From Escherichia coli (GTDB lineage Bacteria; Pseudomonadota; Gammaproteobacteria; Enterobacterales; Enterobacteriaceae), in NCBI RefSeq assembly GCF_048403405.1, contig NZ_CP183129.1: a stretch of 64,000 nucleotides of DNA; one strand, written 5' to 3'. This document shows positions 1 through 64,000 of the stretch, one piece after another. How positions within the stretch are numbered: the stretch's first letter is position 1; every line of letters begins with the position of its first letter. The position numbers and the translations under genes were made by a program. The notes under the pieces were generated by a model. That model was not told the DNA's origin. It saw only the letters and a program-made list of their open reading frames with translations, and made no database searches.

Positions 1-13602: not shown

Positions 13603-16600
13603 TATGCAAGCCTCACAATATAGTTAAATGCGATGTTTTTGACGGTGTTTTCCGCGTTACCCGCAGCGTTAACGGTGATGGTGTGTCCATGTGAACCAAT
13701 CGCAACGGAGTGCGTATGCGCACCAATACCTACAGTATGTGCATGTGCGCCAGAACTTGCTGCAGTACCAGACAGCGAGTGGGTATGAGCACCTGCTGAC
13801 TGTGTCTGAATACGTTGATAATACGATCTATAGGAAGAAGTCTCCGGGCTTACTTGATACTGTGAATTCTGGACATAAGTGAACCCACCGCCATCATAAA
13901 ATGCTAACGCAGAACCGCCGCCTCCTGGCCAACGAATACCATTACCATGAGTATGAACACCGGCAGACCCCGTAGAGCCACTCAGACTGTGCGTATGCGC
14001 CCCGGTGTTATTCGTGGATTTAGTGCCGTAATCAAACGACGATGTGGTTTTCGTCCCCAAATCCGTACTGGATGCGCTGGCGCTGTGGGTGTGCGATTTT
14101 ATGCCGTCCTGTTCCTGAGACAATACGGCCCGGCCACTGGCGGGTTTGCCCTTGATTGTCCAGCCGCGCATATCTGGAATAACACCTGAAGGATAGGCAA
14201 TAGCCAGTTTCGGATATGCTGCCTTATCAAACGTCTGCCCCTGCATGATCGCATAACCTGCAGGTGGTGTATCTGATGGCCACGGCAGCGGAACACCTGG
14301 CGGAAACGCTTCAATATTTGCCGAGCCGTCAAATTTTACGCCGTTAATTGTCCTTGCAGTTTGCAATTTGGTTGCTGTGCTTGCATTACCCGATAAAGAT
14401 CCAGTGATACCACCACTCGCGTTTAATTTAGTTGCAATTGTAACATTGCCAGTATGGTTACTAATTATAAACGGCCTTAAGCTATTGTGCGTACCAAGAC
14501 TGTTACCCGAATCTGTCAACATAAAATATGTGTTTGATCCATCATTTCGGATAAAGAATCCATAGTTGCCATAGGCAATACGCAGACCATTTGCTGACCT
14601 TGAAATAACCTCACCAGCAGCAGTTAAACCACCTGAAAGAGTCCCTCCAGTTAATGCCAATGCCCCAATATTTGAAGGGGTCAATGTGATATTTGCACTA
14701 CCATCAAATGACACACCGTTAATCGTTCTGGCTGCCTGAAGTTTCGTGGCGGTCGCAGCATTACCTGTAGTGTTTTGATTACCGGTAGCGTTGACTCCAG
14801 GCAAGTTGATATCTGCCGATCCATCAAATGCCACGCCCCCAATCTTACGTGCTGTCTTGATCTTGGTCGCAGTATCTGCGTTTCCGGTCAAATTACCAGT
14901 AACACTACCACCAACTTTTAGTCCATTACCGATGGACACCAACCCTGATCTTAAGTTTATAGAGAATGGTCTTAATGAACCGATGTCTCCATTTTCCCCC
15001 TCCCCTTCATTAGTCGGAATAAGATGAAGATGATCTTCGGAACGCCTAAAAATAAGGCCAAAGGCTTGGTTGAATATTCGAAGAGCATTTATCGTGCTGA
15101 TTTTTAACTGCCCTCCCATTGTGTCGCCAGTTTTTTGAACTGAACTATCTTTAACAGTTTTAACTGCCTTTGGCGTTGCCGCCAGCTTTTCACTGGTGCT
15201 GTTTGTTGCACTGCTGAGCTGTACTATCCCCTTTTTCGTCGTGCTCGCATCCTCCAGCGCCACGGCGGATGCAATATCCTCTGCCCGTTTTGCTGCTGTC
15301 TCGGCGCGCGTTGCCGCGGATTCAGCAGCAACTTTGCTCTGAGATGCAGCCGTCGCACTGCCTGCCGCCTCTGATGCTTTCGTTGTTGCTGTCGTGGCAC
15401 TACCTTTCGCTGCTGACGCTTGTCTGGTCGCCTCATCTTTTGAAGCAGACGCAGATGATGCCGATGACGCCGCTGAACTGGCTGACGATGCGGCTGCCGC
15501 CTTAGAGGAAGCAGCATTGTCTGCTGAAGTCTTTGCATTTGTTTCAGAGGTTTTTGCTGCAGAAGCAGACCTCGCTGCTGCAGTGGCTTGCTCAGTGGCT
15601 TTGCCAGCCTTCGTTGTGGCTGTTGAAGCGGATGATGCGGCGCTTTCTGCCGATTTTCCGGCGGCGGTGGCACTGGCTGAGGCCTGCCCGGCACTTGTTG
15701 ACGCGGCACTGGCAGATAATGCAGCCGCTGTTTTTGAACCTGCCGCAGCTGAGGCGCTCTGTCCCGCTGCTGTTTCAGAAGACTTAGCGTTCGTCTCGGA
15801 CGTTTTTGCCGCCTTCGCGGAATTTCCTGCCGCCGTTGCCGAGGAAGCTGCACTACTGGCACTTGATGATGCATTCGTTTCTGAAGATTTCGCTGCCTCT
15901 TTTGAGGCCGCCGCACCCCGTGCCGAGGTGGCAGCTTCTGACGCCTTCATGGTCGCTGTGGATGCAGAAGTGGCTGCCGATTTTTGTGATGCTGCGGCAT
16001 TCGTTTCTGACGTTTTCGCGGCACTGGCGCTGGTAGCTGCCGCGCTTTTTGATGACTCTGCAGCAGCAGCACTTTTTGCTGCTTCACGGGCCTTTGTCGA
16101 TGCCGTTCCTGCGCTGGAAGACGCTGACTGAGCCGACGACGCGGCCTGTCCGGCTGACGTGCTGGCGGCACGTGCTGAGGCTGCAGCATCGGTTGCATGA
16201 GTTGCCGCCTCGCTGGCTGATGCACTGGCATCGCTGGCTGATTTTTTCGCGGCTGCCGTATTCTGTGCAACCGCGGAGGCGTTACGTGACACCTCTTCCA
16301 CCATCTGCTCAAAGCGGCGCAGTGCCTCCGGTCGGACATCATCCTCCGTCATGGCACCGAGAAAATCATTCAGCGTACCTGGTCTGGAACCTTCATAGAC
16401 GGTAATGGTCCCGGCATGTGAAGGCGGAAAACCTTCAACCAGCAGGGTGACGCTGTACTGGCCATGCTCAACATCCATGCTGTAACGTCCGGCTTCATCC
16501 GGATTTTCAGAGGCCACCGTGTTCACCACCACCGTGCTGCTGGTTCGTCTGGCCTTCAGCACAATGGTGCAGTTCTGTACTGGTTTTCCTGTGCCATCTT

Positions 16601-16628
16601 TAAGCACGCCAGAAATTTTTACTGTCAT
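13602..16628 (-). CDS. stf: side tail fiber protein Stf
   Basis: 1008-aa ORF; long Ala/Ser-rich region, three GNxxTATKLxxARxIxGVxFDGSANI repeats, His-rich C-terminal HxH motifs. Confidence 0.85.
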
Positions 16629-16642
16629 ACTTTTCCACCAAT

Positions 16643-16673
16643 AAAAAAAGCCCGCAGCAGTGACGCCACGGGC
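16643..16673 (-). terminator. intrinsic terminator downstream of lom
   Basis: GC hairpin GCCCG-N14-CGGGC followed by a U-tract on the minus strand. Confidence 0.45.
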
Positions 16674-16779
16674 TTCAGGACAGTGTAACTTTACGTTTCC
16701 TCAAACGCAGTTCACCCCATAAGGTGGATGAACCTGCGTATCATAACAATATTTACAGAAGATAAATCGGCGTCTGTTG

Positions 16780-17379
16780 TCAGAAACGGTATCCGATACC
16801 AACAATAAATGCATCCGTTCGCCAGTCGCCACTACCGGAACCTTCATAAGCAAGGTCAATGGTTACGGATTCGGTCGGGTTAAACTGCACGCCAGCCCCC
16901 CACGCCAGAGACGTGTTGCTGTGGCGACCGTCATCACTTCCGGTCAGCACATCGTGCGTTTTCCCCTTGTTGTCAGTTACGCGGAGATAATCCCCGGAGA
17001 AAGTCGACACACGGCTGTAAGCCACACCCACCATCGCATACGCGCTGAACCATTCATTCACGCGTACAGACGGCCCCGCCATCACGCTGAACCAGCGGTT
17101 ACGCACGGAATCTTCATGCCAGCGGGTATCGCTGTAGTGCGTTTTTTGCTCATCCTCAGCATTGGCATAACTGAAGGACGTAATCAGCCCCAGCGCGTCC
17201 GTAAACTCATAACGGTATTTCACGTTAATCCCGTTCAGATTATCGCTGCCGGGAGCGTTCGTACGGGCATGAAGATACCCCGCGCTCAGTGTGGACTGAT
17301 GTTCAGACGCCCATGCAGGCGCACCGGATACGGACAGACAGATGGCTGCGGACAAAATGGCTGCACAAACTTTACGCAT
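16780..17379 (-). CDS. lom: Lom/Ail-family outer membrane beta-barrel protein
   Basis: 199-aa ORF with signal peptide and Ail/Lom-like beta-strand pattern ending ...GIGYRF; lambda lom position after J. Confidence 0.85.
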   Translation of the reverse strand: MRKVCAAILSAAICLSVSGAPAWASEHQSTLSAGYLHARTNAPGSDNLNGINVKYRYEFTDALGLITSFSYANAEDEQKTHYSDTRWHEDSVRNRWFSVMAGPSVRVNEWFSAYAMVGVAYSRVSTFSGDYLRVTDNKGKTHDVLTGSDDGRHSNTSLAWGAGVQFNPTESVTIDLAYEGSGSGDWRTDAFIVGIGYRF

Positions 17380-17402
17380 AATTACCTCTCGCTTTTCTGC
17401 AA

Positions 17403-17427
17403 TAAAAAAGGCGCCATTTCTGGCGCC
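17403..17427 (-). terminator. intrinsic terminator downstream of J
   Basis: Hairpin GGCGCC-ATTTCT-GGCGCC followed by U-tract on minus strand. Confidence 0.45.
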
Positions 17428-17446
17428 CGTATATGGGTTATAAAAT

Positions 17447-20400
17447 TCAGCTGATACTGATGCCTGCGGTGGCTTTCTTCATCACCACAACCAGCAAATC
17501 GCTGATACTTGCTGTGGGATACCAGTTATTCACCAGCCATGCTGACACCGAAAACTCCAGCGTCATGTGGCCGCGACCAGCTGGCATATCAATAACACCA
17601 CTGTAAATCAGCGTATTATCCAGCGCGGTACGGTTATAAATTTCAGCACCGTTTTTCCGTACTATCAGGCGGCATGACGAATAAGTATCGCTGTTCTCCC
17701 GCTCATGTCTGGCACCGCTGAAAGCCACCGCCGGAATAACAATCTGCCGGTTAAACGGCTGATCGTCATAAACCCTGACGGTAATGGTTCCTGATGGCCA
17801 ACGCTCCGGTGCACGGGAGTCACGGGGGAAAGCCTTACCCACTGTTTTAACGAGATCGCCTTCAATCTGGTTTGCAGACAGTTTCCCTCTGATGACACAG
17901 TTCTCGTTAATGGTGACATTATTGAGCGTGCCGGTATTCGCCGTGATGGCTCCACTGATATCCGCATTGCGGGCTGTCAGCCTGCCATCCGGCGTCAGGG
18001 AAAACGTAGGAGGATTGCCGGATGACGTGATGCTCACCGCAAACAGTCGCTTCAGGAACACGTCGTTCATGAACAGCTGATTCCCCTGCGCCACAAACAG
18101 CGGCGTGGTGTTGCCATTCTCCGGGGTAATCATCGCGATACGGTCCGCCTGCAGCAGAATACTGCTCAGCGTCTGACCATCAACATCCTCAATCCCCGCA
18201 CCAATCCCGGCCACATAGGGAATACCGTTTTTTGTTTTCTGCACCTTCAGCATATACATGGCATTCAGCTCATTGCGCGTGTCTGACTGAACCCGCTGGA
18301 TTTGCTGTATGGTCACGGCCTGGTCACCCAGCTTTTTATCCGTGGTCGAGGTAATTTCACTCCCTTTTTTATCCACGTACTGGCGGACCTGTGCTATCTG
18401 TCGGGCGTTTTCTGACTGCCCCTGGCTGACAGTCTGTGAGATTTCACTGCTCACCCGGTCCACTTTCTGGCTCACCTGCGCGATGGCCAGTGTCTGGTCC
18501 TCATTCTTTTTCGCAACCAGCTGCGTGAGGCTGTTTTCCGCCTTCCCGATTTTCCGGGTCACTTCTGCGATATCCGTGTCCATCCGCTGACGGATGTCTT
18601 CTTCCAGTTGCGTGACCTCCGTACGCAGCGCTGAAGCATCAATGCGCTCTTTCAGTGCCTGGCCCAGAAGCGTCTCATCTATCAGCCCCCGGAAAATTTC
18701 CAGATACCCTTCACCATCATTGCTGGGCTGCCCGCTGGCTTCCACAAAAGCAGATTTTCCCACCAGGTTGACGCTTCGCACGTAAAACCAGAAATCCGTC
18801 CCCGGCTTAATCCGGCTCCCCTGGACAGTCCACTGACTGCCGGTCCCCAGATAACGGGCAGATTTTTCCACCTGTGCCGTGTTCGTGATGCGTTTTTCTG
18901 AGAACCAGAATTCAAACTGTACCGTCGGGTCATACACCGCAAGACGCGGGACCGCCGTTATCTGAAAATACCCCGGCGTCAGCTCAATGGTGGCGGGTTT
19001 TGCAGGCGCGTTAATCCGGAAGGTGGTGGTCGCAGGTTCGCCCTGCTGGCCGTAGCTGTTAATGGCCCGCACCGTCAGGGTGTATTCCCCCAGTGGCAGG
19101 CCGCTGAAACGGTGCTCCGTGTCTGCGGTGATGGCGGTGGTCACCAGTCTGGCATCCGTTCCCTTACCACTGGTCAGGCGCAGACTGAAGCGCACACCCT
19201 TCACCACCCGCGGCGTGTCCCATTTCGCCTGCGCCAGATACTGGCCGTCAGCTGCGCTCACCTCCACCGTCAGGTGCTGCACTGCCGGTGGGATGACGCT
19301 GTTCAGGGAACCTGACTGCGGCTCAAAGCGGGCACCGTTATCCACGATGGCTTCTTTTTCCGGTACGTGCTGCACCGCCGTGATGGCAAAGGTGCCGTCC
19401 GTGTTTTCCCGGACGGAGACACAGCGGAACAGGCGACGGCGCAGTGACGGCAGGGAGAGTCCCCACACCCCGTATGTCTCCACACCATCAGGCAGGGTAC
19501 TGACCTGTATCCGGTCCGGCGCGGGGTGTTCGGTGATGTCCACACTCACTGGCTTACCGCTGCCGTTAATCAGGTTCACCGTGGCGGCACCGGTCTCCGG
19601 AAGTGTCACTTCACGGTCCAGCGTCAGGGTGCGGGTGGCAGCATCAATGGACAGGACACGTCCGCCGGTCAGGGTCCCGGCATAGTCGTTATCACAGATT
19701 TCAATGATGTCACCGGGTGTGTGCCGCAGCCCCTGAGACCCGAGCGTGAAATCCACCGTCTGCGTTTCCAGCAGTTCGGTCTTTATCACCCACAGTCCGG
19801 CACGGTGGGCCTGACCGCGGCTGGTACAGCCGAACGCGTCCATCTTCAGCAGGTTGCGTCCGTAGCGCAGTATGGCTTCCGGGTCTTCCACCAGTTCCGT
19901 GGAGGTCTGCCAGCCGTTCTGCGGGTCGGTGTAATTCACCTCCACCGCCGTGTGCCGGTCCTTCAGGGCACTGAAGCTGTAGCGGAATCCCACGCCGTTA
20001 TCATCCACCACCACATCGCTGTTGGTGTACGGCCACACCACATCCGACGGGCGGTCCTGAACGAACGTCAGCGTCTGACCGTTCCATACCGGCATACAGC
20101 GCATCGCAGAGCAGAAATCACTGAGAACGTCCCACGCCTTACGCTGTTGTGCCAGGTACGCATTAAAGGTCATCCGCGGCTCGGTCCCCCCGAAACCATC
20201 CGGGACCGTCTGGTCGCAGTACTGCCCGATGGCATACAGCGCCCACTTGTCCACATCCGCCGCCCCCAGACGTTTTCCCATGCCGTAGCGCGGGTGAGTC
20301 AGCATGTCCCACAGGCACCAGGCCGGGTTGTTGCTGTATGCCGGTTTCAGACTGCCGTCCCAGATACCACTGTACGTGCGTTTTTCCGGGTCATAGTTTG

Positions 20401-21139
20401 ACGGCACCTGGATGATACGACCGCGGATATGGTAGTTCACCGTCATCTGCTGGCCGCCGAACTGCTCCGCATCCACCTGCAGCCCCACAATGGCCGTGTT
20501 CGGGTAGCACTGTTTCACATCGATGATTTCGGTGTATGACGACCACAGCGTCTTATTCTGCAGCTGGTCCGTGGTGCTGTCCGCCGTCTCCCTGACCATC
20601 CGGATGTTAAAGGGCCGGGGAGGCAGATTATCCAGAATCACCGAGGCCAGGAACTGTGAGGTGGTCTTGCCGTTAATGGTGACGTCCTTTTCTGTCACCC
20701 AGTTACCGTTACGCTGTAACTGAATCAGCAGGCGGACGGTTGCCGGGTTACGGTCACCCTTTGAGGTGGTCTCCACCAGTGACTGCACCCCGAAGGTAAC
20801 CCGCAGGCGGTCAATGTTCGCGGACGTAATGGTGCGCGTCACCGGTTTTGCCTTCGTCACTTCCACGCCCAGTCCGGTTTCAGCTCCGGAGGACTCAAAG
20901 CCTTCCGGTGGTGTCTGCTCCTGCTCCCCGGCACGCCAGACCGCGGTCACACCGTGTATCACGGGATTACCGTCCGTGTCCGTCAGCGGGGTTTTGTTCA
21001 CCAGAATACTCTGCAGTCCCTTCACCGGACCTTCTATCGGTCCCTCACCAATCGCATCAATCACACTCATCATCTGCGTGGATTTGAGATTATCCTTCGC
21101 CTCACGAGGCGTGTGTGCCTTACCGCCACCTTTTCCCAT
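17447..21139 (-). CDS. J: tail tip host-specificity protein J
   Basis: 1230-aa ORF collinear with lambda J ([22 protein letters not shown]...; fibronectin-type regions; conserved C-terminal receptor-binding part). Confidence 0.95.
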
Positions 21140-21378
21140 ACAGCCTTCCCCTGAATAAATTAACCGCCACTTGCCATTCCGTACAGAAGTCGGATATCCT
21201 TCGCCCGAAAAGCATGAAACACATTTCTGCCATGCTAAAGAGAAACCCCGGTATCAGCAGATACCGGGGTTTTCTTTCATGCCCACCGATAATCCTGTTG
21301 GTTAAAACCGGTAATGGCATAAAAATTCTGAATATCTTCACATTTTCACACACTGACTGTGGCGCGTATAATTTCTCT

Positions 21379-21476
21379 GCGTTAATTTTTTTGTCGTGAT
21401 ATAAGAATAATTCCTTACACTTAATCTTCGTAACTCTCCCGCAGTTCCTGTCCGCGATCACTGCGGGATTTTTTTA
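21379..21476 (+). ncRNA. candidate small RNA in I-J spacer (sigma70-like promoter plus intrinsic terminator, antisense to tail operon)
   Basis: -35 TTCACA (21345-21350), 16-bp spacer, -10 TATAAT (21367-21372); hairpin CCCGCAGT...ACTGCGGG followed by TTTTTTT at 21438-21478. Confidence 0.3.
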
Positions 21477-21482
21477 TTCTTT

Positions 21483-22163
21483 TTACCCCTGCCGCCCGAT
21501 AACCACGACCTTTCCGCCCCCGCCTTCATCACGGGTGCTGATGTCCTGGGATATACGGCGGGAGCCAACCAGCATTTCCCCGTAAGGCACCGGCATCGGG
21601 TTCCCCTGGGCAATCATGTTATCCAGCGAGGAAAAGTACGTGTTCTGTCTGCCGTTATCCGTTGCGCGGTAATCCGGTGTTTTTGCCTTCGGGGCCAGCA
21701 TCTGGGCCACTCCGCCCAGTATCATGCTGGCACCCAGTGAAAACAGCATCGTGGTGGCAGAAAAACCACCGGCACTCAGGGCTGTACCCCATAACGCCAT
21801 CGAGCCTCCGGCCGTGAAGAAAGAGCCCACGATGGCTGCCGCCCCCAGCACAATCTGCAGTCCACCCTTTCCGGCCCCGGCCAGTCGCGGCACAATGTGG
21901 ATGACCGTTCCCTCACCCAGCTGTTCGTGAAGACGGGCGTACACCGCCTCCGGTGCCGTGTCATCACCGGCAATACGTATCTGGTACCAGCCTTCGTTCA
22001 TCTGACGGCGAAAGCCCGGCATCTGCATCGACAGGGCGCGAATGGCTTCCGCTGCCGTGTTCACATACAGGCTGAGGCGGCGGCCAAATCGTTGTAAATC
22101 CCCGTGAAGGCAGATGCGTGCCAGTGGCGGTGACGCCAGACAGAATGCGTTCGTCGTTGCCAT
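21483..22163 (-). CDS. I: tail assembly protein I
   Basis: 226-aa ORF collinear with lambda gpI (ARICLxGDLQRFGRR ... YGEMxVGSR). Confidence 0.9.
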   Translation of the reverse strand: MATTNAFCLASPPLARICLHGDLQRFGRRLSLYVNTAAEAIRALSMQMPGFRRQMNEGWYQIRIAGDDTAPEAVYARLHEQLGEGTVIHIVPRLAGAGKGGLQIVLGAAAIVGSFFTAGGSMALWGTALSAGGFSATTMLFSLGASMILGGVAQMLAPKAKTPDYRATDNGRQNTYFSSLDNMIAQGNPMPVPYGEMLVGSRRISQDISTRDEGGGGKVVVIGRQG

Positions 22164-22804
22164 TTTTCGGAATACCTCTCCCGTTTACTCAGTTGTTCAG
22201 GCAGATGGTGAAGCAGCTCACCGTTACCGCAGTAAATGGCGGCATGGTTCGGTACCGAAGCACCAAAGCAGCACAGCAGAATATCGCCCGCCTGTGCAGA
22301 GGACAGGGGCACCCGGTAAAAGCCGGTGACCGCCATATTGTCCAGGTAAAGGTTCTGGCCGTTGCGCCACCAGTCATCCTCGCGATGAAAATCCGGCATT
22401 TCAGTCCCCGCCAGATGATAAGCATCCCGGAACAGCGTGTAACAGTCCGTCACCCCGTGCTCAAAGCGCCGTCCCGTCAGATGTGGCACACAGCGGAATT
22501 TGTGAATGTCACCCCGGCAGACCAGCCACCAGGGCAGTGCGCTTTTTATCTGCAGCCGCCGGTCAGCCTCGCTCAGCCAGGGCAGCCCACCGGGATGACT
22601 GTGGACCAGTGCCACAATCTCCCCCTGCATCTCTGCCCGCAGCCAGTCTTCCGGTGCGATACGAAAATACGCCTCCGGCTCCGCGGAAATATTCACACAA
22701 GGGATATACCACTCCCCCTCCGGCGTGCTTATCACGAAGCCGCACGACTCCGCAGGCGCACACCGCCGGGCATGTGCCAGAATCGCTGATTCAGTCTGTG
22801 TCAT
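22061..22804 (-). CDS. K: tail assembly protein K (NlpC/P60 + JAMM/MPN domains)
   Basis: Start set at internal ATG (MTQTESAILAHARRCAPAESCGF); HSHPGG JAMM motif and NlpC/P60-like Cys/His region. Confidence 0.85.
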   Translation of the reverse strand: MTQTESAILAHARRCAPAESCGFVISTPEGEWYIPCVNISAEPEAYFRIAPEDWLRAEMQGEIVALVHSHPGGLPWLSEADRRLQIKSALPWWLVCRGDIHKFRCVPHLTGRRFEHGVTDCYTLFRDAYHLAGTEMPDFHREDDWWRNGQNLYLDNMAVTGFYRVPLSSAQAGDILLCCFGASVPNHAAIYCGNGELLHHLPEQLSKRERYSEKWQRRTHSVWRHRHWHASAFTGIYNDLAAASACM

Positions 22805-22814
22805 AAACCGGGAT

Positions 22815-23513
22815 TTACTGCGAAAGTTTATTAATGGAAAGGAAACCGCCAAAATTGCCGACATTCCTGCGCAGTTCACACCCGCGCATGCACTTGCTGC
22901 ATCTGTCCTTACGGATATCCGTGGTGGGTTTATCGAACTCATCCGCCACAGCCCCGCCCGTGTAACCACACTCATCAGAGCGGTAGGTCCACATACAGGT
23001 GTTCGCCAGCATGATACGACCGGGAAACAGCGCCCCGTCCGTCTCGGTCGGTGTGGCCAGCACAAACGAGGCCGTCATGGCTGTCAGCTGCGACATCTGC
23101 TCCACCACCCAGCGGTCACTCAGCTCCTGCTCCGGGTCCGCCGCCGGATTGCCCGCAACGAAATTCACCGCATCCAGAAAACGGGCATACACCCGGCGGC
23201 GGACCACCGTGGCCCCCACCAGACTCTGCAGGTCTTCCGCCATCCCGGTGACCAGACCGAACAGATTGGACACCGTCAGCGACGGTCTGGCACTGCTGCC
23301 CTTCCCGCTCATCTCAAAACCGCTGCCGTCAATCGGGTATGCCTGATATTGCCGCCCCTGCCAGGTGACCGGCTCCCCTTTTTCATTCAGCTCATTACAG
23401 AAAAAATACCGCTCACCGCCCTGTACCGTCAGGTCGATTTCCCAGAGTACCACCCGCGGTGACTGCTCTGACTTAACCGACTCGTTCAGACTTTCTTCGC
23501 GAATATCCTGCAT
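22815..23513 (-). CDS. L: minor tail protein L
   Basis: 232-aa ORF collinear with lambda gpL; C-terminal Cys cluster. Confidence 0.9.
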   Translation of the reverse strand: MQDIREESLNESVKSEQSPRVVLWEIDLTVQGGERYFFCNELNEKGEPVTWQGRQYQAYPIDGSGFEMSGKGSSARPSLTVSNLFGLVTGMAEDLQSLVGATVVRRRVYARFLDAVNFVAGNPAADPEQELSDRWVVEQMSQLTAMTASFVLATPTETDGALFPGRIMLANTCMWTYRSDECGYTGGAVADEFDKPTTDIRKDRCSKCMRGCELRRNVGNFGGFLSINKLSQ

Positions 23514-23842
23514 CAGTTCACCACCTGCTTAAACTCCGCGCTGAACTCAACGCGCAACATCCCGACCCGCGCAGACCACCCGGCACAGGTCACCTTTATC
23601 TGCCGGTATGCATAGGGTGGCTTCCACAAAAATGCCTTCCAGCCACCGTGCTCTGCCAGGAACGCTTCCAGATGCCGGGCCTCCTCCCGGGTCACGGAAA
23701 GCGTCACCCTGTATGTTTTCAGGTCAGCATTCAGCCCTGCCGCCATACGCTGTGAGTACCCGTCACCAAAACGCACTTCACGCACCGATGGCTGCGAGTT
23801 CACCTCCATATCCGGCTTCACTTTCCAGCGAAATGTTTTCAT
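23513..23842 (-). CDS. M: minor tail protein M
   Basis: 109-aa ORF in lambda gpM position. Confidence 0.9.
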   Translation of the reverse strand: MKTFRWKVKPDMEVNSQPSVREVRFGDGYSQRMAAGLNADLKTYRVTLSVTREEARHLEAFLAEHGGWKAFLWKPPYAYRQIKVTCAGWSARVGMLRVEFSAEFKQVVN

Positions 23843-34541: not shown

Positions 34542-36456
34542 TCACTCCTCCGGACAGCTTCGCTGCCAGTTCTTTAAGGGTTGGCCGGGTCGTCTCTTCT
34601 TCCCGGGATTTTGCCAGTACAGCCAGATCAAGCTGCCAGCGTTGCACGGACACACGTAATGCCGCGTAGGCATACACCAGGCAGTCCAGCGCTTCGTTAC
34701 GCCGCTTTTTGTTATCCCACAGCAGACGCATCTTTCCTTTTTCCCACTTCTCCACAAGCTCTTCCGCGACCAGTTGCTGCGCCTCTGTCTGCGAAAAAAT
34801 CTCCGGATCATCAGGAAAACGGATGGCATACGACGTGGCTTCATCCGCAGGCGTGGGCTCGGCTTTCATACGGGCATAGAGAATTTCTTTTGCGGTGTCC
34901 GTCCCCACTTCACACAGATAAACGCCCCGCTGATTGCGGGTTTTCGGCATGGTGATCACCGGCTTGCCATAGACAGACGCGCCTTTTACCGGCAGCACAC
35001 GGAAAACACCGTGTTTTTTTGACCTCTGGTAGACGATTTCACCATCGATCCCCCCGGTGTCCCAGCAGACACGGGAAATGGTCATTTCGGTGCCATCCGC
35101 ATGGCGGTATTTTTTGTTGATCGCCGCATCCACACGTAACAGCGTCTCTTCCTCATCAGGACGCCCCATAATGATGATTTTATCCACCAGAAAAGCTTCC
35201 TCTCCCGGTGCCCATCCCCAGACATACATCTCAAAACGGTTTCGCTGCGAGTCAATGCCCGCCGTCAGATAAACCACCCGGGCAGGCACCGCCGCCGTGT
35301 AACGCACAACCTTATCCATCAGCACCTGGTGATCGAGTTTTTCGCCCACGGCCTCTTCCCAGGTCTCGCCCAGCGTGGTGTTCACAAAGGTTTTCAGGCC
35401 GTTGGGATCTTTCAGTGCATCCAGCCAGTCATAGACTATCTGTACCCAGGTGGTGAACGGACTGTACGCTGTCCAGATATGGAACGTGATGGAGCGCGGC
35501 GGCGGAATTTCATTATCCGCGGCGCTGAAAAACGTCAGACCGTCACGGGTCCACATCCCCGTGTTTTCACAGATCCACCGCCCGTTGCTCTGGTCAAGCT
35601 CAGACTGATGGATCACGCAGCCATGATGTTCACAGAGGTAGAAAACGCTTTCGGGGCTGTCCTTCTCCCATTTAAGGCCAAAAGGCGTGGATTCATCGCC
35701 AAATTTCAGATACTGCTCCTCCCCACAGTGTGGGCAGGGCACATAAAAACGCATGAAATGCGCCGACTCGTTGGCCGCTTTTTCGATCTGGCAGGTGCCT
35801 TTGATTTTAGGCGTCGAGCCGCGAATGGATTTGGGCCATACAGAGCCCTCAATACGTTTATCCCCAAGCAGGGTTGGCGAACCCTCTTTTTCGACATCCG
35901 GTTCGAACGAGGAAAGTTCGTCATAGCAGACCACGTCCACGGATTTTTCACGGTAGTTTTTGGCGGCAGCGCCGCCCAGGCACCAGAAACCCACACCCGA
36001 TGAAAAGCGTTTCAGCGTGAGGGTATTGTCACGATGTTTACGCCCCAGCCATGGAAAAAGGTCTTTCAGACATGGCACATCCCGAATCGTCGCCTCCACG
36101 TGAGACTTCATAAAATCTTCAGCGGCAGAATCCGTGGGCTGAAAAAGCAGACTGTTTCGGGATTTATGCTCAATAAAATACCCGACCACCCCCAGCAACA
36201 TCTTTGTATAGCCAACACGGGCAGATTTAATCAGATTAACAGTCCGGATCTGATCATTCCCCATGCTGTTCATGATGGCGATCTGGAACGGCAGCGTTTT
36301 CCATTCTCCCTCACCATATGAAGATTCTTTAGGCAGATAATAATTTTGATCAGCCCATTCAACTGGCGTCACCGGCAATGCCCTTATCAGGGGCTGTAAT
36401 GCTGTTGTGACAGCACTCATCATATTATTCAGTTGTTGCTCTGATATATTCATCGA
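34525..36456 (-). CDS. A: terminase large subunit A
   Basis: Start set at MNISEQQLNN... ; collinear with lambda gpA (EWADxNYYLPKES, Walker-type ATPase, C-terminal nuclease). Confidence 0.95.
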   Translation of the reverse strand, partial: SMNISEQQLNNMMSAVTTALQPLIRALPVTPVEWADQNYYLPKESSYGEGEWKTLPFQIAIMNSMGNDQIRTVNLIKSARVGYTKMLLGVVGYFIEHKSRNSLLFQPTDSAAEDFMKSHVEATIRDVPCLKDLFPWLGRKHRDNTLTLKRFSSGVGFWCLGGAAAKNYREKSVDVVCYDELSSFEPDVEKEGSPTLLGDKRIEGSVWPKSIRGSTPKIKGTCQIEKAANESAHFMRFYVPCPHCGEEQYLKFGDESTPFGLKWEKDSPESVFYLCEHHGCVIHQSELDQSNGRWICENTGMWTRDGLTFFSAADNEIPPPRSITFHIWTAYSPFTTWVQIVYDWLDALKDPNGLKTFVNTTLGETWEEAVGEKLDHQVLMDKVVRYTAAVPARVVYLTAGIDSQRNRFEMYVWGWAPGEEAFLVDKIIIMGRPDEEETLLRVDAAINKKYRHADGTEMTISRVCWDTGGIDGEIVYQRSKKHGVFRVLPVKGASVYGKPVITMPKTRNQRGVYLCEVGTDTAKEILYARMKAEPTPADEATSYAIRFPDDPEIFSQTEAQQLVAEELVEKWEKGKMRLLWDNKKRRNEALDCLVYAYAALRVSVQRWQLDLAVLAKSREEETTRPTLKELAAKLSGGVNGYSR

Positions 36457-36934
36457 GTAAATCCGGTAATTTATCCCCCGCCCGCGCACACTGATTTGCC
36501 CCCTTCGCAATAAGGGTTTTCAGATGGTCAAGATGGCGCGGTGTTAAATCAGGAAACTGTCGCTGCATGGATAAAGGGATGGAATCAAGCGTACTGGATA
36601 ACGCCATTGCCAGCTTGCTGAGGGCAAAAATACAGAACCCGGTATCAATAAGTTTTCCTTTTGACACCTCATTTTTTAACTGCTGTGTAACAGCCTGTTC
36701 TGCTGTCAGTTCCCATCTGGCAATAAGCAATTTCTCCTCATAGTCGTCTTCGCTATCGCCATCAGGCACATCGTTTTTACTTCTTCTCAGATACGATATG
36801 TAAAAATCGCGCCAGGCATCCAGATCCAGTTGCCCTCGCTTATTCGATATCGGGGCACCCGGCAATTTCTGCAATCTGCGAAGCTGGCGATCGGTCAGAC
36901 TTAAATGCCTGGCAACTTCAGTCTGCGTAGCCAC
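36425..36934 (-). CDS. Nu1: terminase small subunit Nu1
   Basis: 169-aa ORF adjacent to cos; C-terminal half similar to lambda Nu1. Confidence 0.85.
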   Translation of the reverse strand: MATQTEVARHLSLTDRQLRRLQKLPGAPISNKRGQLDLDAWRDFYISYLRRSKNDVPDGDSEDDYEEKLLIARWELTAEQAVTQQLKNEVSKGKLIDTGFCIFALSKLAMALSSTLDSIPLSMQRQFPDLTPRHLDHLKTLIAKGANQCARAGDKLPDLLDEYIRATTE

Positions 36935-37117
36935 TCCTCACCTCGCAAAAACTCTCACTTCACAATCACAACAAAACCGGTCATGTCCGGCTTACATGTC
37001 TATTTTTTGTGCATGTCCGGTTCACAGAAGACCTCTTTTTTTATTTTTCATATAGTTAACTTGAAGAGAAACCGGACATGGTTCCCGGAAAATTTTCATA
37101 AATAGCGAAAACCCGCG

Positions 37118-37129
37118 AGGTCGCCGCCC
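37118..37129. other. cos site (cosN 12-nt cohesive end, GGGCGGCGACCT on minus strand)
   Basis: Minus strand of 37081-37160 reads ...CGGGTCCTTTCCG..GATCC.ACAGGTTACGGGGCGGCGACCTCGCGGGTTTTCGCTATTTATGAAAATTTTCCGG, matching the recalled lambda genome ends. Confidence 0.85.
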
Positions 37130-37277
37130 CGTAACCTGTTGGATCGACGGAAAGGACCCGAAAACGAGAATAATTATCACTTACAGCAAGAATCGAATCT
37201 GATCTATTATGGTGCTTGCTATTATGTGCCGGCACAAGTGCGTCGTTTACCGTCATTTCACACAGAGGCATCATCAA

Positions 37278-37529
37278 ATGAAAATCAGAAATATTCTCGC
37301 TATCTCCCTTGCAACATCATCCTTCAGTTGCCTGGCATTTAAATCCTCGCCCAATGTGCTACCAGGACCAACGAATCAACTAACTGCGGTAGAAAGTAAA
37401 ATTATCGGACATTTTTATGCCCCACACAGTGCATTACCCGGAACAACCATCACAGGGACATGTGACGCCTCCCCCGTCCCGGGATGCACCTGTCCGTTTT
37501 GTACTATGCTGCGTAGCCAAAACCGATAA
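37278..37529 (+). CDS. hypothetical secreted Cys-rich small protein (83 aa, signal peptide)
   Basis: N-terminal MKIRNILAISLATSSFSCLA; C-terminal CDASPVPGCTCPFC cluster; GAGG RBS; candidate promoter TTACAG-N18-TATTAT upstream. Confidence 0.35.
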   Translation: MKIRNILAISLATSSFSCLAFKSSPNVLPGPTNQLTAVESKIIGHFYAPHSALPGTTITGTCDASPVPGCTCPFCTMLRSQNR

Positions 37530-37590
37530 CATCCGCATTTACCTGGTATTACATGATGAGTTCACGCAGCGACTGATAGAGGAAGGAAAG

Positions 37591-37770
37591 ATGGTTAGTA
37601 AAAGCAAGGCGCATTGCCGCCGCATGCTGCAGGCATTGCAACAGACGAGAGCAGGTATTTTTGACCAGTTGGAAAACTGCCAGCATACTTTGCCCGAGTA
37701 TATCGCCATCTCATCGGAAACCAGTGCAACTCTTATTCATCGGGTTCCACCAGAGAAAAAGAAGAAATGA
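37591..37770 (+). CDS. hypothetical 59-aa protein
   Basis: ORF with strong RBS (AGAGGAAGGAAAG) following the secreted peptide gene; hairpin immediately downstream. Confidence 0.3.
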   Translation: MVSKSKAHCRRMLQALQQTRAGIFDQLENCQHTLPEYIAISSETSATLIHRVPPEKKKK

Positions 37771-37892
37771 ACAGTGAGGCGTTGTGTGGCATACAACGCC
37801 TTCTTCCATCATTCCTCGTCAGCCATGACAAAAATATAACCGCTGGCTCTTTCATTTTTCTCCTGCGTCCAGCCCCTCTCTACCTGGAAGCA

Positions 37893-38219
37893 TCAAGGAC
37901 GTGACGGCGTAAAGATAAATTGTCTCTTCACTCCCTGACAGGGGCGATTCTTTTCAAATCGCCATTTCGCCATGGCCTTCACCACTTCATCACGAAACAA
38001 ATTATGAGGCTCTGAGCGGAGAAAAACGATCCGTGTCACAGTCCCATCAGCACCAATATCGAACTTAACCTCAACCAGCCCCTTGATATAATTTGCTGCA
38101 GCATATTCCGGATATCGTGGATACACCGTCACTAATTGCCGGGGCTCATCAGCTTTTTGCTGCGAGCATCCCACTGCCAGGACAGATAACAGAAAAAGTA
38201 GTAAAAGGCGTCTTTTCAT
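37893..38219 (-). CDS. lipoprotein with TonB C-terminal-like domain (108 aa)
   Basis: Signal peptide + lipobox (LLLLFLLSVLAVGC, Ser at +2); body aligns to TonB C-terminal domain (YPxxA...G.V.VKFDxxxDGxV...P...F..EV..AM..WRxE). Confidence 0.6.
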   Translation of the reverse strand: MKRRLLLLFLLSVLAVGCSQQKADEPRQLVTVYPRYPEYAAANYIKGLVEVKFDIGADGTVTRIVFLRSEPHNLFRDEVVKAMAKWRFEKNRPCQGVKRQFIFTPSRP

Positions 38220-38529
38220 TTTTATTCCTACGGGTCTTATTCTGACAATATATCCTGTGTTCCAGACTGCCACATCACCACATCCTGTGCCATTATCTGA
38301 CTCACATTACATACATCGCATCGGGATACAGTAGTAGCACTTTCTGTAATACAGCTTCCTGTTTCTTCCACCATCGCACCGGGATAAACCCGCGAATCAT
38401 TAACGCGGTAAAAACCCGGTGTGCATCGTTTTTAATTATCCCCGCACACTCGCGCAGAGGAGTCTCCCTGTCGGGCTGCGGTCTCTGTTAATGAGGGAAT
38501 ATAGCGACGATACGGCGCATCAACAAAAC

Positions 38530-39003
38530 TTATTTCAGGCACTGAGTGCGGATATAGTCCTGTGCCCCTTCCAGTTGCTTGTGCATCGTCATCAGCCGCT
38601 CTCTGAGGGTGAAATAATCCCGTGTAACGGTGTCTGCCAGTTGGGGGCCGGTTGCATTATCCACGCCGGAGGTGGTGGGGGCTTCACGCACGGAGCCTGG
38701 ACAGGTGGCGTTGATCCGCAGGCGCTTACGACCAGCGGCAACGTCAGCGCGAAGAGTTTCATTTTCAGCTCTCGCATCGGCTAATTCCCTCGAGTATTTT
38801 GCATCGAGCGCAGCAACATCGCGCTGGCGCACCTGCATATCAGTAATGGTTGCGTTCGCCAGCTTCAGTTCACTGGCTTTGTTATCGCGCTGCGCTTTGT
38901 AGGTAATCGCGTTATCACGGTAATGGTCTGTTGCCATCCACAGCGCACCACAGGCCACCAGCAGAATAACGATAAACGCGGAAAGCATTCGGTTTATGTT
39001 CAC
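38530..39003 (-). CDS. Rz: i-spanin Rz
   Basis: 157-aa ORF similar to lambda Rz ([15 protein letters not shown] ... [10 protein letters not shown] ... [17 protein letters not shown]). Confidence 0.9.
38592..38777 (-). CDS. Rz1: o-spanin Rz1 (embedded in +1 frame of Rz)
   Basis: 61-aa ORF with lipobox and proline-rich core [14 protein letters not shown], as in lambda Rz1. Confidence 0.8.
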
Positions 39004-39131
39004 CCCAGCAACCCCGACGAAGACAACATCATCCAGGCCATGGAAAGAAAAAGAGCAACCAGCATTAGTGAAAATGAAATGCCGACAATTACACAGAGGA
39101 TCTTCGCCAGCGTTATGAGTTTGTCTGACAT
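39000..39131 (-). CDS. hypothetical small membrane protein (43 aa)
   Basis: Strong RBS (GGGAGG) before ATG; single hydrophobic TM segment; sits between R and Rz. Confidence 0.35.
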
Positions 39132-39145
39132 GCTTAATCCTCCCT

Positions 39146-39292
39146 TCACGATTTCAACGCAATGACCAGTTTTGCCAGCCCATACAGCATCGGGGACACA
39201 GCAACACCGACCGCCACCCACTTAATGGCAAAAGCCAGTGCTCTGCTGATGTCATCAGTTACAGGCGCTTTCAGTTCAAGGCCATTTTTCAT
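39146..39292 (-). CDS. hypothetical small membrane protein (48 aa)
   Basis: Short ORF with one hydrophobic segment between R and Rz; start uncertain. Confidence 0.3.
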
Positions 39293-39484
39293 AGTCAACC
39301 TCAACAGAATTCGTTTACACTTCGCCATGTTCTCCCTTGCCTTACTCAAGGTCAGAAACACAAAACCTCGCTTGGTGCCAACAAACGGGGTTTTTACTTT
39401 TATTCACTTACGTTTCGCCAGTTCGCAGGATTTCGTGTTATCCGCCCGCGTGGCCATTCCTCATTTTTCAGCAAAATATTCTGC

Positions 39485-40018
39485 TTATCTGTCGATACCC
39501 CAGCACGCCAGCGCGCTCTCCTGGTCACGACGGGATACCTGACCGTAACAGTTGTTTGAACGAATACGGCAGTCTCTGCCACCGTCCTTAATCCACCAGC
39601 GAATCGCTTCGCAGGCACCTTTTCGATCACCAGCATTAATTCGTCTGTAAAACGTCGACGGGAAACACTTACCGGGATCAATGTTGTACGGACAGAATGA
39701 CGCGATCCCCGCTTTCTGGGGTTCGGTCAGCGGCACTCTGATGTTTTTCTCCACCCACGCCAGCGCTTTATCACGCTCAATGGCGTTAACCTGGTCGCAT
39801 TTTTCCTTCGACAACTTCATGCCCGGAACGACAGGTTTGCCATCCACCATGATGGCACCACGGCAGATGGTCCAGATACCTGCACCATCACGGTATGCCG
39901 TGGTGTGGTTGCCTTCCTTTTCATCCAGAAACTGGTCGAGAATGTCAGGCGCAGGCGCACCAGCGGCAATCAGCGCCAGAACGGCAGCCGACAGGCCGTA
40001 TTTGATTTTGGTGTTCAT
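39485..40018 (-). CDS. R: SAR-endolysin (GH24 lysozyme R)
   Basis: 177-aa ORF; N-terminal Gly/Ala-rich weakly hydrophobic SAR segment then T4-lysozyme-like E...D...T catalytic pattern (EKEGNHTTAYRDGAGIWTICRG). Confidence 0.85.
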   Translation of the reverse strand: MNTKIKYGLSAAVLALIAAGAPAPDILDQFLDEKEGNHTTAYRDGAGIWTICRGAIMVDGKPVVPGMKLSKEKCDQVNAIERDKALAWVEKNIRVPLTEPQKAGIASFCPYNIDPGKCFPSTFYRRINAGDRKGACEAIRWWIKDGGRDCRIRSNNCYGQVSRRDQESALACWGIDR

Positions 40019-40054
40019 GGATATATTAAATATTCAGCCGCTGTCCCTGGCCCA

Positions 40055-40945
40055 CTAAATACGCACTTTAAGATAAGTCAGCCCCGGATGAAGCCAGTAA
40101 GCCGGCACTTTTTTAAAGGGTGGAGTATTAAAATCACGAAGAAGAGCCTCCCGCACAATTGCATCCTTATCAGCACCACTGGCCAGCGCTTCAATCTCAG
40201 CGGCTACCTGAAGATATCCCATGCAACGGCCAACGCGCTTCATCAGCCCCTGCTTTTTATTGTTCTTCAGGTAATCAATGGCAAATTCAATGAGCTCCTC
40301 ACTGTGCTGGTGCGATGGAGGTGTTACTTTCCCATTTTCTGAGATGGTTATTTTCCCAGCATCACCGGATACAACAAAGGATGGCCGGTTACACTCCCAT
40401 TCCGGGTCACTGAAATTATCATTATGAATACTGAAACACTCTGCGAGATTTCTGCTCATCACTTTCCGACAATAATCGTCAAACGCAGCAAACTGCTTTT
40501 CATCGCCAGAAGGCACCAATATCGACCATTTCTTATTCAGCTCAACGACGTAGCTCTCCAGTTTTTCAATACGTGATTCAACATCATCTTTTTCTGACCG
40601 CAGTGTTGACGGCGGCATCTTCAGAGAACAAGTAATTCTTCCCGGTAGCTTTCCTTTGTAGGTTATCAACATATCCTGCGCCTCTAAAATTACGGGGCGC
40701 TTTTCCGGCAACGGTTCGTTCCATTCACATAACCCGGCAGCAACATCCATGAAAAACTGCTTCGCCTGCTTTTTCGCCTCAGCTTCGTAAAACTCCAGCG
40801 TGGCACCTTCAGTACGGTCAAGACTAATCGCCACATCTGGCAACAACAGCGACGCTTGCCCGTCACCTTCCGACTTCACAGTAACAGTAACCTTATCCCC
40901 GTAATTATTTATCCCCTTAACAACCAGTTCATATTTTTTATTCAT
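40055..40945 (-). CDS. hypothetical protein (296 aa) between holin and endolysin
   Basis: Start abuts holin stop with GGGGAGAG RBS; no family recognised by inspection. Confidence 0.55.
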   Translation of the reverse strand: MNKKYELVVKGINNYGDKVTVTVKSEGDGQASLLLPDVAISLDRTEGATLEFYEAEAKKQAKQFFMDVAAGLCEWNEPLPEKRPVILEAQDMLITYKGKLPGRITCSLKMPPSTLRSEKDDVESRIEKLESYVVELNKKWSILVPSGDEKQFAAFDDYCRKVMSRNLAECFSIHNDNFSDPEWECNRPSFVVSGDAGKITISENGKVTPPSHQHSEELIEFAIDYLKNNKKQGLMKRVGRCMGYLQVAAEIEALASGADKDAIVREALLRDFNTPPFKKVPAYWLHPGLTYLKVRI

Positions 40946-40949
40946 CACT

Positions 40950-41165
40950 TTACTCTCCCCGCGCCGCCTTACGCCGGTCCTCTTTGATTTTGAAATACAG
41001 GTTAGTCAGATATGTCAGCAGCCCAAACAGCAGACTCCCCAGCACGCCTATTGCCGCCCACTGAGACGGGGAAACCCTGTCCAGCAACTGCAGGAACCAG
41101 TAGCCCGTTCCCACCGCTGACGTGGTGTATGACACACCTGTTGTGATTTTTTCCATCTGGTACAT
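40950..41165 (-). CDS. S: pinholin (S21-type holin, dual-start MYQM)
   Basis: 71-aa ORF nearly collinear with phage 21 S ([45 protein letters not shown]); two in-frame starts. Confidence 0.85.
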
Positions 41166-41472
41166 ACCCCGTCTCCCGTTATCCGGAAGCTGACAACAAT
41201 AAAAAAGCCACCAGTTAAGTACTGATGGCTCTGATAACTCATGCAGGCGTCTCAGACGCCCCACTGACACTACCGGTGAGTTTAACGATACCTTCCATTT
41301 GACTGGCTCACTTTTTATGATGATGCCGGTGCATTTATCTCCAGCACCAGACTTTCTATCTCAACGCCATACGTTGCATTTTTGGTAATATCCGTCAGCG
41401 TCAGTGCATTTAGTCCCACTGCCAGACCGTCTTTTATGGCCTGGAATGCCGGGCCAGTACGATGACGTAGTA

Positions 41473-41661
41473 TCACTCCGGCTCAGTTGCACCACTGACC
41501 ACCACATCACCTTCTGCTGCAATCGCCTGCATCAGGGTATAAGGGGTTATGGCCACCGGACTACCAAACGGCTGCCAGCCCTCTTTCAGTTTATGTGTCA
41601 GCTTTTCCGCAAGATCTGACGGCGACGCCGCCCTGACAACATCATAGTGTTTAAATGCCAT
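41473..41661 (-). CDS. small conserved prophage protein (DUF1737-like, assignment unverified)
   Basis: 62-67-aa ORF upstream of holin, a position commonly occupied by a small conserved ORF in lambdoid lysis cassettes. Confidence 0.45.
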   Translation of the reverse strand: MAFKHYDVVRAASPSDLAEKLTHKLKEGWQPFGSPVAITPYTLMQAIAAEGDVVVSGATEPE

Positions 41662-41921
41662 GGTTCTTTCCACCATCTGAAAAATGATTCTTTAAAATAC
41701 CTGACATGTAATACAGAAAAAACACAAAACCATACCTTAAATAAAAACCTCATCATCAAGCAGATATGCATGGATAAACTACAAGACGAGATATAAACCA
41801 CCCTGCATTTAAATAAACAATAAACAACATCAGAAAAATAATTCTGCTCTATGGTTTACAATCAAAAATATCATTTATACTTTTCAGAACATCACCAGCA
41901 AGGCATAAACAAGGAAACTAA

Positions 41922-42257
41922 ATGAAGTGGATTGTGATTGATACAGTTATCCAGCCATCATGCGGAATATCTTTTTCAGTCATATGGAGTAAAATAAAAT
42001 TAATAATCTGGTATCAATCGGATGCTTTCTTACCTCCTGAAAGTATATTTACACTGACTCACACAGGTATCATGCTCAATAACAAAGTGCTACCTGTAAC
42101 CATTTACAACGTAGTACCATTCAATAAAACATTCTGGAATTTAATCAAAAACAGCCAGGAATGCCCTACAAATACAGATAACGTATTGAATGAATGCTTT
42201 AATAACCGTTGCACTCTGCAAATATGTCCTTATGGGCTAAAACAACAAAGTCCATAA
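41922..42257 (+). CDS. hypothetical Cys-containing protein (111 aa) in AT-rich island, opposite strand to late operon
   Basis: AAGGAA RBS 6 nt before ATG; very AT-rich upstream region; no recognisable family. Confidence 0.4.
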
Positions 42258-42270
42258 GGAGTTTACTCAC

Positions 42271-42313
42271 ATCTGACAAAATCAATATAAACAGCCCCTC
42301 CGGAGAGGGGCTG
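42271..42313 (-). terminator. intrinsic terminator (minus strand) upstream of lysis cassette
   Basis: Hairpin CAGCCCCTC-CGGA-GAGGGGCTG followed on minus strand by TTTATATTGATTTT. Confidence 0.5.
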
Positions 42314-42610
42314 GAGAGTGGCGCTATGTGCCATTGCATGGTGCCGGGTGCCTCCCGGTGAATTCAGTACCAGCACCTGAATCCGCGATTATCCCATATA
42401 CCTACTCGCTGATTGCCCCTCCGCACAGGGGGATTCACCATGCCAGTTTCTTTTAACAAACTCCCCGCAAACCAGACAACAGTCAACCGCCTGAATTGTG
42501 AAGTATTTAAAAATTTCTCCCGCTAACTGATACCCGGCTAACAGTCTGGCGTTTTCTTTTTCAGCAACGGGAAAGCAACAACCACCACACCCACCAGCCG
42601 CCCATTTACC

Positions 42611-42639
42611 ACAAATAAAAAAGCCTTCAGGACTGAAGG
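42611..42639 (-). terminator. intrinsic terminator (minus strand) about 400 nt downstream of Q; tR'-like candidate
   Basis: Hairpin CCTTCAG..CTGAAGG followed by CTTTTTTATTTGT on minus strand. Confidence 0.5.
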
Positions 42640-42947
42640 TGTCTGTAACAACCAAACTGATAGTCTGCCAGACCCGCCATAACAAGCTGGGTCAGTATTA
42701 ACTGGCAGCGTTCGCGTGAAAGGTAAGTATTCTGTGCAATCTCCCTGACTGTCGCCGGGTCGGTAACGCTTAATTCATTAAACACCACTCTGGCGGCTTC
42801 TGTCATATCCTGCTGTTTTAGCATGTCTTTTTCCCTTTTCCGGTTAACGTGACATACCAATAACTCTTGTCGAAAAAGCCGGCAAGCTGAAAGACCCGTA
42901 TTCGCAACCACCAGCGCGTTTACTGTACTGACGCGATTTTCGGACAT
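42627..42947 (-). CDS. hypothetical protein between Q and late terminator
   Basis: ORF only; terminator overlaps its 3' end; coding status uncertain. Confidence 0.3.
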   Translation of the reverse strand: MSENRVSTVNALVVANTGLSACRLFRQELLVCHVNRKREKDMLKQQDMTEAARVVFNELSVTDPATVREIAQNTYLSRERCQLILTQLVMAGLADYQFGCYRHLQS

Positions 42948-43036
42948 AAAAAAAACCACCTGGCGGTGGTTTTTTCTTACTTTGCCATCACGTACAAAAT
43001 CGGCAAAATATCAGATTTATACGAAACATACGCGAT

Positions 43037-43732
43037 TTAATTGACTTTTGCAATATCTCGTCGTGAAAAGGTCGCTTTTTGTTGCGCTCTTATTTTCACG
43101 GAGCAAATCAAGGATTCTCTATCGAGGCGCTTAAAAATATCGCACATCTCACGCCAGTAGTTCGCATAATTATGGCTCCAGTTATCAGGCTTAACTCCAC
43201 ACAGTCTGGCAAGCTCCTGTCTCTGGTAGACCTCACACCCGGTAACCCATCCTCTGACATCCTGTGCCGCCAGCCAGATCAACTTCTTCACACGCTCCAG
43301 CGTTTTCACTGCAATTTTTCTGGAGCCGGACTGAGTTTTAAATTCACTCCACCCCCACTGCGTTATCGCGATCTGATGCTCCCAGCAAATGTTTCCGCCA
43401 TAACACCACAACAACCACGCCTTCTGATGTTCTTCCAGTTCCAGAACAGCACGCCGCCACGATGATGTTGCAAACTCAACAGGACTGACCAGCGCAATTG
43501 ATGAGCCTTTCGCCAGTGATTGTTTACCCTGGATCGGGGGATTATCCCGCGTGATCATTTTTCCGGTTACCTCATCGCGGTAACGAATTTTTTTGCGTCT
43601 GTAACGCCCTGTATCGAACAGGGCATTTTCCTGCCAGGCTTCCAGCTGGCATTTTGTCGACCCACTGAGATCTGCAGTGGCAATCATGAGTTGCTCACGA
43701 ACAAACTGTAAATACTGGTTATTCATGCACAC
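43037..43732 (-). CDS. Q: late antiterminator Q-like protein (QuuQ/phage-82 type)
   Basis: 231-aa ORF directly upstream of candidate pR'/tR' region and downstream of rusA; Cys/His-containing; family assignment by position and recalled similarity. Confidence 0.6.
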   Translation of the reverse strand: MCMNNQYLQFVREQLMIATADLSGSTKCQLEAWQENALFDTGRYRRKKIRYRDEVTGKMITRDNPPIQGKQSLAKGSSIALVSPVEFATSSWRRAVLELEEHQKAWLLWCYGGNICWEHQIAITQWGWSEFKTQSGSRKIAVKTLERVKKLIWLAAQDVRGWVTGCEVYQRQELARLCGVKPDNWSHNYANYWREMCDIFKRLDRESLICSVKIRAQQKATFSRRDIAKVN

Positions 43733-44087
43733 CCACCTCTGTAATTCTTATCTCCAGCCGTCCACCAGATACTGGCTGGCCACGTACAATATTGATTTCA
43801 TCAAACTGCTCATCGTCCATTAACAACCCCGCGTGCGTCAGCGCATCCAGTGGTGCTTTCAGAATATTGTCCAGGTCACGACGACGCTTATCCGGTGGCT
43901 CTGCAATAATTTTTATTGCCAGCCGTCCGGACAGGCTTAATTTCAGTCGCTGCTGGCGAACAATAAGCGCCACTGCCCGGCGATAACGCTCCCCGGCTTT
44001 TGATACAAAATATGTGCTGCCACGGCGTCGCCAGTAAGTGTTCACCGTCGGCGAGTAAGGCAAAACAAATTCTATGCGTTCGGTCAT
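43719..44087 (-). CDS. rusA: Holliday junction resolvase RusA
   Basis: 122-aa ORF with RusA motifs (YWRRRG ... RRRDLDN ... GGRLEI.ITE). Confidence 0.85.
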   Translation of the reverse strand: MTERIEFVLPYSPTVNTYWRRRGSTYFVSKAGERYRRAVALIVRQQRLKLSLSGRLAIKIIAEPPDKRRRDLDNILKAPLDALTHAGLLMDDEQFDEINIVRGQPVSGGRLEIRITEVGVHE

Positions 44088-45146
44088 TTATGCTTTCCAC
44101 TTCAGAACACCCGAATTTCTCGCGTGCATTAAAAAACGAATCAGCAACAACAACTGACTACCGTGTTTTTCTTCAAAATCTTTTACCCCGGCGTGTAGTT
44201 CGTTATGGCATTTACGACACAGCGGAATAACAAACAAATCGTCAGCCTTTGTTCCCATCCCTCCCAGTCCATGACCAATGATGTGATGCGGATCATCTGC
44301 CTGATTGCCACACGTCATGCATTTCTGCGTTTTTACCCAGCGCGTGTATACAGGCATCTCTTCCCGTTGTGGTTTCTGGCGCTGGAGATACTGAGCCGGA
44401 GATTCCGGATCAACGGCAATGCTGACCACCGTCTTTTCCTGTGGTGGGTTCTGTTGCTGGTGGGCGTGAGGCAGCGGCGCAAGATTTTTTGTGCGCTGTT
44501 TCAGTATGCTGGTGGCGGTCTGCTCTCCCGGTACGATGTCGCTTTCACGGTACATTGAGCGGATTTTTTCCGCACGCAACCCCAGCGAACGACGTAATAC
44601 CGCTTCCGGTAGCGCGTCCGCCACCTGATTGCGGACCGCCCACCAGGATAATTCAGCCAGCGATAATTCCCGTTCCTGCGAGCCATTCATTGCATGGCGT
44701 ATGACGTCAATCATCCATGCAGACAGGTTTTGGTGAGCAAGTTGCCCGAGTGATTCGGAGGTCTGGTCGCGCAGCTGGTTGTCGCAGTGCCAGCACAACA
44801 CCATTGCGCCGGTACCATAACGGTGAATGACGGTTTCACTGTGGTGATAATCGCCGTGTGGCCACTGGCAGGATTTAACATGGCGCAGTAACCAGTCAGA
44901 CAATGCGCCAGCGCCACCAGCAGCACGAATCACTCGTTCGTCGCTGAAAAATGGCAGTAATGATTTATCCTCCGCCAGCGGCTGGCGAACGGCAGGAACG
45001 ACCCCGGACGACAGATTACGCATGCTTTTCGGTTCCGGCTCCACCAGTACCCGGGTATTGTGGAATACCGGCATGGATTCACGGCCCGGTTTTAGCACCA
45101 CCAGCCCAAGTTCCGGTACCAGAACAGGTCGAAGTAATACCCGCAC
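44088..45146 (-). CDS. DUF968-like prophage protein with C-terminal HNH-like zinc motif (YdfU-like)
   Basis: 352-aa ORF; C-terminal CMTCG ... HHIIGHGLGGMGTKADD ... CRKCHNELH; same neighbourhood (Q, rem-like, hok) as Qin ydfU. Confidence 0.7.
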   Translation of the reverse strand: MRVLLRPVLVPELGLVVLKPGRESMPVFHNTRVLVEPEPKSMRNLSSGVVPAVRQPLAEDKSLLPFFSDERVIRAAGGAGALSDWLLRHVKSCQWPHGDYHHSETVIHRYGTGAMVLCWHCDNQLRDQTSESLGQLAHQNLSAWMIDVIRHAMNGSQERELSLAELSWWAVRNQVADALPEAVLRRSLGLRAEKIRSMYRESDIVPGEQTATSILKQRTKNLAPLPHAHQQQNPPQEKTVVSIAVDPESPAQYLQRQKPQREEMPVYTRWVKTQKCMTCGNQADDPHHIIGHGLGGMGTKADDLFVIPLCRKCHNELHAGVKDFEEKHGSQLLLLIRFLMHARNSGVLKWKA

Positions 45147-45147
45147 G

Positions 45148-45426
45148 TTACCTCCAGATGCGTTGCTGGAATGTGCGGGACGGACGCGGTGGCCGTTCGG
45201 AGTAAGGGAGCCTGACGGAGATTATCCAGTGACGATAATCGAGGCTGAGGGCTTTCTTAATCTCGTATCCGTGTCTGCGGTAGCACTGAATTAGCCACTC
45301 GGCCTGTTCTTCAGTGCATGGGGGATGCTGGTACCAGTCTGACTTAAATGCATGAGAATACCGCTCGTGCGTGTGGGCAAGAACGGTCGAATTATCATGA
45401 TTGTAATATTTTGCGTTGCGTGCCAT
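45148..45426 (-). CDS. hypothetical protein (92 aa)
   Basis: ORF tightly packed after DUF968-like gene. Confidence 0.4.
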   Translation of the reverse strand: MARNAKYYNHDNSTVLAHTHERYSHAFKSDWYQHPPCTEEQAEWLIQCYRRHGYEIKKALSLDYRHWIISVRLPYSERPPRPSRTFQQRIWR

Positions 45427-45492
45427 CGGTTTTCTCCGGTGGCACGGTGTTACTCAGCGGGAGTTCAGCCCCGCGCAAGATTGTAGATGAGT

Positions 45493-45744
45493 TTATTCTT
45501 CTGAAAAAGCAGAAAAGCCAGCTTTTATTCCGATCTCTTTCAATGCCTGTAATGAAGTGACAAACTCACCGTCGTGCAAGATAAATCCGTCCGTCACTCG
45601 GGCATCCACAAAATTAATTAACGCAGCCCCATTTTTTTGCAAACACACAATGCGGTAATGGCTAACAATATTTCCATTTTCAACGCACACAGCATAGAGG
45701 CCATCTTCACAAAAAATTTTACGCAGTTCTTCGATGTTCATCAT
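45493..45744 (-). CDS. hypothetical protein (83 aa), possibly Rem-like by position
   Basis: 83-aa ORF between ydfU-like and hok, the position/size of Qin rem (sequence identity not verifiable from memory). Confidence 0.4.
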   Translation of the reverse strand: MMNIEELRKIFCEDGLYAVCVENGNIVSHYRIVCLQKNGAALINFVDARVTDGFILHDGEFVTSLQALKEIGIKAGFSAFSEE

Positions 45745-45960
45745 CAGAATCCTTCCGGATAATTAGCTCTCCCCTTTAAGGGACCATCCCTCTTATCCCT
45801 GCGCGCTACTTAAGTATTTTTGATTCTATTCCGGCACCGTCCAGAACTTCAAATGCGTTGAAAATAAAAACAAAAACCCGCCGAAGCGGGTTAAGTGCGG
45901 GTGCGTTGAGGATGCCTGCCACATCAGAGGTGGCGAGGGATTTCTCCCTCGCCTGGTCTC

Positions 45961-46116
45961 TTACTCCTCAGGTTCGTAAGCTGTGAAGACAGCGACCTCC
46001 GTCTGGCCGGTTCGGATTCGTACCTCGCAGAGGTCTTTCCTCGTTACCAGTGCCGTCACTATGACGGTTAAACAGATGACGATCAGGGCGATTAACATCG
46101 CCTTTTGCTGCTTCAT
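45961..46116 (-). CDS. hok: Hok/Gef-family type I toxin (51 aa)
   Basis: Translation MKQQKAMLIALIVICLTVIVTALVTRKDLCEVRIRTGQTEVAVFTAYEPEE is a canonical Hok-family peptide; not in the ORF track (below size cut-off). Confidence 0.85.
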   Translation of the reverse strand: MKQQKAMLIALIVICLTVIVTALVTRKDLCEVRIRTGQTEVAVFTAYEPEE

Positions 46117-46129
46117 AGCCTGCTTCTCC

Positions 46130-46230
46130 TTGACCTTTCGGTCCGTAAGAGGCTAATCTCTATGTGTCGCATAGATATGGCCTCAGATTAATGTTAAGCG
46201 TCTTGCAGGACGCGTAATGTTAACTGGGGC
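46130..46230 (+). ncRNA. sok: expected Sok-type antisense RNA / mok leader region of hok locus (location approximate)
   Basis: By analogy with hok/sok loci the antisense RNA overlaps the hok mRNA leader; exact ends not determined. Confidence 0.3.
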
Positions 46231-46374
46231 TTTTCTCTATCTGCCTTTTGGTGTTCATGCCTGAGACAGATAGCCTCAAGCACCCGCAGTTATTCTACTT
46301 AACTAAGATTTCCCCGCAAACCGTTTTTGTCCGGCACAGTAAATATCCAACTAAACCAATGGCGTTCGCTGTAT

Positions 46375-46554
46375 TTACCGCCAGTATTCAATGCACATGA
46401 CCGCCATGAACACCCCTAAAAAAAGGGCATTTATATGTCCAAACATTAATATCAAAACATCAATTTTTTCCATATACCTTGCTGTGAAGATGATGGGCAT
46501 ACATGATGCGAACAACCAGAACGCAACAAACAAAAACTGCAATGCGTTTTTCAT
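46375..46554 (-). CDS. hypothetical small membrane protein (2 TM)
   Basis: 59-aa ORF with two hydrophobic segments. Confidence 0.4.
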   Translation of the reverse strand: MKNALQFLFVAFWLFASCMPIIFTARYMEKIDVLILMFGHINALFLGVFMAVMCIEYWR

Positions 46555-46674
46555 TATTCCCCCTACAATCAATGTGCAATAACATTTAAACACACCTCAA
46601 TTTGGCCGGACATATAAATATCTAAACCAGAAAAAATCACTTACATAGCGTTACAAACTCTTTAGTCTAAATAT

Positions 46675-47661
46675 TCATCGTAAAACATCCTCCACGCTTA
46701 TCAGTCCATTTCGTTTCAGGTAATCCATCGCCTTCTCCGGTAATTTGCAGTCCGGCTGAGCTTTTTTCAGTTGACTGACCAGTCGTTTAACCCACATTGT
46801 TAATTCGCTAACCTGGTTACCTAGCGCTGGCGACGCTACTGTCTGTTCCAGAACGTCATCAGGTACTACCGGCTCTACTGCCAACTGACTGGCATATTTG
46901 TTAATGGTAACGATAAGCTCTTGCTCGGCCTCATCCAGACAATCACCGATACCTCGCCTGTCACCGTCAAAATCATCGAAATCGGCGCGAATCCTGGCAA
47001 CCTCCCGGATTGCGGACAACACCTCACCAGGAATTACCGGAGAGTTGCCCGATAGTGCATTCTGCTCCAGTGATGCCTTTACAAACCACGCGGCCTGAAC
47101 TATTACGCCATGAATCCAGCGCAAATCAGCATCGCGATCTTTCTTTTTCATCTTTTCGCCACTTAAAGCCTGGCTTATGTGGCTACGTACAAGGTCTTCA
47201 TGTAACACCTTCGCATCCTCAATGGTGAAACCACCAGGCAGGCGAGCCGGGGTTACATGAGGGTTGCCTTCCCCCTGACTCTGAAGCATGGCGGCGCGGT
47301 AGGCATTCCAGCCTCTCACCTCTGCAATAGCGGCAACATCATCGACCGCGTACATTTTAAGAGGGTTAGGCATTGGTTTTTCTTCAGATACTACTGGCAC
47401 TGGAGGGGCGGCATAAACAGGAATAACGTCCGCTTGCTCTTTATTGCTTTCATCCGTTAAAGCCCAGAATAATTTCCCGGCCGGATGTTTGAAAATATAA
47501 GCAACTGGTTCTGCGCTATCAGCTTCGCGCCGCTTCTGTAGCTCTGCTGCCATTGCGCTCACGACTTCAACTGGTGCCCTTGCAGCAAACTCTATGTTGG
47601 TGATAAGCTCATTAAGATATTGCTCGCTGGGATACTGTTTCTTATTGGTAATAGTGGTCAT
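46675..47661 (-). CDS. hypothetical protein (328 aa)
   Basis: Long ORF in nin-type region; N-terminal module shared with ORF 48025-48432 (motif AAPPVPVVSE). Confidence 0.55.
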   Translation of the reverse strand: MTTITNKKQYPSEQYLNELITNIEFAARAPVEVVSAMAAELQKRREADSAEPVAYIFKHPAGKLFWALTDESNKEQADVIPVYAAPPVPVVSEEKPMPNPLKMYAVDDVAAIAEVRGWNAYRAAMLQSQGEGNPHVTPARLPGGFTIEDAKVLHEDLVRSHISQALSGEKMKKKDRDADLRWIHGVIVQAAWFVKASLEQNALSGNSPVIPGEVLSAIREVARIRADFDDFDGDRRGIGDCLDEAEQELIVTINKYASQLAVEPVVPDDVLEQTVASPALGNQVSELTMWVKRLVSQLKKAQPDCKLPEKAMDYLKRNGLISVEDVLR

Positions 47662-48023
47662 GCTGTAGCCCCTTCTTGATATTTTTCAAACCAGAACACA
47701 ACCGGGTCAGATTTCATTTCAACCAATCCCATACGAACCAGCGCTTTGCCTTTCCCGGACGCAAGGAATTCACGACGACCATCACTGATAATTCGCCGAT
47801 AGTCTTCCAGGCTACTGCAATGCTTGTGCAGATTGCATGGGTGGCATGCCGGAACCATGTTGGATATATCGTCACGTTCCTGGTGAAGCATATTTCCATT
47901 AAAACGAATGACCGGTTTTACATGGTCTGCATGCCACTTTTCGCCAAGTTCACAGCCGCAATAAGCACAGCGACCGCCAAACTTCATGCGCAATTCTGCA
48001 CGTTGTTTTTTCGTCAGTGCCAT
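47658..48023 (-). CDS. HNH endonuclease
   Basis: 121-aa ORF with CAYCG ... HADH ... N ... CHPCN ... H. Confidence 0.75.
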   Translation of the reverse strand: MALTKKQRAELRMKFGGRCAYCGCELGEKWHADHVKPVIRFNGNMLHQERDDISNMVPACHPCNLHKHCSSLEDYRRIISDGRREFLASGKGKALVRMGLVEMKSDPVVFWFEKYQEGATA

Positions 48024-48024
48024 A

Positions 48025-48432
48025 TCAGTCTCCTTTGATGCCAGTGTTTACAACCTGGCAGGCCTCTTTGAGCACCCAGTCAACAGCGTCTTTCCATGCT
48101 CCGGTTTCGACTGGCGGATTTTCACGCTTAACCTTTTCATAGAAGCGCACGGCTTTAACCAGTCCTTCAGACACAACCGGCACAGGTGGAGCTGCGAATA
48201 GTGGTTTAGGTGATATCTCCGCACGTTTTGCGTATGCTTCAACTGTGTCAGGATTAAACAGGATTATGTTTTCGCCGCATTTCCACGCTATCGGTTCCGC
48301 TTCTAGCGATGCCAGTGCAATTTTGAATAACTCACCCTCTACCCGTGCCATCCCTGAATTCGTGTGGCATTTCGCAATCGCTATTTTTAATTTGGCTTCT
48401 TCGATTAATTGCTCTTTTGTTAATTCAGTCAT
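48025..48432 (-). CDS. hypothetical protein (135 aa)
   Basis: ORF sharing N-terminal module with 46675-47661. Confidence 0.5.
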   Translation of the reverse strand: MTELTKEQLIEEAKLKIAIAKCHTNSGMARVEGELFKIALASLEAEPIAWKCGENIILFNPDTVEAYAKRAEISPKPLFAAPPVPVVSEGLVKAVRFYEKVKRENPPVETGAWKDAVDWVLKEACQVVNTGIKGD

Positions 48433-48527
48433 TTTTCATTACCGCCCTTTCGGGCGGCCTCCTGATGTTCTGAGGGTGCAGAAATCCCTCCGGTTAAGGA
48501 TAAAATTTTTAACAGTGCTAAATTTAA

Positions 48528-48884
48528 TTATTCAGTTCTGGATTTTGTCGCCCTGCATATCCGCGCTTTCGCGTTACGCTCAATCTGAATTAACTTTTCT
48601 ATATTTTTCCGCCTTTCCTGTTCCTCCTGGCGCAATAGCCTTACATCATCTGCCAGTCTGGTTTCTCTTTTCGCCACAGAGAGCATCCAGTCAAACGGCT
48701 CCACAACTGCACCGCAGATTTTACAGCGGACCTGACGCTCTTTTTCGTCAACCCGAACAGAGGCGTGATGACAATATGGTCTTTCCGATGACTCATAAAG
48801 AAAATTAACCTGATTACGAGGGTCATCCTCTTTTACCGGAAATAAAACGATATTGCTTAACTCATCCTCTGGTTTTATTTCCAT
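48528..48884 (-). CDS. hypothetical zinc-ribbon protein (118 aa)
   Basis: CHH ... CKICG pattern. Confidence 0.45.
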   Translation of the reverse strand: MEIKPEDELSNIVLFPVKEDDPRNQVNFLYESSERPYCHHASVRVDEKERQVRCKICGAVVEPFDWMLSVAKRETRLADDVRLLRQEEQERRKNIEKLIQIERNAKARICRATKSRTE

Positions 48885-49323
48885 GCTCCTCTCCTTTGAT
48901 GCGAATGCCAGCGACGCGTAATGCGTGTTCTAGGTCAATCAGGTAAAGCCAACTGCCATTTTCTTTAGGTATCATGACATGTCGCTCATCTGCATTTATC
49001 GGGTGTCCATATCGAAGGTCGTAGCGAGTCGGTAATTGAACTTCCCGCGCTTCCAGTTCAGCAATACGCTTACTCCCATCAGAGATAACGCCTTCGTAAT
49101 ACTCACGCTGCTCGTTGAGTTGTGATTTTGCTTCTTCCAGTCCATCCAGCAAATCAGCGATAATATCCGCTTCCCGATGACGGATGTGACGCTTAAACGC
49201 AGCAAGAGCCGCATCACAATCCCGTTCAGCATTTGGGCTGTCCGGGATAGCCTGATACCACGCCAGCGTCGACTGATAGTTTTGTGCTGCCTCACGAAGC
49301 GCCTCATAGTTAACCTCTCTCAT
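48862..49323 (-). CDS. hypothetical protein (153 aa), Ea22/ead-like coiled-coil
   Basis: ORF with coiled-coil-like heptads; nin-region position. Confidence 0.45.
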   Translation of the reverse strand: MREVNYEALREAAQNYQSTLAWYQAIPDSPNAERDCDAALAAFKRHIRHREADIIADLLDGLEEAKSQLNEQREYYEGVISDGSKRIAELEAREVQLPTRYDLRYGHPINADERHVMIPKENGSWLYLIDLEHALRVAGIRIKGEEHGNKTRG

Positions 49324-49616
49324 TGAGCCACCTCCTGATAAATCACCGCATGCCCCAGTTTCTCCGCCAGTGCCAGCTCTGCCTTAGCGCCCGCTGACCG
49401 CTGCCAGCCATTCAGCATGTAAATCGCATCCACACAACGAATCATTGCCATGCAAATATCCATGTAGTGCGGCTGTGTCAGCCCGTCCGGAAGTACTGCC
49501 GGGTTTAAGACGGTATGCCCTTCCCGTTTCAGTTCCTCTTCCGCCTTGTGAAACGCCTCACGGTTGAAATTTTCATATCCCGTCATTGGACCGGCAATAT
49601 AAACTCTCACCCTCAC
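49320..49616 (-). CDS. DUF4406/nucleoside 2-deoxyribosyltransferase-like protein
   Basis: VYIAGPMTG motif near N-terminus; GTG start with GGAGG RBS chosen to avoid overlap with upstream ORF. Confidence 0.5.
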   Translation of the reverse strand: MRVRVYIAGPMTGYENFNREAFHKAEEELKREGHTVLNPAVLPDGLTQPHYMDICMAMIRCVDAIYMLNGWQRSAGAKAELALAEKLGHAVIYQEVAQ

Positions 49617-50020
49617 TCCATCACCTCCTGAAAGTTTCCCCGATAGAACGCCAGCACACGCTGCATGACTTCGCTCTGGCGGCACTCACGACAAATTATG
49701 TTCTGCCGTCTGTTGTAACGACGTATTTCTCCGTCAGGTAACTTTCGAATCAGTGTCGGGTCAGCAGCCTTCTCCGGTGTCTTACGCCATACGCGATACG
49801 CCTGCTCTGATGGAAATACCCCGCAACCAGAGAGCCAGACATCACCACTGGCCGCAAGCGCACCAGATAAACGACGAATAGCGGTCTTACTGACACCCGT
49901 TTTATCTGCCAGTTGTCGAAAAGTTTCTCGTCCGCTCAGGCGCACGAATTCCACAATGCGCGCCTTCACTTCTTCCCGCTCTTCTGGTGTAAATACTTTT
50001 GCCATAAGCGCCTCCGGCAA
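49613..50020 (-). CDS. hypothetical protein with helix-turn-helix-like region (135 aa)
   Basis: ORF abutting upstream gene. Confidence 0.45.
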   Translation of the reverse strand: MPEALMAKVFTPEEREEVKARIVEFVRLSGRETFRQLADKTGVSKTAIRRLSGALAASGDVWLSGCGVFPSEQAYRVWRKTPEKAADPTLIRKLPDGEIRRYNRRQNIICRECRQSEVMQRVLAFYRGNFQEVME

Positions 50021-50809
50021 TCACTTTTCCGATACAACACGGCGGGAAGAATCACTAATCTGTCGAACAATATCCCGGTGCTTGTTCAGCTCCCGCAGCG
50101 CGGCGCAGACTCGCTCCCACTTCTGAACATCACTTTTCGCCCTGCGCAGCGCCAGGTTTGCCCTGCGAAGGGACGGAAAAATCAGCTCATCTGCTTGCGT
50201 TTCGGTAAACGATGGCAACGGCTGCACAATGTCCGCCACAGTTTCTGTTTTAATTTCTTCCTGTGTTGCGGCTTCCCGGACTGGTAACGCAGCACCTGCT
50301 GGCTGAGGAAAGGCCTTACCATCACTTTCCGTTACCAGCGCGGCTTTCGGCTCTGCTGGTAAATTATCGCCCGGCATGCAGTAACGAAATTTACCGTTCT
50401 GATTAACGCGTGCCAGCCGCCCCGTTGCGGTTACCACCGCCAGCGTGGAGGCAACCTTGCGAGTACTGACGCCGAACTTACCCGCCAGTTCCTCACACGT
50501 TTTAGCACCATCCTGACCGATAAACTCAATCATCATGTCTGCGGTAACTTTTTGTTCGACCTCCCCGGTCAGCATATCCTGTGCTTCAGATTTTACTGGC
50601 CGCTCTTCGGTTACCCGGGATTCACCTTCGCCAGCCAGAAACCAGGTGTGACCAGTTTTATCAACGACGCCATTTCTTTTGAGTTCCCACAGCTCGTTGA
50701 GAACCTCTTCACGACTGATATCAAGTCGCGCGGCCAGTTCTACCGATGTGGCTTTTCCCATTGCTTTCAGTGCGTCAAATACGGTTTCCATTAAAATTTC
50801 CTCCGACAA
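50021..50809 (-). CDS. hypothetical protein with two winged-helix-like segments (DUF1627-like, unverified)
   Basis: 262-aa ORF immediately after P-like gene. Confidence 0.5.
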
Positions 50810-50824
50810 AATCGTTTCTCAGAT

Positions 50825-51490
50825 TCAAATAAAACCAGCTGCCTTCCGGCGTTCGTATTCCTGTTTCAGCCGTTCAATTGGCGTTGGCCCTTGCGGGTGT
50901 TTCGCCCCTTCCAGTTGTCGTCGCACTGGCGGAACACTCATCCCGTTACCAACATGCTTTGCCCATTTCGTCAGTTGCCGTTCTGCAAGTCGTTTTAACT
51001 CACCCTGCGTCATCTGGCGCTCAATCCCTCTGGTACGCATTTCGAGGCAGATGTGGTACAGCACAGGCTGAGGCCACGGATATTTGTCGCTTCCGTCATA
51101 TCGCCAGGACTCATCACGCCAGCGGCGGTACTCCTCCATCACAGCATCCACCGTCAGGCCAAATGGATTGGCCCCGCTTTCTGAAATCAGCGCCACAAAC
51201 TCAGCCAGGTCCGGAGGCCATGTTTCACCCGCCCGGCAGCGGTCCATGCACTGGCGGCAGACCTGTCGGATTTGCTGCTCAGTCATCGCGCCAATCTGTG
51301 CAATCCAGAGCTTCGAAGGTGCGGCCCCGTTCTTCTGGGTCCAGCGGTTCGAATAAACCTCCCCCATGAGTTCCCACAGCTTCCAGACCGTTTCCGTCGC
51401 TGATAAATCCGTTTTCACGTTCCCACTGCTCACGTGCTGCCCGAATTTCCTGAACTGCCCGTGATGCGGTGCCACCTGGTGCTGCTGCAT
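50825..51490 (-). CDS. P: replication protein P-like (helicase loader); start uncertain
   Basis: C-terminal two thirds similar in pattern to lambda P; track ORF overlaps O by about 210 nt so true start is probably internal (for example near 51367). Confidence 0.6.
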   Translation of the reverse strand: MQQHQVAPHHGQFRKFGQHVSSGNVKTDLSATETVWKLWELMGEVYSNRWTQKNGAAPSKLWIAQIGAMTEQQIRQVCRQCMDRCRAGETWPPDLAEFVALISESGANPFGLTVDAVMEEYRRWRDESWRYDGSDKYPWPQPVLYHICLEMRTRGIERQMTQGELKRLAERQLTKWAKHVGNGMSVPPVRRQLEGAKHPQGPTPIERLKQEYERRKAAGFI

Positions 51491-52319
51491 GGTTTACCCC
51501 CTTGCTGACTGGTTTAACCTGCGCCCTGACGTGATTTACGTGACGGGCGAATTTCTGCTCCCACTGAATCTGCGTAAACACTTTCCCCTCCGCTGCCCAG
51601 TAGTCCCGGAAGGCGGCAAGTTCAGCAGGTGTAAATTCTGTCTCCGGCAAAGCCATCCCCCACAACGCAGCCCGTCGTCGAAAATCCCGTGACGGATACC
51701 AGCTATCGGTCATCGGAAATTTTCCGATGGGTTCGCTCAGGCCATCCAGGAATACAAGGGGTGCTGCCTGTAACGACAAAACTTCCTGCTCACTGGTCGG
51801 AGCACTCTCGCGTGCGTTATGTGTGGGGTTTAGATCTTTGGGTTCCTTTGGGTTCCGTGATCCGTTTTTGGGTGTCTTTGATGGAAAATTTGGGTGTCTT
51901 TGGTTATTTTCCATGCAGCTAAGAGTTCCGTTTTTGGGTCTGTTTTGTGCTGAAACATAACCATTTTCGGTACTGTTTTTATTAACAGCACCAATTTTAC
52001 CCACCTTTAAAGACTCCCGTTTTTGGGTGTATTCAGGCTCGGCAACACTTTCTTCTACACCGATAAGTCGGTACACCACAATTTGCTTTGTTCTGCCTTT
52101 TCTCTCACCGGTATCAACAATTAACCCAATCTCCATCAGGTGTCGTAAGCTGTCCTGCACAGTCTTTTTGTTCAGTTCCGTTACTTCTGCCAGTGCAGAT
52201 ACAGACGGGTATGCACACAAATCGGCACCGCACATATCAGCAAGCCAGGTCAATACAGACTTACTGGATGAACTGCCGGTTTTCACCTTTTTAGCCCATC
52301 GTAGTGCATCGATACTCAT
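51279..52319 (-). CDS. O: replication initiator O-like (N-terminal HTH initiator domain, DnaT-like C-terminus)
   Basis: Start set at MSIDALRWAKK...; iteron repeats embedded in mid-gene. Confidence 0.65.
   Translation of the reverse strand: MSIDALRWAKKVKTGSSSSKSVLTWLADMCGADLCAYPSVSALAEVTELNKKTVQDSLRHLMEIGLIVDTGERKGRTKQIVVYRLIGVEESVAEPEYTQKRESLKVGKIGAVNKNSTENGYVSAQNRPKNGTLSCMENNQRHPNFPSKTPKNGSRNPKEPKDLNPTHNARESAPTSEQEVLSLQAAPLVFLDGLSEPIGKFPMTDSWYPSRDFRRRAALWGMALPETEFTPAELAAFRDYWAAEGKVFTQIQWEQKFARHVNHVRAQVKPVSKGVNHAAAPGGTASRAVQEIRAAREQWERENGFISDGNGLEAVGTHGGGLFEPLDPEERGRTFEALDCTDWRDD
51840..52035. repeat. replication origin iterons inside O gene
   Basis: At least three copies of TCCGTTTTTGGGT(G/C)T plus TTTGGGTTCC repeats and adjacent AT-rich stretch. 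Confidence 0.5.
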
Positions 52320-52842
52320 ACAAACCCCTGGCAGACATTTGTTTATCTGCAAAGTAATATTGATATTGCTGACGATACGCATGCTTGAAAGCAATAGCTT
52401 TTTCTATAAGCTCGTCAGTCTCACGTTCCACAACAGCTGGATCCGCAAAAAGCAGCCCGGACTCCACCACATCGCCATATTCTTTGTTTAATCCGGCGAT
52501 CATGTACGTAATGCTTTTTCCATCACTGATCTCACGATACAACCTGAAATCACTAATTCGGATAGCCTCCATAATTGCCGGAATCAGCGCCGTGAATTTT
52601 TTCCGCTTATCCCTGGTGTCGATAGCTTTCCAGCGTTCGAATATCTTCACCCGGTTAACGCCCAGCGCCCGTTGATCAACCTCGCCATCATTAAACGTGA
52701 CGCGTTGAACATCGATGTTCGGGCGTTCTTTCAGAGCCCAGAATGCTTCCGTGATTAATATCGTCGCTTGCTCCTGTGTCATTCCTGGTCGACATACCCA
52801 GGCATCCAGAGCCTCACAAACCTGTTCAGGGGTGATTTTCAT
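52291..52842 (-). CDS. hypothetical protein (183 aa) in cII position
   Basis: ORF translationally coupled to cro-like gene, upstream of O. Confidence 0.4.
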   Translation of the reverse strand: MKITPEQVCEALDAWVCRPGMTQEQATILITEAFWALKERPNIDVQRVTFNDGEVDQRALGVNRVKIFERWKAIDTRDKRKKFTALIPAIMEAIRISDFRLYREISDGKSITYMIAGLNKEYGDVVESGLLFADPAVVERETDELIEKAIAFKHAYRQQYQYYFADKQMSARGLYEYRCTTMG

Positions 52843-53053
52843 TGTTCAACCGCCCCGCCCGCTTTGCCTTACGATATTCGTCATAAACTTTGGGGTCGTA
52901 CTGAAGTTCCCCGCCGGATGCCTCCTGTAGACGCATCGCGCGACCTTCAGGAACCAGTTTCCCCCATGCAGCAACGCTTGCCAGCCTAACTCCTGCGGCA
53001 TTGGCAAGCTTTGTTTTGCTGCCAAAAAACGCTATAGCATCAATTTTCAACAT
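52826..53053 (-). CDS. dicC: Cro-like regulator (DicC-like)
   Basis: 75-aa ORF divergent from repressor; sequence (FGSKTKLAxAAG.RLAS ... LVPEGRAMRLQEASGGELQYDPKVYDEY) matches recalled DicC. Confidence 0.7.
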   Translation of the reverse strand: MLKIDAIAFFGSKTKLANAAGVRLASVAAWGKLVPEGRAMRLQEASGGELQYDPKVYDEYRKAKRAGRLNNENHP

Positions 53054-53129
53054 ATCGAACTCCTTAGATTTTCCTAAGGAAACTAGATCGTAGAGAAACC
53101 TAAGTCAAGAAAAATTAGAATTACCTAAT
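53054..53129. promoter_or_regulatory. divergent promoter/operator region between dicC-like and dicA-like genes
   Basis: Palindrome TTCCTAAGGAA plus further CCTAAG half-sites. Confidence 0.5.
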
Positions 53130-53537
53130 ATGAAAAACGAAACCTTCGGTGCTCGCCTCTTATACAGGCGTAAAAAATTAAAACTGTCTCAGGCCGCATT
53201 AGGTAAGCTGGTCAAAGTGGCTCACGTAACAATTTCTCAATGGGAAAGAGATGAAACACAGCCAGCGGGGAAGAGATTATTCGCACTGAGCCAGGCGCTT
53301 CAGTGCTCGCCGACTTGGCTTCTTTTTGGAGATGAAGATAAGCAACCAGGCGAACCGATCCCAGATAATCAGCCAGTTAATCTGACAGAAGATCAAAAAG
53401 AGTTGCTTCAACTGTTCGACGCACTGCCTGAGTCAGAGCAAAAGGCTCTGTTGTCAGAGATGCGTGCTCGAGTTGAGAATTTCAACAAACTTTTTGAAGA
53501 ACTACTCAAAGCTCGCAAAAGAAGCGCAAATAAATAA
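53130..53537 (+). CDS. dicA: prophage repressor (DicA-like, HTH-XRE, no S24 peptidase domain)
   Basis: 135-aa ORF; HTH (LSQAALGKLVKVAHVTISQWE); C-terminal SPTWLLFGDEDKQP ... LPESEQ ... EMRARVENFNKLFEELLKAR matches recalled DicA. Confidence 0.8.
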   Translation: MKNETFGARLLYRRKKLKLSQAALGKLVKVAHVTISQWERDETQPAGKRLFALSQALQCSPTWLLFGDEDKQPGEPIPDNQPVNLTEDQKELLQLFDALPESEQKALLSEMRARVENFNKLFEELLKARKRSANK

Positions 53538-53589
53538 CCCTCCCTTTTTTTTCGCCACTCTCTGTAATAAAAAGCACAAACTTTCAAAT

Positions 53590-53660
53590 GCTTGTGTTTT
53601 TTACATCAAAAAACTTAGGTTTTTCTACACAAAAAGCTTGACCATAATTCTTAGGTTATT
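53590..53660. promoter_or_regulatory. second operator/promoter region (CTTAGG repeats) downstream of repressor gene
   Basis: ACTTAGGTTTTTC ... CTTAGGTTATTC repeats with embedded TTGACC; likely promoter of the dicB-type operon. Confidence 0.45.
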
Positions 53661-53743
53661 CTAAATTCTACTCATCAAGACACCGCACGGTGTTCTCAGC
53701 AAACAGTTCCGCTACCCTGGCGTTAAGGGGAAATGAGGTCAGC

Positions 53744-53896
53744 ATGGATACTATCGATCTTGGCAACAACGAATCTCTGGTATGCGGCGTGTTTCCCAAC
53801 CAGGACGGCACGTTTACCGCGATGACGTATACCAGAAGCAAAACGTTTCAAACTGAAGCTGGCGCGCGTCGCTGGTTAACCAGAAACACTGACTGA
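53744..53896 (+). CDS. small protein, YdfA-like (50 aa)
   Basis: MDTIDLGNNESLVCGVFPNQDGTFTAM... with GAGG RBS; first gene after repressor as in the Qin dicB operon. Confidence 0.5.
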   Translation: MDTIDLGNNESLVCGVFPNQDGTFTAMTYTRSKTFQTEAGARRWLTRNTD

Positions 53897-53907
53897 TGAG
53901 GTTGACG

Positions 53908-54282
53908 ATGGAATTTAAAGATTTACCAGTACCATTCCAGGAAATGGCATCGAATGTGGTTCGCTCTCAACTGGCGACTCTTGACCTGAGTACCGTAGAA
54001 AAAGAAACCATCGATACTATATCCGGTAACGTGCGTCGTGCCTTTATCGGTCTGTACGAAGAGAAGCAGCTCTCTGATAACCAGGATTTACATGAAAAAT
54101 ACTTCCTGGAATTAATGGACATCATTAATAAAGGATTTGGCTTGTTAATGAAAAAGAAAGGGATTCGAATAGCTCCCCTTGAAAATCATTTTACAGCGAG
54201 CAGTATTAATTCCTGTGATTTAAAGCATCACACATCCGATGGGAAAGTTGAATCAAACAACAAAATATCAATTAATCATTAA
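53908..54282 (+). CDS. hypothetical protein (124 aa), AT-rich
   Basis: ORF with GAGG RBS before MEFKDL; no family recognised. Confidence 0.45.
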   Translation: MEFKDLPVPFQEMASNVVRSQLATLDLSTVEKETIDTISGNVRRAFIGLYEEKQLSDNQDLHEKYFLELMDIINKGFGLLMKKKGIRIAPLENHFTASSINSCDLKHHTSDGKVESNNKISINH

Positions 54283-54584
54283 TTTATTCACAGGTGAGGT
54301 AGAGTGCGTGCGCCGGACACGGATAAGAATCCGGCACTGACAGTTTACTAAAAAGGATATATCCCTGAAAAGTCAGGGCATAACACGAAAGCGCCCGGCG
54401 AAGTTAGTCTCTCTGTATAGGTCGTCGTTAAATTTAATTCGATCGTGCGCTTCCGGTTGTGGCAATCCGCGAAATGGCGCGGCGGTAAGTATGGCTGGGG
54501 TTTCCTCCATTGCTCCAGAAAATGCACCGGGTTGTCAGGTTGACCATACGCTTAAGTGACAGCCCCGCCACAATACCCATGTGT

Positions 54585-54637
54585 AGTCTTTGGTGGCATC
54601 AGTTCTACTCCGTGACTGCTCTGCCACCCTTTTTAAA
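54585..54637 (+). ncRNA. dicF: DicF-like small RNA (3' stem-loop/terminator region conserved)
   Basis: TTTGGTGGCATCAGTTCTACTCCGTGACTGCTCTGCCACCCTTTTT closely matches recalled DicF 3' portion, with compensatory stem changes GGCGG/CCGCC to GGTGG/CCACC. Confidence 0.55.
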
Positions 54638-54812
54638 GTGAATTTTGTGATGCGGTGAATGCGGCTAAGCGCACGCGGAACAGTTAAAACCAAAAACAGT
54701 GTTATGGGTGGATTCTCTGTATCCGGCGTTAATTGTTAACTGGTTAACGTCACCTGGAGGCACCAGGCACCGCATCAACAAAGTTCACTTCGGTGATGAA
54801 AGGTAAGAGAAA

Positions 54813-55667
54813 ATGTTGAATGTAGCTATTGAAAACCAGAACGGGTGGAATTATAGTGCACCTGCACCTCATAAAACGGGTGCCGGGCGTGGAAACCCGG
54901 AATTCAATCAAGCGCATAACCGCGCTCAGGCGGTTTTTTTATGCGTCAAGCACAGCCACATTCAGATTATGGTGGGGCGTGCAGGGCAGCTGCAAGGCTG
55001 GCCGGATTCTTGGTTGACCGGTATTTCCACCCCTGTACGCCTCACCACCCTTATGGTCGTGGAAAACCTTGGTGGTGAGTTATTAATACTCAACCAAGAG
55101 GCTGCCATTATGGCTACTATCCCTACCCTTTCTCACCCTGACGTAACCATCGAAAATGGTCGCGCTGTCACTACGTCTGTTGCGGTTGCAGAGTTCTTCC
55201 GCAAAATGCACAAGGACGTTCTGCGCAAAATTGAAACGCTAGAATGCTCTGAAGATTTTAACGAGCGCAATTTTACGCCCGTTACCTACACCGACGCCAA
55301 AGGCGAAAAACGCCCCATGTACCAAATCACCAAAAACGGCTTCGTTTTCCTGGTGATGGGGTTCACAGGTAAAAAAGCCGCAACTTTCAAAGAAGCCTAC
55401 ATCGCTGAGTTCGATCGCATGGAGGAAGAACTGCGCCAGAATAACGCCCCGTCTCCCGACAAAATGATTCACGGGGACGGACGCACCCTGGTTATCCGTC
55501 TCGACGAACACGGCAATATCAAATTCACTGAAACCGTTCCTGACGGCGCAATGGTCTGCACCCTGGATACCTTCCGGTTTTATCTGGAGAAACAAGGATG
55601 GACTCTTGTAAACCGGAGCGCAATTAAAAATATGACTGTGGAGCAATTGCTAAAAATTCATTGTTGA
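54813..55667 (+). CDS. Rha-family phage regulatory protein (possible antirepressor); start uncertain
   Basis: C-terminal 185 aa carry Rha-like motifs (AVAEFF.K.H..VLR.I ... MGFTGKKA..FKEAYI.EFDRMEEEL); alternative start at 55110. Confidence 0.65.
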   Translation: MLNVAIENQNGWNYSAPAPHKTGAGRGNPEFNQAHNRAQAVFLCVKHSHIQIMVGRAGQLQGWPDSWLTGISTPVRLTTLMVVENLGGELLILNQEAAIMATIPTLSHPDVTIENGRAVTTSVAVAEFFRKMHKDVLRKIETLECSEDFNERNFTPVTYTDAKGEKRPMYQITKNGFVFLVMGFTGKKAATFKEAYIAEFDRMEEELRQNNAPSPDKMIHGDGRTLVIRLDEHGNIKFTETVPDGAMVCTLDTFRFYLEKQGWTLVNRSAIKNMTVEQLLKIHC

Positions 55668-55677
55668 GGACGCGATA

Positions 55678-55866
55678 ATGGAAACGTCACTACCAAACGT
55701 TAATACGTCTGACGGGTGCTTTAATATTGGTGTTCTGCTCAGTAACAGGGATTTCACCGAGGATGCAATCAATATGAGAAAATATGAACCCTACCTGCTG
55801 AATGACAATTCCATACTCTCCAGAATTGCCCTTCTTAAACTCGGTATTTTCGGAGAGTGGCGATGA
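55678..55866 (+). CDS. dicB: DicB-like cell division inhibitor (62 aa)
   Basis: LPNVNTSDGCFNIGV..SN..FTEDAINMRK matches recalled DicB; follows DicF-like RNA. Confidence 0.7.
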   Translation: METSLPNVNTSDGCFNIGVLLSNRDFTEDAINMRKYEPYLLNDNSILSRIALLKLGIFGEWR

Positions 55867-56066
55867 ACACATTATTCGTACTCATTCTGACTGTACATCT
55901 CAATACTGGTGAGTCGCTTGATGCAATCACCGGCATGTACAACTCAATGAAAGAATGCATGGCTGCCGCAGCGGAACAGAAAATTCCCGGCAACTGTTAT
56001 CCGGTCGATAAAGTTATTCACATGGACAATAACGAAATCCCGGCGGGGCTTAAAACAGCACCGTAA
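55863..56066 (+). CDS. small protein, YdfD-like by position
   Basis: ORF overlapping dicB-like stop; hydrophobic N-terminus. Confidence 0.45.
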   Translation: MNTLFVLILTVHLNTGESLDAITGMYNSMKECMAAAAEQKIPGNCYPVDKVIHMDNNEIPAGLKTAP

Positions 56067-56143
56067 TTAATATCCGGTTTCATTTTTATATGCCAGCAAT
56101 GGCAGGGATTTGTTCACCCTTAAATCTGTAATGAGGTTTATCA

Positions 56144-58600
56144 ATGAGCACTGATAAAGAAGAAATTGCACTATATTACGAAGCCAAAAATGACAAAATC
56201 AGAAAACGTCTTGGAATTAAAGGCGGTTTTTACTGGCGCACAGCAAAAAAATTATCGGTTGCAATATCACGCGGTGTTGTCGCAATGGACGATGCCGGAT
56301 TTGACAAAGAGGATTTTAAAAAACCTGTTCGCGTCCATTTACCCGTTGTGAATGACCTTCCTCCGGAAGGCGTGTTTGATACCGAATTCTGCAACCGATA
56401 CGAAAAGGGCGGTGAAGATGGTATCACAATGGTACTTATCGCGCCCTCGCCCTCTGTTCAGGATAAACCAGCCAGCACTGACAATACCAACGTCAACGGC
56501 GAAGACATGGCTGAGATTGAGGAGAACATGCTCCTGCCGGTTTCAGGTCAGATTCTGCCTGTTCGATGGCTGGCACAGCACGGCAGCGAAAAACCGATCA
56601 CACACGTTTCGCGGGACGAACTGCGCACATTACATAACGCACAGGATGAAAAACTTCCCGCCGTTACCGCGCTGGCCATCTCAAATAAAGCAGCGCAACT
56701 CGAACCGCTGGAAATTCGCGATCTCCACAAACTGGTTCGTGACACGGACAAAGTTTTCCCTAATCCTGGTAATTCAGACCTGGGACTGATGACTGCTTTT
56801 TTCGAAGCATACCTGGGCGCTGACTACACCGATCGCGGTCTGCTGACAAAAGAGTGGATGAAAGGAAATCGTGTTTCACGCATCACCCGCACGGCTTCCG
56901 GTGCTAATGCCGGTGGAGGGAACAAAACCGATCGCAATCCGAATTTAGTACACACCTTCGATACGCTGGATGTGGAGATTGCAGCGGCCACACTTCCGAT
57001 GGATTTTAATATTTATGAAATTCCGGGCAGCGTTTATCGTCGCGCAAAAGAAGTCGTCCGGAAGAAAGAAAGTCCGTTCAAAGAATGGTCCGCAGCACTT
57101 CGCGCAATCCCGGGTATCCTGGATTATTCCCGCGCCGCTATTTTTGCACTTATCCGAAGCGCACACCCTGAATTTTATCACTACCCGGGACGCCTTCAGG
57201 GGTATATCAACGCCTATTTGACGGAAACTGATCACGAGAACCCTACCGAGGAAACTCTCGCTGCTGCACGACATACACCGGAAAAAGATATCCTGGAAGA
57301 AGTTAACCGCGAACTGGCTGCTGAACGCGAAACAGAAGAAGAAAAAAATAATGAGGAAAAATCACAACCGTCTGACGCAATGGCAGATGAACAGGCAACG
57401 ACTGAAGCAATGGAGCCGAATACAACTGAACATCGCCAGGACACGCAATCGCTGGATACTCAGGCACAGATAGATCCGGTTAATCAGGTAAAAGTTACCG
57501 CTGACGAAGTAAACAAAATTATGCAGGCAGCCAATATCAGCCAGCCTGACGCCGATAAGTTGCTTGCGGCCTCTCGCGGAGAATTTGTTGCAGGGATTAG
57601 CGACCCGAATGATCCGAAATGGGTCAAGGGGATGGAAACCCGCGATTCTGTGAACCAGAACCAGCAAGAAACGGAACAGAACGGCCAGAAAGCGGAACAA
57701 AACAGCCCAAATGCGTTACAAAACGAGCCAGAAACGAAACAACCTGAACCAGTAGTGCAACAGGAACCGGAAAAGATCTGCACCGCCTGCGGTCAGACCG
57801 GCGGCGGCAACTGCCCTGATTGTGGCGCGGTGATGGGCGACGCAACATACCAGGAAACATTCAATGAAGAGAATCAGGTTGAAGTTCAGGAAAATGATCC
57901 GGAGGAAATGGAAGGCACTGAACATCCACACAAGGAGAACCCTGGCGGCAATCAGCATCACGATAGCGATAGTGAAACTGGCGAGGCGACAGATCACTCA
58001 GTTAAGGTGAACGGTCATCATAAAGGCACATCCACCAGCGGGACGTGTGACCATCTAATGATCGACCTTGAAACCATGGGAAAAAATCCAGATGCCCCGA
58101 TTATCTCAATAGGTGCAATATTTTTCGATCCGCAAACCGGAGATATGGGACCGGAATTTAGTAAGACTATCGATCTGGAAACTGCTGGCGGAGTCATTGA
58201 TCGGGACACCATTAAATGGTGGCTTAAGCAATCACGCGAAGCGCAATCTGCCATTATGACCGATGAAATCCCGTTAGATGATGCACTGTTACAATTGCGG
58301 GAATTTATCGACGAAAACTCCGGCGAATTTTTTGTTCAGGTCTGGGGAAATGGAGCCAACTTCGACAACACGATTTTGCGCCGTTCATACGAACGGCAGG
58401 GGATCCCCTGCCCGTGGCGTTACTACAACGATCGCGATGTACGCACAATCGTTGAGCTGGGGAAAGCCATAGACTTCGATGCCAGAACGGCTATTCCATT
58501 CGAAGGTGAGCGCCATAATGCACTTGATGACGCCCGTTACCAGGCAAAATACGTTTCAGTTATCTGGCAAAAACTGATCCCGAGTCAGGCTGATTTTTAA
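56144..58600 (+). CDS. large RecE-like prophage protein with C-terminal DEDDh 3'-5' exonuclease domain and central zinc ribbon
   Basis: 818 aa; C-terminal Exo I (LMIDLETMG), Exo II (GNGANFD), Exo III (H-x4-D: ERHNALDDARY) motifs; central CTACG ... CPDCG; acidic linker. Confidence 0.55.
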   Translation: MSTDKEEIALYYEAKNDKIRKRLGIKGGFYWRTAKKLSVAISRGVVAMDDAGFDKEDFKKPVRVHLPVVNDLPPEGVFDTEFCNRYEKGGEDGITMVLIAPSPSVQDKPASTDNTNVNGEDMAEIEENMLLPVSGQILPVRWLAQHGSEKPITHVSRDELRTLHNAQDEKLPAVTALAISNKAAQLEPLEIRDLHKLVRDTDKVFPNPGNSDLGLMTAFFEAYLGADYTDRGLLTKEWMKGNRVSRITRTASGANAGGGNKTDRNPNLVHTFDTLDVEIAAATLPMDFNIYEIPGSVYRRAKEVVRKKESPFKEWSAALRAIPGILDYSRAAIFALIRSAHPEFYHYPGRLQGYINAYLTETDHENPTEETLAAARHTPEKDILEEVNRELAAERETEEEKNNEEKSQPSDAMADEQATTEAMEPNTTEHRQDTQSLDTQAQIDPVNQVKVTADEVNKIMQAANISQPDADKLLAASRGEFVAGISDPNDPKWVKGMETRDSVNQNQQETEQNGQKAEQNSPNALQNEPETKQPEPVVQQEPEKICTACGQTGGGNCPDCGAVMGDATYQETFNEENQVEVQENDPEEMEGTEHPHKENPGGNQHHDSDSETGEATDHSVKVNGHHKGTSTSGTCDHLMIDLETMGKNPDAPIISIGAIFFDPQTGDMGPEFSKTIDLETAGGVIDRDTIKWWLKQSREAQSAIMTDEIPLDDALLQLREFIDENSGEFFVQVWGNGANFDNTILRRSYERQGIPCPWRYYNDRDVRTIVELGKAIDFDARTAIPFEGERHNALDDARYQAKYVSVIWQKLIPSQADF

Positions 58601-58661
58601 TGTTCAACCGTCGCCAGTTGTCGTTGATATTCTGCAACTGGCGCGTTCCGGAGTGATAGCC

Positions 58662-58931
58662 ATGAGCGAACAGTACCTGATAACGCTCGACGAGTGGAAA
58701 CCAAAACGGTTCAGTCTCCCAATAACAAACACTACCCTGGTGAAATACGGAAAACTAGGATACATCGTTCCAAGACCACAAAAAATTCGTGGGCGTTGGC
58801 TGATAGATCGCCGAGCAGTATTTGTTGGGCCTGGTGAAACGGGAATTGCGCCGGAAATTCATACTGGCGATGATGATGCACTGAAGGAGATTTTAACTCA
58901 TGTCACCGAGGCCACGAAAAAACAGCACTGA
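58662..58931 (+). CDS. xis: excisionase Xis-like
   Basis: Small basic ORF overlapping int start; pattern L.TL.EW ... TV.R ... P.P.K.GR similar to lambda Xis. Confidence 0.6.
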   Translation: MSEQYLITLDEWKPKRFSLPITNTTLVKYGKLGYIVPRPQKIRGRWLIDRRAVFVGPGETGIAPEIHTGDDDALKEILTHVTEATKKQH

Positions 58932-60018
58932 CGTAGCCGGTCTTTACGAAAAGTTTGATCGCAGAACTGGCAGAGTTTACTACCAGTATAAAAATCCTGT
59001 GACTGGAAAATTTCACGGACTCGGAACAGACAAAGGTAAGGCAGAAAAAATCGCTTCCACAGCCAATCAGCGAATAGCTGCAGCAGAAGCTGAATATTTC
59101 ATGCGCAAAATTGATGAAAGTCCGTCAGCAACAAAACGTCGGGGTATCAGATTAAAGGCATGGGTTGATCGATATCTGAAAATACAGGACACGCGACTGA
59201 AAAATGGAGATATTGCAGCTACAACTCACAAAGAAAAAACTCGAATGGCTGCATACCTGGTTTCCCGTCTGGGAAACCACCCATTGAAAGAACTGGAAGT
59301 AAGAGACTTTGCATTAATACTGGATGAGTGGCTGGATAAAGACATGGTCAGCACAGCGAGAGTAAATCGTGGATTATGGGTTGATATTTATAAAGAAGCA
59401 CAGCATGCAGGGGAAGTTCCTCCTGGATGGAATCCTCCGGAGGCTACCCGTAAACCGATCCCTAAAGTAACCAGAGCCAGGCTCACCATGGAAGACTGGC
59501 AAAAAATTTACAATGCAACGCCTGAAAAACACTTTATCCGTAACGCAATGCTTCTTGCGATTGTTACTGGTCAGCGCCGTGATGACATTTGCCACATGCG
59601 TTTTTCAGATGTGTGGAACGAACACTTGCATATCACCCAGGGAAAAACCGGAATGCGTCTGGCGTTACCGCTTACACTACGCTGTGATGCCATTGGGATA
59701 ACGTTAAAAGAAGTTATTGATGGGTGCCGAGACAGAATATTAAGTCCATATCTAATCCATAGTCGGCACCAGAAACAACCGAAGCCGATGAGTAAAGACA
59801 ACCTGAGCGACTACTTTGCCAAAGCACGGGATCTGGCTGGGATAATTCCACCAGCAGGAAAAACTCCGCCAACATTTCATGAACAACGCTCTCTATCAGA
59901 ACGGCTGTACCGTGCACAGGGTATCGATACAAAAACATTACTAGGACATAAAGTCCAGGCAACCACCGATCGCTATAACGATACTCGAGGTCAGGAATGG
60001 GTTAAGTTGGTTATTTGA
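58900..60018 (+). CDS. int: tyrosine integrase (lambda Int family)
   Basis: 372-aa ORF; Arg-His-Arg-Tyr catalytic residues (VTGQRRDD, HEQRSLSERLY, LLGHK...TDRYNDTRGQEW); adjacent to attR. Confidence 0.9.
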   Translation: MSPRPRKNSTDVAGLYEKFDRRTGRVYYQYKNPVTGKFHGLGTDKGKAEKIASTANQRIAAAEAEYFMRKIDESPSATKRRGIRLKAWVDRYLKIQDTRLKNGDIAATTHKEKTRMAAYLVSRLGNHPLKELEVRDFALILDEWLDKDMVSTARVNRGLWVDIYKEAQHAGEVPPGWNPPEATRKPIPKVTRARLTMEDWQKIYNATPEKHFIRNAMLLAIVTGQRRDDICHMRFSDVWNEHLHITQGKTGMRLALPLTLRCDAIGITLKEVIDGCRDRILSPYLIHSRHQKQPKPMSKDNLSDYFAKARDLAGIIPPAGKTPPTFHEQRSLSERLYRAQGIDTKTLLGHKVQATTDRYNDTRGQEWVKLVI

Positions 60019-60162
60019 CAAACACCATATGGAATATCCGTCACCATCTCAGGAAAAAAGTGTTGTAAAATGCGTGGCCTAGTTTTGGGGAAACGTTTTG
60101 GAGAGATTTTGGAGAAAGGAAAAAATTGAATAAATTCAAAATCCTGAAAGTGCTCCACCTTA

Positions 60163-60176
60163 TGAATAAGAAGGTG
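60163..60176. other. attR core (TGAATAAGAAGGTG) with native potB 3' end
   Basis: Identical to 11709-11722; 60152-60184 encodes ...LMNKKVELE-stop overlapping potC ATG. Confidence 0.6.
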
Positions 60177-60184
60177 GAACTCGA

Positions 60185-60979
60185 ATGATCGGTCGACTGC
60201 TTCGCGGCGGTTTTATGACCGCTATCTACGCGTACCTGTATATTCCAATCATTATTTTGATTGTGAACTCGTTCAACAGCTCGCGCTTTGGCATCAACTG
60301 GCAGGGTTTTACCACTAAATGGTATAGCCTGCTGATGAACAACGACAGTCTGTTGCAGGCAGCTCAGCATTCATTGACGATGGCGGTGTTTTCAGCGACG
60401 TTTGCTACGCTTATCGGTTCACTGACTGCAGTTGCGCTGTACCGTTATCGCTTTCGCGGTAAACCGTTCGTTAGCGGAATGCTGTTCGTGGTGATGATGT
60501 CGCCAGATATTGTGATGGCGATTTCGCTGCTGGTGCTGTTTATGCTGCTGGGTATTCAGCTTGGCTTCTGGTCGCTGCTGTTCTCGCATATCACCTTCTG
60601 CCTGCCATTTGTGGTGGTGACAGTGTATTCGCGCCTGAAAGGTTTTGACGTGCGAATGCTGGAAGCGGCGAAAGATCTCGGTGCCAGCGAATTTACCATT
60701 CTGCGAAAAATCATTCTGCCACTGGCAATGCCAGCGGTAGCGGCGGGCTGGGTGTTAAGCTTTACCCTGTCGATGGACGATGTAGTAGTTTCTTCGTTCG
60801 TCACCGGACCAAGCTATGAAATTCTGCCGTTAAAAATTTATTCGATGGTCAAAGTCGGCGTATCGCCGGAAGTTAACGCGCTGGCAACCATATTACTGGT
60901 GCTGTCGCTGGTGATGGTAATTGCCAGCCAGCTTATTGCTCGTGATAAAACGAAAGGTAACACAGGGGACGTTAAATGA
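60185..60979 (+). CDS. potC: spermidine/putrescine ABC transporter permease PotC
   Basis: 264-aa multi-TM permease; overlaps potD start. Confidence 0.9.
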   Translation: MIGRLLRGGFMTAIYAYLYIPIIILIVNSFNSSRFGINWQGFTTKWYSLLMNNDSLLQAAQHSLTMAVFSATFATLIGSLTAVALYRYRFRGKPFVSGMLFVVMMSPDIVMAISLLVLFMLLGIQLGFWSLLFSHITFCLPFVVVTVYSRLKGFDVRMLEAAKDLGASEFTILRKIILPLAMPAVAAGWVLSFTLSMDDVVVSSFVTGPSYEILPLKIYSMVKVGVSPEVNALATILLVLSLVMVIASQLIARDKTKGNTGDVK

Positions 60980-62022
60980 AAAAATGGTCACGCCACCTGC
61001 TCGCGGCGGGTGCTCTGGCACTGGGCATGAGCGCCGCTCACGCCGATGACAACAACACGCTGTATTTCTACAACTGGACCGAGTACGTGCCGCCAGGACT
61101 GCTTGAGCAGTTCACCAAAGAAACCGGTATTAAGGTTATCTATTCGACTTACGAGTCGAACGAAACCATGTACGCGAAGCTGAAAACGTACAAAGACGGT
61201 GCCTATGACCTGGTGGTTCCTTCAACCTATTACGTCGATAAAATGCGTAAAGAAGGGATGATCCAGAAGATCGACAAGTCGAAGTTAAGCAACTTCAGCA
61301 ACCTCGATCCAGACATGCTCAACAAGCCGTTTGACCCGAATAACGACTACTCCATTCCGTATATCTGGGGGGCGACGGCGATTGGCGTTAACGGTGATGC
61401 GGTAGATCCGAAATCCGTTACCAGCTGGGCCGATCTGTGGAAGCCTGAGTACAAAGGCAGCCTGCTGCTGACCGACGATGCCCGTGAAGTGTTCCAGATG
61501 GCGCTGCGCAAACTGGGCTACTCCGGTAACACTACCGATCCGAAAGAGATTGAAGCTGCATATAACGAGTTGAAAAAACTGATGCCAAACGTCGCGGCGT
61601 TTAACTCCGATAACCCCGCTAACCCGTATATGGAAGGCGAAGTTAACCTCGGCATGATCTGGAACGGTTCTGCTTTCGTTGCACGCCAGGCGGGTACGCC
61701 AATTGATGTGGTGTGGCCGAAAGAAGGCGGCATTTTCTGGATGGACAGCCTGGCGATCCCGGCAAATGCCAAAAACAAAGAAGGCGCGCTGAAATTGATC
61801 AACTTCCTGCTGCGCCCGGATGTGGCAAAACAGGTTGCAGAAACTATCGGTTATCCAACGCCAAACCTTGCGGCGCGTAAGCTGTTAAGTCCGGAAGTGG
61901 CGAACGATAAAACGCTCTACCCGGATGCTGAAACCATTAAAAATGGTGAATGGCAGAATGACGTTGGCGCAGCCAGCAGCATTTATGAAGAGTATTATCA
62001 GAAGCTGAAAGCAGGACGTTAA
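60976..62022 (+). CDS. potD: spermidine/putrescine periplasmic binding protein PotD
   Basis: 348-aa ORF with signal peptide, SBP family. Confidence 0.9.
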   Translation: MKKWSRHLLAAGALALGMSAAHADDNNTLYFYNWTEYVPPGLLEQFTKETGIKVIYSTYESNETMYAKLKTYKDGAYDLVVPSTYYVDKMRKEGMIQKIDKSKLSNFSNLDPDMLNKPFDPNNDYSIPYIWGATAIGVNGDAVDPKSVTSWADLWKPEYKGSLLLTDDAREVFQMALRKLGYSGNTTDPKEIEAAYNELKKLMPNVAAFNSDNPANPYMEGEVNLGMIWNGSAFVARQAGTPIDVVWPKEGGIFWMDSLAIPANAKNKEGALKLINFLLRPDVAKQVAETIGYPTPNLAARKLLSPEVANDKTLYPDAETIKNGEWQNDVGAASSIYEEYYQKLKAGR

Positions 62023-62079
62023 TTCAGCAAGCGGGCGGTGGTATTACCGCCCGTTTTTTATTTAGCAAGGATGTGGCTA

Positions 62080-62541
62080 ATGAGTCAGGACAGTAGAGTT
62101 TTCTTTCGTATATTCCTCGGTATCGGTCTGGTACTGATCCTCATTTCTGTTGTTGTCTTTTATAACCAGTTCACCTATAGCAAAGACGCGATTCATACTG
62201 AAGGCGTCATTGTTGATACCGTCTGGCACTCCAGTCATTCTCATCGCACGGGTAAAAATGGTTCGTGGTATCCCGTCGTTGCCTTTCGTCCAACGCCAGA
62301 TTACACGCTAATTTTCAATTCGAGTATTGGCAGCGATTTTTATGAAGACAGCGAAGGCGATAAAGTTAATGTTTATTATTCTCCAGGACATCCTGAAAAG
62401 GCTGAGATAAATAACCCGTGGGTTAATTTTTTTAAATGGGGATTTATCGGCATTATGGGCGTTATTTTTATCTCCGTCGGTTTATTAATCAGTATGCCCT
62501 ACTCTAAAAAGACACGCAGGAAACGGAAGTCCCGCCCATGA
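62080..62541 (+). CDS. ymfA: inner membrane protein YmfA (DUF3592-like)
   Basis: Start at internal ATG (MSQDSRV) gives 153 aa; two TM segments flanking a beta-rich domain. Confidence 0.75.
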
Positions 62542-63323
62542 AAAAAATCATATTATTGCTCAGTTTACTGATACTCCTGCCTCTGACGGCAACCAGTAAT
62601 CCATTGATTCCAATAATGAAGACTCTTTTTACAGATGTTACAGGTACTGTACCAGATGCTGAAGAGATCGCGCATAAAGCCGAGCTTTTTCGCCAACAAA
62701 CCGGGATTGCGCCGTTTATCGTGGTTGTACCTGGCGTTAATGAAGCAAGCTTCAGGCAAAATGGCAAAGCGATGCTGGCGCATGCGTCATCTTCATTGAG
62801 TGATGTAAAAGGCAGCGTCCTGTTACTTTTTACCACCCGCGAGCCACGGTTAATTATGATAACCAACGGCCAGGTTGAAAGCGGTCTGGACGATAAACAT
62901 CTCGGCCTTCTGGTAGAAAATCACACTCAGGCTTATTTACATGCGGACCTCTGGTATCAGGGAATCAATAATGCATTGGCTGTTTTACAAGCACAGATAT
63001 TAAAACAACCGACGCCGCCACTGACATATTATCCGCATCCCGGACAACAGCAGGAGAATGATCCTCCCGGCAGTACCACGATATTAGGTCTTTTTGCCTG
63101 GGCAGTTGCATTCATCGTCTTTACTGCATTTTTTTACTACACGACGCGCCTTAATTATGCATTAAAGTTTGCAGTGGCGATGACTATTGCCAATATGGGT
63201 TATCAGGCTTTATGCCTGTATATCGATAATAGCTTTGCGATTACCAGAATATCGCCACTCTGGGCAGGACTGATTGGTGTCTGTACGTTTATTGCCGCGT
63301 TGTTATTGACGAGTAAACGGTAA
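62538..63323 (+). CDS. ycfZ: inner membrane protein YcfZ
   Basis: 261-aa ORF with signal/TM segment and C-terminal TM helices; synteny. Confidence 0.8.
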
Positions 63324-63339
63324 AAGAGGCAGTAAAGTG

Positions 63340-63440
63340 TGCGTCTATTATGCCGGAGGCGGCGTAAACGCCTTATCCGGCCCACAAACCCGCAAATTCA
63401 ATTAATTGCGTCCCCTTGTAGGCCTGATAAGCGTAGCACA
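63340..63440. repeat. REP/BIME palindromic elements
   Basis: GCCGGAGGCGGCGTAAACGCCTTATCCGGCC and GTAGGCCTGATAAGCGTAGCACATCAGGC resemble REP consensus. Confidence 0.5.
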
Positions 63441-63459
63441 TCAGGCAATTCTTCCCGCT

Positions 63460-64000
63460 TTATAAGCCCTTCAGCAACTTTTCAACAAACTCTGGCACCA
63501 CCTGGCTTGCCGGGCCGTAATATTTCTCGGCAAATTCATTACCGACCTGGCTTGGTTCAAGATTCAGTTCCACGGTGTGCGCGCCATGCAGTTTCGCTTC
63601 GTGAACAAACCCAGCTGCCGGATAAACATGCCCGGAAGTACCAATGGCAATGAAAATATCGGCCATCGACAACGCCATATAAATTTCATCCATGCCGAGT
63701 GGCATTTCGCCAAACCAAACGACGTGCGGGCGCAAGGGCGCCGGGAACTGGCAACAATGGCATTTATCTTCTGGCGTAACGTCTCCGGTCCAGTCGAGAA
63801 CCTGACCACTTTGCGAACAGCGAACTTTCAGCAGTTCCCCATGCATATGAATGACATTGGTATTACCTGCGCGTTCATGCAGGTTGTCGATATTCTGCGT
63901 CACCAGCAAAAAGCGATCGCCGAGGGCGTCTTGCAGTTTAGCCAGCGCAAGATGCGCGGCGTTAGGCTGAATTTCTGGCTGCTGTAGCTGTCGACGACGG
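63460..64000 (-). CDS. cobB: NAD-dependent protein deacylase CobB (sirtuin), 5' end beyond window
   Basis: C-terminal sirtuin sequence with zinc-binding Cys pairs (CSQSG ... CHCC) and NAD-binding motifs; ORF continues to window edge. Confidence 0.8.

Follow-up and report, generated by a model that had tools for sequence, protein, structure and literature searches.

The spacer between tail genes I and J in the window, by which we mean the whole 64,000-nucleotide stretch of Escherichia coli DNA analyzed here (on contig NZ_CP183129.1), very probably carries, in its half called module B, an autonomous small RNA (sRNA) gene of the PasB family, an 'RNA moron' with a distinct seed allele. The original prediction, an antisense sRNA of roughly 100 nt that has a promoter and a terminator to itself, is supported: a 97-nt RNA is predicted, its homolog PasB is a published sRNA encoded in the same spacer and in the same orientation, and the element belongs to an sRNA family that is already known and has experimental support. 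What is new is a common, unannotated allele with a different seed, which has apparently been overlooked, and the apparent place of PasB within a wider family of cassettes that vary in their seed. The anatomy of the unit, its homology, its distribution and its lost complementarity to sampled EPEC targets are all observed on the window allele itself.

The unit lies within a lambda-like tail operon carried on the minus strand of the window, in which the names I and J are backed by near-identical annotated genes of ASU11, E2348/69 and VT1-Sakai. As J starts at 21139 and I stops at 21483, both on the minus strand, the bounds of the spacer are 21140 and 21482:

17447-21139, minus strand: J (tail tip, host specificity), an ORF of 1230 aa whose homologous CDS is annotated J in ASU11, E2348/69 and VT1-Sakai
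21140-21482, no strand: I-J intergenic spacer of 343 bp, from the ORF list, divided into module A (21140-21320) and module B, the sRNA unit (21321-21482)
21483-22163, minus strand: I (tail assembly), an ORF of 226 aa, annotated I in homologs

An insert of about 340 bp with no comparable counterpart in lambda had been proposed here; the ORF coordinates give 343 bp, and the lambda spacer measures only 60 bp. Stx1a and Stx2c phages and E2348/69 have only module B in common with the window, their module A being different. Elsewhere in the window, matches at the Rfam gathering threshold are to IS009, STnc100, sok antitoxin RNA, DicF, isrK and C4 antisense RNA; they sit at 13061-13259, 42283-42472 and 46114-46285 on the minus strand, and at 54578-54629, 54864-54940 and 54965-55052 on the plus strand, a set that is typically the usual RNA complement of lambdoid prophages. 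IS009 is a frequent neighbor of PasB (Zhu, Shabalina and Storz 2026 preprint, 10.64898/2026.05.13.724894).

Module B reads as a complete transcription unit, directed against the tail operon:

21326-21345, plus strand: upstream box TTCTGAATATCTTCACATTT, 20 nt, at -53 to -34 from the predicted start, with CRP-like half-sites TCTGA-N6-TCACA
21345-21372, plus strand: sigma-70 promoter TTCACA-16 bp-TATAAT, 11/12 match, with its -10 at 21367-21372, antisense to the tail operon
21379-21475, plus strand: primary transcript predicted for the window allele of the PasB-family sRNA, 97 nt, from G21379 to T21475
21386-21392, plus strand: 5' U-run (U7), nt 8-14 of the RNA; this T-run is nearly invariant in 21 alleles
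21403-21411, plus strand: A-rich (A-R-N)x3 tract AAG AAU AAU, nt 25-33, a candidate contact for the distal face of Hfq
21412-21434, plus strand: seed-equivalent single-stranded region UCCUUACACUUAAUCUUCGUAAC, corresponding to PasB nt 37-59 and unpaired in the consensus fold
21438-21475, plus strand: intrinsic terminator, with an 8-bp GC-rich stem CCCGCAGT/ACTGCGGG, a 14-nt loop, A and U7

The near-consensus promoter that had been proposed at 21345-21372 is the only sigma-70 match of at least 11/12 on either strand of the 64-kb window. Consensus scans are by themselves no evidence of function, and the promoter and terminator motifs might be chance matches, or mere transcriptional insulators that yield no discrete RNA. 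This is very improbable: first-order Markov simulations give 0.57 chance promoter matches of this quality per 128 kb scanned, or roughly 0.003 per 343-bp spacer, over 1600 genomes conserve the motifs, and the homologous unit yields a Northern band of the expected size. The terminator, which had been expected about 65 nt downstream of the promoter with a run of seven T, is found at that distance: CCCGCAGT (21438-21445) pairs with ACTGCGGG (21460-21467), an A and seven T (21469-21475) follow, and the predicted RNA ends 8 nt short of the I stop codon. Our terminator scan flags an inner alternative helix together with the T-run, and the minimum free energy (MFE) fold takes the 8-bp outer helix. 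As predicted start we took the G seven nt past the -10 hexamer, a 5' end that is predicted and not mapped; the published 5' end of the 83-nt PasB corresponds to about 21392 in the window, 15 nt downstream of the start predicted here.

On sequence, this RNA has the features of an Hfq-dependent sRNA, that is, a terminator with at least six U, an unstructured seed region, and U-rich and ARN motifs. Columns A26, A29, A31 and A32 are invariant or near-invariant in the 21-allele alignment, and E2348/69 has AAC AAA AAC AAC at the position of the ARN tract. A comparison with Rfam had been suggested along with the original prediction; in Rfam 15, no family matches the spacer at gathering or permissive thresholds. 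The best sub-threshold match, to STnc310 (19.4 bits against a threshold of 40), covers the module-A hairpin only, and weak matches to STnc310, CopA and similar families were set aside as merely reflecting that hairpin. The published PasB locus is likewise without an Rfam match, which indicates that the database holds no model for PasB.

Over the 60 nt upstream of the predicted start, 57 are identical to the promoter region of E2348/69 PasB, where the promoter is flagged as well. Across all 12 divergent spacers that we aligned, the pattern TTCTGAA-NN-TCTTCACATTT stays invariant, whereas the -35 hexamer and the promoter spacer do not. The box is found once in the window with up to three mismatches allowed (0.02 expected), and its conservation makes it a likely candidate for a regulator-binding site. 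That the regulator might be CRP is a guess, which we keep at low confidence because the position is non-canonical (the box is centered at -44.5 from the predicted start, and a class II CRP site, TGTGA-N6-TCACA, near -41.5) and because CRP-like cores are not rare in the window (the core in the box matches at 9/10, and five such cores are present against 2.2 expected). The level of PasB is higher in the non-activating condition (PMC8550237), which is compatible with CRP but unspecific. On the tail strand, the promoter scan found no promoter of at least 9/12 within the spacer; a partner RNA, divergent or antisense, that would end at the module-A hairpin is therefore disfavored.

PasB (E2348CN_0006) of EPEC O127:H6 strain E2348/69 is an 83-nt RNA of prophage PP6, encoded on the minus strand of NC_011601.1 at 1466343-1466261 (Table S6 of Pearl Mizrahi et al. 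2021, PMC8550237). On Northern blots it appears as a band of about 83 nt, its level is Hfq-dependent (log2FC of -6.8 and -2.4 in an hfq deletion mutant), and it is found as RNA2 in RIL-seq chimeras, with 37 interactions (PMC8550237). Its RIL-seq partners comprise ler, perB, bfpB, bfpI, espC, ftsZ, fabR, the tolC 5'UTR, the ydbJ 5'UTR, yrdD-smg, galE, glk and others (Table S3, PMC8550237); RIL-seq reports proximity on Hfq, not regulation, and none of the PasB targets has been functionally validated in any strain.

In E2348/69, PasB falls between the end of I (1466255) and the start of J (1466496), hence inside the I-J spacer, in the same antisense orientation as the window unit; there too, the terminator directly adjoins the stop codon of I. 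The two units share an identical upstream box and the same layout of U-run, ARN tract, unpaired seed and terminator, and the last 25 nt of the RNAs, the terminator 3' arm and the U7 tail included, are identical. They differ in the RNA body, where 77 of 104 aligned columns are identical (74%), in the terminator loop (an unusually large 14 nt in the window, 11 in E2348/69) and in module A. Of the 23 bases in the reverse complement of the PasB Northern probe, 20 match the window. The register of the alignment is confirmed by the C/A polymorphism at 'position 27' that distinguishes PasB from PasB-2 (Zhu et al.), as it maps exactly onto CTCCTT[C/A]ACATT. The window unit thus has the locus, the orientation and the promoter and terminator homology of the PasB family, and not the same seed; judged by its letters, it is a divergent, unannotated PasB allele with a different seed and not the same functional variant.

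Two ORFs overlap the spacer:

21120-21461, minus strand: ORF of 113 aa, from the ORF list
21115-21399, plus strand: ORF of 94 aa, from the ORF list

Both had been thought unlikely to be proteins, and this view holds. Related phages were searched for a conserved protein-coding gene in the spacer and none is conserved: no ORF is common to the spacer types, and the indels between alleles are not multiples of three and break the frames. Nor do the spacer ORFs have a significant PHROG match, and they run through the terminator hairpins. Three phage records annotate a 'hypothetical protein' over the sRNA unit or module A: ASU11 gp9c (L001 2981-3181), 1720a-02 AGR48338.1 (L092 746-898) and PhiR12_5 XSB42053.1 (L095 718-816). 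These annotations, and the mere existence of the ORFs, could be taken to mean that the spacer encodes a small protein, be it the 113-aa, the 94-aa or a shorter one. However, where the annotated ORFs lie, how long they are and which frame they use changes from record to record, and, being mutually inconsistent, they are probably gene-caller artifacts. Considering in addition the non-conservation and the PHROG result, on which the coding reading of both ORFs was rejected, we find a small protein exceedingly improbable.

Module A contains secondary structures of its own:

21243-21272, no strand: 13-bp hairpin, core CCCCGGTATC/GATACCGGGG, loop AGCA, in module A and outside the sRNA, terminator-like in both directions
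21285-21330, minus strand: predicted second long imperfect stem-loop in the tail-sense RNA of module A, beside the strong hairpin

The strong hairpin corresponds to the second hairpin of the original prediction, said to be flanked by T/A-rich tracts on both strands; it is indeed A-rich upstream and T-rich downstream on each strand, has a 13-bp stem, is placed at 21243-21272 and reaches folding z-scores of -7.0 (plus) and -6.6 (minus). It went unflagged in the terminator scan, since its stem takes up the A/T bases on either side. The MFE fold of 21240-21345 on the minus strand has an energy of -43.9 kcal/mol (z = -6.6).

Of the 1450 records (1445 genomes) that match module A, 1441 do so at 99% identity or more, and, judging by the record counts, the module always adjoins a PasB-type unit. 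The other spacer types have a different hairpin at this place, CAGGCAYC-loop-GRTGCCTG followed by TTGTTTTTG on the tail strand, with one compensatory C-G to T-A change. This alternative hairpin lies between the PasB promoter and J in the spacers of E2348/69 (L002 1931-1954, plus strand), VT1-Sakai and Stx2 phages (L090-L095), and the scan flags it as a terminator in the direction of the tail operon, within the late operon. We infer that the module-A hairpin may act as a terminator or insulator flanking the moron; the second hairpin is part of a separate, exchangeable module and not of the sRNA gene. Two viral contigs (L048 and L057) are devoid of exactly 47 nt (window 21229-21275), the whole 21243-21272 hairpin included, with TTTCT at both edges, which points to slipped-strand deletion or else to insertion of a hairpin element.

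Conservation in related prophages had been proposed as a check, and the unit recurs in lambdoid and Stx phages, in E2348/69 and in E. albertii. By BLAST, the spacer is present in 1668 of 5426 complete E. coli genomes, as well as in Stx-converting and other lambdoid phages, and it is never annotated. The window-type allele accounts for 799 of the 5426 genomes (about 15%), many extraintestinal isolates included, and the published-type allele for 956; the window type is also carried by Stx2c and Stx1a phages. Among 100,044 species representatives, true units are restricted to Escherichia, matches of the box pattern in other genera being mostly due to chance, and E. albertii NBRC 107761 carries the identical window allele. 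Perfect PasB-type units of E. coli phages were also encountered in two assemblies labeled as non-enterobacterial, L208 (MAG 'Collinsella sp.', 8.7 kb) and L214 ('Parendozoicomonas haliclonae', a 460-bp contig), most likely through mis-binning or contamination of public records.

PasB-like units are present in 106 phage records. The 2026 survey, in which Escherichia genomes were searched at word size 28, reported PasB in only 24 phage genomes (Zhu et al. 2026, 10.64898/2026.05.13.724894). As the longest exact word shared by the 83-nt PasB and the window allele is 25 nt, the window allele and other divergent alleles were probably missed by that survey and have probably stayed uncatalogued. A full-text literature search for the sRNA sequence itself gave no match. 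The units of Stx-converting phages have the spacer, the box, the -10 position and the terminator in common with the window unit; copies in Stx2c and some Stx1a phages are 94% identical to it, and the VT1-Sakai and Stx2a alleles, about 70% identical, have weak -35 hexamers and represent further seed variants. None of the PasB-like units of Stx-converting phages (Stx2c, Stx1a of O157, VT1-Sakai, Stx2a, 1720a-02) is annotated, and we found no study of them.

The difference between the window allele and PasB is most consequential in the seed, which has been proposed from conservation to be the conserved single-stranded region upstream of the terminator (Zhu et al. 2026, 10.64898/2026.05.13.724894). 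In an ungapped comparison, 9 of the 23 positions of the seed-equivalent region differ from E2348/69, and the UCCUU and AUCUUC motifs within it are conserved across alleles. Pairing was examined on six of the approximately 37 RIL-seq partner fragments, chosen for their short length and not at random, by summing the longest perfect Watson-Crick blocks; whole-length RNAduplex predictions against the fragments were over-extended and uninformative, and perfect-block counts were used instead:

E2348/69 PasB: longest blocks of 11 (fabR), 10 (tolC, over the start codon), 9 (ler), 9 (ydbJ), 7 (yrdD-smg) and 6 (ftsZ); sum 52, shuffles 41.2 +/- 2.8, reached by 0/200 shuffles
Window allele: longest blocks of 8, 8, 7, 6, 6 and 6; sum 41, shuffles 41.0 +/- 2.4, reached by 54% of shuffles

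All E2348/69 blocks of at least 7 nt fall within nt 37-59, UCCUUCACAUUGAUCUUCAUUUG. The window allele has lost the perfect complementarity that PasB shows to the fabR, tolC, ler, ydbJ and yrdD-smg fragments. Since its seed differs while its promoter, box and terminator match those of PasB, the window allele would most likely regulate a different set of mRNAs from the EPEC allele.

The comparison with ASU11 shows where this divergence is located. Identity drops to 62-74% only within 21390-21486; in 50-nt bins, it is 96-100% over the 700 bp to the left (the start of J, module A and the promoter) and 86-100% to the right. The confinement of the divergence to the approximately 100-nt RNA body points to a cassette-like replacement of that body. 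One could suppose instead that the allele is expressed but drifting neutrally, its divergent body having no selected targets and reflecting relaxed constraint rather than retargeting. The absence of excess complementarity to the sampled PasB partners, the lack of window-allele targets in a search within the 64 kb and the number of alleles (49 unique ones in our sample) would all fit this possibility. It is nevertheless quite unlikely, as the allele hardly varies over 633 records (99% identity or more) and E. albertii has an identical copy, the alleles all hold on to the unpaired state, the short motifs and the ARN tract, and the divergence has sharp boundaries, typical of recombinational exchange and not of gradual decay.

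The extent of this variation was assessed by scanning IMG/VR with the invariant upstream box TTCTGAANNTCTTCACATTT, which, together with the loci already collected, yielded 49 unique RNA alleles. In that sample, PasB-2 was found at 37 loci, the window allele at 30, making it the second most common, and PasB at 20. The alleles of VT1-Sakai, of Stx2a phage and of 1720a-02 are about 70-80% identical. In the consensus fold of 21 alleles, the terminator is the sole conserved helix and the 5' 60 nt are unpaired. Conserved across these 21 alleles are a 5' GCGUUA, the U-run, an A-rich tract with a 3-nt periodicity (ARN), UCCUU, AUCUUC and the terminator with its U-tail. In distant members, the terminator helix shows compensatory changes from G-C to A-U, a covariation that is thin, most alleles being invariant in the stem.

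Some of the collected loci depart further from the common organization. Tandem PasB-like boxes or units are present in longer I-J spacers (L110 8163-8883, 721 bp; L156 9809-10239, 431 bp), in each of which one unit has a different terminator stem (CUCCCGU/ACGGGAG in L110 and a related one in L156). A distant relative (L097, about 1150-1400), whose I protein is 64% identical to that of the window, keeps the box and the layout, and its terminator CCCACAG/CUGUGGG represents a compensatory double change with respect to CCCGCAG/CUGCGGG.

We consider it an evenly balanced proposition that PasB is one allele of a larger, unrecognized family of I-J sRNA cassettes, with at least 49 alleles that are sometimes in tandem, in which the operator-like box and the terminator are kept and the targeting body of about 60 nt is swapped by recombination, the window allele guiding Hfq to different host mRNAs.

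By analogy with PasB, from which expression, Hfq binding and action in trans are extrapolated, the unit would operate as follows. In the lysogen, host sigma-70 polymerase would start at the near-consensus promoter (-10 at 21367-21372), antisense to a silent tail operon, and transcription would stop at the intrinsic terminator, 8 nt short of the stop codon of I. The resulting RNA would be about 97 nt long; trimming, to which the 83-nt size of PasB points, would bring it to about 84 nt. Such an RNA, with its 5' U-run, its (ARN)3 tract, about 25 single-stranded nt and a terminator hairpin followed by U7, would have the layout of an Hfq-dependent base-pairing sRNA, and it may act with Hfq by base pairing through the unpaired 21412-21434.

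A different role would be that of a cis-antisense regulator of the phage late operon, which would pair with the I-J part of the tail transcript, to which it is perfectly complementary, leading to RNase III processing or destabilization, or act by convergent interference, and so tune J during induction. The gene is always in the I-J spacer and always antisense to the tail operon, a terminator-like hairpin in the tail direction always lies just beyond it, and the window seed has no complementarity of at least 10 nt in the 64 kb except to the opposite strand of its own locus. Yet the duplex would form 8 nt past the I stop and over 240 nt ahead of the ribosome-binding site of J, where it occludes no start site; in the lysogen, where the late operon is silent, Hfq-dependent chimeras of the PasB homolog with unlinked mRNAs of host and plasmid are abundant; and a cis-antisense role alone leaves the conserved UCCUU and AUCUUC motifs and the cassette-like replacement of the seed unexplained. 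We regard this role as unlikely, although the two are not mutually exclusive and an RNA acting in trans could also act in cis.

Phage 'morons', as Juhala et al. reportedly described them in 2000 (cited in PMC4104026), are autonomous promoter-gene-terminator units located between genes that are adjacent in related phages, and expressed from the prophage. Like them, the window unit has its own promoter and terminator, between I and J, which are 60 bp apart in lambda; unlike them, its cargo is a non-coding RNA, oriented against the operon in which it lies. It resembles AgvB, AsxR, the EcOnc sRNAs, Esr41, PasA, PasC, PasD and DicF in its location on a lambdoid prophage, its intrinsic terminator and, by way of the PasB homolog, a presumed dependence on Hfq. 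Those RNAs act on core-genome and virulence transcripts, and the window sRNA has no sequence relationship with them. AgvB and AsxR are anti-sRNAs encoded at the PR' moron site, whereas the window unit lies in the tail module and the partners of its homolog are mostly mRNAs; identity with either was rejected on account of their different sequences and prophage site. The EcOnc sRNAs were likewise set aside as probably differing in sequence and site.

For genome annotation, these results mean that word-size-28 surveys under-count the PasB family, for which Rfam has no model, and that gene callers put spurious 'hypothetical proteins' in the I-J spacer. For the biology of E. coli, they bring to light a regulatory RNA gene of its prophages that is very common and never annotated. 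The partners of the EPEC allele include the ler, per and bfp transcripts, ftsZ and tolC. If the seed alleles have different sets of targets, lysogeny by near-identical phages would rewire the post-transcriptional regulation of the host strain by strain.

What the first reader, a model, noticed from the sequence alone, without database searches (positions are those of the whole stretch)
37081..37160. cos region is essentially lambda-identical despite non-lambda early and late control modules
The cohesive-end site and flanking cosB/cosQ sequence match the recalled lambda genome ends almost base for base, while immunity, Q and lysis modules are Qin/P21-like. This illustrates module exchange, and means the prophage could be packaged by, or package for, lambda-type terminases.
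Basis: partly seen in the sequence, partly recalled or inferred. Interest (0 to 1): 0.3.

Follow-up and report, generated by a model that had tools for sequence, protein, structure and literature searches.

The report
Lambda-type cos core, non-lambda recognition site
The prophage's DNA-cutting site shares only the universally conserved core with phage lambda; the adjacent recognition site and the protein that reads it are a different, common but apparently unstudied type, so lambda's packaging enzyme probably could not start packaging this DNA.

Summary
The 80 bases are a real cos site on the minus strand, with the nick between window 37130 and 37129. They match lambda at 73/80 positions and phage 21 at 74/80. 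Lambda identity is confined to cosQ, cosN and I2 (-31..+45), the core shared by lambda-like phages; 4,430 of 5,426 complete E. coli genomes match it.

It holds three exact CATGTCCGG repeats at +50, +110 and +140, with an IHF-like site between the first two. That is the lambda/21 R3-I1-R2 layout with a different repeat sequence.

The adjacent TerS matches Nu1/gp1 only in its C-terminal two-thirds, and its N-terminal DNA-binding domain is a different type. Sequence on both sides is phage 21-like (TerL 93%; right end 98.7%). So a ~750-bp cassette (cosB, TerS, TerL N-terminus) has been swapped into a 21-type module.

In 13 related loci, TerS residue 20 co-varies with one repeat base (Arg with G; Asp/Asn/Thr with T).

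Published lambda/21/N15 genetics place initiation specificity in TerS-cosB. Cross-packaging with lambda is therefore unlikely, apart from termination. The cos core is ordinary; the cassette is a modestly interesting variant.

The parts
37153..37159 (-). cosQ heptamer GGGTCCT, at -30..-24 from the nick
   Evidence: 7/7 identical to lambda and phage 21. Same position as the cosQ annotated in phage 21 record OL657228. Conservation 0.996 across 37 cassette variants.
37118..37129 (-). cosN: the 12-nt 5' cohesive-end sequence GGGCGGCGACCT. Inferred top-strand nick between window 37130 and 37129.
   Evidence: 12/12 identical to lambda and 21. The phage 21 and Perceval records end or start exactly here. 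Invariant in 37 variants. The nick position is inferred by homology, not measured.
37081..37117 (-). I2 spacer (+13..+49), including TATGAA at +30..+35
   Evidence: +13..+45 is identical to lambda and differs from phage 21 at +18, +24, +42 and +44. Conservation 0.979. In lambda, replacing bp 18-50 lowers yield about 1e5-fold and bp 30-35 is the critical part (PMC4856287).
37065..37080 (-). R3-equivalent TerS site (+50..+65), with core CATGTCCGG at +50..+58 in direct orientation
   Evidence: Exact 9-mer. Invariant across 37 distinct cassette variants, while +46..+49 varies. Same position as R3 (bp 50-65) of lambda and 21 (PMC9026076). Present at +50/+51 in all 11 related loci with a cos anchor.
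37046..37058 (+). Candidate IHF site (I1 equivalent), TTTCATATAGTTA, at +72..+84 on the phage minus strand
   Evidence: 2 mismatches to WATCAANNNNTTR, which is weak alone because 74% of shuffles reach that level. An IHF match lies at the same position and strand in 10 of 11 family loci, with 0-1 mismatch in 9, and coincides with the annotated I1 of lambda and 21.
37008..37023 (-). R2-equivalent site (+107..+122), with core CCGGACATG at +110..+118, inverted relative to R3
   Evidence: Exact inverted 9-mer. Same position and orientation as phage 21 R2 (107-122). Inverted copy at +107/+108 in all 11 anchored family loci. Conservation 0.92.
36973..36993 (-). Third R site (R1 position, +137..+157): exact inverted CCGGACATG at +140..+148 overlapping a direct CATGACCGGTTT at +146, forming the quasi-palindrome CCGGACATGACCGG
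   Evidence: A third inverted copy is also present in PhiR12_1, the Enterobacter locus L017 and the Klebsiella locus L012. Conservation 0.95.
36425..36934 (-). terS, terminase small subunit, 169 aa, GTG start. The N-terminal DNA-binding domain (about residues 1-55) is of a non-Nu1 sequence type. The C-terminal part is Nu1-like.
   Evidence: Pfam Phage_Nu1 matches residues 49-150 only. BLASTP to Nu1 and gp1 aligns only from residue 64-73 onward. phrog_57 (terminase small subunit) matches the full length, and the N-terminal 70 aa alone score E=6e-11. The AF2 model shows helix-turn-helix-loop-helix at the N-terminus. The protein is 100% identical to TerS of the isolated phages PhiR12_2 and PhiR12_4.
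34525..36453 (-). terL, terminase large subunit, 642 aa, overlapping terS by 29 nt. Its N-terminal 30-60 residues belong to the swapped cassette.
   Evidence: Pfam GpA_ATPase and GpA_nuclease. 93% identical to phage 21 gp2 and 66% to lambda gpA. Residues 1-30 are only 10/30 identical to 21, while residues 141-640 are 487/500.
36372..37129 (-). Packaging-specificity cassette (I2, cosB, terS and the first ~27 codons of terL), flanked on both sides by phage 21-like DNA
   Evidence: No BLAST match to phage 21 or lambda apart from +1..+45, while window 28737-36371 is 95% and 37130-38519 is 98.7% identical to phage 21. At least 80% of the cassette is covered in 1,147 of 5,426 E. coli genomes and it is 97.5% identical in five PhiR12 phages.

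Best explanation
This is the cos site of an apparently intact, ~48-kb lambda-like prophage inserted between potB and potC of an E. coli chromosome. It has the standard lambda-family layout: cosQ, cosN, I2, then a complex cosB (R3, IHF site, inverted R2, third R site), followed by terS and terL.

The part that matches lambda is the family-wide core, which serves the TerL nuclease and packaging termination. Recognition is different. cosB carries CATGTCCGG repeats instead of lambda's CGTTTCC or phage 21's CATGTCGG. The core of the first repeat starts 3 bp closer to cosN than in lambda or 21. The TerS that should read these repeats has an N-terminal DNA-binding domain unlike that of lambda, 21, N15, phi80 or Gifsy-1.

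Proposed mechanism (inferred by analogy with lambda): TerS dimers dock on R3 and the inverted R2 across an IHF-induced bend. This positions the 21-like TerL to nick cosN and make 12-nt 5' cohesive ends. cosB, TerS and the TerL N-terminus move together as one recombination cassette, here set into a phage 21-type head and right-end backbone.

Consequence: the prophage most likely has its own packaging-initiation specificity and would not be packaged from this cos by lambda-specific terminase. Any lambda-family terminase already translocating along the DNA could still terminate here.
For: Shown directly:
- The identity map around the nick.
- Three exact 9-mers within 99 bp, against 0.53 expected in the whole 64-kb window.
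- The positions of all three, and the orientations of the first two, match the annotated R3 (50-65), R2 (107-122, inverted) and R1 region of phage 21.
- The R3 element is invariant across 37 distinct variants of the cassette, while adjacent bases vary.
- In 11 related loci from E. coli, Klebsiella, Salmonella, Citrobacter and Enterobacter, the repeats sit at +50/+51 (direct) and +107/+108 (inverted) even where cosN differs.
- TerS residue 20, inside the predicted second helix of the HTH, co-varies with one repeat base: Arg with ATGTCCGG in 6/6 loci, and Asp/Asn/Thr with a T at that base in 7/7. It is one of only three DBD columns that separate the two classes.
- An IHF-consensus site lies at +72/+73 in 10/11 loci.
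- TerS homology to Nu1 and gp1 is limited to the C-terminal two-thirds.
- Phage 21-like sequence flanks the cassette on both sides.
- The same cassette is joined to 27 different right-end sequences.
- The TerS protein is 100% identical in isolated PhiR12 phages, and the ORFs are intact.

From the literature:
- Initiation specificity resides in TerS-cosB, with more than 1e3-fold discrimination between lambda and 21 despite identical cosQ and cosN. Termination is cosB-independent (PMC4669245).
- R3 spans bp 50-65 and the cosN-cosB spacing is critical (PMC9026076).
- I2 is essential (PMC4856287).
Against: - No experiment on this cassette was found. TerS binding to the repeats, the nick positions and the specificity are all inferred.
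- The fold search gave no significant match. The best hits were weak MerR-type winged-HTH proteins at E about 0.4-2, and the model has mean pLDDT 73 and pTM 0.31.
- The window's own IHF match is weak, with 2 mismatches.
- The co-variation rests on 13 loci that are not phylogenetically independent. Geometry inferred from lambda (E24 contacting bp 56, with the helix C-terminus towards the 5' end of R3; PMC9026076) does not obviously place residue 20 over the co-varying base.
- Asymmetric cross-specificity exists in this family, since N15 terminase packages lambda DNA (PMC4669245). Some cross-recognition therefore cannot be excluded, especially with 21-type elements whose repeat shares CATGTC.
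- Two relevant Feiss-lab papers (Sippy 2015; Vahanian 2017) could not be read, so prior description of this class cannot be ruled out.
Confidence: 0.75

Rival explanations
1. One reading: the cos region is functionally lambda-type, so lambda-specific terminase could package this prophage and this prophage's terminase could package lambda DNA.
For: cosN is 12/12, +1..+45 is 45/45 and cosQ is 7/7 identical to lambda. Termination at a downstream cos is cosB-independent (PMC4669245), so a lambda terminase could cut here when terminating. N15 terminase packages lambda DNA, which shows that cross-specificity can occur (PMC4669245).
Against: There are no lambda R sequences, and +46..+190 is 40/145 identical to lambda. 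The TerS DNA-binding domain is not matched by the Pfam Nu1 model or by BLAST to Nu1. True lambda-type cos sites (K-12 Qin and DLP12) keep both the lambda R sequences and a Nu1-identical TerS. Lambda fails to package 21 or N15 DNA, with yields of about 1e-4, despite a shared cosQ and cosN (PMC4669245, Table 6).
Confidence: 0.05
2. The cassette is a diverged phage 21-specificity element. The repeat CATGTCCGG is close enough to 21's CATGTCGG, and TerL is 21-like, so 21-type and this terminase would cross-package.
For: The half-site CATGTC is shared with phage 21 R2 and R1. Both TerS proteins have Arg at the aligned helix position (gp1 R21; residue 20 here). TerL is 93% identical to gp2. The right end is identical to phage 21.
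Against: The TerS N-terminal domain shows no BLAST similarity to gp1. The repeat differs by an extra C and its core starts 3 bp closer to cosN; in lambda, even a 3-bp spacing change is severely defective (PMC9026076). The TerS C-terminus and TerL residues 1-30 also differ from 21, at 10/30 identity, so a 21 TerS would probably not pair with this TerL. The cassette has no BLAST match to phage 21.
Confidence: 0.12
3. The site is a decaying remnant in a cryptic prophage. The repeats are relics or chance matches and the cos is no longer used.
For: Several pseudogene fragments are annotated in the prophage (YdfR, DUF1737, a DicB fragment and a tail-fibre-assembly fragment). No induction data were available.
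Against: terS, terL, portal, protease, capsid, tail, lysis, Q, replication, int and xis ORFs are annotated intact. R3 is invariant across 37 variants. The identical TerS and a 97.5%-identical cassette occur in five phages recorded with K-12 or C as host. The repeats keep their position across genera.
Confidence: 0.05

Closest known systems
Phage 21 cos and terminase (OL657228 / M81255)
   Same: The right end, cosQ and cosN are identical through +17. The layout R3 (50-65), I1 (74-86), inverted R2 (107-122) and R1 is the same. TerL is 93% identical and the head genes are 95% identical in DNA.
   Different: The repeat is CATGTCCGG rather than C(A/G)TGTCGG, and the R3 core starts at +50 rather than +53. 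The third repeat is inverted. The TerS N-terminal domain is unrelated at BLAST level. The TerS C-terminus and TerL residues 1-30 have diverged. I2 carries the lambda alleles at +18, +24, +42 and +44.
Phage lambda cos (NC_001416) and the K-12 cryptic prophage cos sites of Qin (nohA) and DLP12 (nohD)
   Same: cosQ, cosN and I2 (+1..+45) are identical. The overall order cosQ-cosN-I2-cosB-terS-terL is the same.
   Different: Lambda, Qin and DLP12 have CGTTTCC-type R sequences and Nu1 or near-identical NohA/NohD. The window has neither. TerL is only 66% identical to gpA.
Escherichia phages PhiR12_1, _2, _2_star, _4 and _5 (PV340549-PV340554)
   Same: Same cassette at 97.5% DNA identity. The TerS protein is 100% identical in PhiR12_2 and PhiR12_4. 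The three repeats lie at +50, +110 and +140.
   Different: The cosQ-side flank and I2 alleles differ (A at +18 and +24). The records are not cos-terminated, and I found no paper describing their packaging.
N15 / Monarch packaging specificity (PMC4669245)
   Same: Another lambda-like cos family with conserved cosQ, cosN and I2 but its own TerS-cosB recognition. It is a precedent for distinct and asymmetric specificities.
   Different: N15 has a simple cosB (R3 alone plus a remote rR2) and no IHF site. Its TerS matches the window's only from residue 59 onward.
cos sites of Gram-negative PICIs read by Rpp-TerS (PMC6739421, PMC9026076)
   Same: Lambda-like cosQ and cosN joined to a non-lambda cosB, showing that the core and the recognition site are separable modules.
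   Different: PICIs have only an R3-like site and encode Rpp, which lacks a TerL-binding tail. Here a full-length TerS with a Nu1-like C-terminus and a tripartite cosB are present. No rpp-like gene was seen next to cos.

Membership tests
Lambda-like cos site (12-nt 5' cohesive ends; cosQ-cosN-I2-cosB) | [quoted passage not shown] | tested here: met
   GGGCGGCGACCT, 12/12 identical.
Lambda-like cos site (12-nt 5' cohesive ends; cosQ-cosN-I2-cosB) | The 7-bp cosQ about 30 bp upstream of the nick | tested here: met
   GGGTCCT at -30..-24, the same position as the cosQ annotated in phage 21.
Lambda-like cos site (12-nt 5' cohesive ends; cosQ-cosN-I2-cosB) | An AT-rich I2 segment between cosN and cosB, with the critical bp 30-35 | tested here: met
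   +13..+45 is identical to lambda, including TATGAA at +30..+35 (PMC4856287).
Lambda-like cos site (12-nt 5' cohesive ends; cosQ-cosN-I2-cosB) | A complex cosB: R3 near bp 50-65, an IHF site, and an inverted R2 | tested here: met
   Repeats at +50 (direct) and +110 (inverted). An IHF-like site at +72, supported mainly by 10 of 11 related loci.
Lambda-like cos site (12-nt 5' cohesive ends; cosQ-cosN-I2-cosB) | R1 in the same orientation as R3 | tested here: inconclusive
   The exact third copy is inverted (+140). A direct copy with one mismatch overlaps it at +146. Relatives L017 and L012 also have inverted third copies.
Lambda-like cos site (12-nt 5' cohesive ends; cosQ-cosN-I2-cosB) | Followed by Nu1-family terS and gpA-family terL | tested here: met
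   Pfam Phage_Nu1 (E=1e-18, partial), GpA_ATPase and GpA_nuclease.
Lambda-like cos site (12-nt 5' cohesive ends; cosQ-cosN-I2-cosB) | Virion DNA actually ends in 12-nt 5' overhangs at this site | not testable with these tools
   Requires sequencing of virion DNA ends.
Lambda packaging specificity (cosB-lambda / gpNu1) | Lambda R sequences (CGTTTCC...) at R3, R2 and R1 | tested here: not met
   None present. +46..+190 is 40/145 identical to lambda. Compare Qin and DLP12, which do have them.
Lambda packaging specificity (cosB-lambda / gpNu1) | A TerS N-terminal winged-HTH of the Nu1 sequence type | tested here: not met
   Pfam profile positions 1-61 are unmatched. BLASTP alignment to Nu1 starts at residue 73.
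Phage 21 packaging specificity (cosB-21 / gp1) | Phage 21 R sequences (C[A/G]TGTCGG) at the 21 positions | tested here: not met
   The core is CATGTCCGG, with one extra C, and starts at +50 rather than +53. +46..+190 is 34/145 identical to 21.
Phage 21 packaging specificity (cosB-21 / gp1) | A gp1-type TerS DNA-binding domain and a gp1/gp2 interaction interface | tested here: not met
   BLASTP alignment to gp1 starts at residue 64. TerL residues 1-30 are 10/30 identical to gp2.
N15-type simple cosB | A single R3, no IHF site, and a remote rR2 inside terS | tested here: not met
   Three repeats and an IHF-like site lie upstream of terS.
PICI cos (Rpp-dependent) | cos followed by an rpp gene (135-153 aa, no TerL-binding tail) in a phage-inducible island | tested here: not met
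   cos is followed by a full-length TerS with a Nu1-like C-terminus and by TerL, within a complete prophage.

The most novel reading that the evidence does not exclude
The CATGTCCGG-type cosB and its TerS form a packaging-initiation specificity class distinct from the experimentally defined lambda, 21 and N15 classes. It is present in about a fifth of complete E. coli genomes, including O157:H7. It has at least two sub-specificities, toggled by TerS residue 20 (Arg against Asp/Asn) and one base of the repeat (G against T). That base lies at the same core position as bp 56, one of the two base pairs known to separate lambda from 21. If so, co-resident lambda-like prophages that share cosN would be insulated from packaging one another's DNA, and the cassette would be a natural example of the TerS DNA-binding-domain swapping that Feiss and colleagues anticipated.
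Probability: 0.5. Interest if true: 0.4.

Novelty: new variant of a known kind. Interest (0 to 1): 0.3.

Why it matters
A lambda-identical cohesive-end core is not evidence of lambda packaging compatibility. The element that decides which DNA is packaged lies just outside the reported interval, and here it is different.

Knowing which prophages share a TerS-cosB specificity determines three things: which co-resident prophages, PICIs or cosmids can be mobilised by which helper; how polylysogens such as O157:H7 avoid or exploit cross-packaging; and which cos fragments would work in packaging-based tools.

The Arg20/G co-variation gives a directly testable recognition contact in a common but apparently unstudied class.

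Tried and rejected
1. I assumed from database names ("prophage Qin DNA packaging protein NU1-like") that this TerS is the K-12 NohA type. Rejected: Qin nohA and DLP12 nohD encode near-identical lambda Nu1 and sit next to true lambda cosB sites.

2. A full-text search for CATGTCCGG returned only p53-site and primer papers. A search for cosB with O157 returned nothing relevant.

3. A sequence search of the PDB found no meaningful TerS match. The Foldseek PDB search gave no hit at E<=1e-3, only weak MerR-type winged-HTH matches. The winged-HTH assignment therefore rests on helix pattern and PHROG homology, not on a fold match.

4. NCBIfam has no model matching this TerS.

5. The viral-contig scan returned 80 loci with nearly identical TerS. 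This was no use for helix/repeat co-variation, but it was useful for repeat conservation and for showing many different right-end partners.

6. Sippy et al. 2015 and Vahanian et al. 2017 are not held in the library, so I could not check whether this class was already catalogued.

7. I looked for the source paper of the PhiR12 phages. PMC12315714 does not mention them.

Full report
**What is at the coordinates**

The sequence at window 37081-37160 is a cos site read on the minus strand. I built the circular end-joins of lambda (NC_001416) and phage 21 (OL657228) and compared them base by base. This places the top-strand nick between window 37130 and 37129. The 12-nt cohesive-end sequence GGGCGGCGACCT occupies 37118-37129.

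Within the interval, identity is 73/80 to lambda and 74/80 to phage 21.
- cosN is 12/12 to both.
- The cosQ heptamer GGGTCCT (-30..-24; window 37153-37159) is 7/7 to both.
- +1..+45 is 45/45 to lambda and 41/45 to 21.
- -31..-1 is 31/31 to 21 and 28/31 to lambda.

Outside the interval the picture changes sharply. -150..-32 is 119/119 identical to phage 21 and 28/119 to lambda. +46..+190 is at random level to both (40/145 and 34/145). Those bases are not specifically lambda-like, and the claim that cosB matches lambda is wrong.

**Why the core is conserved**

The lambda-identical stretch is the cosQ-cosN-I2 core. In the phage collection, lambda, HK629, HK630, DE3, Perceval, 2H10, Kati, Turner, phiSTEC1575-Stx2k and others are 100% identical over +1..+45, and their similarity stops at +45/+46. 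Of 5,426 complete E. coli genomes, 4,430 have a match to this region.

The literature explains the conservation.
- cosQ, cosN and I2 are strongly conserved in lambda, 21 and N15 and are the elements needed for termination (PMC4669245).
- Replacing I2 bp 18-50 lowers lambda yield about 1e5-fold, and bp 30-35 is the critical part (PMC4856287). That hexamer, TATGAA, is intact here and in every related locus I examined.

**What occupies the cosB position**

Three exact copies of CATGTCCGG lie at +50 (direct), +110 (inverted) and +140 (inverted). A direct one-mismatch copy, CATGACCGGTTT, starts at +146. The 9-mer occurs four times in the whole window against 0.53 expected. Three copies within 99 bp is far beyond chance; this last point is my own estimate from that rate.

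The positions of all three, and the orientations of the first two, match those annotated for phage 21: R3 at 50-65, I1 at 74-86, R2 at 107-122 (inverted) and R1 at 150-166. They also match the published R3 of lambda at bp 50-65 (PMC9026076).

The repeat is neither lambda's CGTTTCC nor 21's C(A/G)TGTCGG, and the core of the first repeat starts 3 bp closer to cosN.

An IHF-consensus match lies at +72 on the phage minus strand (window 37046-37058). In the window it has 2 mismatches, which is weak alone. A match at the same place and strand is present in 10 of 11 related loci, with 0-1 mismatch in nine. It coincides with I1 of lambda and 21.

**The terminase**

terS (window 36425-36934, minus strand, 169 aa, GTG start) matches Pfam Phage_Nu1 only over residues 49-150. 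It aligns with Nu1 and gp1 only from residue 64-73 onward, at 46% and 40% identity.

The N-terminal 70 residues still match the PHROG terminase-small-subunit family phrog_57 (E=6e-11). An AlphaFold model (pLDDT 73) shows helix, helix, loop, helix at the N-terminus, which is the winged-HTH pattern. The Foldseek search gave no significant hit. Its weak top matches were MerR-type winged-HTH domains, so the fold assignment is plausible but not proven.

By tblastn against 50,697 phage records, lambda, 21, N15, phi80, Gifsy-1, HK629/630 and mEp237 match only the C-terminal part. Only the five PhiR12 phages match closely over the full length (100% identity in PhiR12_2 and PhiR12_4), with distant Pseudomonas and Aeromonas phages at 31-43%.

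TerL (34525-36453) is 93% identical to phage 21 gp2 and 66% to lambda gpA. Its first 30 residues are only 10/30 identical to gp2, while residues 141-640 are 487/500.

**Mosaic structure**

BLAST of the window against complete phage 21 shows 95% identity over window 28737-36371, which covers terL from about codon 28 through the head genes. It shows 98.7% over window 37130-38519, the phage 21 right end. There is no match between them apart from the 45-bp core.

So a ~750-bp cassette (I2 alleles, cosB, terS and the terL N-terminus) sits inside a phage 21-type backbone. This is the unit expected to travel together. TerS reads cosB through its N-terminus and binds TerL through its C-terminus (PMC4669245).

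The cassette is common.
- At least 80% of it is covered in 1,147 of 5,426 complete E. coli genomes, including O157:H7.
- It is 97.5% identical in the PhiR12 phages.
- In 77 viral-contig loci carrying it, it is joined to 27 different right-end sequences. Only 7 loci have the phage 21 type. Similarity between partners collapses beyond about -40, and all but one variant keep GGGTCCT at a fixed distance from the nick.
- Across 37 distinct variants, conservation is 1.0 for cosN, 0.996 for cosQ, 0.979 for I2 and 1.0 for the R3 element. It is 0.80 for +46..+49 and 0.69 for -61..-32.

**Evidence that TerS reads the repeats**

I retrieved upstream DNA for TerS relatives at 35-81% identity from Klebsiella, Salmonella, Citrobacter, Enterobacter and E. 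coli. In all 11 loci with a recognisable I2 anchor, a direct repeat lies at +50/+51 and an inverted one at +107/+108, even where the cohesive-end sequence differs.

The invariant part of the repeat is TCCGGTT, and the bases 5' of it vary. All six loci with Arg at TerS residue 20 have ATGTCCGG. All seven with Asp, Asn or Thr have T in place of that G (ATTTCCGG, ACTTCCGG and similar).

Residue 20 lies in the predicted recognition helix (residues 15-22) and aligns with lambda N21 and phage 21 R21. It is one of only three DBD columns that separate the two classes, and the only one inside that helix. Locus L100 has a DBD as close to the window's as any Arg-class member (71% identity) yet carries Asn20 and T-type repeats. 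This argues against pure clade structure.

The toggling base is the core position equivalent to bp 56 of lambda and 21, one of the two base pairs shown genetically to discriminate those phages (PMC4669245, Fig. 2 legend).

Caveats: the loci are not independent. Lambda geometry (E24 at bp 56) does not obviously put residue 20 over that base. A direct Arg-guanine contact is therefore a hypothesis.

Published helper-packaging data show that lambda, 21 and N15 helpers fail on each other's cosB, with yields of about 1e-4. The one exception is that N15 terminase packages lambda DNA. Termination at a downstream cos is indifferent to cosB (PMC4669245, Tables 5 and 6). PICI islands likewise combine lambda-like cosQ and cosN with a different cosB that phage TerS does not use without Rpp (PMC6739421).

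By these rules, the lambda-identical core here predicts only that lambda-family terminases could cut this site when terminating. It does not predict that they could initiate on it. A true lambda-type prophage cos looks like those of K-12 Qin and DLP12, which retain lambda R sequences and Nu1-identical NohA/NohD.

This covers window 44230-46130, 52563-56138 and the lysozyme at 39475-40024.

**Context and limits**

The window is E. coli chromosome, 100% identical to strain MS 69-1 and others. The prophage spans about window 11,800-60,100 between potB and potC. Its integrase, excisionase, replication, Q, lysis, terminase, head and tail genes are annotated intact.

No paper describing this cosB/TerS type was found in the searchable library. 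Two relevant Feiss-lab papers could not be read.

My verdict is that the cos core is ordinary and already understood. The adjoining recognition cassette is a common, apparently uncharacterised variant of the lambda-family packaging signal, and its specificity is inferred, not shown.

Noticed in passing
window 37279-37529 (+), immediately to the cosQ side of cos: An ORF that RefSeq leaves unannotated. It encodes about 83 aa: MKIRNILAISLATSSFSCLAFKSS... with a signal-peptide-like N-terminus and a Cys-rich C-terminus. It lies on the strand opposite the phage late genes, inside the segment 98.7% identical to the phage 21 right end. This is a moron-like location.
   Followed up: no
window 54578-54629 (+), 54864-54940 (+), 54965-55052 (+): Rfam gathering-level matches to DicF, isrK and C4 antisense RNA, clustered in the Qin-like immunity-proximal region.
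   Followed up: partly
window 46114-46285 (-) and 42283-42472 (-); 13061-13259 (-): Rfam matches to the sok antitoxin RNA next to hokD, to sRNA STnc100 near the Q and late-promoter region, and to IS009 in the tail-fibre-assembly region.
   Followed up: no
window 41922-42257 (+): An anti-adapter protein IraM gene (RssB/RpoS regulation) is carried as prophage cargo between the Q gene and the holin gene.
   Followed up: no
window about 11,800 and about 60,100: The prophage is inserted between potB and potC of the spermidine/putrescine transporter operon. Integrase is at window 58900-60018 next to potC. The att sites were not mapped.
   Followed up: partly
window 36973-36993 (-); loci L017 and L012: In this family the third R repeat is inverted like R2, whereas in lambda and 21 R1 is direct. 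In the window it is the quasi-palindrome CCGGACATGACCGG, which can be read in either orientation.
   Followed up: partly
loci L015, L100, L018, L019 (upstream of terS): T-class relatives carry a tandem half-site, TTCCGGTTCCGGTT, at the R3 position. The most distant relatives (L018, L019) have it only about 20-27 bp before the terS start and show no recognisable I2 anchor upstream (L019's contig holds only 70 bases there), suggesting a simpler or differently placed recognition site.
   Followed up: no
loci L013-L017, L100-L102: Cohesive-end sequences vary widely among cassette relatives (for example GGGCGACGCGCT, GGGCGGTAGCCT, GGGCGGCGTCCG, GGTGTGCGAGGT). cosQ GGGTCCT and the I2 motif TTATGAAAATTT stay fixed.
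   Followed up: no
window 37893-38219 (-): A TonB C-terminal-domain protein gene is shared with the phage 21 right end (phage 21 CDS 41842-42168). It is prophage cargo of unknown role.
   Followed up: no
window 12295-12963 (+): A class I SAM-dependent methyltransferase gene sits among duplicated tail-fibre-assembly fragments at the prophage's tail-fibre end. It is 97.9% identical to the DLP12 tfaD-ybcY region.
   Followed up: no

Follow-up and report, generated by a model that had tools for sequence, protein, structure and literature searches.

The DNA just to the right of cos in the window, by which we mean the whole 64-kb stretch of Escherichia coli DNA that was analysed, appears to be a cargo slot that lies next to cos and antisense to the late operon in a lambdoid prophage of the phage-21 type, with one real gene, ORF83. 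Our preferred reading, which we consider about evenly balanced between right and wrong, is that ORF83 is carried as lysogenic-conversion cargo and encodes a periplasmic four-cysteine protein that acts in metal starvation. An earlier note on this DNA had described the segment as a divergent two-gene unit, in which a secreted cysteine-rich peptide of 83 aa, possibly a toxin or bacteriocin, was accompanied by a 59-aa accessory or immunity protein; the unit of two genes did not survive the analysis, as evidence of gene status was obtained for ORF83 only. The features discussed below are the following.

37118-37129, no strand assigned: cosN cohesive-end sequence AGGTCGCCGCCC, the reverse complement of lambda GGGCGGCGACCT, read directly from the sequence
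37153-37159, no strand assigned: cosQ (AGGACCC), position transferred from the phage 21 annotation
37160-37184, no strand assigned: Fur-box-like element that matches GATAATGATAATCATTATC in two overlapping registers (15/19 and 14/19), by motif match and positional homology
37181-37225, + strand: candidate promoter region, with either TTACAG (37181-37186)-N18-TATTAT (37205-37210) or an extended -10, TGCTATTAT (37217-37225), by sequence reading
37278-37529, + strand: ORF83, 83-aa precursor of a predicted exported four-cysteine protein, by homologues, substitution rates and intact copies
37278-37337, + strand: signal peptide M1-A20 with a predicted signal-peptidase I cut CLA/FK, by conservation in 35 sequences
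37461-37502, + strand: cysteine cluster C62-x7-C70-x-C72-x2-C75 (CDASPVPGCTCPFC), invariant in 35 members
37591-37770, + strand: ORF59, 59 codons, coding status unproven (near-identical copies only), with the ribosome-binding site (RBS) AGGAAGGA at 37580-37587
37776-37802, no strand assigned: hairpin with a 12-bp stem and a 3-nt loop, a possible bidirectional terminator, by folding of both strands

The host prophage is phage-21-like (lambdoid), and a phage-21-type prophage is present in 1222 of 5426 complete E. coli genomes (~22%). The right end of the phage 21 genome corresponds to window position 37130, and lambda has the identical cosQ heptamer at the same distance from its genome end as in the window. 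ORF83, ORF59 and the hairpin all lie just to the right of cosN and cosQ. The neighbours in the window include terminase, TonB-like and spanin genes; the genes for Nu1/terminase, Rz and lysozyme, and the TonB-like gene as well, are encoded on the - strand. The earlier note was thus correct in placing the unit next to cos and opposite the late operon. Among 44 phage records that share the cos flank, seven contain the cargo with ORF83, so that its presence is patchy. In lambda and Qin, the same slot contains a DUF3950 gene (Qin also has ydfO), and in L034, an allele of 72% identity, it contains an ORF83 homologue, a 44-aa lipoprotein-like ORF and a DUF3950 gene. These data support the view that ORF83 is moron-like, i.e. 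foreign cargo in a slot that holds different small genes across lambdoid phages. Of the features expected of an autonomous moron, the antisense orientation and the patchy presence are seen and a hairpin is present; the promoter is a weak consensus match only. An Rfam search of positions 36800-38400 returned nothing but a chance microRNA match (E = 0.88), and PADLOC gave no matches at the locus.

ORF83 begins with the ATG at 37278, preceded by an RBS (AGAGG) at 37264-37268, and its 83 codons on the + strand agree with the earlier description apart from small coordinate corrections. Homologues of 55-72% identity and a steady length of 82-84 aa are present in Salmonella, Klebsiella, Citrobacter and Buttiauxella. 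The wider family (30 representatives, 79-86 aa) reaches Enterobacter, Serratia and Pantoea. In these comparisons pN is 0.16-0.3, as against a pS of 0.65-0.9 at saturated synonymous sites, and dN/dS is 0.10-0.17 where calculable. Since diverged homologues of constant length show such low pN relative to saturated synonymous sites, the comparisons identify ORF83 as a genuine gene. In addition, its reading frame is intact in 43 phage-type copies, with no frameshift and no stop codon; the E. coli copies differ by one synonymous and four non-synonymous codon changes, which are too sparse to show constraint at that level.

Profile searches with ORF83 against Pfam-A (with two alignments), NCBIfam, PHROGs, PADLOC and PDB sequence profiles gave no match; judged from these searches, it represents an uncharacterised family of the Enterobacterales that no family database holds. 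In the RefSeq record of ATCC 25922, for example, ORF83 is unannotated, and a 45-aa antisense ORF is called in its place. AlphaFold2 models calculated with 19 and 35 sequences have a mean pLDDT of only 49 and 57, and therefore lend no structural support to the reading of ORF83 given here. The literature search found no expression or phenotype data on ORF83.

The N-terminus of ORF83 has the characteristics of a Sec signal peptide cleaved by signal peptidase I: a basic n-region (K2 and R4), a hydrophobic region (residues 6-17) and small residues at -3 and -1 of the site C18-L19-A20/F21. A20 and F21 are invariant among 35 family sequences, and distant members have the classic cut sites ALA/FQ, AMA/FQ and AWA/FQ. 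Conservation thus indicates a maintained export signal, in agreement with the signal peptide that the earlier note had proposed. A lipoprotein reading of SSFSC was also considered and rejected: distant members have Ala or another residue in place of Cys18, so ORF83 lacks a true lipobox, and SFSC departs from the canonical [LVI][ASTVI][GAS]C. The cysteine cluster noted earlier is also present as described. Across the same 35 members, the alignment shows C62, C70, C72 and C75 to be invariant; G60, P66, G69, L78 and R79 are conserved in at least 90%, and histidine is invariant at no position. The description of ORF83 as a small, exported, cysteine-rich protein therefore held good.

The genomic contexts of the family point to zinc. 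Since a scan of species-representative genomes yielded only three loci, most of the contexts were obtained by exact-protein look-ups. Chromosomal relatives of ORF83 adjoin aztABCD, cobW/zigA-like genes, dksA2/folE2 or a heavy-metal ATPase gene. In Klebsiella pneumoniae, the relative is convergent with aztD-aztC-aztB-aztA, where NCBIfam assigns AztD with 459 bits (cut-off 400) and AztC with 381 bits (cut-off 350), and ATGTTATTTTATAACAT, at -108, matches 15/16 positions of the Zur core; the gamma-proteobacterial consensus of the Zur box is GAAATGTTATANTATAACATTTC (PMC2706843). The Pantoea relative is flanked by dksA2-folE2-hexapeptide-thrS paralogues and by cobW/Fur-family/cysS paralogues, an arrangement that corresponds to the classic Zur island of Haas et al. 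(PMC2770081). A Klebsiella plasmid copy adjoins a ZigA-like cobW gene and a Fur-family gene, and the Enterobacter relative begins 61 nt after a P1B heavy-metal ATPase gene.

Within 150 nt upstream of the relatives, the Zur core is matched at 14/16 positions in Buttiauxella, 13/16 in Serratia and 12/16 in Citrobacter; on the same scale, by hand count, footprinted Yersinia pestis Zur sites score 13-15/16 (PMC2706843). Matches of at least 12/16 occur in 4 of 13 contexts, compared with 0.85% of 1171 background windows (binomial p ~4e-6). In Salmonella, a 14/16 Zur palindrome precedes a PPC-domain gene immediately upstream of the ORF83 relative. About half of the family contexts (e.g. L021 and L028) have neither a Zur box nor zinc genes. 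Taken together, the zinc-gene neighbours and the Zur boxes in 4 of 13 contexts show an association that links the family, by context, to zinc starvation. At the window ORF83, no Zur box was found, the best core match being 8-9/16, and the literature search found nothing usable on an ORF83-type protein in K. pneumoniae zinc proteomics.

The phage copy lies instead behind a candidate Fur box. Its 7-1-7 core, CGAGAATAATTATCA at 37165-37179, is the sole 12/14 match to the 7-1-7 motif TGATAATnATTATCA within the window, although its left half is degenerate (CGAGAAT instead of TGATAAT). Comparison of the cos flanks shows this candidate to be homologous in position to GTGATAATGATTATCATC of K-12 Qin at nohA -233, which gel shift and Fur titration have established as a Fur site (PMC2189734), and L034 has a perfect TGATAATAATTATCA at the equivalent position. 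Note that the box is also present in the cos flank of phages without ORF83 (lambda, Qin) and so may be unrelated to ORF83. The literature search found nothing usable on iron regulation of ynfO, ydfO or ylcI.

The sigma70 promoter proposed in the earlier note is only partly convincing: TTACAG-N18-TATTAT is present, but TTACAG agrees with TTGACA at 2/6 positions, and a consensus promoter scan did not report the pair. The first TATTAT is TATTCT in the L022 allele; the second is constant in the compared alleles except L051 (T37220A), and neither candidate -10 is conserved in L034. The terminator-like hairpin, which separates the + strand unit from the convergent TonB-like gene, likewise stands as a stem-loop, with a free energy of -23.3 kcal/mol (z = -2.9; 2 of 200 shuffles fold as well). 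On the + strand, the U-tract that follows it is poor (CUUCCAUCAUUCC), whereas on the - strand an extended stem followed by UUUUUCUCU looks more like an intrinsic terminator. The stem differs in one of 11 alleles (C37780T in L073), and the hairpin matches no Rfam family.

ORF59 is a different case from ORF83. It begins 61 nt downstream of ORF83 and ends 6 nt before the hairpin, and the strong RBS noted earlier is present. What is missing is evidence of coding: no relative below ~90% identity was found in 5.8 billion protein clusters or 50,697 phage records. In the L022-type allele, an A inserted at ~37605 (+1) shifts the frame after codon 6 while ORF83 remains intact, and the polymorphisms comprise one synonymous change, four non-synonymous changes and this frameshift. 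The sequence contains neither a signal peptide nor a membrane or other hydrophobic segment. A candidate homologue 3' of the Klebsiella plasmid copy, with the same RBS, an ATGGT start and 'RML' at codons 11-13, was rejected, as the DNA aligned poorly and BLASTP found nothing. In at least 12 other genomic contexts, relatives of ORF83 occur alone, with neither ORF59 nor any other constant neighbour. On this comparative evidence, ORF59 is best read as an orphan ORF, at most a dispensable add-on, and not as a dedicated partner of ORF83. That it encodes a real small cytoplasmic protein, of 59 aa or of 48 aa from an internal ATG, and is a recent orphan co-transcribed with ORF83 seems to us unlikely. 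The RBS, the stop just ahead of the hairpin and the C-terminal 48 codons, which are open in both alleles, would fit such a protein. Some annotators have called it, and PHROGs holds it as a family (phrog_4843), but another PHROG family represents the antisense ORF over the same DNA; since PHROG and PGAP calls on that ORF are equally good, the gene calls here appear to be mechanical. The missing diverged homologue and the excess of non-synonymous changes and frameshift over the single synonymous change also count against it.

These properties bear directly on the proposal that ORF83 is a secreted toxin or bacteriocin-like peptide and ORF59 its immunity or accessory protein, the two forming an autonomous moron. 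The product of ORF83 is indeed small, exported and cysteine-rich, and a second ORF with a strong RBS and a hairpin follow it. Nevertheless, we regard the proposal as highly improbable: ORF59 is absent from every one of the contexts outside phage-21-type prophages in which ORF83 relatives occur, it can be frameshifted naturally next to an intact ORF83, and it has no diverged homologue of its own. Protection against a periplasmic toxin normally requires the signal peptide or membrane segment that ORF59 lacks. Moreover, no export or processing genes lie nearby, PADLOC, Pfam and NCBIfam gave no matches, and the relatives are surrounded by zinc-homeostasis genes rather than by export and immunity genes.

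The metal-starvation reading can be outlined as follows. The 83-aa precursor would probably be exported by Sec and probably cut by signal peptidase I between A20 and F21, which would leave a periplasmic protein of ~63 aa that begins with FKSSPNV and whose core may consist of a short helix (E39...F46-Y47) followed by the invariant C-x7-C-x-C-x2-C. As the chromosomal family members apparently belong to the zinc-starvation (Zur) response, ORF83 would most likely help the cell to cope with periplasmic metal limitation. Direct coordination of a metal ion by the four cysteines, for the capture or transfer of zinc, is one way in which the protein could act; a small fold that binds a partner and is held together by two disulfides is the other. 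The phage copy lacks the ancestral Zur box, and ORF83 lies ~100 nt downstream of the cosQ-flanking Fur box, so its expression in the lysogen may be derepressed by iron limitation. We infer metal binding, the physiological role, Fur control of the phage copy and the choice of promoter from sequence and context. A more specific version, in which ORF83 represents a new family of periplasmic four-cysteine proteins that capture or pass on zinc or another thiophilic metal in starvation, run by Zur on chromosomes and rewired to a Fur box in the phage, is tentative and, in our view, unlikely as it stands. If it is true, phage-21-type prophages, with the frequency in E. coli given above, equip their lysogens against host nutritional immunity.

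The disulfide alternative leads to a reading of comparable, i.e. low, probability: that ORF83 is a two-disulfide periplasmic protein that binds another protein, for example a host antimicrobial enzyme, a transporter or a substrate-binding protein, and that it is co-regulated with zinc starvation merely because low zinc signals the host environment. In the oxidising periplasm, cysteines are most often found in disulfide bonds and not as metal ligands, and PliG of E. coli, a Zur-regulated lysozyme inhibitor, is a precedent. Four invariant cysteines and no conserved histidine are what such a protein would show, the copies in Salmonella have virulence-type neighbours (bor, omptin, a SPATE autotransporter and an NEL effector), and the Zur boxes are equally compatible with it. 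On the other hand, the neighbours are specifically genes of zinc uptake or sparing (aztABCD, ZigA-like cobW, dksA2, folE2 and the P1B ATPase gene), no target can be named, and the profile searches revealed no similarity to known inhibitor families. It is also conceivable, though very unlikely, that ORF83, perhaps together with the prophage-encoded TonB C-terminal-domain lipoprotein directly beside it, serves the phage by altering envelope receptors or TonB-dependent uptake and thus excluding superinfecting phages or colicins. The cargo position would suit this, as would the Citrobacter relative, which adjoins a fecI-fecR-TonB-dependent receptor operon. Most relatives, however, are chromosomal, far from prophages and under Zur boxes; the TonB-like gene has the opposite orientation and does not accompany ORF83 elsewhere, and PADLOC gave no matches. 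The literature search on the phage 21 TonB-like gene found nothing usable.

Returning to the metal-starvation cargo gene, its closest counterparts in genomic setting are lambda bor and lom. Like these, ORF83 is a gene for a small exported envelope protein that lies antisense in the late region, in a variable slot, and is patchily distributed; unlike Bor and Lom, with which it shares no sequence, its product is predicted to be neither a lipoprotein nor an outer-membrane beta-barrel, and its promoter is only a candidate. E. coli STa and class II microcins are also small, with an N-terminal export signal and a C-terminal cysteine cluster. ORF83 resembles them in these respects, but its cysteine spacing differs, it has no pro-peptide, double-glycine leader, dedicated exporter or immunity gene, and the neighbourhoods of its family point to zinc homeostasis rather than to toxin loci.

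In position and orientation, ORF83 corresponds to ynfO-ydfO of Qin, the ylcI-type gene of DLP12 and an unannotated 64-aa ORF at the right end of lambda, all of which immediately follow cosQ and the Fur box and read away from cos. It is unrelated to the DUF3950 and DUF1398 proteins encoded there, which have no recognisable signal peptide, whereas ORF83 is predicted to be exported and is cysteine-rich. In its distance from Nu1/nohA (about -233) and from cosQ, the window box agrees with the Fur sites of nohA and nohB in K-12 cryptic prophages (PMC2189734), and it matches the Qin site at 12 of 15 core positions. Unlike those published sites, it is a candidate only, with the degenerate half-site described above. 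The published work assigned the Qin site to nohA and not to the gene on its other side (PMC2189734). The retention of a Fur site beside cosQ in lambdoid phages, next to a slot of variable content, points to the possibility that prophage cargo genes are expressed in response to iron limitation.

ORF83 is present in more than one fifth of complete E. coli genomes and yet is mostly unannotated. Its zinc-linked placement in the Enterobacterales provides the first testable functional hypothesis for the family, and makes its product a candidate for the small group of periplasmic zinc-starvation proteins. The known proteins with which it can be compared are ZinT/YodA, AztD and Zcp (DUF4198), the last being a Zur-regulated periplasmic zinc-handling protein (PMC12663993). 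ORF83 has no kinship with them in sequence or fold, is much smaller as judged from its predicted mature length, and in the phage lacks a Zur box; its candidate ligands would be the four cysteines, as opposed to the histidine-rich sites of ZinT, AztD and Zcp. Like these proteins, the relatives of ORF83 are apparently exported, lie behind Zur boxes and adjoin zinc importers.

The window contains a lambdoid prophage with the following features.

34525-36510, - strand: terminase large subunit
36425-36934, - strand: Nu1
37118-37129: cosN (AGGTCGCCGCCC)
37153-37159: cosQ
37160-37184: Fur-like box GAAAACGAGAATAATTATCACTTAC, directly after cosQ
37278-37529, + strand: ORF83 (83 codons), RBS AGAGG nine bases 5' of the ATG
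37591-37770, + strand: ORF59 (59 codons), RBS AGGAAGGA
37776-37802: hairpin, 12-bp stem, -23.3 kcal/mol, z = -2.9
37893-38219, - strand: TonB C-terminal-domain lipoprotein gene
38530-39003, - strand: Rz/Rz1 spanins
39485-40018, - strand: lysozyme gene

The positions of cosN, cosQ and the - strand late genes put the unit beside cos and on the strand opposite the late operon, in agreement with the earlier note, and the two ORFs, the RBS of ORF59 and the hairpin that it described are all present. Segment 37100-37900 shares 99.5% identity with the right end of phage 21 (OL657228) and is matched at 100% identity in many E. coli chromosomes, including that of ATCC 25922; at a coverage of at least 80%, 7 phage records carry it, as do 1222 of the 5426 complete genomes of E. 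coli. The gene at 37893-38219 is the final late-strand gene ahead of cos. Its product is a 108-aa lipoprotein (lipobox AVGC), nearly all of which is taken up by a TonB C-terminal domain (TIGR01352, 47 bits vs a cut-off of 27). The PHROGs label of its family, 'Rz-like spanin', is probably wrong. Such a domain, located in the periplasm, could disturb phage entry or uptake that depends on TonB.

Public records disagree over the annotation of the segment: two - strand ORFs are called in the phage 21 record and + strand ORFs in a different phage record, and PHROGs has a family for each strand (phrog_4843 and phrog_3744). In RefSeq, the sole PGAP call is a 45-aa - strand ORF (37549-37686), and the inspected record carries no annotation of the ORF83 gene. 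Gene calls therefore have no weight here, and comparative evidence is needed. The - strand calls and the both-strand PHROGs families are likely to be annotation artefacts.

A search of 5.8 billion protein clusters identified ORF83 homologues of 82-84 aa (55-72% identity) in E. coli, Klebsiella, Citrobacter and Salmonella (subspecies salamae, arizonae, diarizonae and indica), and a separate scan of species-representative genomes added one from Buttiauxella. A profile search of 1.84 billion representatives widened the family to 30 representatives, all named 'hypothetical protein', and reached Enterobacter, Serratia and Pantoea. Between ORF83 and its homologues, pS is 0.65-0.9 (saturated) and pN is 0.16-0.3, with dN/dS of 0.10-0.17 where calculable. 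In an alignment of 35 sequences, A20, F21, C62, C70, C72 and C75 are invariant, and Y47, G60, P66, G69, L78 and R79 are at least 90% conserved. Such comparisons indicate that ORF83 is a genuine gene. Signal-peptidase I sites of the textbook AXA|F form occur in distant members, and Cys18 is not conserved, which argues that the product is exported and cleaved, as predicted for signal peptidase I, and is not a lipoprotein; the lipoprotein reading was ruled out on Cys18, and the exported, cysteine-rich character ascribed to the product in the earlier note agrees with the invariant positions. ORF83 has no match in Pfam, NCBIfam, PHROG, PADLOC or PDB sequences, and AlphaFold confidence remained low. 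We consider it very probable that ORF83 is an expressed-type gene for an exported four-cysteine protein, carried as prophage cargo.

Two E. coli variants of ORF83 (P0003 and P0006) enter the +1 frame mid-ORF and regain the original frame before PGCTCPFC; paired compensating indels or assembly errors could account for this. The profile search also returned two long, asparagine-rich, low-complexity proteins (P0045 and P0047) with four to five tandem repeats of P-[IL]-P-G-C-N-C-P-x-C-T-x-L-R, a motif that closely resembles the ORF83 C-terminus and that is covered by no Pfam domain.

The earlier note had suggested a toxin- or bacteriocin-like peptide with ORF59 as its immunity or accessory protein. 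ORF59 is known only from near-identical copies, lacks an export signal, and is missing wherever ORF83 relatives occur outside phage-21-type elements, so the toxin-plus-immunity reading fails its defining test of co-inheritance and is not supported. Among 11 alleles (43 copies), the differences within ORF59 amount to 1 synonymous and 4 non-synonymous changes plus 1 frameshift; the last is a +1 A insertion after codon 6 in one natural allele, which also disrupts the PGAP-annotated antisense ORF. A resemblance to ORF59 3' of the Klebsiella plasmid copy is superficial and fails on alignment. ORF59 probably does not work as a partner, and it is unlikely to be translated at all. What follows ORF83 homologues elsewhere varies: in Salmonella, a bor homologue and an omptin gene, and in L034 (an E. 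coli lambdoid prophage with a 72%-identity allele), a 44-aa lipoprotein-like ORF and then a DUF3950 gene. The 44-aa ORF (MKYFALISALLLSAC..., L034 5345-5479) adds a further small envelope gene to the cargo of this cos-proximal slot.

The neighbourhoods of several family members point to zinc homeostasis. The copy in the K. pneumoniae core genome is convergent with an operon in which aztD and aztC (both above curated NCBIfam cut-offs) come first and genes for an ABC-3 permease and an ATPase come next. Genes of the ALAD and amidohydrolase families precede it, and paralogues of this sort are typical Zur-regulon members (PMC2770081). The Pantoea copy is flanked by dksA2-folE2-hexapeptide-thrS paralogues on one side and by cobW, a Fur-family regulator and a cysS paralogue on the other, a gene set described as a Zur-regulated zinc-sparing island (Haas et al., PMC2770081). 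The Klebsiella plasmid copy adjoins a ZigA-like cobW gene and a Fur-family gene, the Enterobacter copy lies 61 nt 3' of a CPC-motif P1B heavy-metal ATPase, the Citrobacter copy abuts a fecI-fecR-TonB-dependent receptor operon, and the Serratia copy is divergent from an ABC importer with a family-5 substrate-binding protein.

The 150 nt 5' of each start codon were scored against the 16-position core of the gamma-proteobacterial Zur box, the consensus of which is confirmed in PMC2706843. Scores were 15/16 in K. pneumoniae, 14/16 in Buttiauxella, 13/16 in Serratia and 12/16 in Citrobacter; at least 12/16 is thus reached in 4 of 13 contexts, compared with 0.85% of the 1171 windows taken from these loci as background (binomial p ~4e-6). 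Positive-control matches appeared as expected 5' of the azt operon and within the Pantoea island, and the footprinted Y. pestis sites listed in PMC2706843 score 13-15/16 on this scale by hand count. In Salmonella, a gene for a 133-aa exported PPC-domain protein lies directly 5' of the ORF83 homologue, with a near-perfect palindrome (14/16) 35-50 nt 5' of it:

L007, 4453-4469: Zur palindrome TTGTTATAGTATAACAA, Salmonella
L013, 3461-3477: Zur palindrome TTGTTATAGTATAACAA, Salmonella

This arrangement suggests a two-gene Zur-controlled unit. A Fur-like palindrome (AAATGATAAAAATTATCATT, L007 ~5335-5360) lies in the promoter region of the Salmonella bor homologue. The box matches in the four contexts and the Salmonella palindrome make a link to zinc starvation well supported at the level of the family, which is likely to be tied to the Zur response. 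The phage copy has no Zur box (best 8-9/16).

Against the Fur 19-mer, the box at 37160-37184 scores 15/19 in one register and 14/19 in another; against the 7-1-7 motif it scores 12/14, a level that no other 7-1-7 match in the 64-kb window reaches. The same cos-flank position is occupied in other lambdoid elements:

L032 (lambda), ~2149-2167: Fur box GTGATAATGATTATCATC
L033 (K-12 Qin), 2093-2113: Fur box GTGATAATGATTATCATC
L034, ~4880-4900: perfect Fur box TGATAATAATTATCA

The Qin box, at nohA -233, is the exact site that Chen et al. scored at 22.3 bits and, after Fur titration had picked it up in vivo, confirmed by gel shift; their list also includes the nohB site of DLP12, at 25.3 bits (PMC2189734). 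These shared positions argue that the predicted Fur box is a conserved cos-flank feature of lambdoid phages. The + strand slot facing it is variable, with a DUF3950 gene in lambda and Qin (in Qin with ydfO), whereas phages of the phage-21 and L034 types carry ORF83 there, alone or together with other small genes. Iron regulation of the phage copy through this box is a tentative and rather doubtful reading, because the left half-site is degenerate in the window, the promoter is only a candidate, and the box is also present where ORF83 is absent. A second Fur-like match (62359-62383, overlapping 15/19 and 14/19), within a 167-codon ORF 3' of a potD-like gene, is probably due to chance.

The sigma70 promoter proposed earlier, TTACAG-N18-TATTAT, is weak: TTACAG matches TTGACA at 2/6, the consensus scan did not return the pair, the -10 reads TATTCT in one natural allele, and the element is not kept in the 72%-identity allele. 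The hairpin stands as a stem, but as a terminator it has no U-tract when read on the + strand; in the - strand reading the stem is extended and UUUUUCUCU comes after it, so it may terminate the convergent TonB-like gene at least equally well.

A direct role of the ORF83 product in handling metal is possible, though on balance slightly doubtful. Its four invariant cysteines could act together as a thiolate site, or could pair as two structural disulfides of a small protein that binds a partner. The family is not described in the libraries and papers searched. Prophage cargo genes and exported proteins linked to zinc starvation are already known kinds; the potential gain would be a periplasmic zinc-starvation protein of a new class, disseminated by a prophage that is very common.

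What the first reader, a model, noticed from the sequence alone, without database searches (positions are those of the whole stretch)
37893..38219. Prophage outer-membrane lipoprotein carrying a TonB C-terminal-like domain
The 108-aa product has a lipoprotein signal (…LAVGC, Ser at +2, so predicted Lol-sorted to the outer membrane) and its body aligns motif-for-motif with the TonB C-terminal domain (YP…G.V.VKFD…DG.V…P…F…EV…AM…WR.E). It sits at a classic lysogenic-conversion position between Rz/Rz1 and cos, where lambda carries bor. A periplasm-facing TonB-CTD decoy could bind TonB boxes of FhuA/BtuB-type receptors and block TonB-dependent phage or colicin entry, analogous in outcome to Cor/Llp exclusion but by a different mechanism. 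I know of no characterised phage protein of this type.
Basis: partly seen in the sequence, partly recalled or inferred. Interest (0 to 1): 0.6.

Follow-up and report, generated by a model that had tools for sequence, protein, structure and literature searches.

The report
Prophage lipoprotein with TonB C-terminal domain
A real, very common prophage gene (identical in classic phage 21 and in about a fifth of complete E. coli genomes) encodes a lipid-anchored copy of only the receptor-docking end of the host TonB protein; the protein is made in a lysogen, but its proposed job as a decoy against TonB-dependent phages and colicins has not been tested.

Summary
Window 37893-38219 (minus strand) encodes a 108-aa protein with a lipoprotein signal (Cys18, Ser+2). 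The rest is a complete TonB C-terminal domain (Pfam E=9e-13). The AF2 model matches E. coli TonB CTD at TM 0.88, rmsd about 1 Å.

It is not a new gene. The identical protein is in phage 21 ("TonB C-terminal domain protein") and in CFT073 (c1565). Its DNA is in 1616 of 5426 complete E. coli genomes. Relatives occupy the same post-lysis, pre-terminase slot in Salmonella, Klebsiella, Rahnella and Pantoea prophages. dN/dS between the two E. coli alleles is 0.12.

Published CFT073 proteomics detects the identical protein without induction. Only three other proteins of that prophage are detected, including Iss/Bor and NmpC, so it behaves as a lysogenic-conversion gene.

I found no functional study. 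A TonB-box decoy is the best-supported mechanism, because overexpressed periplasmic TonB fragments inhibit TonB-dependent uptake. It remains inference, and expression in siderophore-dependent UPEC argues that any block is partial or selective. My one in-silico docking test did not dock the FhuA TonB box and had no positive control.

Interest is moderate.

The parts
37893..38219 (-). CDS, 108 aa: lipoprotein precursor carrying a stand-alone TonB C-terminal domain (WP_000830178.1; identical to phage 21 CPT_21_73 and CFT073 c1565)
   Evidence: ORF list and sequence. 100% identical tblastn hits in phage 21, ev017 and Perceval. Same WP accession in strain 7/2 and CFT073. dN/dS 0.12 against the second allele.
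38166..38219 (-). Signal peptide and lipobox (aa 1-18, MKRRLLLLFLLSVLAVG|C). Cys18 is the predicted lipidated residue and Ser19 at +2 predicts Lol sorting to the outer membrane.
   Evidence: Read directly from the sequence. A Cys preceded by a lipobox-like sequence is conserved in the lipobox-bearing homologs, with +2 = S/T/A and never D. Lipidation and localisation are inferred, not shown.
37911..38144 (-). TonB_C domain (aa 26-103, equivalent to E. coli TonB 153-230). The protein ends at the equivalent of TonB residue 235.
   Evidence: Pfam PF03544 E=9.1e-13. TIGR01352 above cutoff. PDB phmmer E=1.4e-14. AF2 pLDDT 86.4 with strand-helix-strand-strand-helix-strand order. Foldseek TM 0.88 to 1u07.
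38226..38229 (-). Shine-Dalgarno AGGA, 6 nt before the ATG
   Evidence: Sequence. Matches the RBS annotated in phage 21.
38237..38374 (-). 45-aa upstream ORF that travels with the gene in phage 21 (CPT_21_72). It is not annotated in strain 7/2's PGAP table, its sequence diverges in JLK-2012, and its coding status is uncertain.
   Evidence: No PHROG or PADLOC hit.
38355..38520 (-). Non-coding block immediately after the Rz stop codon. Between the allele-A and allele-B loci it is more conserved than the coding sequence. It is a candidate regulatory region for the module.
   Evidence: Alignment of window, phage 21 and JLK-2012 upstream regions. No Rfam match. Fold z-score only -1.8. No convincing sigma-70 consensus.
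38530..39003 (-). Rz i-spanin, with the Rz1 o-spanin embedded at 38592-38777 (context: end of the lysis cassette)
   Evidence: PHROG 13 E=1.6e-73 and PHROG 3198 E=1.3e-29.
37130..37159 (-). cosQ to the right cohesive end, placed by homology with phage 21
   Evidence: Window 38519-37130 is 98.7% identical to the terminal 1391 bp of the phage 21 record. cosQ is annotated 23-29 nt from that end.
36425..36934 (-). Terminase small subunit (context: start of the packaging genes)
   Evidence: PHROG 57 and 1790. PGAP annotation in strain 7/2.

Best explanation
This is a prophage accessory (moron-type, lysogenic-conversion) gene. [quoted passage not shown] About eight flexible residues then hold a complete TonB C-terminal domain against the periplasmic face of the outer membrane. 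It has no membrane anchor for ExbB/ExbD and no proline-rich rod, so it cannot transduce energy.

The most likely activity is competitive. The domain would occupy TonB-box strands by the same beta-strand pairing that TonB uses. The targets could be the TonB boxes of TonB-dependent transporters, those of incoming group B colicins, or both. This would dampen TonB-dependent import. The expected benefit to the lysogen is partial protection from heterologous TonB-dependent phages (T1/phi80 type), group B colicins and siderophore-microcins, at some cost to siderophore and B12 uptake.

Shown: the gene is real and under purifying selection; it has a lipoprotein signal and the TonB CTD fold; it occupies a conserved accessory slot; the identical protein is present in an uninduced lysogen.

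Inferred: outer-membrane location, TonB-box binding, and the phenotype.
For: - The domain is complete, with sequence and fold matching the TonB CTD, including chains solved bound to BtuB and FhuA.
- The core residues Y163/P164, F180, G186, F202, W213, Y215 (Phe here) and F230 all have counterparts (alignment).
- The lipobox is conserved across the lipobox-bearing homologs, with a non-Asp +2 residue. The tether is short: the first 10 mature residues lack secondary structure and average pLDDT 60.
- Purifying selection: dN/dS 0.12.
- Relatives occupy the same slot (after the spanins, before the terminase, same strand) in unrelated lysis and packaging backgrounds. These are phage 21, JLK-2012, and Klebsiella, Salmonella, Rahnella and Pantoea prophages.
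- In the phage collection, all 15 records with a match look like temperate phages or prophages: phage 21, Stx-converting phages and prophage-derived records.
- The identical protein is detected by LC-MS in uninduced CFT073. Apart from one DUF1828 protein, the only other detected products of that prophage are the known conversion proteins Iss/Bor and NmpC. No lysis, terminase, capsid or tail protein is detected.
- Precedent: overexpressed periplasmic TonB domain inhibits TonB-dependent iron import, and a TonB-box pentapeptide reduces phi80 infection and colicin killing (PMC9841981 citing Howard 2001 and Tuckman & Osburne 1992).
- Phage 21 itself enters through LamB, so it can carry a TonB antagonist without blocking its own spread.
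Against:
- The AF2 fusion of the mature protein to the FhuA TonB box left the peptide disordered (pLDDT below 50, no strand). There was no positive control, so this is inconclusive.
- TonB residues that I recall from the literature as contacting TonB boxes or the FhuA cork (R158, Q160, R166) are not conserved (T31, Y33, Y39 in the alignment).
- At 38-40% identity to TonB it is no closer than specialised paralogs with narrow partner ranges, such as FusB.
- The inhibition precedent needed overexpression.
- The gene is carried by CFT073, UTI89 and ST131 and the protein is detected in CFT073. By established knowledge these strains depend on TonB-driven siderophore uptake, so inhibition cannot be strong and general.
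- Non-phage chromosomal relatives in Gibbsiella and Erwinia show the family is not inherently an anti-phage device.
- No own promoter could be recognised.
Confidence: 0.4

Rival explanations
1. Specialised binder rather than general decoy. The domain uses its beta-sheet edge for one particular partner. That partner could be a single transporter, the TonB box of an incoming bacteriocin or phage protein, or host TonB or ExbD itself (a heterodimer trap). It would then modulate one pathway, as dedicated TonB paralogs (HasB, FusB) serve single receptors.
For: Identity to TonB is only 38-40%, comparable to FusB, which appears among the fold hits. The residues equivalent to R158, Q160 and R166 differ. 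The protein is detected in CFT073, a siderophore-dependent UPEC, without evident loss of TonB function. A Pantoea prophage homolog sits directly after a nuclease bacteriocin and its immunity gene.
Against: Beta-strand pairing is mostly backbone-mediated and tends to be promiscuous. No candidate partner gene travels with the module. The Pantoea association is a single case in a slot that collects unrelated accessory genes, such as Acb2-like, KilA-N and bor. An eight-residue tether to the outer membrane makes reaching ExbD unlikely.
Confidence: 0.2
2. Envelope or host-interaction factor. It is an outer-membrane lipoprotein whose TonB_C domain binds peptidoglycan or another envelope component. 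It would contribute to envelope stability or survival in the host rather than to exclusion.
For: It lies next to iss/bor in phage 21 and CFT073. Like Iss, it is detected as protein and raised at 37 °C against 23 °C (RNA log2FC 1.07, protein 0.85). Chromosomal relatives in Erwinia and Gibbsiella lie near ECF sigma/anti-sigma and AhpC-type genes, not iron-uptake genes. From my own knowledge, peptidoglycan binding by the TonB C-terminus has been reported (Kaserer et al. 2008).
Against: No evidence for peptidoglycan binding by this protein. The RNA increase at 37 °C is shared by the prophage's Q, holin and lysozyme genes upstream, so it may be regional. The fold's best-documented activity is TonB-box binding.
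Confidence: 0.2
3. Lysis accessory. This follows the PHROG 1267 label 'Rz-like spanin' and the gene's position in the late operon.
For: PHROG 1267 E=5e-43. The gene is on the same strand and directly downstream of the spanins in every phage context seen. No recognisable own promoter.
Against: A canonical Rz/Rz1 pair is already present. The protein is a folded alpha/beta domain rather than a short proline-rich o-spanin, and it has no C-terminal transmembrane segment as a u-spanin would. All phage-collection hits look temperate. In CFT073 the protein is detected when the holin and endolysin are not.
Confidence: 0.05
4. Functionless passenger: a captured tonB fragment that hitch-hikes with the cos region.
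For: Old annotations call it 'partial' or 'TonB fragment'. About 1200 genomes carry near-identical copies, which could reflect clonal spread.
Against: dN/dS is 0.12 across alleles with saturated synonymous divergence. The domain is complete with an added, conserved lipobox. In a neighbour-joining tree (no bootstrap) it groups with the other short, mostly lipoprotein homologs, apart from canonical enterobacterial TonB CTDs. The protein is detected in a lysogen.
Confidence: 0.05

Closest known systems
E. coli TonB, C-terminal domain (PDB 1U07, 1XX3; in complex 2GSK with BtuB, 2GRX with FhuA)
   Same: Same domain by sequence (Pfam TonB_C; 38-40% identity; gapless alignment to TonB 150-230) and by predicted fold (TM 0.88, rmsd about 1 Å). 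Core aromatic residues and the YP motif are kept.
   Different: It has no N-terminal ExbB/ExbD-coupled anchor and no proline-rich rod. It is anchored to the opposite (outer) membrane by a lipid and stops at the equivalent of TonB residue 235. The residues equivalent to R158, Q160 and R166 differ. It cannot transduce energy.
Engineered periplasmic TonB fragments (Howard, Herrmann, Stratilo & Braun 2001)
   Same: A TonB periplasmic domain detached from the energy source and delivered to the periplasm. Such fragments inhibit TonB-dependent iron import (cited in PMC9841981). This is the functional model proposed here.
   Different: Those were laboratory constructs of E. coli TonB itself, soluble and overexpressed. 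This is a natural, diverged, lipid-anchored protein at native expression levels, and its activity is untested.
Cor (phi80, N15, HK022) and Llp (T5) superinfection-exclusion lipoproteins
   Same: Small phage-encoded lipoproteins of the inner leaflet of the outer membrane that act on the periplasmic face of a TonB-dependent transporter (bioRxiv 10.64898/2026.03.26.714494).
   Different: Unrelated fold and sequence. Cor and Llp are specific for FhuA, the phage's own receptor, and Llp acts allosterically. Phage 21, which carries this gene, uses LamB, so any exclusion would be of other phages and independent of the receptor.
Bor/Iss and Lom (lambda-type lysogenic-conversion outer-membrane proteins)
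   Same: Accessory genes of lambdoid prophages expressed in the lysogen. bor/iss is the immediate neighbour in phage 21 and CFT073 and is co-detected in the CFT073 proteome.
   Different: No sequence or fold relation (Pfam finds only TonB_C). It is transcribed in the late-gene direction, whereas bor is on the opposite strand.
Specialised TonB paralogs (HasB, FusB, Vibrio TonB2)
   Same: Diverged TonB_C domains at a similar distance. FusB 7ZC8 is among the top fold hits, and TonB2 and HasB appear further down the list.
   Different: Those are full-length, inner-membrane-anchored energy transducers that work with ExbBD-type motors.

Membership tests
TonB energy transducer (TonB proper) | C-terminal TonB_C domain | tested here: met
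   PF03544 E=9.1e-13. TIGR01352 47.4 bits against a cutoff of 27.1. Foldseek TM 0.88 to 1u07.
TonB energy transducer (TonB proper) | N-terminal uncleaved transmembrane anchor that couples to ExbB/ExbD | tested here: not met
   The N-terminus is a cleavable lipoprotein signal ending in a lipobox Cys18. All NCBIfam TonB equivalog models score 45-69 bits against cutoffs of 265-448 and match only their C-terminal ends.
TonB energy transducer (TonB proper) | Proline-rich periplasm-spanning spacer | tested here: not met
   Only about 8 residues (SQQKADEP) lie between Cys18 and the start of the domain, and the whole protein is 108 aa.
Cor/Llp exclusion lipoproteins | Small phage-encoded outer-membrane lipoprotein | tested here: met
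   Lipobox with non-Asp +2. Localisation itself is not testable with these tools.
Cor/Llp exclusion lipoproteins | Cor/Llp sequence family or fold | tested here: not met
   Pfam finds only TonB_C. All significant PDB fold hits are TonB CTDs, and no Llp/FhuA entry appears in the 50 matches listed.
Cor/Llp exclusion lipoproteins | Inactivates the phage's own receptor FhuA | not testable with these tools
   Phage 21, which carries the identical gene, uses LamB, so self-exclusion through FhuA is not expected.
Spanins (PHROG 1267 label 'Rz-like spanin') | o-spanin: short proline-rich lipoprotein encoded within or adjoining the i-spanin gene. u-spanin: lipoprotein signal plus a C-terminal transmembrane segment. 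| tested here: not met
   It shares only the lipoprotein signal. It is a folded domain with pLDDT 86, has no C-terminal hydrophobic segment, and lies 310 bp past Rz. A canonical Rz1 is embedded in Rz at 38592-38777. The PHROG label is best read as a mis-annotation.
Bor/Iss lipoproteins | Bor family sequence | tested here: not met
   No Bor hit in Pfam. A separate bor/iss gene lies beside it in phage 21 and CFT073.
Moron / lysogenic-conversion gene | Accessory gene in a slot that varies among related phages | tested here: met
   Same post-lysis, pre-terminase slot in six host genera with different neighbours: bor, KilA-N, Acb2-like, and a bacteriocin with its immunity gene.
Moron / lysogenic-conversion gene | Expressed from the uninduced prophage | tested here: met
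   The identical protein (WP_000830178.1 = CFT073 c1565) is detected by LC-MS. No lysis, terminase, capsid or tail protein of the same prophage is detected (PMC12890032 Table S1). This is published data for another strain, not for this window's strain.
Moron / lysogenic-conversion gene | Own promoter and terminator | tested here: inconclusive
   No sigma-70 consensus reaching the tool's 9-of-12 criterion, and only sub-consensus matches with poor spacing in my relaxed scan. A conserved upstream block exists whose role is unknown.
Moron / lysogenic-conversion gene | Confers a phenotype on the host | not testable with these tools
   No experimental report found in ten literature searches.

The most novel reading that the evidence does not exclude
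Lambdoid prophages of Enterobacterales make, in the lysogenic state, a natural outer-membrane-tethered TonB-CTD decoy. It competes with TonB for TonB boxes and so gives lysogens graded, receptor-independent protection against TonB-dependent phages, group B colicins and siderophore-microcins. This would be an exclusion and bacteriocin-tolerance mechanism distinct from Cor/Llp, present in about 30% of complete E. coli genomes and in classic phage 21.
Probability: 0.35. Interest if true: 0.7.

Novelty: new variant of a known kind. Interest (0 to 1): 0.5.

Why it matters
If the decoy reading holds, one small prophage gene would tune the whole TonB-dependent import system. The gene is carried by about 30% of complete E. 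coli genomes, including CFT073, UTI89, ST131 and, as a second allele, O157:H7. TonB-dependent import is the gateway for siderophores, vitamin B12, several phages, group B colicins, siderophore-microcins and siderophore-conjugated antibiotics.

It would add a receptor-independent class to phage-encoded exclusion. It could also explain strain-to-strain differences in sensitivity to colicins, microcins and phages.

The idea is cheap to test, because phage 21 and K-12, which lacks the gene, are standard laboratory material. If it fails, the gene is still an abundant, expressed, conserved prophage lipoprotein with no assigned function.

Tried and rejected
1. AF2 docking test. I fused the mature protein through a 15-residue GS linker to FhuA residues 1-20 (alignment A2). 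The domain folded with block-mean pLDDT of 89-97, but the TonB box stayed disordered (pLDDT below 50, no strand).
2. Own promoter. The tool's scan found none on the coding strand. My relaxed scan found only weak, badly spaced candidates.
3. Conserved upstream block as an RNA element. No Rfam hit at E≤1 and a fold z-score of -1.8. Not pursued further.
4. Known defence systems. No PADLOC hit for the gene or its neighbours.
5. Viral structure library (BFVD). No match at E≤0.001, so nothing is learned from characterised viral relatives.
6. Spanin reading from PHROG 1267. Rejected on anatomy (see the membership test).
7. Self-exclusion. Rejected because phage 21 uses LamB, and the C-terminus of this prophage's J protein has many homologs among Escherichia and Stx-converting phage tail-tip J proteins. 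I noticed no cor gene but ran no dedicated cor search.
8. Recent capture of the host tonB 3' end. Disfavoured. Identity to TonB is 38-40%, and in a neighbour-joining tree without bootstrap the protein groups with other short, mostly lipoprotein homologs.
9. Bacteriocin link from the Pantoea prophage. The neighbouring 769-aa nuclease bacteriocin has a glycine-rich N-terminus and no obvious TonB box, so this single association is not used as evidence.
10. Literature. Howard 2001 itself is not held and is cited second-hand.
Full report
**1. The observation**

The ATG is at 38219 and the stop at 37893-37895, giving 108 aa. An AGGA ribosome-binding site lies 6 nt upstream. A longer GTG-initiated reading to 38273 exists, but both PGAP and the phage 21 annotators use the ATG.

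The N-terminus (MKRR, a hydrophobic run, then AVG-C18, with S at +2) reads as a lipoprotein signal. The cysteine and a lipobox-like context are kept in the second E. coli allele and in the short homologs that carry a lipobox (Salmonella, Klebsiella, Gibbsiella, Rahnella and Erwinia clusters). None of these has Asp at +2. Outer-membrane sorting follows from the established +2 rule. It is inferred, not shown.

The body of the protein is a TonB C-terminal domain.
- Pfam TonB_C gives E=9.1e-13.
- TIGR01352 scores above its cutoff.
- phmmer against PDB finds E. coli TonB CTD at E=1.4e-14, with residues 23-103 aligned without gaps to TonB 150-230.
- An AF2 model built on 69 homologs has pLDDT 86.4.
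- Foldseek against PDB returns E. coli TonB CTD chains as the top five hits, at TM 0.79-0.88 and rmsd 0.9-1.3 Å. These include the chains solved in complex with BtuB (2GSK) and FhuA (2GRX).

The genomic position is also confirmed. Holin, endolysin and Rz/Rz1 lie upstream. Window 38519-37130 is 98.7% identical to the right-terminal 1391 bp of phage 21, which places the cohesive end at about 37130. The terminase genes follow.

**2. It is a known gene with no known function**

The identical protein is encoded by classic lambdoid phage 21 (OL657228, CPT_21_73), where it is annotated "TonB C-terminal domain protein". It is also in phages ev017 and Perceval and in several ECOR-derived phages. ev017's record labels it [quoted passage not shown]. 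The phage 21 genome announcement does not discuss it (PMC9119081).

The gene's DNA is present in 1616 of 5426 complete E. coli genomes.
- 1201 genomes carry it at 99% identity or more, including UTI89 and ST131 strains.
- 392 genomes carry a second allele at about 73% nucleotide identity, typical of O157:H7 and other EHEC.
- PGAP names it "TonB family protein".

The two alleles differ at saturating synonymous distance (dS about 1.5) with dN/dS 0.12. The protein is therefore under clear purifying selection.

PHROGs files it in family 1267, labelled "Rz-like spanin". The anatomy contradicts that label. The protein is a folded domain, has no C-terminal membrane segment, and lies 310 bp past a canonical Rz/Rz1 pair.

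PADLOC has no model for it, and the BFVD viral structure library holds no significant relative.

**3. The wider family**

An exhaustive profile search found a group of short (about 105-135 aa) stand-alone exported TonB_C proteins in Enterobacterales. Most have a lipobox and some have an ordinary signal peptide. In a neighbour-joining tree without bootstrap support they group apart from canonical enterobacterial TonB CTDs. This argues against a recent capture of the host tonB 3' end.

Wherever I could read the context of a phage-borne member, it sat in the same slot: after the spanins, before the terminase, on the late-gene strand. The lysis and packaging modules around it were unrelated.
- E. 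coli phage 21 and JLK-2012.
- Klebsiella prophages.
- A contig whose protein clusters with Salmonella enterica sequences.
- Rahnella prophages.
- Pantoea prophages.

The neighbours in that slot are other accessory genes:
- bor in phage 21;
- KilA-N in JLK-2012;
- an Acb2/Tad1-like gene in Klebsiella;
- a nuclease bacteriocin with its immunity gene in Pantoea.

Chromosomal, non-phage members exist in Gibbsiella and Erwinia, next to AhpC-type or ECF-sigma genes.

**4. Expression**

No convincing sigma-70 promoter precedes the gene. From sequence alone one would therefore expect late-operon expression.

Published data say otherwise for the identical protein. CFT073 c1565 (C_RS07335) carries the same accession, WP_000830178.1, as strain 7/2, whose DNA is identical to the window here. 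In Table S1 of PMC12890032, c1565 RNA rises at 37 °C against 23 °C (log2FC 1.07, padj 0.002). The protein is quantified by LC-MS (log2FC 0.85, padj 2.6e-4).

Of roughly fifty genes of that prophage, only four proteins are detected: a DUF1828 protein, the porin NmpC, Iss/Bor and this one. No holin, endolysin, terminase, capsid or tail protein is detected. The protein is thus made in the uninduced lysogen, in company with known conversion factors. The promoter remains unidentified. A 165-nt block just after the Rz stop is more conserved between the two allele loci than the coding sequence. It is a candidate regulatory region, but it has no Rfam match and no marked structure.

**5. Mechanism**

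What the anatomy allows is narrow.
- The protein cannot be an energy transducer, because it lacks the ExbB/ExbD-coupled anchor and the proline-rich rod.
- If it is lipidated and Lol-sorted, an eight-residue tether holds a TonB CTD at the periplasmic face of the outer membrane. That is where the TonB boxes of transporters, and of colicins in transit, appear.

The best-documented activity of this fold is beta-strand pairing with TonB boxes. Detaching the TonB periplasmic domain from its motor and overexpressing it in the periplasm inhibits TonB-dependent iron import. A TonB-box pentapeptide reduces phi80 infection and colicin killing (Howard 2001 and Tuckman & Osburne 1992, as summarised in PMC9841981). 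The original Howard paper is not in the library.

I therefore rank a competitive TonB-box decoy first, at confidence 0.4. Because phage 21 enters through LamB, any protection would be against other phages and against bacteriocins, not against its own kind.

Four points count against a strong version of this idea.
- The gene is carried by uropathogenic strains (CFT073, UTI89, ST131) and the protein is detected in CFT073. By established knowledge these strains depend on TonB-driven siderophore uptake.
- TonB residues that I recall as contacting TonB boxes or the FhuA cork (R158, Q160, R166) are not conserved.
- The precedent needed overexpression.
- My AF2 fusion to the FhuA TonB box did not dock the peptide. 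It had no positive control, so it is inconclusive.

The rivals are:
- a specialised binder with one partner (0.2);
- an envelope or host-survival factor co-expressed with Iss (0.2);
- a lysis accessory (0.05);
- a functionless passenger (0.05).

**6. Comparison and verdict**

The protein works like, or at least is built like, the engineered periplasmic TonB fragments. In outcome it would resemble Cor/Llp. It is not a member of the TonB energy-transducer family: two of three defining features were tested and not met. It is not a member of the Cor/Llp, Bor or spanin families either. It is a lipoprotein variant of the TonB_C domain family that prophages carry as a conversion-type accessory gene.

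The claim of novelty applies to the function only, not to the gene. I rate it a new variant of a known kind with moderate interest (0.5). The hypothesis is specific, ecologically relevant and testable in a few simple experiments with standard strains.

Noticed in passing
window 38355-38520 (minus strand), just after the Rz stop codon: A non-coding block of about 165 nt is nearly identical in the window, phage 21 and JLK-2012, although the downstream TonB_C coding sequences of the two alleles are only about 73% identical. It contains a GTGTGC...GCACAC inverted repeat. It could be a regulatory element or a recombination joint of the module.
   Followed up: partly
window 40055-40948 (minus strand): A 297-aa ORF (PHROG 1085, unknown function, E=1e-189) sits between the holin (about 40950-41165) and the endolysin (39485-40018). 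In strain 7/2, which is otherwise identical around the finding, a YdfR-family pseudogene is annotated in that interval instead.
   Followed up: no
window 38065-38092 (plus strand): The best sigma-70-like match in the region (TTAACC, 16 nt, TATAAT; 10 of 12 with a TG extension) lies inside the TonB_C gene on the antisense strand. About three such matches are expected by chance in the scanned region.
   Followed up: no
PHROG family 1267: The family that contains this protein is labelled 'Rz-like spanin'. The members seen here are folded TonB_C lipoproteins encoded downstream of genuine Rz/Rz1 pairs, so the label looks like an annotation error that could spread.
   Followed up: yes
L018 2278-5324 (Pantoea agglomerans prophage): A TonB_C homolog with an ordinary signal peptide follows directly after a 769-aa Pyocin_S/colicin-DNase bacteriocin and its immunity gene, all between the spanin and the packaging genes. 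The bacteriocin has a glycine-rich N-terminus and no obvious TonB box.
   Followed up: partly
L020-L022 4379-5369 (Klebsiella prophages): The TonB_C lipoprotein gene lies two genes after an Acb2/Tad1-hairpin (anti-CBASS/anti-Thoeris sponge-like) gene. This shows that the post-lysis slot collects counter-defence and conversion genes.
   Followed up: no
L006 6001-6402 (Gibbsiella) and L016 5001-5348 (Erwinia): Chromosomal, non-prophage lipoprotein TonB_C homologs lie next to ahpCF/GST/GGDEF genes or ECF sigma/NrsF/DsbD/AhpC-type genes. No iron-uptake genes are nearby, and their function is unknown.
   Followed up: partly
CFT073 prophage c1532-c1595 (L023; PMC12890032 Table S1): The RNAs of the Q antiterminator, nmpC, holin and lysozyme of this prophage all rise at 37 °C against 23 °C (log2FC 2.0 to 6.5), while the structural genes do not. 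The late-proximal accessory region therefore seems thermoregulated as a unit.
   Followed up: no
window 37591-37770 (plus strand): A 59-aa ORF between the TonB_C gene and cos matches PHROG 4843 (unknown function, E=4e-47) and is annotated by PGAP. Phage 21's annotators instead call two small ORFs on the opposite strand in this interval.
   Followed up: no

What the first reader, a model, noticed from the sequence alone, without database searches (positions are those of the whole stretch)
39000..39292. Two tandem small membrane ORFs between endolysin and spanins
Between R and Rz lie a 43-aa ORF (strong GGGAGG RBS, single TM segment) and a 48-aa ORF with a hydrophobic segment. Small late-expressed membrane peptides here could modulate pinholin/SAR-endolysin timing or act as a membrane toxin pair.
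Basis: partly seen in the sequence, partly recalled or inferred. Interest (0 to 1): 0.35.

Follow-up and report, generated by a model that had tools for sequence, protein, structure and literature searches.

The report
Two conserved small phage membrane genes
Between the cell-wall-degrading enzyme gene and the outer-membrane-disruption genes of this E. coli prophage lie two real, conserved genes for tiny membrane proteins. They are carried by about a third of sequenced E. coli, nobody has characterised them, and they probably fine-tune host-cell lysis without being essential to it.

Summary
On the minus strand, between R (39485-40018) and Rz, lie orfA (39146-39292, 48 aa; 60 aa from an upstream in-frame ATG at 39328) and orfB (39000-39131, 43 aa, SD AAGGGAGG).

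Both are real genes:
- They stay intact across diverged relatives, with in-frame pN/pS of 0.2-0.45.
- Shine-Dalgarno sites are kept in unrelated upstream contexts.
- RefSeq annotates both as hypothetical proteins.
- An orfB homologue carried ribosome footprints in EHEC Sakai (XECs191).

OrfB occurs in 1749 and orfA in 1597 of 5426 complete E. coli genomes. OrfB has a strongly hydrophobic helix; orfA has only a weakly hydrophobic, SAR-like one.

- OrfA and orfB occur independently of each other.
- They sit beside four endolysin families, including soluble ones paired with canonical holins.
- They almost always lie directly upstream of Rz.

They are therefore neither pinholin/SAR-specific nor an obligate pair.

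A conserved intrinsic terminator precedes orfA and no promoter was found. OrfB's last codons carry the Rz ribosome-binding site.

Best reading: late-only, non-essential accessory inner-membrane proteins of the spanin-proximal lysis module. Their function is untested. Interest is moderate to low.

The parts
39000..39131 (-). orfB: a 43-aa single-pass membrane protein (RefSeq WP_001280932.1; phrog_4906). Its last codons, CTG CTG GGG TGA, form the Rz ribosome-binding site and overlap a GTG start.
39139..39146 (-). Shine-Dalgarno AAGGGAGG of orfB. It starts at the last base of the orfA stop codon.
39146..39292 (-). orfA short form, 48 aa, starting at the family-invariant Met (M13 of the long form). 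The core is VTDDISRA followed by a weakly hydrophobic helix.
39293..39328 (-). In-frame 12-codon basic extension (MAKCKRILLRLT) giving the 60-aa long form of orfA (RefSeq WP_001446668.1; phrog_1115). It is almost invariant at nucleotide level and also contains the SD of the short form.
39326..39351 (-). SD AAGGGAG of the long form, partly inside a small hairpin (CCTTG-AGTAAGG-CAAGG).
39353..39395 (-). Intrinsic-terminator hairpin (AAAAACCCCG...CGAGGTTTTGTGTTTCTG). It is conserved upstream of orfA in every lineage examined.
39396..39484 (-). Conserved spacer between R and the terminator, with a second conserved hairpin at 39424-39447. It travels with orfA behind different endolysins.
38530..39003 (-). 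Rz i-spanin (PF03245). The probable GTG start at 39003 overlaps the orfB stop (GTGA). NCBI's pipeline instead calls the ATG at 38988.
38592..38777 (-). Rz1 o-spanin lipoprotein, embedded in Rz.
39485..40018 (-). R, a 177-aa lysozyme with a weakly hydrophobic N-terminal, SAR-like segment.
40950..41165 (-). S, a phage-21-type class II holin (PF04971).

Best explanation
OrfA (48/60 aa) and orfB (43 aa) are two real, independently mobile genes for small inner-membrane proteins. Charge distribution suggests an N-in topology. They belong to the spanin-proximal end of lambdoid lysis cassettes.

Shown:
- Both are conserved as coding sequence.
- They sit between the endolysin gene and Rz, whatever the holin or endolysin type.
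- They have no detectable promoter of their own.
- They lie directly behind a conserved intrinsic terminator.
- OrfB abuts Rz so closely that its last codons are the Rz ribosome-binding site.

Inferred:
- They are made only from Q-antiterminated late transcripts, together with Rz/Rz1, and orfB is translationally coupled to Rz.
- They act at the inner membrane as non-essential accessory factors that tune the last steps of lysis. Candidates are the timing or efficiency of membrane permeabilisation, or spanin deployment.
- OrfA may be made in two forms from two in-frame starts. These differ by four net positive charges at the N-terminus, the same logic as holin/antiholin dual starts.
For: Coding status:
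- All distinct full-length variants are intact (19 for orfB, 16 for orfA).
- In-frame pN/pS is 0.44 and 0.21 pooled, and 0.20-0.50 in pairwise comparisons at pS up to 0.79.
- Position 2 of codons is the least variable.
- SD sites are present in three unrelated upstream contexts of orfB.
- RefSeq annotates both genes, and both match PHROG families.
- Ribosome footprints were reported for the Sakai orfB homologue XECs191, which is annotated as EDL933_1392 in EDL933.

Position:
- OrfB lies immediately upstream of Rz in every fetched locus that has a complete Rz, apart from those with a truncated orfA' copy inserted between them; 276 phage records carry a full-length orfB match, and the six of those fetched from that search showed the same position.
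- OrfA sits upstream of Rz behind Phage_lysozyme and GH19 endolysins; behind GH108 and M15 endolysins it holds the same post-endolysin position, but those cassettes have no Rz.
- It also sits next to Rz in a Salmonella prophage remnant.

Expression logic:
- The terminator is conserved in all lineages, with varying inner stem and loop.
- No sigma-70-like site was found on this strand.
- The junctions are a GTGA overlap, or an 8-nt gap with GGTGGGGTGA serving as the Rz SD.

Dual start of orfA:
- The internal Met is invariant.
- A strong SD precedes the long start in E. coli (ATG) and in Salmonella and GER2 (GTG).
- The basic extension is kept in distant members such as MRQYKRILMRLT and MKLYRKFFRMRLS.

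Membrane character.
Against: - There is no functional experiment of any kind.
- Lambda, phage 21, P22 and the K-12 prophages lyse without either gene, so neither is essential.
- Some orfA homologues lie downstream of tail-fibre genes, outside any lysis cassette (L178-L181, L186).
- The R-Rz junction is a known insertion hot spot (ant in Stx phages), so position alone could reflect mosaic history.
- The ribosome-profiling signal is low (translatome RPKM 12.6) and came from uninduced cells. It does not show late expression.
- Some lineages lose the basic extension of orfA (MDSKEDNDKYNRISVEAN), and its nucleotide invariance may simply reflect the ribosome-binding region of the short form.
Confidence: 0.45

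Rival explanations
1. They are morons: cargo genes that benefit the lysogen, for example small membrane proteins that exclude superinfecting phages or alter the envelope. On this view they simply occupy a permissive junction of the late operon.
For: - Presence/absence mosaicism occurs at the same junction where Stx phages carry ant.
- Some orfA homologues lie after tail-fibre genes, the other classical moron site.
- Footprints of the orfB homologue were seen in uninduced Sakai cultures.
- Cargo lipoprotein genes (TonB_C lipoprotein, bor, the 60-aa lipoprotein) lie next door.
Against: - No promoter-like site was found on the strand.
- A conserved terminator lies directly upstream, not downstream.
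- The coupling to late genes is tight.
- No hit was found in the defence-system library.
- The low uninduced signal is compatible with spontaneous induction in a few cells.
Confidence: 0.22
2. [quoted passage not shown]
For: - In the window they follow a phage-21-type holin and a SAR-like lysozyme.
- The orfA helix is as weakly hydrophobic as a SAR domain.
- There is precedent for a membrane protein that controls SAR endolysin release: Mu gp25 (PMC9239132).
Against: - The same genes occur with soluble GH19, GH108 and M15 endolysins and with class I and other holins.
- They have no similarity to DUF2730 releasins.
- Linkage is to Rz, not to S or R.
Confidence: 0.08
3. They are membrane toxins (a toxin pair or type-I-toxin-like peptides) that depolarise the membrane.
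For: They are of similar size and have one hydrophobic helix, like Hok/TisB-class peptides (comparison from general knowledge). The upstream terminator could serve to keep a toxic product silent in the lysogen.
Against: - They have strong SDs and operon coupling, rather than the translationally silenced, antisense-controlled mRNAs of type I systems.
- No RNA family matched.
- The two genes are not an obligate pair.
- Up to 11 copies per genome are tolerated.
Confidence: 0.1
4. The peptides are incidental. The ORFs matter only in cis, as upstream reading frames that deliver ribosomes to Rz, or as spacer sequence.
For: The 3' end of orfB is the Rz ribosome-binding site with a GTGA overlap. The 5' extension of orfA is constrained at nucleotide level. 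Frameshifted and fused variants exist.
Against: - Purifying selection acts on the amino-acid sequence at near-saturated synonymous divergence.
- The transmembrane helix is preserved with conservative replacements at 63% identity in the L184 orfB.
- OrfA is conserved where no Rz follows.
Confidence: 0.08

Closest known systems
XECs191 (E. coli O157:H7 Sakai) / EDL933_1392: a small ORF reported as translated in EHEC ribosome-profiling studies (PMC5597208, PMC4765031)
   Same: It is a direct homologue of orfB, with the core sequence ISDKLITLVKSLCVLVGISF.... It is predicted to be an inner-membrane protein and lies immediately upstream of Rz.
   Different: It is the 933W-type allele (67% identity). 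It follows ant rather than orfA and has a different start context (MGWLMISDK...). The papers list it and do not study it.
PHROG families phrog_4906 (orfB) and phrog_1115 / 4493 / 3246 (orfA)
   Same: Strong full-length HMM matches (E 2e-23 and 4e-42).
   Different: All are labelled 'unknown function', so membership names the family but gives no mechanism.
P2 LysA (from general knowledge of P2 lysis genes Y, K, lysA, lysB, lysC)
   Same: It is a non-essential membrane protein encoded between the endolysin gene and the Rz/Rz1-equivalent genes, and it affects lysis timing.
   Different: LysA is about 140 aa with several transmembrane segments. No sequence similarity was found. The comparison was recalled, not tested here.
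Dual-start holin/antiholin pairs (lambda S107/S105, phage 21 S71/S68; general knowledge)
   Same: OrfA has two in-frame starts, each with its own SD. The longer product carries extra N-terminal positive charge, and a small hairpin overlaps the upstream SD.
   Different: The starts are 12 codons apart rather than 2-3. OrfA has one weak hydrophobic helix. It occurs alongside complete holins. No hole-forming activity is known.
Mu gp25 releasin (DUF2730; PMC9239132)
   Same: It is a small single-pass membrane protein encoded near the spanin genes that assists a SAR endolysin.
   Different: Gp25 is 99 aa, N-out/C-in, with a 73-aa acidic cytoplasmic domain. OrfA and orfB have no DUF2730 match and also accompany soluble endolysins.
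Lambda-type morons such as bor and lom (general knowledge)
   Same: They are small envelope-protein genes inserted at late-operon junctions, variably present among lambdoid phages.
   Different: Morons carry their own promoter and a downstream terminator. Here no promoter was found and the terminator is upstream.

Membership tests
phrog_4906 (orfB) and phrog_1115 (orfA), uncharacterised phage protein families | Significant full-length match to the family HMM | tested here: met
   E 2.1e-23 over residues 1-43 for orfB; E 3.7e-42 over residues 1-60 for orfA.
Holin | Membership of a recognised holin family | tested here: not met
   No Pfam or NCBIfam holin model matched any member of either alignment at E<=1.
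Holin | At least one transmembrane domain, a small size and a charged C-terminus | tested here: inconclusive
   OrfB has a strong transmembrane domain but an uncharged C-terminus (SSSGLLG). OrfA has only a marginal one and ends in KS.
Holin | Is the cassette's hole-former: lethal membrane permeabilisation that releases or activates the endolysin | not testable with these tools
   This needs expression and lysis assays. Every cassette examined already has a recognised holin.
Antiholin made by a dual-start motif | Two in-frame start codons, with the longer product carrying extra positive charge | tested here: met
   OrfA has ATG at 39328 and ATG at 39292, each with an SD. The extension MAKCKRILLRLT adds a net +4. 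Both starts are conserved in E. coli, Salmonella (GTG) and GER2.
Antiholin made by a dual-start motif | Both products are made, and the long form inhibits the short form or the holin | not testable with these tools
   This needs toeprinting, start-site ribosome profiling and genetics.
SAR (signal-anchor-release) domain | A weakly hydrophobic N-terminal helix rich in Gly/Ala/Ser that can leave the membrane | tested here: inconclusive
   The hydrophobicity of orfA (KD 1.88; Hessa-scale sum +4.0) resembles that of the R SAR segment (1.74; +5.5). However, the helix is C-terminal and release cannot be tested (scale values entered from memory).
Releasin (Mu gp25, DUF2730) | DUF2730 domain with an N-terminal transmembrane domain and a long acidic cytoplasmic domain | tested here: not met
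   No DUF2730 match. The proteins are 43-60 aa with no acidic domain.
Two-component spanin (i-spanin) | An N-terminal transmembrane domain plus a periplasmic coiled-coil domain long enough to span the periplasm | tested here: not met
   OrfB leaves at most about 14 residues beyond its helix, and orfA leaves 2-4. A normal Rz/Rz1 follows.
Moron | Own promoter upstream and terminator downstream, expressed from the prophage | tested here: not met
   No promoter-like site on the strand. The terminator lies upstream of orfA. The promoter scan is only a consensus match, so this is weak evidence.
Type I toxin-antitoxin | A small hydrophobic toxin whose mRNA is controlled by an overlapping antisense RNA | tested here: inconclusive
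   No Rfam family matched at E<=1 and no antisense promoter was seen. Absence of a described family does not exclude an undescribed RNA.

The most novel reading that the evidence does not exclude
OrfA and orfB would be a portable, previously unrecognised class of lysis regulators that plug in front of the spanin genes of many unrelated lysis cassettes.

OrfA would be a dual-start (60/48 aa) protein with a SAR-like helix, whose long and short forms oppose each other as antiholin and holin do. OrfB would be a membrane partner made in fixed ratio with the i-spanin Rz through translational coupling, controlling when or where spanins act.

This would be the first protein-level control of the outer-membrane step of lysis.
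Probability: 0.12. Interest if true: 0.65.

Novelty: new member of a known kind. Interest (0 to 1): 0.33.

Why it matters
Lysis cassettes of lambdoid phages are regarded as fully accounted for by holin, endolysin and spanins. Yet about 30% of complete E. coli genomes carry one or both of these extra membrane-protein genes inside the cassette, up to 11 copies per genome, and so do the medically important Shiga-toxin phages. No function has been assigned to them.

If they alter the time or completeness of lysis, they would affect phage burst size and, in Stx phages, the release of toxin. If they do nothing in lysis, they are an abundant class of prophage cargo worth explaining.

In either case, many phage records should annotate them. 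933W and most Stx-phage entries leave orfB uncalled.

Tried and rejected
- Family searches found nothing beyond PHROGs of unknown function. Libraries tried: Pfam, NCBIfam, PADLOC and PDB sequence profiles.
- An exhaustive profile search of 1.84 billion representative proteins with the orfA alignment found only 18 small relatives and no link to a larger or known protein.
- Rfam found no RNA family in the region.
- The R-orfA spacer as a whole does not fold better than shuffles (z = -0.8). Only the terminator and one short hairpin are conserved.
- K-12 prophages Qin and DLP12 have no homologue, so the well-studied K-12 small-protein catalogue does not help.
- Literature searches for the accession numbers, and for lysis-cassette descriptions in Stx phages, found no functional study.
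- A profile-profile 'hit' between the two families was rejected as an artefact: a natural orfB::orfA fusion protein was included in the orfA alignment.
- The idea that orfA/orfB plus the 60-aa lipoprotein replace spanins in phiP27-like cassettes was dropped. The lipoprotein occurs without them in phiP27 and downstream of a normal Rz/Rz1 in GER2.
- AlphaFold models are simple helices and were not used for fold searches.

Full report
**What is there**

The lysis cassette is on the minus strand. In order it contains:
- a phage-21-type class II holin (40950-41165, PF04971);
- a 297-aa DUF1327/YdfR-family ORF (40055-40948);
- the lysozyme R (39485-40018, PF00959), with a weakly hydrophobic N-terminal segment;
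- a 156-nt spacer (39329-39484);
- orfA (39146-39292 as 48 aa, or up to 39328 as 60 aa);
- orfB (39000-39131, 43 aa);
- Rz (38530-39003, PF03245) with embedded Rz1 (38592-38777);
- a TonB_C-domain lipoprotein gene (37893-38219).

The finding's coordinates match orfB plus the short form of orfA exactly.

AAGGGAGG lies 7 nt before the orfB ATG and begins at the last base of the orfA stop codon.

**Are they genes?**

The window sequence is identical to many E. coli chromosomes. In those, NCBI's pipeline annotates both ORFs as hypothetical proteins: WP_001280932.1 (43 aa) and WP_001446668.1 (60 aa).

Family searches gave the following:
- Both match PHROG families of unknown function: phrog_4906 for orfB, and phrog_1115, 4493 and 3246 for orfA.
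- Nothing matched in Pfam, NCBIfam, PADLOC or PDB.

Conservation is that of coding sequence:

| Measure | orfB | orfA (48-aa core) |
|---|---|---|
| Distinct DNA variants with an intact frame | 19 of 19 | 16 of 16 |
| Pooled in-frame pN/pS | 0.44 | 0.21 |
| pN/pS in the two shifted sense frames | 0.83, 1.35 | 0.82, 4.70 |
| Variable sites by codon position (1, 2, 3) | 16, 13, 21 | 18, 9, 37 |

Pairwise comparisons hold at high synonymous divergence:
- OrfB in the window against the L184 allele gives pS 0.56 and a ratio of 0.41.
- OrfA against Salmonella alleles gives pS 0.51-0.79 and ratios of 0.20-0.40.

One antisense frame is also open with a low ratio (0.53 and 0.34). It shares the wobble position with the sense frame, so this is the expected mirror effect. 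The sense frame has the lower ratio, the SDs, and the least variable second codon position.

OrfB keeps an SD-like sequence in three unrelated upstream contexts: after orfA, after ant, and after another insert.

Published ribosome profiling of EHEC Sakai lists the orfB homologue as XECs191 (PMC5597208):
- In LB the transcriptome RPKM was 30.0, the translatome RPKM 12.6, the ribosomal coverage value 0.43 and the coverage 0.55.
- The authors' classifier called it 'real'.

The EDL933 re-annotation carries it as EDL933_1392, predicted inner membrane (PMC4765031). The signal is weak and comes from uninduced cultures.

**How common, and in what company?**

| Gene | Complete E. coli genomes (of 5426) | Notes |
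|---|---|---|
| orfB | 1749 | 4656 places, up to 11 per genome |
| orfA | 1597 | 1043 full length |

OrfB is also found in 276 phage records, including 933W. There it lies unannotated between ant and Rz.

The orfA family is narrow. It comprises Escherichia and Salmonella prophages plus a few metagenomic relatives, with only 18 representatives among 1.84 billion proteins.

The architectures seen in the fetched loci are:
- R>orfA>orfB>Rz (the window's arrangement);
- R>ant>orfB>Rz (933W type);
- R>orfB>Rz;
- R>orfA>Rz (Salmonella, GER2);
- R>ant>orfA>Rz;
- orfB>orfA'>Rz, in which a 38-aa truncated orfA starts at a GTG overlapping the orfB stop (the common ST131-type arrangement);
- endolysin>orfA>orfB>lipoprotein, in phiP27-like cassettes without Rz.

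So the two genes are independent modules, not an obligate pair.

OrfA follows endolysins of four different families:
- Phage_lysozyme, which is SAR-like;
- a soluble GH19 with a class I holin;
- GH108;
- peptidase M15.

This argues against a role specific to pinholins or SAR endolysins.

The constant neighbour is Rz. Even a widespread Salmonella prophage remnant keeps an orfA-like gene fused end-to-start with Rz. A minority of orfA homologues lie after tail-fibre genes instead.

**Anatomy that bears on mechanism**

*OrfB.*
- It has a short N-terminus ([10 protein letters not shown], net +1), a very hydrophobic helix, and an uncharged tail of up to 14 residues.
- Its last codons (CTG G/CTG GGG TGA) are conserved. 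They provide the Rz ribosome-binding site.
- Rz either starts at a GTG overlapping the stop (GTGA, as in the window; this gives the typical MNINR... N-terminus) or at an ATG 8 nt later.
- The variable C-terminal third of orfB changes together with the N-terminal type of Rz. Simple linkage explains this equally well.

*OrfA.*
- It is modelled as two helices: residues 2-14 and 21-59.
- The conserved core starts at an invariant Met (M13): [16 protein letters not shown], then [20 protein letters not shown].
- Its hydrophobic stretch is only as hydrophobic as the SAR segment of R.
- Upstream of M13, a 12-codon basic extension (M.KYKRILLRLT) stays in frame.
- A strong SD precedes the long start in all lineages. 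In Salmonella and GER2 an extra 8-codon leader ORF precedes a GTG long start, again with a GTGA overlap.
- The extension is almost invariant even at synonymous sites (nucleotide diversity 0.018; pS 0.08 against 0.22 in the core).
- That invariance fits its second role as the ribosome-binding region of the short form (GAGG-N6-ATG).
- Distant members keep a basic and hydrophobic extension with different residues. Members outside lysis cassettes lose it.
- Two products, 60 and 48 aa, differing by four net positive charges, are therefore plausible but unproven.

*The terminator.*
- A canonical intrinsic terminator (A-tract, CCCCG/CGGGG stem, U-tract; 39353-39395) lies immediately upstream of the orfA translation signals, 41-67 nt before the invariant Met, in every lineage.
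- This holds whatever gene lies upstream. The outer stem is invariant, while the inner stem and loop vary.
- No promoter-like site was found on this strand between the holin and the TonB_C gene.
- The simplest reading is that orfA, orfB and Rz/Rz1 are transcribed only by terminator-resistant, Q-modified polymerase, that is, strictly late. This is inference from sequence.

**Most likely function**

I commit to the following reading: both are non-essential accessory inner-membrane proteins of the spanin-proximal lysis module, made late and, for orfB, in step with Rz. They would tune the final envelope-disruption steps.

I give this about 0.45. The estimate is separate from the roughly 0.9 confidence that they are real translated genes.

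Rivals, with my estimates:
- lysogen-benefit or exclusion morons (0.22);
- membrane-depolarising toxins (0.10);
- purely cis-acting upstream frames (0.08).

None can be settled without experiments. The decisive ones are listed separately.

**Comparison with what is known**

- The nearest functional analogue by position is P2 LysA. This comparison is recalled, not tested.
- The dual-start logic resembles lambda S107/S105.
- Mu's releasin gp25 is the precedent for a small membrane helper near spanin genes. It belongs to DUF2730, is larger and has a different topology.

OrfA and orfB fail or cannot be tested on the defining features of holins, releasins, spanins, morons and type I toxins.

As sequences they are already catalogued: RefSeq hypothetical proteins, PHROGs, XECs191 and EDL933_1392. 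What is new here is:
- the comparative picture of linkage to Rz across cassette types;
- the independence of the two genes;
- the conserved upstream terminator;
- the possible dual start;
- the overlap of the orfB end with the Rz start signals.

**Verdict**

This is an ordinary-looking but genuinely uncharacterised pair of accessory genes, of moderate to low interest unless a lysis phenotype is found.

Noticed in passing
window 40055-40948 (-): A 297-aa ORF lies between the holin and the endolysin. It has an N-terminal DUF1327/YdfR domain and a full-length match to phrog_1085 (unknown function). NCBI's annotation of the identical sequence calls only the first third, as a pseudogene.
   Followed up: partly
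window 37893-38219 (-): A 108-aa lipoprotein with a TonB C-terminal domain sits at the position where lambda carries bor. Its PHROG family (phrog_1267) is labelled 'Rz-like spanin', which looks like a positional mis-annotation.
   Followed up: partly
window 39353-39395 and 39424-39447 (-): A conserved intrinsic terminator and a second conserved hairpin (GCGGAT-AACACGAA-ATCC.GC) lie in the spacer between R and orfA. The spacer travels with orfA behind different endolysin families. No Rfam match and no promoter were found.
   Followed up: partly
L174-L177 and L006, just upstream of the orfA homologue: Salmonella and GER2 lineages carry an 8-codon leader ORF (MCREVCSL or MGREVLSL) between the conserved SD and a GTG start of the long orfA form. 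Stop and start overlap as GTGA. E. coli lacks these 26 nt.
   Followed up: partly
L184 3340-3522; L173 2655-2837; phiP27 (L185) 2495-2683; also GER2 and L156 downstream of Rz: A 60-aa lipoprotein (MKRKHWTHRMPRT...LLVGC...) follows orfA/orfB in phiP27-like lysis cassettes that have no recognisable Rz/Rz1. Elsewhere it lies downstream of a normal Rz/Rz1. How phiP27-like phages disrupt the outer membrane is unclear.
   Followed up: partly
L166, L087, L131, L121; proteins P0239, P0242: A common rearrangement, seen in ST131-type prophages such as that of JJ1886, places a truncated orfA (38 aa, GTG start overlapping the orfB stop) after orfB. Some genomes also have orfA>orfB>orfA' duplications or 83-aa orfB::orfA fusions.
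   Followed up: partly
window 38988-39003 (-): Rz more likely starts at the GTG at 39003, giving MNINR... with the usual basic residue before the transmembrane domain. NCBI's pipeline chooses the ATG at 38988 instead.
   Followed up: partly
L189/L190 2501-3101: A very widespread Salmonella chromosomal prophage remnant next to ypfH/tmcA begins inside the orfA extension. It keeps only an orfA-like gene (49 aa, ending RWW) and Rz, followed by DUF4222 and an IS110 element.
   Followed up: no
window about 41900-42300, inferred from locus L001 6023-6358: In the identical strain, an iraM (anti-adapter protein) gene is annotated just upstream of the holin region, on the opposite strand. It is a host-regulator cargo gene inside the prophage late region.
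   Followed up: no

Follow-up and report, generated by a model that had tools for sequence, protein, structure and literature searches.

A long-form YdfR-family protein with an orphan C-terminal domain is encoded between the pinholin and SAR-endolysin genes of an Escherichia coli lambdoid prophage

What does a 296-aa protein do in the middle of a lambdoid lysis cassette, encoded in the slot between the gene for a pinholin and that for an endolysin of the signal-anchor-release (SAR) type? The question is raised by a 64,000-nucleotide stretch of the E. coli contig NZ_CP183129.1 (hereafter the window), which carries a lambdoid prophage next to potB; the prophage shows collinearity with E. coli MS 69-1 and has all of its late genes on the minus strand. 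An initial annotation, made from the sequence alone, had described a P21/Qin-like cassette interrupted by a 296-aa open reading frame, to which it could assign no family by eye, and had left open whether the product is a lysis regulator, a late anti-host factor, or unrelated cargo. Both the cassette and the position of the frame hold: a 71-aa class II holin, a SAR-type lysozyme, and an Rz gene with an embedded Rz1 are present, and the 296-aa frame lies between holin and endolysin on the minus strand. The features of the cassette, in the order of transcription, are as follows.

40950..41165, minus strand: 71-aa class II (S21-type) holin, MYQMEK..., with Met1 and Met4 (PHROG 9876 and 20; PGAP 'class II holin family protein'; KD19 maximum 1.70)
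40953..40960, minus strand: Shine-Dalgarno-like GGGGAGAG (GGAG at 40955-40958), within the final holin codons and 9 nt before the ATG, read from the sequence
40055..40945, minus strand: gene of the YdfR family, long form, with 296 codons and a TAG stop at 40055-40057 (ORF list, Pfam, PHROG, dN/dS)
39485..40018, minus strand: lysozyme with an N-terminal signal-anchor-release-type segment (PHROG 7 endolysin; PGAP 'lysozyme'; KD19 maximum 1.74 at residue 9)
38530..39003, minus strand: Rz, i-spanin (ORF list; PGAP 'lysis protein', 38530-38988)
38592-38777, minus strand: Rz1, o-spanin lipoprotein, embedded in Rz (ORF list)

The gene is tightly fitted into this cassette. The ORF list gives the frame as 40055..40948 on the minus strand, or 297 aa if counted from a GTG, and the 296-aa product (MNKKYEL...) starts at the ATG at 40945, a start common to all homologs. 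The holin stop codon, TAA at 40950-40952, is followed by 4 nt (AGTG) and then by this ATG, a spacing that recurs in nearly all of 80 related IMG/VR loci; on the other side, 36 nt separate the stop of the 296-aa gene from the ATG of the endolysin gene at 40018. The ribosome-binding site of its own and the position directly at the holin stop, both claimed at the outset, are seen in the GGAG 9 nt before the ATG and the 4-nt gap.

Several other features of the cassette and its surroundings are recorded here as observations in their own right. S21-type pinholins carry their own antiholin through a dual start, as in phage 21, where the dual start of S reads MKSM. The dual start of the holin in the window, MYQM (40950-41165, minus strand), has no basic residue between both Met codons, unlike MKSM, so the antiholin character of the longer holin product may differ. 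The N-terminal hydrophobic segment of the endolysin is rich in Gly and Ala. A terminator-like hairpin with a T-run (41204-41232, minus strand) lies inside the late operon, ≈40 nt upstream of the holin start. Between endolysin and Rz are two small hypothetical frames (39000-39131 and 39146-39328, minus strand), each with a hydrophobic stretch, which may be extra membrane peptides of the lysis cassette. Just downstream of Rz, in the position that bor occupies in lambda, is a gene for a 'TonB family protein' (37893-38219, minus strand) with a lipoprotein-like signal (…LAVGCSQQ).

To what family does the 296-aa protein belong? Residues 1-100 match Pfam DUF1327/YdfR (PF07041) with an E value of 2.1e-40, covering model positions 1-88 of 93, so that a family can be named where none had been apparent by eye. 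The whole protein matches PHROG 1085 end to end (residues 1-296 against profile positions 1-296 of 296, E 1.2e-189), and RefSeq names its relatives 'YdfR family protein'; a search of the 296-aa protein against NCBIfam returned no family. The initial annotation had noted that a shorter ORF occupies this slot in Qin, and this is ydfR, which lies in the order essQ-ydfR-rrrQ between the S21-type holin essQ and the lysozyme rrrQ. The N-terminal domain of the protein in the window is 47% identical to Qin YdfR over residues 1-74, and sister 296-aa alleles that are otherwise near-identical have an N-domain of the Qin type, with 81% identity to Qin YdfR. Because its N-terminus is homologous to that of Qin ydfR, the gene represents an extended form of the Qin ORF and not an unrelated insertion.

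The homology to Qin YdfR (E. coli K-12 cryptic prophage, PF07041, 103 aa) lies in the N-domain. Qin YdfR stops after this domain and one helix, whereas the 296-aa protein continues with a linker of 47 residues, a helical segment, and a conserved C-domain of 112 residues. At 296 aa it thus departs from the single-domain, ≈100-aa size of the YdfR type member and has a long-form architecture within the family. Among the catalogue records closest to it is UniProt A0A376Q4W6, 'Phage protein' (296 aa), whose AlphaFold DB entry is 99% identical; neither this record nor PHROG 1085 differs from it in kind by sequence, and both are catalogue records without a function. The exact protein was absent from a collection of 15 billion sequences, in which the closest cluster is 97% identical. 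The family is already catalogued, as PHROG 1085, without an assigned function, and the locus is not a new kind of system. Overall, we are highly confident that the gene encodes a full-length, long-form member of the YdfR/DUF1327 family, a soluble cytoplasmic protein of two folded modules, which is made from a Q-dependent late transcript and whose translation starts directly behind the pinholin gene.

The domain architecture was derived from an AlphaFold2 (AF2) model built from 49 diverse sequences (pLDDT 73; a run with a shallow alignment gave pLDDT 53). Structure prediction had been suggested as a check on the frame, and the model has a confident N-domain and a confident C-domain (pLDDT of both 73-97). 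Four parts can be distinguished.

40727..40945, minus strand: N-domain, residues 1-73, three beta strands and a long helix, the DUF1327 core (AF2 pLDDT 73-96)
40586..40726, minus strand: linker, residues 74-120, predicted to be disordered (pLDDT below 50; dN/dS 0.68, the least constrained part)
40394..40585, minus strand: helical segment, residues 121-184, with coiled-coil-like heptads (AF2 helices 122-143 and 149-170, moderate confidence)
40058..40393, minus strand: C-domain, residues 185-296, a three-stranded beta meander and four helices (pLDDT 85-97; not in Pfam)

In the helical segment, the hydrophobic fraction at heptad positions a and d reaches 0.88 for residues 118-146, and PDB sequences give weak matches of the GCN4 type only; alignment marks this segment as a hotspot of insertion and replacement between alleles. 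The protein has no transmembrane segment (KD19 maximum 0.75 versus 1.70-1.74 for the holin and the endolysin N-terminus), and the AF2 model contains no hydrophobic helix.

The C-domain is basic (pI 9.2) and carries the motif KRxGRCMGYLQVAAEIEA ... DFxxPPFKxxPxxWxxPGxxYLKxRI, in which G239, P276, and K278 are invariant, and H214, R240, W284, P287, and Y291 nearly so (numbered in the whole protein). Pfam returned no match to it even at E≤10, NCBIfam and PADLOC returned none either, and searches of PDB sequences with two profiles gave coiled-coil or chance matches only (E at least 0.02). With the whole model as query, Foldseek found 38 significant matches in AFDB50, all from the same family, and nothing below E 0.25 in the PDB. 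The C-domain is thus an orphan: it is not described in any domain library, and it has no structural relative outside its own family in whole-model searches. A likeness of its NPPF/DxPPFK motif to motif IV of N6-adenine methyltransferases was considered and set aside as coincidence, since a 112-aa domain of beta meander and helices should not be able to form a Rossmann fold.

The frame has been maintained by selection. It is intact in nearly all of 79 related loci, at lengths of 185-330 aa, with main length classes of 185, 268, 296, and ≈329 aa among the IMG/VR loci. Pairwise dN/dS (Nei-Gojobori) is 0.30 for residues 1-73, 0.33 for residues 121-184, and 0.33 for residues 185-296, against 0.68 for the linker. 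The 296-aa ORF is a real, conserved gene under purifying selection (dN/dS ≈0.3).

Its transcription can be placed with the help of an RNA feature upstream of the cassette.

42283..42472, minus strand: leader RNA, Rfam STnc100 (132 bits versus a gathering score of 47), with a terminator hairpin at 42313-42292

The Q antiterminator gene lies at 43037-43726, and the late leader is downstream of Q. The STnc100 match is probably the leader RNA of the late promoter on which the Q antiterminator acts; it stands ≈1.3 kb upstream of the 296-aa gene and marks the start of the late transcript. A crude promoter scan of the minus strand found no sigma-70-like promoter between this leader and the gene, which makes expression late in infection only, as the initial annotation had supposed, plausible.

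The same region holds further observations. A homolog of the IraM anti-adaptor is encoded on the opposite strand (41922-42257, plus strand) in the late-operon leader, between a tR'-like terminator and a DUF1737 gene, and around it lies an AT-rich island (41550-42300) with a GC content of 0.31-0.39 versus 0.51 for the whole window. The DUF1737 frame of 67 aa, which PGAP calls a pseudogene, is directly followed by a 53-aa frame (together 41315-41676, minus strand), and the pair may be a longer gene that has been frameshifted or truncated; in other loci, the DUF1737 gene is ≈2 kb further away from the holin gene. In the early region of the prophage, at 45961-46285 on the minus strand, lies the toxin gene hokD together with sok antitoxin RNA (Rfam, 107 bits).

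How widespread is the long form, and how is it built from place to place? Sequence searches found 112 representative clusters among 1.84 billion proteins and 515 proteins in a database of 5.8 billion, all of the latter from E. coli, Shigella, Salmonella, or metagenome reads; a third search, with a profile of the C-domain alone, added nothing that was new or carried a name. The range of the family is limited to lambdoid prophages of E. coli, Shigella, and Salmonella. Its distant members, which are Salmonella prophage proteins where the source names them, are 25-45% identical to the protein in the window and have the same architecture of a DUF1327-like N-domain, a helical segment, and a C-domain. 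Because the two-domain form is kept at this distance, it is old and not a recent fusion in E. coli. Opposite-strand HicA/HicB pairs are found between Q and the late genes just upstream of these distant relatives (L007/L010 3458-4467 and L005 3780-4434, in Salmonella prophages where named).

Within E. coli, alleles are shuffled at the module borders. Two types of N-domain are swapped while the remaining backbone stays identical; this slot can also hold the C-module by itself, as proteins of 185-213 aa that begin MNHEEMNQRF, the N-module is found alone as forms of 103-183 aa, and a 305-aa form has a C-terminus of a different kind. N-domain DNA is present in 3157 of 5426 complete E. coli genomes (58%) at 6711 places, and C-domain DNA in 786 of the 5426 (14%) at 969 places, so that the C-domain accompanies roughly a seventh of the YdfR-family loci in these genomes (969 versus 6711 places). 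In loci with the 268-aa form or other variants, an opposite-strand frame of ≈104 aa (PHROG 1853; DUF1823 in one record) lies between the gene and the endolysin gene (L057 3817-4131 on the minus strand, L002 3145-3459, L004 3084-3344); it is absent from the window.

What, then, might such a protein do? A literature search on DUF1327 and on genes placed between those for pinholin and SAR endolysin yielded one paper only, on RNase E. In that work (Gopel et al. 2026, PMC13232886), a two-hybrid screen recovered residues 1-72 of Qin YdfR, a fragment that interacts with RNase E 1-597. Rne1-598 co-elutes with Strep-YdfR, and for a full-length, short-linker YdfR fusion the interaction was seen with Rne1-597 only (PMC13232886). 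DNase-resistant nucleic acid co-purifies with YdfR, a contaminant source of which was not excluded by the authors, and overexpression of YdfR changed few transcripts and left growth unaffected (PMC13232886). Among the three options first proposed for the gene, that of a late anti-host factor would appear to fit these Qin YdfR data best. The best explanation overall, which we put forward tentatively, is that this long-form YdfR acts late, as a soluble protein with RNase E or RNA as its docking partner.

By analogy with Qin residues 1-72, the N-domain of the 296-aa protein would dock on RNase E of the host, at its N-terminal, catalytic half. The helical segment may oligomerize the protein, and the basic C-domain could recruit RNA or another host partner, whereby RNA turnover in the late phase of infection would be altered, for instance for the long late transcript or the mRNAs of the host; such a protein would have neither the membrane nor the cell wall as its target. 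We infer RNase E binding by the 296-aa allele, its oligomerization, RNA binding by the C-domain, and a physiological effect with low confidence. Binding has been shown for the short Qin protein, in one study, and the basic charge of the C-domain is its only hint of an affinity for nucleic acid. The same authors point to Srd of T4 as an earlier case of a phage protein bound to the N-terminal half of RNase E (PMC13232886). The mode proposed for YdfR would be the same, a soluble phage protein contacting the catalytic half of RNase E (PMC13232886). Srd differs, however, in being an early T4 protein that stimulates decay of host mRNA, whereas the 296-aa gene is a late lambdoid one; there is no sequence relationship between the two (hhalign probability 0.1%), and an effect of YdfR on RNase E activity is a proposal. 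A further point against docking on RNase E is that all relatives examined adjoin SAR-type endolysin cassettes, which could tie the protein to such lysis systems instead.

A rival proposal is that of a soluble, cytoplasmic regulator of lysis timing that would act on the pinholin, on the SAR endolysin, or on their synthesis, in the manner of LydB of phage P1. The order of holin, gene, and endolysin is the same in 80 of 80 IMG/VR loci, where the gene adjoins the holin stop and precedes the endolysin, and the Salmonella relatives are also found beside class II holins and endolysins with SAR-like N-termini. P1 LydB, an antiholin without a transmembrane domain that is encoded directly after the holin gene, provides a precedent for a soluble antiholin in this place (PMC9025707). 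The 296-aa gene likewise lies immediately downstream of a holin gene, and its product has no transmembrane segment; LydB, however, has 147 aa and a demonstrated delay of lysis, and the two proteins have no sequence relationship (hhalign probability 0.1%). The wider context weakens the proposal. The full-length Salmonella relatives lie between Q (with a HicAB pair) and the holin, thus on its upstream side, and holins of two different families accompany them. Across loci, the holin and endolysin alleles are 89-100% identical and the alleles of the gene 59-100%, and a single identical holin allele is found with both the 296-aa and the 268-aa form; counted over all forms, identical holin alleles accompany 296-aa, 268-aa, 329-aa, C-only, and N-only proteins. 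Holins and endolysins that are 95-100% identical to one another flank alleles of the gene that span this whole 59-100% range, which means that the gene does not co-vary with the lysis proteins. Moreover, S21-type pinholins already have a dual-start antiholin of their own. Because the Salmonella relatives lie upstream of the holin and identical holins stand beside very different alleles, we regard control of lysis timing as an unlikely role. The conserved feature is an early position within the late operon, beside a SAR-type endolysin cassette, and not the slot between S and R, and a late, host-directed accessory protein is more likely than a core component of lysis.

The third option, mosaic cargo (a moron) with a role in conflict among phages or between phage and host, for instance exclusion of competing phages or inhibition of a host defense, would be unrelated to lysis and to RNase E. 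It draws on the composition of the gene, whose GC content is 0.46 versus 0.54-0.55 for the holin, endolysin, and Rz genes, and on its highly mosaic alleles between nearly invariant flanks, with modules gained, lost, and swapped, including the other C-terminal domain of the 305-aa forms. The extra opposite-strand 104-aa frame in some variant loci and the narrow taxonomic range point the same way. Against this, the protein has no PADLOC match (the best, to PbeC, is at E 0.018 and 11 bits and falls on the coiled-coil stretch), and no promoter of its own was detected, so that expression in the lysogen is not evident. The dN/dS of ≈0.3 indicates purifying selection; diversifying selection, which would be expected at a conflict interface, is not seen. 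A conflict role of this kind is accordingly doubtful.

The most skeptical view, that the frame is a decaying remnant of a YdfR pseudogene as it stands in RefSeq, where PGAP marks codons 1-112 as incomplete and leaves the remainder empty, is very improbable, given a frame that is open across 296 codons, a C-terminal part that is the best conserved across genera, has a dN/dS of ≈0.33, and folds confidently in AF2, and the same 296-aa protein annotated intact in other records. PGAP calls codons 1-112 (40610-40945) a 'YdfR family protein' pseudogene, incomplete and missing its C-terminus, and leaves 40055-40609 without annotation, as it does in MS 69-1; the C-domain is likewise unannotated in every one of the 17 genomes sampled for copies with 99% identity or more. 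An artifact probably underlies the pseudogene call, namely alignment to short forms of 112-114 aa, such as that in phage YYZ-2008.

The proposed docking on RNase E or RNA can be taken further. Long YdfR proteins could be RNase E adaptors, in which a swappable N-terminal dock is joined to an orphan, possibly new-fold, basic C-domain that selects RNAs or a host factor, so that RNA decay is reprogrammed late in infection, including that of the lysis-cassette mRNA and hence the timing of lysis. This extended proposal is a long shot. If it were true, it would bring a principle like that of RapZ or Srd to temperate lambdoid phages and would give a function to a gene family present in over half of the complete E. 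coli genomes.

YdfR-family genes sit inside one of the best-studied cassettes of phage biology, including that of Stx-converting phages, and it is the long form, not the 103-aa K-12 protein, that matches the two-domain architecture common to Salmonella. The RefSeq pseudogene call hides a conserved C-domain in hundreds of genomes. Together, the long-form architecture, the orphan C-domain with its conserved residues, and the lack of co-variation with the lysis proteins direct experiments toward the binding of host factors and away from the control of holins.

What the first reader, a model, noticed from the sequence alone, without database searches (positions are those of the whole stretch)
41690..42313. 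AT-rich island with an opposite-strand ORF between Q region and lysis cassette
In the slot where Stx phages carry toxin genes, this prophage has a very AT-rich segment with a 111-aa + strand ORF (good RBS, several cysteines, hydrophobic N-terminus) running against late transcription, followed by a GC-rich hairpin. It is not a Shiga toxin. Independent expression from its own promoter would make it a lysogenic-conversion candidate.
Basis: partly seen in the sequence, partly recalled or inferred. Interest (0 to 1): 0.45.

Follow-up and report, generated by a model that had tools for sequence, protein, structure and literature searches.

The report
Prophage gene iraL, a known RpoS stabiliser

Summary
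Window 41691-42290 is the lowest-GC 600-bp stretch of the 64 kb (32% against 51%). It carries an intact 111-aa + strand ORF (41922-42257) with a good ribosome-binding site, running against the late operon Q -> DUF1737 -> holin.

The ORF is iraL. Its protein is 100% identical to IraL of E. coli CFT073 (c1429), which sits in the same prophage between potB and potC. IraL is a published RssB anti-adaptor: it binds RssB and so stabilises RpoS in log phase.

One correction: the GC-rich hairpin (42292-42313) has its T-tract on the minus strand. It is the terminator of a convergent, known sRNA, STnc100 (Rfam RF02076, 42283-42472).

Verdict: already known, low interest. Untested side leads:
- A PhoP-box-like repeat is conserved about 70 bp upstream of the start site.
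- A third IraL-like clade lies directly after stx2 in Stx2c/2a phages and is mostly unannotated in phage records.
- Four C-terminal cysteines are invariant across the family.

The parts
41691..42290 (.). AT-rich island (32% GC): the iraL promoter region plus the coding sequence
   Evidence: Lowest-GC 600-bp stretch of the window, z = -3.66
41810..41826 (-). PhoP-box-like direct repeat TGTTTA-TTGTT-TATTTA (1 mismatch to (T/G)GTTTA-N5-(T/G)GTTTA), at -79..-63 from the iraL start site, in reverse orientation. Function untested.
   Evidence: It is one of only two matches with at most 1 mismatch in 64 kb; the other is the perfect box upstream of phoP at 4826-4842. The same position and orientation are kept in phage 2851 (1 mismatch) and in L008 (0 mismatches), although those cassettes are only about 70% identical.
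41855..41860 (+). Inferred -35 hexamer TTTACA (15-bp spacer, suboptimal)
   Evidence: My inference from the published start site. The hexamer is identical in CFT073. Phage vB_EcoS-640R1 has TTTATA at this place.
41876..41881 (+). Inferred -10 hexamer TATACT
   Evidence: It ends 7 nt before the mapped start site. A TAT(A/G)(C/A)T hexamer aligns at this place in all nine phage-type homologue loci.
41889..41889 (+). iraL transcription start site, by homology to the CFT073 5'-RACE result
   Evidence: The published leader ACATCACCAGCAAGGCATAAACAAGGAAAC matches 30/30 starting at 41889.
41911..41915 (+). Shine-Dalgarno sequence AAGGA
   Evidence: Read directly from the sequence
41922..42257 (+). iraL coding sequence, 111 aa, RssB anti-adaptor
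   Evidence: 100% amino-acid identity to CFT073 IraL (WP_000871291.1), with 2 synonymous nucleotide differences. NCBIfam NF007393 scores 162 bits against a cut-off of 121. PDB 8TWD IraM matches at E = 9e-32. The AF2 model matches 8TWD at target-normalised TM-score 0.90.
42283..42472 (-). STnc100-family sRNA gene (Rfam RF02076), convergent with iraL
   Evidence: 132 bits against a gathering score of 47, full-length model match 1-206. The same pairing is seen in CFT073, phage 2851, L008 and vB_EcoS-640R1.
42292..42313 (-). GC-rich hairpin: the intrinsic terminator stem of STnc100. The T-tract (TTTATATTGATTTTG) follows on the - strand only.
   Evidence: Terminator scan, Rfam structure line, folding of both strands. 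The stem is perfectly conserved in phage 2851 although the surrounding DNA is 70% identical.
41473..41676 (-). Truncated DUF1737 gene, the first late gene after the island (full-length DUF1737-esterase in Stx phages)
   Evidence: Pfam PF08410, E = 4e-17. PGAP flags it as missing its C-terminus. Full-length versions are seen.
40950..41165 (-). Class II holin (start of the lysis cassette)
   Evidence: Pfam PF04971; PGAP annotation
43037..43732 (-). Antiterminator Q (source of late transcription that would read antisense through iraL)
   Evidence: Pfam PF06323, E = 2e-82

Best explanation
The island is the iraL moron of a lambdoid prophage integrated between potB and potC. iraL is transcribed in the lysogen from its own sigma-70 promoter (start site at 41889), independently of and opposite to the Q-dependent late operon. 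Its product, IraL, is a small cytoplasmic protein with a PmrD-like beta-barrel. IraL binds the receiver (N-terminal) domain of the adaptor RssB, so RssB cannot hand RpoS to the ClpXP protease. RpoS therefore becomes more stable during exponential growth, which primes the general stress response. This is lysogenic conversion by a regulator rather than a toxin. The GC-rich hairpin after the gene is the terminator of a convergent Hfq-type sRNA gene (STnc100 family), which forms the other half of this accessory cassette. Shown in the literature for the identical protein: the start site, RssB binding, and the effect on RpoS level and half-life. Inferred here: that this strain's copy behaves the same way, and the positions of the -10 and -35 hexamers.
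For: The protein is 100% identical to CFT073 IraL, the coding sequence differs at 2 of 336 nt, and the RefSeq protein accession is the same, WP_000871291.1. The prophage lies between potB and potC, as in CFT073. The promoter and leader differ from CFT073 at only three positions (41861, 41888, 41919), and the 5'-RACE leader matches 30/30. NCBIfam IraM scores 162 bits against a cut-off of 121. PDB 8TWD IraM matches at E = 9e-32. The AF2 core has pLDDT 81-90 and matches 8TWD at target-normalised TM-score 0.90, rmsd 1.2 A, with PmrD structures next. All five IraM residues that contact the RssB N-terminal domain (I4, I6, W22, K26, I42) are identical. The C-terminal-domain and linker clusters carry substitutions (T13S, L75I, H63N, I64V), which fits the published binding to the N-terminal domain only. 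Published function (PMC4045071): deleting iraL lowers log-phase RpoS and cuts its half-life from about 5 to about 2.5 min. A fragment from -100 through the coding sequence raises RpoS in K-12. IraL and RssB copurify. The -10 hexamer is conserved across divergent homologues. The gene is present at 95% identity or more in about 1414 records, roughly a quarter of the 5426 complete E. coli genomes.
Against: No expression data exist for this strain. The promoter has a 15-bp spacer, and the consensus scan did not call it. Three nucleotide differences from CFT073 lie in the spacer, at -1 and in the leader. AT-rich DNA of this kind is a typical H-NS target, so the copy could be largely silent under some conditions. 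No canonical terminator follows iraL on its own strand.
Confidence: 0.93

Rival explanations
1. The gene is functionally an IraM: an anti-adaptor induced by PhoP/PhoQ under Mg2+ starvation, not a constitutive log-phase factor. The published log-phase expression would then be only its basal level.
For: A PhoP-box-like repeat lies at 41810-41826 with 1 mismatch. The only other match this good in 64 kb is the real box upstream of phoP. The repeat keeps its position and orientation in cassettes that are about 70% identical, and it is a perfect consensus in the Stx-phage locus L008. The chance of a site with at most 1 mismatch in 300 nt of this composition is about 4%, and of a perfect site about 0.2-0.3%. 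K-12 IraM is PhoP-dependent (PMC10948607). The IraL paper never tested PhoP, Mg2+ or H-NS. The published complementing fragment starts at -100 and so includes the box.
Against: Nucleotide similarity to K-12 iraM is confined to the coding sequence, and the promoters are unrelated. The box is in reverse orientation about 70 bp upstream, not at -35. The homologous loci are not independent samples. AT-rich DNA produces such motifs easily. iraL is expressed in LB without added stress.
Confidence: 0.3
2. The copy in this strain is transcriptionally silent cargo (H-NS-silenced or promoter-impaired) and contributes nothing to the lysogen.
For: Upstream GC is 29%. The -35 to -10 spacing is suboptimal. 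There are three differences from the CFT073 promoter. The paper itself doubted expression of a second iraL allele carrying a -35 point mutation. iraL mRNA rises 1.6 log2 at 37 C against 23 C in CFT073 (PMC12890032), a pattern typical of H-NS-controlled genes (that link is my inference).
Against: Both inferred hexamers are identical to those of the expressed CFT073 allele. The ORF is intact and the exact 801-bp segment is 100% identical in many genomes. The native-promoter fragment works even in K-12.
Confidence: 0.1
3. The ORF encodes a small secreted, cysteine-rich toxin or effector, as the hydrophobic N-terminus, the cysteines and the toxin-like position might suggest.
For: The position is near the stx slot. 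The protein has five cysteines and a hydrophobic first 10 residues.
Against: There are no Pfam matches at all, hence no RIP or SLT_beta match. The N-terminus is beta-strand 1 of a cytoplasmic PmrD-like barrel. The protein is identical to a cytoplasmic RssB-binding protein.
Confidence: 0.01

Closest known systems
IraL (c1429, formerly YcgW) of uropathogenic E. coli CFT073, described by Hryckowian et al. 2014, mBio 5:e01043-14 (PMC4045071)
   Same: Identical protein (111/111 aa). Same prophage insertion between potB and potC. The block from window 40610 to 42598 is 94% identical. Same leader and promoter hexamers. Same convergent STnc100.
   Different: Three single-nucleotide differences in the promoter and leader. 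The Q module upstream is different: here a PF06323 Q with no tRNAs, in CFT073 another Q plus an IS200 and three tRNAs.
IraM (YcgW/ElbA, b1160) of E. coli K-12, with crystal structure 8TWD in complex with RssB (PMC10844676)
   Same: Same family (NF007393) and same PmrD-like fold. 59% amino-acid identity. The RssB N-terminal-domain contact cluster is identical. All four C-terminal cysteines are conserved.
   Different: Promoter and flanks are unrelated; similarity stops at the coding-sequence ends. K-12 iraM lies beside the e14 remnant with no STnc100 next to it. IraM binds both RssB domains and is induced by Mg2+ starvation, whereas IraL binds the N-terminal domain only and acts in log phase.
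IraL-like ORF of Stx2c/Stx2a-converting phages (e.g. phage 2851, NC_049943, 24233-24562)
   Same: Same slot and strand relative to DUF1737 and the holin. Same convergent STnc100 with an identical terminator stem. The upstream repeat and -10 are conserved. 75% amino-acid identity to IraL and 65% to IraM.
   Different: It lies directly after stx2B. It is 107 aa long. It is unannotated in most phage records, and PHROGs lists the family as of unknown function. It occurs in 236 genomes, mostly O157:H7. I found no functional study in the searched library.
STnc100 (Rfam RF02076), which overlaps EcOnc27/sRNA103, the Hfq-binding sRNA just downstream of stx2B, and is related to PasD
   Same: Full-length covariance-model match including the terminator hairpin. 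Same position relative to the late genes as in Stx2 phages.
   Different: No stx gene precedes it here. Its promoter and expression in this prophage were not established.

Membership tests
IraM/IraL/RssC RssB anti-adaptor family (NCBIfam NF007393) | Whole-protein score above the curated cut-off | tested here: met
   162 bits against a cut-off of 121, covering residues 1-110
IraM/IraL/RssC RssB anti-adaptor family (NCBIfam NF007393) | PmrD-like antiparallel beta-barrel plus a C-terminal helix | tested here: met
   AF2 model has strands 2-66 and helix 69-77 at pLDDT 81-90. Foldseek best match is 8TWD_A (IraM) at target-normalised TM-score 0.90, rmsd 1.2 A, followed by the PmrD structures 4HN7, 2JSO and 2RQX.
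IraM/IraL/RssC RssB anti-adaptor family (NCBIfam NF007393) | Conservation of the residues that contact RssB in 8TWD | tested here: met
   Cluster I is 5/5 identical. Cluster II is 3/5 identical with T13S and L75I. Cluster III is 2/4 identical with H63N and I64V.
IraM/IraL/RssC RssB anti-adaptor family (NCBIfam NF007393) | Physical binding to RssB and stabilisation of RpoS | not testable with these tools
   Published for the identical protein from CFT073: copurification, two-hybrid, and RpoS half-life
IraL as distinct from IraM | At least 95% nucleotide identity to CFT073 iraL over the whole coding sequence (the criterion of PMC4045071) | tested here: met
   334/336 nt identical, against 71% to K-12 iraM
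IraL as distinct from IraM | iraL-type promoter and leader, as mapped by 5' RACE | tested here: met
   The leader matches 30/30 from 41889, and the upstream 100 bp differ from CFT073 at 2 positions
IraM proper (K-12 type) | K-12 iraM promoter region and chromosomal context next to e14 | tested here: not met
   No similarity outside the coding sequence; the context differs
Phage moron (autonomous accessory unit in a prophage) | Own promoter active in the lysogen | tested here: inconclusive
   The sequence is equivalent to the mapped CFT073 promoter, but expression in this strain was not measured
Phage moron (autonomous accessory unit in a prophage) | Own terminator | tested here: inconclusive
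   The hairpin at 42292-42313 has no T-tract on the + strand. It is oriented for the - strand sRNA.
Phage moron (autonomous accessory unit in a prophage) | Atypical composition, and insertion between conserved phage genes | tested here: met
   32% against 51% GC. The unit lies between Q and DUF1737/holin, and the flanking Q modules vary between phages.
STnc100 sRNA (Rfam RF02076) | Covariance-model score at or above the gathering threshold, full length | tested here: met
   132.4 bits against 47, model positions 1-206
Shiga toxin (RIP A subunit, SLT_beta B subunit) | Pfam PF00161 or PF02258 domain | tested here: not met
   No Pfam hit for the ORF even at E = 10. These domains are found in the neighbouring genes of L008.

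The most novel reading that the evidence does not exclude
The IraL-family gene may be one half of a conserved two-gene accessory cassette of lambdoid phages. The cassette would consist of an anti-adaptor gene with a conserved upstream PhoP-box-like repeat, convergent with the Hfq-binding sRNA STnc100/EcOnc27. It sits directly after stx2 in Stx2c/2a phages. There the anti-adaptor ORF is a third clade, mostly unannotated in phage records and listed as of unknown function in PHROGs. If that clade is a working, PhoPQ-responsive RssB anti-adaptor, Stx2 lysogeny would itself raise RpoS. That could explain the high log-phase RpoS reported in iraL-negative EHEC/STEC strains.
Probability: 0.3. Interest if true: 0.5.

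Novelty: already known. Interest (0 to 1): 0.18.

Why it matters
For the finding itself the value is a correct label: this prophage changes host physiology by stabilising the general-stress sigma factor RpoS, a trait linked to uropathogenic E. coli and Shigella (PMC4045071). RefSeq names the gene "IraM" and PHROGs calls the family "unknown function", so phage annotation pipelines miss it. The side leads matter more. If the related ORF next to stx2 also blocks RssB, and if the conserved PhoP-like box works, Shiga-toxin phages would carry a stress-response regulator tied to a host-sensing two-component system, alongside an Hfq sRNA already associated with clinical outcome (PMC12711010).

Tried and rejected
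- Pfam scans of the ORF found nothing at E <= 0.01 or at E <= 10, although the protein database's precomputed field lists PF11183 (PmrD) for homologues. I relied on NCBIfam, PDB and fold comparison instead.
- The sigma-70 consensus scan did not call the experimentally mapped promoter, because its spacer is 15 bp.
- No tRNA genes are present anywhere in the window, unlike in Stx phages and CFT073.
- The supplementary figures of the IraL paper (promoter alignment, the JJ1886 iraL2 allele) are not held. I therefore could not confirm which hexamer the authors called -35. The TTTACA to TTTATA variant in phage vB_EcoS-640R1 may be their "-35 point mutation", but that is my guess.
- The secreted cysteine-rich toxin idea was rejected on fold and identity.
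- The hairpin as iraL's own terminator was rejected as the primary reading, because the T-tract is on the other strand and the hairpin is part of the Rfam match.
- AF2 gave no ordered structure for the Cys-rich tail (pLDDT below 50 for residues 84-111), and the tail alone has no Pfam match.
- Literature searches for IraM, IraL or ycgW together with Stx, O157 or prophage found no study of the Stx-phage homologue in the held library. This does not prove that none exists.
- I did not establish the late promoter pR' or the promoter of STnc100.

Full report
**1. Checking the observation**

- The stretch 41691-42290 has 32.3% GC against 51.2% for the whole window. It is the lowest-GC 600-bp stretch in all 64 kb (z = -3.66).
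- It contains one intact + strand ORF, 41922..42257, of 111 aa. AAGGA lies 6 nt before the ATG, and the protein has five cysteines.
- All surrounding phage genes are on the - strand:
  - RusA;
  - antiterminator Q, 43037-43732 (PF06323);
  - a truncated DUF1737 gene, 41473-41676;
  - a class II holin, 40950-41165;
  - a DUF1327/YdfR-like ORF;
  - the lysozyme.
- A 9-bp hairpin with 7 G-C pairs lies at 42292-42313.

**2. What the ORF is**

The ORF is iraL.
- Megablast of 41600-42400 against complete E. coli genomes gave 100% matches annotated "anti-adapter protein IraM". At least 80% of the 801-bp segment is present in 1428 of 5426 genomes.
- NCBIfam NF007393 (IraM subfamily) scores 162 bits against a cut-off of 121.
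- The PDB chain 8TWD_A (IraM residues 1-78, crystallised with RssB) matches at E = 9e-32.
- The literature describes a paralogue, IraL, in uropathogenic strain CFT073 (PMC4045071). I fetched the CFT073 locus. Its product carries the same RefSeq accession, WP_000871291.1, and is identical to the window ORF at 111/111 aa, with 2 synonymous differences in 336 nt.
- Identity to K-12 IraM is 66 of 111 aligned columns, in line with the published 58.9%. At the DNA level the similarity to K-12 stops at the ends of the coding sequence.
- An AlphaFold2 model built from a 16-member family alignment gives a confident beta-barrel plus helix for residues 1-80. Its best structural match is 8TWD_A (target-normalised TM-score 0.90, rmsd 1.2 A), followed by PmrD structures.

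**3. Genomic context**

- The window is almost identical to E. coli strain 7/2 (NZ_CP023820, reverse complement of 1251915-1315914).
- Mapping that annotation onto the window places a lambdoid prophage of about 48 kb between potB (about 10877-11740) and potC (about 60185-60979), with the integrase at about 58900-60018. This is the "potB island" position of CFT073.
- The block 40610-42598 (YdfR fragment, holin, DUF1737, iraL and about 340 bp beyond it) is 94% identical to CFT073, but the Q modules differ. The window has a PF06323 Q and no tRNAs. CFT073 has another Q, an IS200 and three tRNAs.

**4. How it works**

Steps shown in the literature for the identical protein (PMC4045071):
- 5' RACE in log-phase CFT073 gave the mRNA 5' end ACATCACCAGCAAGGCATAAACAAGGAAACCA.
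- Deleting iraL lowers log-phase RpoS in CFT073 and in Shigella sonnei, and cuts the RpoS half-life from about 5 to about 2.5 min.
- A fragment running from -100 through the coding sequence restores this effect, and also raises RpoS in K-12.
- IraL and RssB copurify in both directions. In two-hybrid assays IraL binds only the N-terminal receiver domain of RssB.

Steps inferred here:
- The first 30 nt of that leader match the window exactly from 41889, which places the start site there.
- I infer a -10 hexamer TATACT at 41876-41881, and a -35 hexamer TTTACA at 41855-41860 with a 15-bp spacer. Both are identical in CFT073.
- The window differs from CFT073 only at 41861 (spacer), 41888 (position -1) and 41919 (leader).
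- A TAT(A/G)(C/A)T hexamer aligns at the -10 position in every phage-type homologue examined, down to 60% protein identity.
- The 8TWD paper lists three IraM contact clusters:
  - The cluster that touches the RssB N-terminal 4-5-5 face (I4, I6, W22, K26, I42) is identical in IraL.
  - The cluster that touches the RssB C-terminal domain carries T13S and L75I.
  - The cluster that touches the linker carries H63N and I64V.
  - This pattern fits binding to the N-terminal domain only.
- The most likely mechanism is therefore: own promoter, then IraL, then occlusion of the RssB receiver face, then no delivery of RpoS to ClpXP, then higher RpoS in growing cells.
- Reported regulation in CFT073 includes higher iraL levels in a fur mutant (PMC7157518) and a 1.6 log2 rise in mRNA at 37 C against 23 C (PMC12890032).

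**5. The hairpin belongs to something else**

- The terminator scan places the T-tract (TTTATATTGATTTTG) on the - strand. On the + strand the stem is followed by GAGAGTGG.
- Rfam gives a full-length match to STnc100 (RF02076) at 42283-42472 on the - strand, at 132 bits against a gathering score of 47. This hairpin is its terminator.
- STnc100 overlaps EcOnc27/sRNA103, an Hfq-binding sRNA just downstream of stx2B in O157:H7 (PMC12711010; PMC12370729). It has been proposed to be related to PasD (bioRxiv 10.64898/2026.05.13.724894). None of these papers mentions the neighbouring iraL or iraM gene.
- The iraL stop codon and the sRNA 3' end are 26 nt apart, so the two genes converge on one stem.
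- The pairing recurs in CFT073, phage 2851, the Stx locus L008 and phage vB_EcoS-640R1. It is absent beside K-12 iraM and in some divergent loci.
- Whether iraL transcripts stop at this stem or run antisense into the sRNA is unknown.

**6. Relation to the Shiga-toxin slot**

- A tblastn search of phage genomes found 46 records. Four are iraL-type (95-99% identity). Forty-one are 60-80% identical and are mostly Stx2c- or Stx2a-converting phages, usually with no feature annotated there.
- In phage 2851 the gene order is: Q, three tRNAs, stx2A, stx2cB, STnc100, a 107-aa IraL-like ORF on the opposite strand, DUF1737-esterase, then the holin.
- That whole cassette aligns with window 41504-42501 at 70% identity, and the terminator stem is conserved perfectly.
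- Other divergent family members occupy the same slot and strand:
  - after stxAB in L008;
  - after Q and ORF6N in E. albertii;
  - after Q and a methyltransferase in L014.
- So iraL lies beside the stx slot rather than replacing the toxin.
- The 2851-type gene occurs in 236 of 5426 complete genomes, mostly O157:H7. It is 75% identical to IraL and 65% to IraM.
- PHROGs lists the family (phrog_4407) as of unknown function.

**7. Leads that remain untested**

(a) A PhoP-box-like repeat.
- TGTTTA-TTGTT-TATTTA lies at 41810-41826 on the - strand, 63-79 bp upstream of the start site.
- Allowing at most 1 mismatch, the whole window has only one other match. That is the perfect box at 4826-4842, upstream of phoP, which by mapping the strain 7/2 annotation lies at about 4904-5575. 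It serves as a positive control.
- The repeat keeps its place and orientation in phage 2851 (CGTTTA-TTCTT-TGTTTA) and is a perfect consensus in L008 (TGTTTA-TTCTT-TGTTTA).
- Shuffles of each 300-nt upstream region give about 4% for a site with at most 1 mismatch, and 0.2-0.3% for a perfect one.
- The loci are homologous and so are not independent evidence. The IraL paper did not examine PhoP, Mg2+ or H-NS.

(b) Invariant cysteines.
- The four C-terminal cysteines, with the pattern CP-x9-C-x4-C-x4-CPxG, are invariant in all 16 aligned family members, whereas C14 is not.
- This tail was removed for crystallisation and described as less conserved and flexible. AF2 gives it pLDDT below 50.
- A metal site is possible but unsupported by any test here.

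(c) A possible link to EHEC.
- The IraL paper noted EHEC/STEC strains with high log-phase RpoS but no iraL.
- The Stx-phage clade is a candidate explanation. This is my inference.

**8. Verdict**

The gene is the already characterised iraL, and the hairpin belongs to the already catalogued STnc100 family. Novelty: already known. Interest is low for the finding itself, with moderate value in the untested leads listed above.

Noticed in passing
window 42283-42472 (- strand): Full-length STnc100-family sRNA gene (Rfam RF02076, 132 bits), convergent with iraL and sharing the hairpin at 42292-42313. The same iraL/STnc100 pairing occurs in CFT073, phage 2851, L008 and vB_EcoS-640R1. The sRNA papers I read do not mention the adjacent anti-adaptor gene.
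   Followed up: partly
L006 (phage 2851, NC_049943) 5001-5324; also L008 3001-3336: Stx2c/Stx2a-converting phages carry an IraL-like ORF (107-111 aa, 75-76% identical to IraL) on the opposite strand, directly after stx2B and STnc100. Most phage records leave it unannotated, and PHROGs lists the family as of unknown function. It is present in 236 complete E. coli genomes, mostly O157:H7.
   Followed up: partly
window 41810-41826 (- strand); control at 4826-4842 (+ strand): A PhoP-box-like direct repeat lies about 70 bp upstream of the iraL start site. It is conserved in position and orientation in divergent phage cassettes and is a perfect consensus in L008. The only equally good match in the window is the real box upstream of phoP, which lies about 37 kb away in the same window.
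   Followed up: partly
window 42162-42227 (codons for C81, C92, C97, C102 of IraL): Four C-terminal cysteines in the pattern CP-x9-C-x4-C-x4-CPxG are invariant in all 16 family members aligned, although the tail is predicted to be disordered and was deleted from the crystal structure. This may be a metal-binding knuckle.
   Followed up: partly
window about 10877-11740 (potB) and about 60185-60979 (potC): The prophage of about 48 kb sits inside the potABCD operon, between potB and potC, as in CFT073. I did not examine whether potCD expression is affected.
   Followed up: no
window 40055-40948 and 41473-41676 (- strand): Two late-region genes look decayed. The DUF1737 gene is cut to 67 aa (298-668 aa with an esterase domain in Stx phages). 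The YdfR/DUF1327 gene is flagged by PGAP as missing its C-terminus, although a 297-aa ORF is open here.
   Followed up: no
window 42955-42975 (both strands): A symmetrical A-tract/stem/T-tract hairpin (AAAAAACCACCTGGCGGTGGTTTTTT) lies just downstream of Q and is called as a terminator on both strands. It is a candidate for the late terminator tR' and for the end point of any iraL read-through. The late promoter pR' was not located.
   Followed up: no
window 13061-13259, 46114-46285, 54578-54629, 54864-54940, 54965-55052: Other Rfam matches above gathering score in the prophage: IS009, sok (next to hokD), DicF, isrK and C4 antisense RNA.
   Followed up: no
L007 (phage vB_EcoS-640R1), upstream region of its iraL-type gene (within 3769-4009): This iraL allele has TTTATA where the window and CFT073 have the inferred -35 TTTACA. 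It may be the "-35 point mutation" allele (iraL2 of JJ1886) mentioned in the IraL paper. That phage also carries two tandem STnc100 copies.
   Followed up: no
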